This document shows, in pieces, positions 1 to 11,656 of a DNA stretch of 11,656 nucleotides. Every line of letters starts with the position of its first letter. Position 1 is the stretch's first letter. Origin of the DNA: Candidatus Odinarchaeota archaeon (GTDB lineage: Archaea > Asgardarchaeota > Odinarchaeia > Odinarchaeales > Odinarchaeaceae); the NCBI GenBank assembly GCA_038826135.1, contig JAWBON010000031.1, positions 1-11,656 on the forward strand, written 5' to 3'. Both the position numbers and the translations under genes were made by a program. Below the pieces are notes generated by a model. It was given only the letters and a program-made list of their open reading frames with translations. It made no database searches and had not been told where the DNA came from.

Positions 1-7163: not shown

Positions 7164-8276
7164 ATGTGTGGTATGCTCGTTGATGAGGAGTTAAAGAATA
7201 TAGATGAGCGTGTGCGCTCGTTGTTCAAGGTTGAAGTAGCGTTTAAAGAGAGTAGTTTTAAACCTCCATCATATATTATTAGAGTTGAATCTGGATTAAA
7301 ACAGTCTTTTAAAGAGTTCTGCGAGTTCTTAAAATATTACGGTCTTATGCCTAAACTCTTTAGCGGGGAAGCCGATTCCCTGCAAAGCGGGCGGGTATCT
7401 CTTAAGCTTTTACCGTTAAACCAAATGAAGATTCACCGTGTTTCAATTAATATAATTCTATTACTGGTAACTTTGATCACAATAGCTTCAACCGGCGTGT
7501 ATCTCTCTATAAGCGGGCCTTTTTTAGAGGTTTACCCTGAAAGCAGTGTTCCACTAGTAAGCTTCGGTTTCACGTTAAGTCTTATGGGAATTGTAGGGCT
7601 TCACGAGCTAGGCCACATGGTTTCTTTAAAAAACGCTCGCTCAGAGACCAGTCTACCTTATTTTATACCCGGGATTCCGATAATAGGTTTACCGACTTTC
7701 GGTGCTATAATTCTTCAGAGAACTCCTCCAGTTAACAGGGATACGCTTTTCGATATGGGTATTAGCGGGCCTTTGATGAGTTTTACAGTATCCCTTATAG
7801 TTATTATTATAGGTTCGCTTATGTCTAAGATTATAAGTCCATCTTACGCTGCTTATCTTCTTGAAAAATACCCCGGTCTTTCACCTTTACCCGTGCCATT
7901 GATTTTCATAATAGTTCAGGGAGTGCTTTTTTCATCACCTGAAGGTGTTGTTTTCATGCATCCTATAGCCTACGCTGGCTGGCTGGGTCTTATTATAACA
8001 GCTCTTAATCTTTTCCCTATAGGTCAACTTGACGGCGGGCACTCTGCTAGAGCTGTTTTAGGTGAGAAATGGAGCAAGTACGCCTCATATGCTATGATTA
8101 TAGTTCTTATAGTTTTAGGATACTGGCTTATGGCTTTGCTGGTTTTTCTGATAGGGGGTTTAAAGAATCAGGGTCCATTAGATGATGTTACACCTCTTAC
8201 AAGGGGGAGGAAAATACTCTGGGGGGTGTCAATGCTTTTATTAGTGTTATCTATAACACCTTTATTAGTATTTTAA
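7164..8276 (+). CDS. Site-2 protease, peptidase family M50 (membrane zinc metalloprotease, EGY/YydH-like subgroup)
   Basis: LHELGH (HExxH) in a hydrophobic segment, PYFIP, FDMGISGP and LNLFPIGQLDGGH (third ligand Asp), with several transmembrane stretches. ATG at 7164 or 7173. Confidence 0.93.
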   Translation: MCGMLVDEELKNIDERVRSLFKVEVAFKESSFKPPSYIIRVESGLKQSFKEFCEFLKYYGLMPKLFSGEADSLQSGRVSLKLLPLNQMKIHRVSINIILLLVTLITIASTGVYLSISGPFLEVYPESSVPLVSFGFTLSLMGIVGLHELGHMVSLKNARSETSLPYFIPGIPIIGLPTFGAIILQRTPPVNRDTLFDMGISGPLMSFTVSLIVIIIGSLMSKIISPSYAAYLLEKYPGLSPLPVPLIFIIVQGVLFSSPEGVVFMHPIAYAGWLGLIITALNLFPIGQLDGGHSARAVLGEKWSKYASYAMIIVLIVLGYWLMALLVFLIGGLKNQGPLDDVTPLTRGRKILWGVSMLLLVLSITPLLVF

Positions 8277-8288
8277 GTGGTGGTTTAG

Positions 8289-8984
8289 TTGAAGAACTGG
8301 CAAACTGATCTTATAGAGTTTTTATCAAGGTGCGGGGCCCTCCTATTCGGGGAGTTTAAGCTTAAAAGCGGTCGTTTATCCCCGTACTTCTTTAACATAG
8401 CTAAGACTATAAGTGACGGTCGCGGTCTCCTCAGGATCGGTGAGTTTTATATTAACGGTGTATTCGACATGGTTGGCGGTGTTAAATTTAATTTTATTCT
8501 AGGACCAGCTTATAAGGCTATACCGTTAGCAGCGGCCATGTCTCTTTTACTCTACGAGAAGCATAATATACTTGTGAGGTGGGGGTATGATAGGAAAGAG
8601 GAGAAATCTTATGGTGTTGCATCTGAGAAATGGTTTGTAGGCGAATTATGTAAAGGTGATAGGCTGCTTTTAGTGGATGATGTGGCTACAACAGGTAAAA
8701 CAAAAATCGACCTTATAAATCGAGTTAGAACAGCTTTTAAAGAGCATGATTTACGTTTTCAGGGTGTTCTTATCCTATTAGACCGTGAGGAGGTTGGCGA
8801 GGATGGCAGGTATAGCGGAGATGTTTTAAAAGATGAGGGTGTGAAACTCTACTCGCTGCTAAAGGTGAGTGAAGTATTCGAATACTTATATAACCGGGTG
8901 GTTGACGGCAGGGTACTTGTATCAGATAAGGAGTATCGTTTATTCCAAGAGTATAGGCGGATGTTCGGGGTTTCTACCCGTTAG
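8289..8984 (+). CDS. pyrE: Orotate phosphoribosyltransferase
   Basis: Motifs FGEFKLKSGRLSPYFFN, GPAYKAIPLA, DRKEEKSYG and the PRPP loop LLVDDVATTGKT. TTG start with a GGTGG SD 5 nt upstream, 12 nt after the M50 stop. Confidence 0.93.
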   Translation: MKNWQTDLIEFLSRCGALLFGEFKLKSGRLSPYFFNIAKTISDGRGLLRIGEFYINGVFDMVGGVKFNFILGPAYKAIPLAAAMSLLLYEKHNILVRWGYDRKEEKSYGVASEKWFVGELCKGDRLLLVDDVATTGKTKIDLINRVRTAFKEHDLRFQGVLILLDREEVGEDGRYSGDVLKDEGVKLYSLLKVSEVFEYLYNRVVDGRVLVSDKEYRLFQEYRRMFGVSTR

Positions 8985-9648
8985 AATCCTTACGTTCGTT
9001 TTCTTCGCCTCCAGCCACCCGCTCTGTTTCTTTAAACTCTTCCTCCGTCCAAAATATTTTCTCCCCCTCGGCCGCTTTAATTTTTTCACTTTCTCCCTCT
9101 TTATAATAATCGTATACTATGTAAACTATTAATATGATTACCACTGTGATAAGCAAATATTGAAGGTAGCCTGCTACAGGTCTTAGAATCACCAGTGGGA
9201 GGCCTATTCTAGGTATTGTAAACACAACTCTGCCGATCACGTTGGAGTAGGGGGTTGGTTCAGGATCCGGGTAGGGGTTTGTATCAGGGTTTACTCCTTG
9301 AGTCCAAAAATACCATTCACCGTCGACGAATTGTTTATCAACCACGCGGTGGACTACTGGTATGTCAGAGTTAGGGTCTGTGTCAGGTATCCATGTTGCA
9401 TGGAACACTATGTCTGTGCCTATTGTTATCTCCTCTGGTGTAGCGTATTTAACGAATAATATATCTCCCTCCCAGTATACAGGGTGCATGCTTTCAGATG
9501 TTACTACAACTATTGGGGTGCTGCTTCCAAGATAGGCTGATATGGAAAAATATCCCACTCCGATAGCGGTTATTAATATGGCTATGGCTGCTAATGGTTT
9601 AATAAGCGTTTTCACCAGTTTAGGCTTACTGTGTTTTTGACTGCTCAA
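8974..9648 (-). CDS. sec11: Signal peptidase I, archaeal/ER (Sec11/S26B) type
   Basis: N-terminal TM segment, VVVTSESMHP (catalytic Ser), GDILFV, PVVHRV (catalytic His), VIGRVVFTIPRIG and a second TM segment. TTG start with a GAGGG SD. Overlaps the pyrE 3' end by 11 nt. Confidence 0.9.
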   Translation of the reverse strand: MSSQKHSKPKLVKTLIKPLAAIAILITAIGVGYFSISAYLGSSTPIVVVTSESMHPVYWEGDILFVKYATPEEITIGTDIVFHATWIPDTDPNSDIPVVHRVVDKQFVDGEWYFWTQGVNPDTNPYPDPEPTPYSNVIGRVVFTIPRIGLPLVILRPVAGYLQYLLITVVIILIVYIVYDYYKEGESEKIKAAEGEKIFWTEEEFKETERVAGGEENERKDSNG

Positions 9649-9659
9649 AATCAGCCCTC

Positions 9660-9684
9660 ACTTCACTTGAATGAGGAGTGAAGT
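9660..9684. promoter_or_regulatory. 8-bp-stem inverted repeat between the longin-like gene and signal peptidase
   Basis: ACTTCACT (9660-9667) pairs with AGTGAAGT (9677-9684) around a 9-nt loop, directly next to the signal peptidase SD. Confidence 0.45.
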
Positions 9685-9691
9685 TTTCGCT

Positions 9692-10150
9692 TTACTTTCT
9701 CTCCTCTAATTCGTTTACAAGTATTTCTATGAATGGTGGGTAGCAGCATCCTTTTAATATTTCTTCATATGATTGGATGATTTTTCTCTGTTTATAGTAG
9801 ATTTCAAGGTTTTCTTTGAATCCTTGAAGGAATGGTTTTTTAATCAATCTTAATATGTGTTTGCTGACTTTGTCCGGGATATTGCTGTTTGTTAACATGC
9901 TGAAAATTATGTTTCCCTCGTTAGCGTACCATATTTTATGACAGTTAAATCTAAGCGTATTGATTCCTCTGTGTTTTATGCTTGTATGGTAATTATGTTT
10001 TAAAGCTTCTATTAGTTTCACGTCTACTGTGTTATTGTTGTATGAGGCTAGTATGGTGCCGGCTTTATCAAATATGTATATGGCTTCAACTGCATTTTTA
10101 ATATTGCAAATCTGGTTTTTTTCAGCTGTTTCTTCATACATTTCTATCAC
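9692..10150 (-). CDS. Hypothetical protein with a longin-like (sigma/mu-adaptin or SRX-like) secondary-structure pattern
   Basis: 152-aa ORF codirectional with its neighbours and filling the gap between them. The pattern VEAIYIFDKAGTILASY / helix / INTLRF-KIWY-NIIFSMLT / two amphipathic helices fits the longin b-b-a-b-b-b-a-a order. The start may be ATG 10141 (GTGA SD 5 nt upstream). The CDS is likely real; the fold call is less certain. Confidence 0.65.
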   Translation of the reverse strand: MIEMYEETAEKNQICNIKNAVEAIYIFDKAGTILASYNNNTVDVKLIEALKHNYHTSIKHRGINTLRFNCHKIWYANEGNIIFSMLTNSNIPDKVSKHILRLIKKPFLQGFKENLEIYYKQRKIIQSYEEILKGCCYPPFIEILVNELEERK

Positions 10151-10151
10151 A

Positions 10152-10174
10152 ATTTTGTAGTAATACTACATAAT
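10152..10174. promoter_or_regulatory. 11-1-11 near-perfect palindrome upstream of the longin-like gene
   Basis: ATTTTGTAGTA-A-TACTACATAAT has a perfect 7-1-7 core and one mismatch in the flank. A minus-strand TTTTATAG box lies at 10197-10190. Confidence 0.5.
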
Positions 10175-10206
10175 AATCATACACTATTACTATAAAAACT
10201 TTACCA

Positions 10207-11127
10207 CTAAACAGGTAAAGAGTAAACAGGCATATACCCTGTAGTCTCCGCCACCACCTGTCCTTGAGGTCCCAAACACCAATCAATATAAGCTGCTATA
10301 TAACCTCGAGGAATCCCATTAGTAACCATATACAAATATCTTGCAATAGGATATGTGAAATCCTTAATATTCTCGGGGTTCGGTTCAATAGGGATGCCTG
10401 AAACCGGGTCGTTAACTGGAATAACTTTAACACTACTAGTTTGAGCGTAAGCAGCCCCCACATAACCTATACCCCTAATATCTGCCGCTACAGCATATAT
10501 AATAGCTGAGTTACCAGCTAAAGGCTGGGCACTACTAGTGTAATCGTCATTTTCCATTACATACTCTTGAAAATAACTATATGTTCCAGAGGAAGGATCA
10601 CGAGAGTAAACTATTATATTACCTAAACCTGAAAGTGTGGAGTTTACTTGACCCCACTCTGTAATAGAACCGTTATAAATACCTCTTAAAATAGGGAGGC
10701 TAATATTACTGATGGGATTACTCGGATGGACTATTATAACTATACCATCTATGCAAACAGGTATAACATGTAAATCAACACCACGACTATTGGCTAAAGC
10801 ATATTCAGATGATTTAGGAAGTCTAGAAGCGCCCGCTATGTCCACAATGCCATTGATAAGCTGGCTTATCCCAACAGATGTGCCTGCTCCTCCTACAATA
10901 ATATTCACACCAGGATTATCTTGCATGTAATAGTATGCCCAAGTGGATTGGAGTTCAAATAATGTATTTGAACCTTCAATATTTATTTGAGCTGCGAAAC
11001 CTCCGCCTCCAGGACCAACATATGTTCCTAGAAAAAACCCGCCGAGGAAACCCCCTCCAAGAGCACAGAGAAATATAAAAATAAGCAGACGTCTGCTGAA
11101 ACCTACTTGGAATTCATCCATCTCCAT
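10207..11127 (-). CDS. pstS: Phosphate ABC transporter substrate-binding protein
   Basis: N-terminal hydrophobic anchor, then IEGSNTL, GGAGTSVGISQLINGIVDIAGASR, VCIDGIVIIVHPSNP, YSRDPSSGTYSYF, IGYVG and YPIARYLYM. AGGTGA SD 4 nt before the ATG. Confidence 0.93.
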   Translation of the reverse strand: MEMDEFQVGFSRRLLIFIFLCALGGGFLGGFFLGTYVGPGGGGFAAQINIEGSNTLFELQSTWAYYYMQDNPGVNIIVGGAGTSVGISQLINGIVDIAGASRLPKSSEYALANSRGVDLHVIPVCIDGIVIIVHPSNPISNISLPILRGIYNGSITEWGQVNSTLSGLGNIIVYSRDPSSGTYSYFQEYVMENDDYTSSAQPLAGNSAIIYAVAADIRGIGYVGAAYAQTSSVKVIPVNDPVSGIPIEPNPENIKDFTYPIARYLYMVTNGIPRGYIAAYIDWCLGPQGQVVAETTGYMPVYSLPV

Positions 11128-11165
11128 AAATTCACCTGCTTCTACGTGAATTAGATTTTAAAAAG

Positions 11166-11173
11166 CATATAAA
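11166..11173 (-). promoter_or_regulatory. Candidate TATA box for pstS
   Basis: Minus strand TTTATATG about 39 nt upstream of the pstS ATG. Confidence 0.45.
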
Positions 11174-11194
11174 ATTTACTGTACTCTCAATTAT

Positions 11195-11209
11195 TGAAAA
11201 TATTTTTCA
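11195..11209. promoter_or_regulatory. 6-3-6 palindrome centred between the divergent pstS and pstC promoters
   Basis: TGAAAA-TAT-TTTTCA, about 21-23 nt from each candidate TATA box. Confidence 0.4.
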
Positions 11210-11232
11210 CACAAATCATGTTTACATAAAAA

Positions 11233-11240
11233 TTAATATA
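11233..11240 (+). promoter_or_regulatory. Candidate TATA box for pstC
   Basis: TTAATATA preceded by an A-rich BRE-like CATAAAAA, about 48 nt upstream of ATG 11288. Confidence 0.45.
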
Positions 11241-11287
11241 CTGGTTTCCTTCTATTGCTTTTTGAAACATGCTTGGTGTGAATGTGA

Positions 11288-11656
11288 ATGGCGGGCTCAA
11301 CCCGTAGTATTAATAAAGAGAATGGATTAGTAAATTTGAAGCCTCCCAGCTCTAAGAGAAATTGGATAGAGTTTTTAATCGAGAAAGTACTGTTAGCCGC
11401 CGGCGGGCTCGCAGTTATTTTTGTAGTGTTAATATTTGTCTACATTATCTATGAGGCGATTCCCTTCTTCCTTCAGGTTAACCCTTTAGACTTCTTTTTA
11501 GGTTTGACTTGGAGGCCTGAGTCACCTAGTACGCCTCAATATGGATTGTTGCCTTCTCTTTGGGGTAGTTTTTTTGTAACCATTATGGCTTTAGCTATTG
11601 CTATACCTATTGGTGTTGTTAGTGCTATGTATATTTCACAGGTTGCGTGTAGACTT
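11288..11656 (+). CDS. pstC: Phosphate ABC transporter permease PstC, 3'-truncated (missing from the ORF track)
   Basis: Manual translation from ATG 11288: MAGSTRSINKENGLVNLKPPSSKRNWIEFLIEKVLLAAGGLAVIFVVLIFVYIIYEAIPFFLQVNPLDFFLGLTWRPESPSTPQYGLLPSLWGSFFVTIMALAIAIPIGVVSAMYISQVACRL. The F..G..W.P...YG.LP...GS....A..IA.PIG...A.Y pattern is PstC-like, and the gene is adjacent to pstS. Confidence 0.9.
   Translation, partial: MAGSTRSINKENGLVNLKPPSSKRNWIEFLIEKVLLAAGGLAVIFVVLIFVYIIYEAIPFFLQVNPLDFFLGLTWRPESPSTPQYGLLPSLWGSFFVTIMALAIAIPIGVVSAMYISQVACRL

Follow-up and report, generated by a model that had tools for sequence, protein, structure and literature searches.

What a stand-alone longin-like protein does directly upstream of signal peptidase I is the question raised by this locus. 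The pair lies on the reverse strand of the window, that is, the whole stretch of 11,656 nucleotides analysed here. From this linkage an initial annotation had proposed a role for the longin in protein translocation, as a possible precursor of the SRX domain of the SRP receptor. The genes and signals around the pair are as follows.

9692..10141, (-), longin gene, 149 amino acids, ortholog of OdinLCB4_007680 / WEU40337.1
10146..10150, (-), Shine-Dalgarno core GTGAT, conserved in four Odinarchaeum species and pairing with the 3' end of the genome's 16S rRNA
9649..9691, (-), longin-sec11 spacer of 43 nt, with a Shine-Dalgarno-like GTGAGGG before the TTG of sec11 and no clear TATA box
8974..9648, (-), sec11, archaeal signal peptidase I (TIGR02228 above cut-off, E 4.7e-25), a neighbour and possible co-transcribed passenger
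8289..8984, (+), pyrE, convergent with sec11 and part of the older sec11-pyrE-M50-NAT block
10207..11127, (-), pstS, upstream neighbour; a pst operon is found here in some lineages and is missing from the position in L040, L042 and the second family

The open reading frame at 9692-10150 (-) is intact, with sec11 beginning 43 nt downstream on the same strand, and the longin gene is under purifying selection (dN 0.14-0.22 against dS 0.62-1.6 in four Odinarchaeum species). The frame annotated earlier is real and open, but the GTG at 10150 sits in the conserved GTGAT core and public gene calls use the ATG, so that translation most likely starts at ATG 10141 and gives 149 amino acids. The ortholog in Ca. 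Odinarchaeum yellowstonii, of the same genus, is OdinLCB4_007680, and the orthologous entry UniRef100_A0AAF0D2A4 is already labelled 'Longin domain-containing protein'. A functional link between pstS and the longin was considered and rejected because other lineages are without the pst operon at this position and the longin promoter begins past the pstS stop. Elsewhere in the window (792-1504, (-)) lies a nucleotidyltransferase and HEPN pair of the MNT-HEPN toxin-antitoxin type, which occupies this position in L002 and not in L001 or L003.

Of 400 Asgard genomes, all seven that belong to the Odinarchaeum order have a full-length ortholog of the longin, as have three assemblies beyond these. They form a single clade (support 99/94), and the family is confined to this order. 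The longin is directly 5' of sec11 in 10 of 10 loci of the lineage, with protein identity between families down to 21-25%. Sec11 itself was found in 340 of the 400 genomes, as a single copy in most; one Asgard genome has a tandem pair of sec11-like genes (L117/L119, G130:C227). Outside the order 58 genomes were compared, and in none of the 55 with DNA upstream of sec11 is a longin directly upstream. Longin genes near sec11 in G310, G120 and G121 were discarded as candidates, being non-adjacent and outside the family of the window longin in the tree.

The pair is part of a conserved block of seven genes (proline-rich protein, 96-aa protein, longin, sec11, pyrE, M50 peptidase and N-acetyltransferase), and in some lineages a pst operon separates the 96-aa gene from the longin. 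Along with the longin-sec11 pair, six adjacencies around it are kept as well, which means that the pair is not special. Because the whole block is conserved and longin-sec11 pairs are lacking in the 55 informative genomes outside the order, the adjacency is a lineage-specific synteny and no ancestral Asgard link prefiguring SRX; the conservation of this linkage thus holds within the order but not elsewhere. The genes sec11, pyrE, M50 and N-acetyltransferase constitute an old housekeeping block, older than the place of the longin in it. Whole or in part, this block (8289-9648 in the window) recurs without a longin in a number of further Asgard families. Selection may to some degree have acted on the pair, as the longin-sec11 order outlasted the arrival of the pst operon on the other side. 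The spacers measure 22-231 nt across loci and 22-43 nt in Odinarchaeum, where transcription from the longin promoter may extend into sec11. One clear TATA box was found among ten spacers in a scan for a separate sec11 promoter, and a hairpin in the 43-nt spacer is neither significant (z -1.2) nor conserved. The earlier remark that no GTPase gene is visible in the window stands, and none was found within 10 kb at the orthologous loci either.

The protein itself can be divided as follows.

9746..10090, (-), longin core, residues 18-132, from the AlphaFold2 model and the Foldseek and VIA-align matches
9983..10021, (-), helix alpha1, residues 41-53, degenerate and without the small-residue motif of other Asgard longins
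9737..9751, (-), GCCYP linker, residues 131-135, joining the last longin helix to the extra helix and aligning with the longin-roadblock linker of the fusions described below
9701..9739, (-), extra C-terminal amphipathic helix, residues 135-147, equivalent of the first helix of roadblock

The AlphaFold2 model, the input alignment of which took in canonical longins, has a pLDDT of 78 and displays the longin order of elements, strand-strand-helix-strand-strand-strand-helix-helix (E18-25, E30-34, H41-53, E60-65, E68-75, E78-85, H90-117 and H119-132), with one extra C-terminal helix at 135-147. The best Foldseek match has an E value of 1e-5. In VIA-align the best 31 rows all contain longins (Z 14.2-9.4), and the earliest roadblock-type rows come at Z 9.3-9.0. 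VAMP7 (Z 14.2) and Sec22b (Z 13.7) are the top matches; CPLANE, AP and COPI subunits, TRAPP and SRX form a group at Z 10-11.6, with individual SRX structures at 11.3, 10.7, 10.0 and 9.9. Of the 16 family members, 13 match PF13774 at E values of 0.1 or less (best 2.2e-6). The window protein alone gave no longin profile match in a single-sequence search, single-sequence searches of Pfam, NCBIfam and Atlas features were uninformative, and a match to the longin from the zeta-COP profile was weak (E 0.016). The longin fold postulated for this protein is confirmed by the predicted structure, by the ranking of solved longins above roadblock, PAS or GAF folds and by the matches of its family to PF13774. 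The fold as such is ordinary, longins being expected in Asgard archaea; about ten are present in the genome of the window, and their occurrence in Odin genomes was already known (PMC10933270).

The top-scoring relatives outside the order are longin-roadblock fusions of 266-272 amino acids. Loki-type fusions reach 63-68 bits on the longin core alone, compared with at most 47.5 for all other sampled longins, and hhalign aligns the longin family with the fusions (98.9%) through the last helix. The alignment is gap-free from beta3 through the extra helix, and in the fusion model the counterpart of this extra helix, at 144-155, is the one that opens the roadblock domain. A profile of the family tail finds its best match in register in all six Loki fusion copies (scores 10.9-13.5, a score of 10 being reached by 0.09% of background positions), though these copies are near-identical and the tail contributes only about 4 bits. 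The join of the family to the fusions in the tree is weak (84/77), in a sample chosen by similarity. We infer, with moderate support from these comparisons, that the window longin derives from a fusion whose roadblock core was lost and whose first roadblock helix was kept, GCCYP being the former linker. No longer fused forms of the longin were found at E 0.001, in a weak search that missed known fusions too, and no helix-less roadblock core fit to complete the spare helix was found in the genome of the window. The fusions adjoin a Rab-like GTPase or a V4R-like gene.

Related arrangements exist in other Asgard lineages. An operon at L081:1471-3252 combines a longin-roadblock fusion and a Rab-like GTPase with a helix-less roadblock core of 105 amino acids, and L082-L086 have it too; loci L081-L086 come from the Loki-type genomes G239, G177, G236, G248, G233 and G242. 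The 105-aa core of these operons is a paralog of the second domain of the fusion, and the operon reproduces the LD1-LD2-LD3 order of tri-longin Rab GEF subunits around a Rab gene (PMC6864590). The best structural matches of the L081-type fusion are HPS1/HPS4, Fuzzy and Mon1. At L087:1435-2600 and in L088 (G119, G122) a longin with an extra helix and no roadblock core lies directly 5' of a Rab-like gene; this protein retains a variant of the alpha1 motif.

The small-residue motif of alpha1 (type L-x-S-G-F-x-x-A-x-x-x-F, derived here from alignment A3) is present in 18 of 20 other Asgard longins but in none of the 16 family rows. Identity across lineages is lowest in beta3 (12%) and alpha1 (17%), and beta3 of the second family has a polar sequence instead. 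Together, beta3 and alpha1 make up the dimer interface of longins and roadblocks, and GTPases bind that face (PMC3747258). Given that these elements are the least conserved and that the motif is missing in all 16 rows, a canonical dimeric platform appears unlikely, and an adaptor that works as a monomer through its paired-helix face is the reading to be preferred over it. The conserved parts are the first hairpin, alpha2, the GCCY linker and the extra helix, with GCCYP as the best-conserved segment (53% across lineages). Of the CCYPPF motif pointed out previously, G-C-C-Y is conserved in 13 of 16 rows, but the second proline is a leucine in the three other Odinarchaeum species.

Two elements upstream of the gene suggest how it may be controlled.

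10190..10201, (-), BRE-TATA element (AAGKTTTTTATA-like), beginning right after the pstS stop, the longin's own promoter
10156..10170, no strand, palindromic operator TGTAG-N5-CTACA, about 20 nt 3' of the TATA box and over the expected transcription start

The BRE-TATA element recurs with unchanged spacing in 9 of 9 orthologous loci, whether or not pstS lies upstream. The palindrome has one match in the window, where 0.01 is expected, and is kept in every orthologous locus that has upstream DNA; no copy was found before any of 16 non-Odin longin genes. A palindrome over the transcription start and just past the TATA box has the position of a repressor site in archaeal promoters.

An operator matrix built solely from the longin promoters of other genomes gives 17 sites at a score of at least 15 in the genome of the window, compared with a mean of 2.1 and a maximum of 10 for shuffled matrices. 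All 17 are intergenic (14% of the genome is intergenic). Genes with such a site include those for actin, for two gelsolin-like proteins, for a Rab-like GTPase and for a longin fused to Arf; a further longin, a roadblock and the proline-rich neighbour have one too, as does a TrmB-Rab operon. Lower-scoring sites lie before profilin, an MglA-like GTPase and further roadblocks. Matches at 11-15 are indistinguishable from those of shuffled matrices (mean 14.5), and the profilin, MglA-like and two roadblock sites are therefore regarded as weaker members. Sites precede 7 of 36 genes of the GTPase, longin, roadblock and actin systems and 13 of 1314 others (p 3e-7); without the gelsolins, a class seeded from site-adjacent genes, the figure is 5 of 32 (p 7e-5). 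There is no direct site at 25 of the 36 GTPase/longin/roadblock-type genes. In the second family 5 of 5 sites (G299) and 5 of 6 (G298) precede longin-like, Arf-like or TrmB-Rab genes. None of srp54, ftsY and sec11 has an operator site of its own in the matrix scan (scores below 0). The apparent co-regulation of the longin with actin and GTPase genes is guilt by association.

A TrmB-family gene is coupled to a Rab-like gene at G000:C54:270-1705 (L152), and the palindrome is found upstream in both families. The TrmB-family protein, whose own operon thus carries the palindrome, is a candidate regulator and probably the repressor that would bind it. The operator also precedes a family 4 glycosyltransferase and an RPE65-family oxygenase (C17:1881; C92:2766) and lies 5' of two large proteins with signal-peptide-like N-termini and without a Pfam match (G000:C2:1687 and C59:1092; L154, L151), on account of which the programme may reach the cell surface as well. 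Neither the regulon nor the truncated longin architecture was found in the literature searched.

Two further proteins are of note beside the longin. One is a proline-rich protein of about 205 amino acids (G000:C92:2907-3530, equal to L146:1908-2531; L001:4380-4991) that begins with a coiled coil, continues in a proline-rich linker and closes with a conserved helix, at the end of which stands an LKK-type motif; this we take to recall WH2/VASP-type actin regulators. The protein is present in at least 29 of 400 Asgard genomes, has the operator in Odinarchaeum and relatives, and is encoded near an actin-related gene in several Loki-type genomes. The other is a strongly conserved protein of 90-98 amino acids and of no known family (L001:5119-5409; L141:9861-10157). 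Its gene usually adjoins the proline-rich gene across Asgard lineages and, where the pst operon is missing, lies next to the longin gene in divergent orientation.

The explanation that we favour, giving it about an even chance, is that the longin is a cytoplasmic, non-catalytic and atypical adaptor of a small-GTPase and actin programme of Odinarchaeales. A longin-roadblock fusion would have lost its roadblock core, kept the first helix and been placed ahead of sec11-pyrE-M50-NAT, the older block. At the operator the start of transcription would be blocked by a repressor, for which the TrmB-type protein is the probable candidate, and on its release the longin would be made together with actin regulators and GTPases. 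As the usual dimer and GTPase surface has decayed, the protein most likely acts as a monomer and binds a partner or a membrane via the paired-helix face, the GCCY linker and the spare amphipathic helix. Sec11 would then be a neighbour by inherited order, possibly reached by read-through from the longin promoter in Odinarchaeum and without a physical link to the longin.

A canonical platform subunit, in which alpha1 and beta3 would pair with another longin or a roadblock into a GEF or GAP platform for a small GTPase, is doubtful for the conservation pattern already described: the surface it depends on is the least conserved of the protein (alpha1 17%, beta3 12%), the alpha1 motif is missing in 16 of 16 rows, and beta3 of the second family is polar. 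This alternative is modelled on Mon1-Ccz1 and TRAPPC1/C4, and an example of a partner would be the co-regulated longin-Arf fusion, which carries the same operator in both families; a complex prediction of the longin with it, the one pair run, scored 0.01, which speaks neither for nor against the pairing. Most longin and roadblock complexes are dimeric GTPase platforms (PMC3747258), and the closest relatives, the longin-roadblock fusions, have their best structural matches in tri-longin Rab GEF subunits. Somewhat less probable again is a regulatory coupling without contact, whereby read-through from the longin promoter raises signal peptidase along with the actin/GTPase and surface programme. 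The gene order in 10 of 10 loci, the spacers of 22-59 nt in six of them, the Shine-Dalgarno-like motif before sec11 and the operators at two secreted proteins and a glycosyltransferase agree with such coupling, which is compatible with an adaptor of the GTPase and actin programme; however, four loci have spacers of 118-231 nt, one short spacer (L042) has a clear TATA box of its own, and unrelated genes are 5' of sec11 in all other Asgard lineages.

The cysteines offer a further alternative, a module in which the pair is lipidated, metal-binding or redox-sensitive and controls the spare helix and membrane association. At least one cysteine at 132/133 is found in 16 of 16 rows, within the best-conserved segment, but the pair is internal and not terminal as in Ykt6 or Rabs, a single cysteine is left in three lineages, and the remaining cysteines are at different positions in the two families; we judge this module very unlikely. 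Last comes the reading as a free-standing SRX-like module, attached to Sec11, the translocon or the SRP receptor and coupling it to an Arf-like GTPase, to which we give only a slim chance. Within the order the adjacency to sec11 is conserved, the structural matches take in SRX (Z 9.9-11.3), and SRX is a monomeric longin adapted against dimerising (PMC3747258), a parallel to the decayed alpha1 and beta3. On the other hand VAMP7 and Sec22b are about 3 Z units above SRX, the SRX Pfam family is matched by 0 of 16 members, FtsY is a plain NG protein of 302 amino acids on a separate contig with no extra domain, no longin is 5' of sec11 in 55 other Asgard genomes, the GTPase of SRX binds the alpha1 face, which is unconserved here, and SRbeta is described as eukaryote-specific (10.1101/2024.02.28.582541). 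The translocation role and the SRX precursor first suggested for the protein are not borne out: SRX is not the top structural match, there is no FtsY fusion, the nearest relatives are longin-roadblock fusions, and the longin promoter groups with actin and GTPase genes and not with srp54 or ftsY. An equally slight prospect is that the longin, as a monomeric SRX-like adaptor, forms a physical bridge from signal peptidase or the translocon to an Arf/Rab-like GTPase, its operator placing export under the actin/GTPase switch. If true, this would give archaea an equivalent of the connection that longins make between secretion and GTPase signalling; the link to sec11 is limited to one Asgard order.

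A truncated fusion without its dimer surface would be an example of how dimeric GTPase platforms could become monomeric adaptors of the SNARE-longin or SRX type. The site that brings together scattered genes of the GTPase, longin, roadblock and actin systems has one of its best-conserved copies in the longin operator. Such genes may, on a suggestion of Tran et al. (2024), be co-ordinated by transcription factors and not by operons (PMC10933270); the operator makes this testable and narrows the candidate partners of the longin.

Compared with known systems, the window longin resembles the Asgard longins of Tran et al. 2024 (PMC10933270; PDB 8YQG) in fold, size and lineage (Z 10.0 to 8YQG), but it is without the alpha1 motif, has a roadblock-derived helix and two adjacent cysteines, and genes for a GTPase or a roadblock are missing from its surroundings. 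The longin-roadblock fusions (L081-L086, L090 and L093) are closest by profile score and gap-free from beta3 to the last helix; they differ in keeping the roadblock core and the alpha1 motif, in their Rab-like or V4R-like neighbours and in having no operator match. The longin domains of VAMP7 and Sec22b (PDB 4AFI and 3EGD) superpose with an rmsd of about 3 A over 123 residues at 12-14% identity and are monomeric longins followed by a further helix, as the window longin most likely is too. Unlike the R-SNAREs, the window longin lacks a SNARE motif, a transmembrane anchor and a terminal prenylation motif; only 17 residues follow the longin core, with no synaptobrevin match and no transmembrane segment.

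SRX of the SRP receptor alpha subunit (PDB 1NRJ, 2GO5, 5CK3 and 6FRK) shares the longin fold, and the window longin is possibly monomeric likewise, but it stands alone in all orthologous loci with no fusion to an NG GTPase, its alpha1 face is unconserved, SRX scores below the SNARE longins in Z, and the lineage is without a known SRbeta. The window longin corresponds to LD1 and the first LD2 helix of the tri-longin Rab GEF subunits (Mon1/Ccz1, HPS1/HPS4 and Fuzzy/Inturned; PMC6864590), which have three domains instead of one domain and one helix; the dimer surface of LD1 is unconserved here. The protein falls outside SRX, the longin SNAREs, the tri-longin GEF subunits and the motif-bearing Asgard longins. 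The TrmB-family regulons of archaea are known for the control of sugar metabolism. The putative Odin regulon is like them in its palindrome just past the TATA box, the position of a repressor site, and in the site before a TrmB-family gene, but its putative targets are cytoskeletal and GTPase genes. The window longin belongs to the longin superfamily and most likely works like other GTPase-associated longins.
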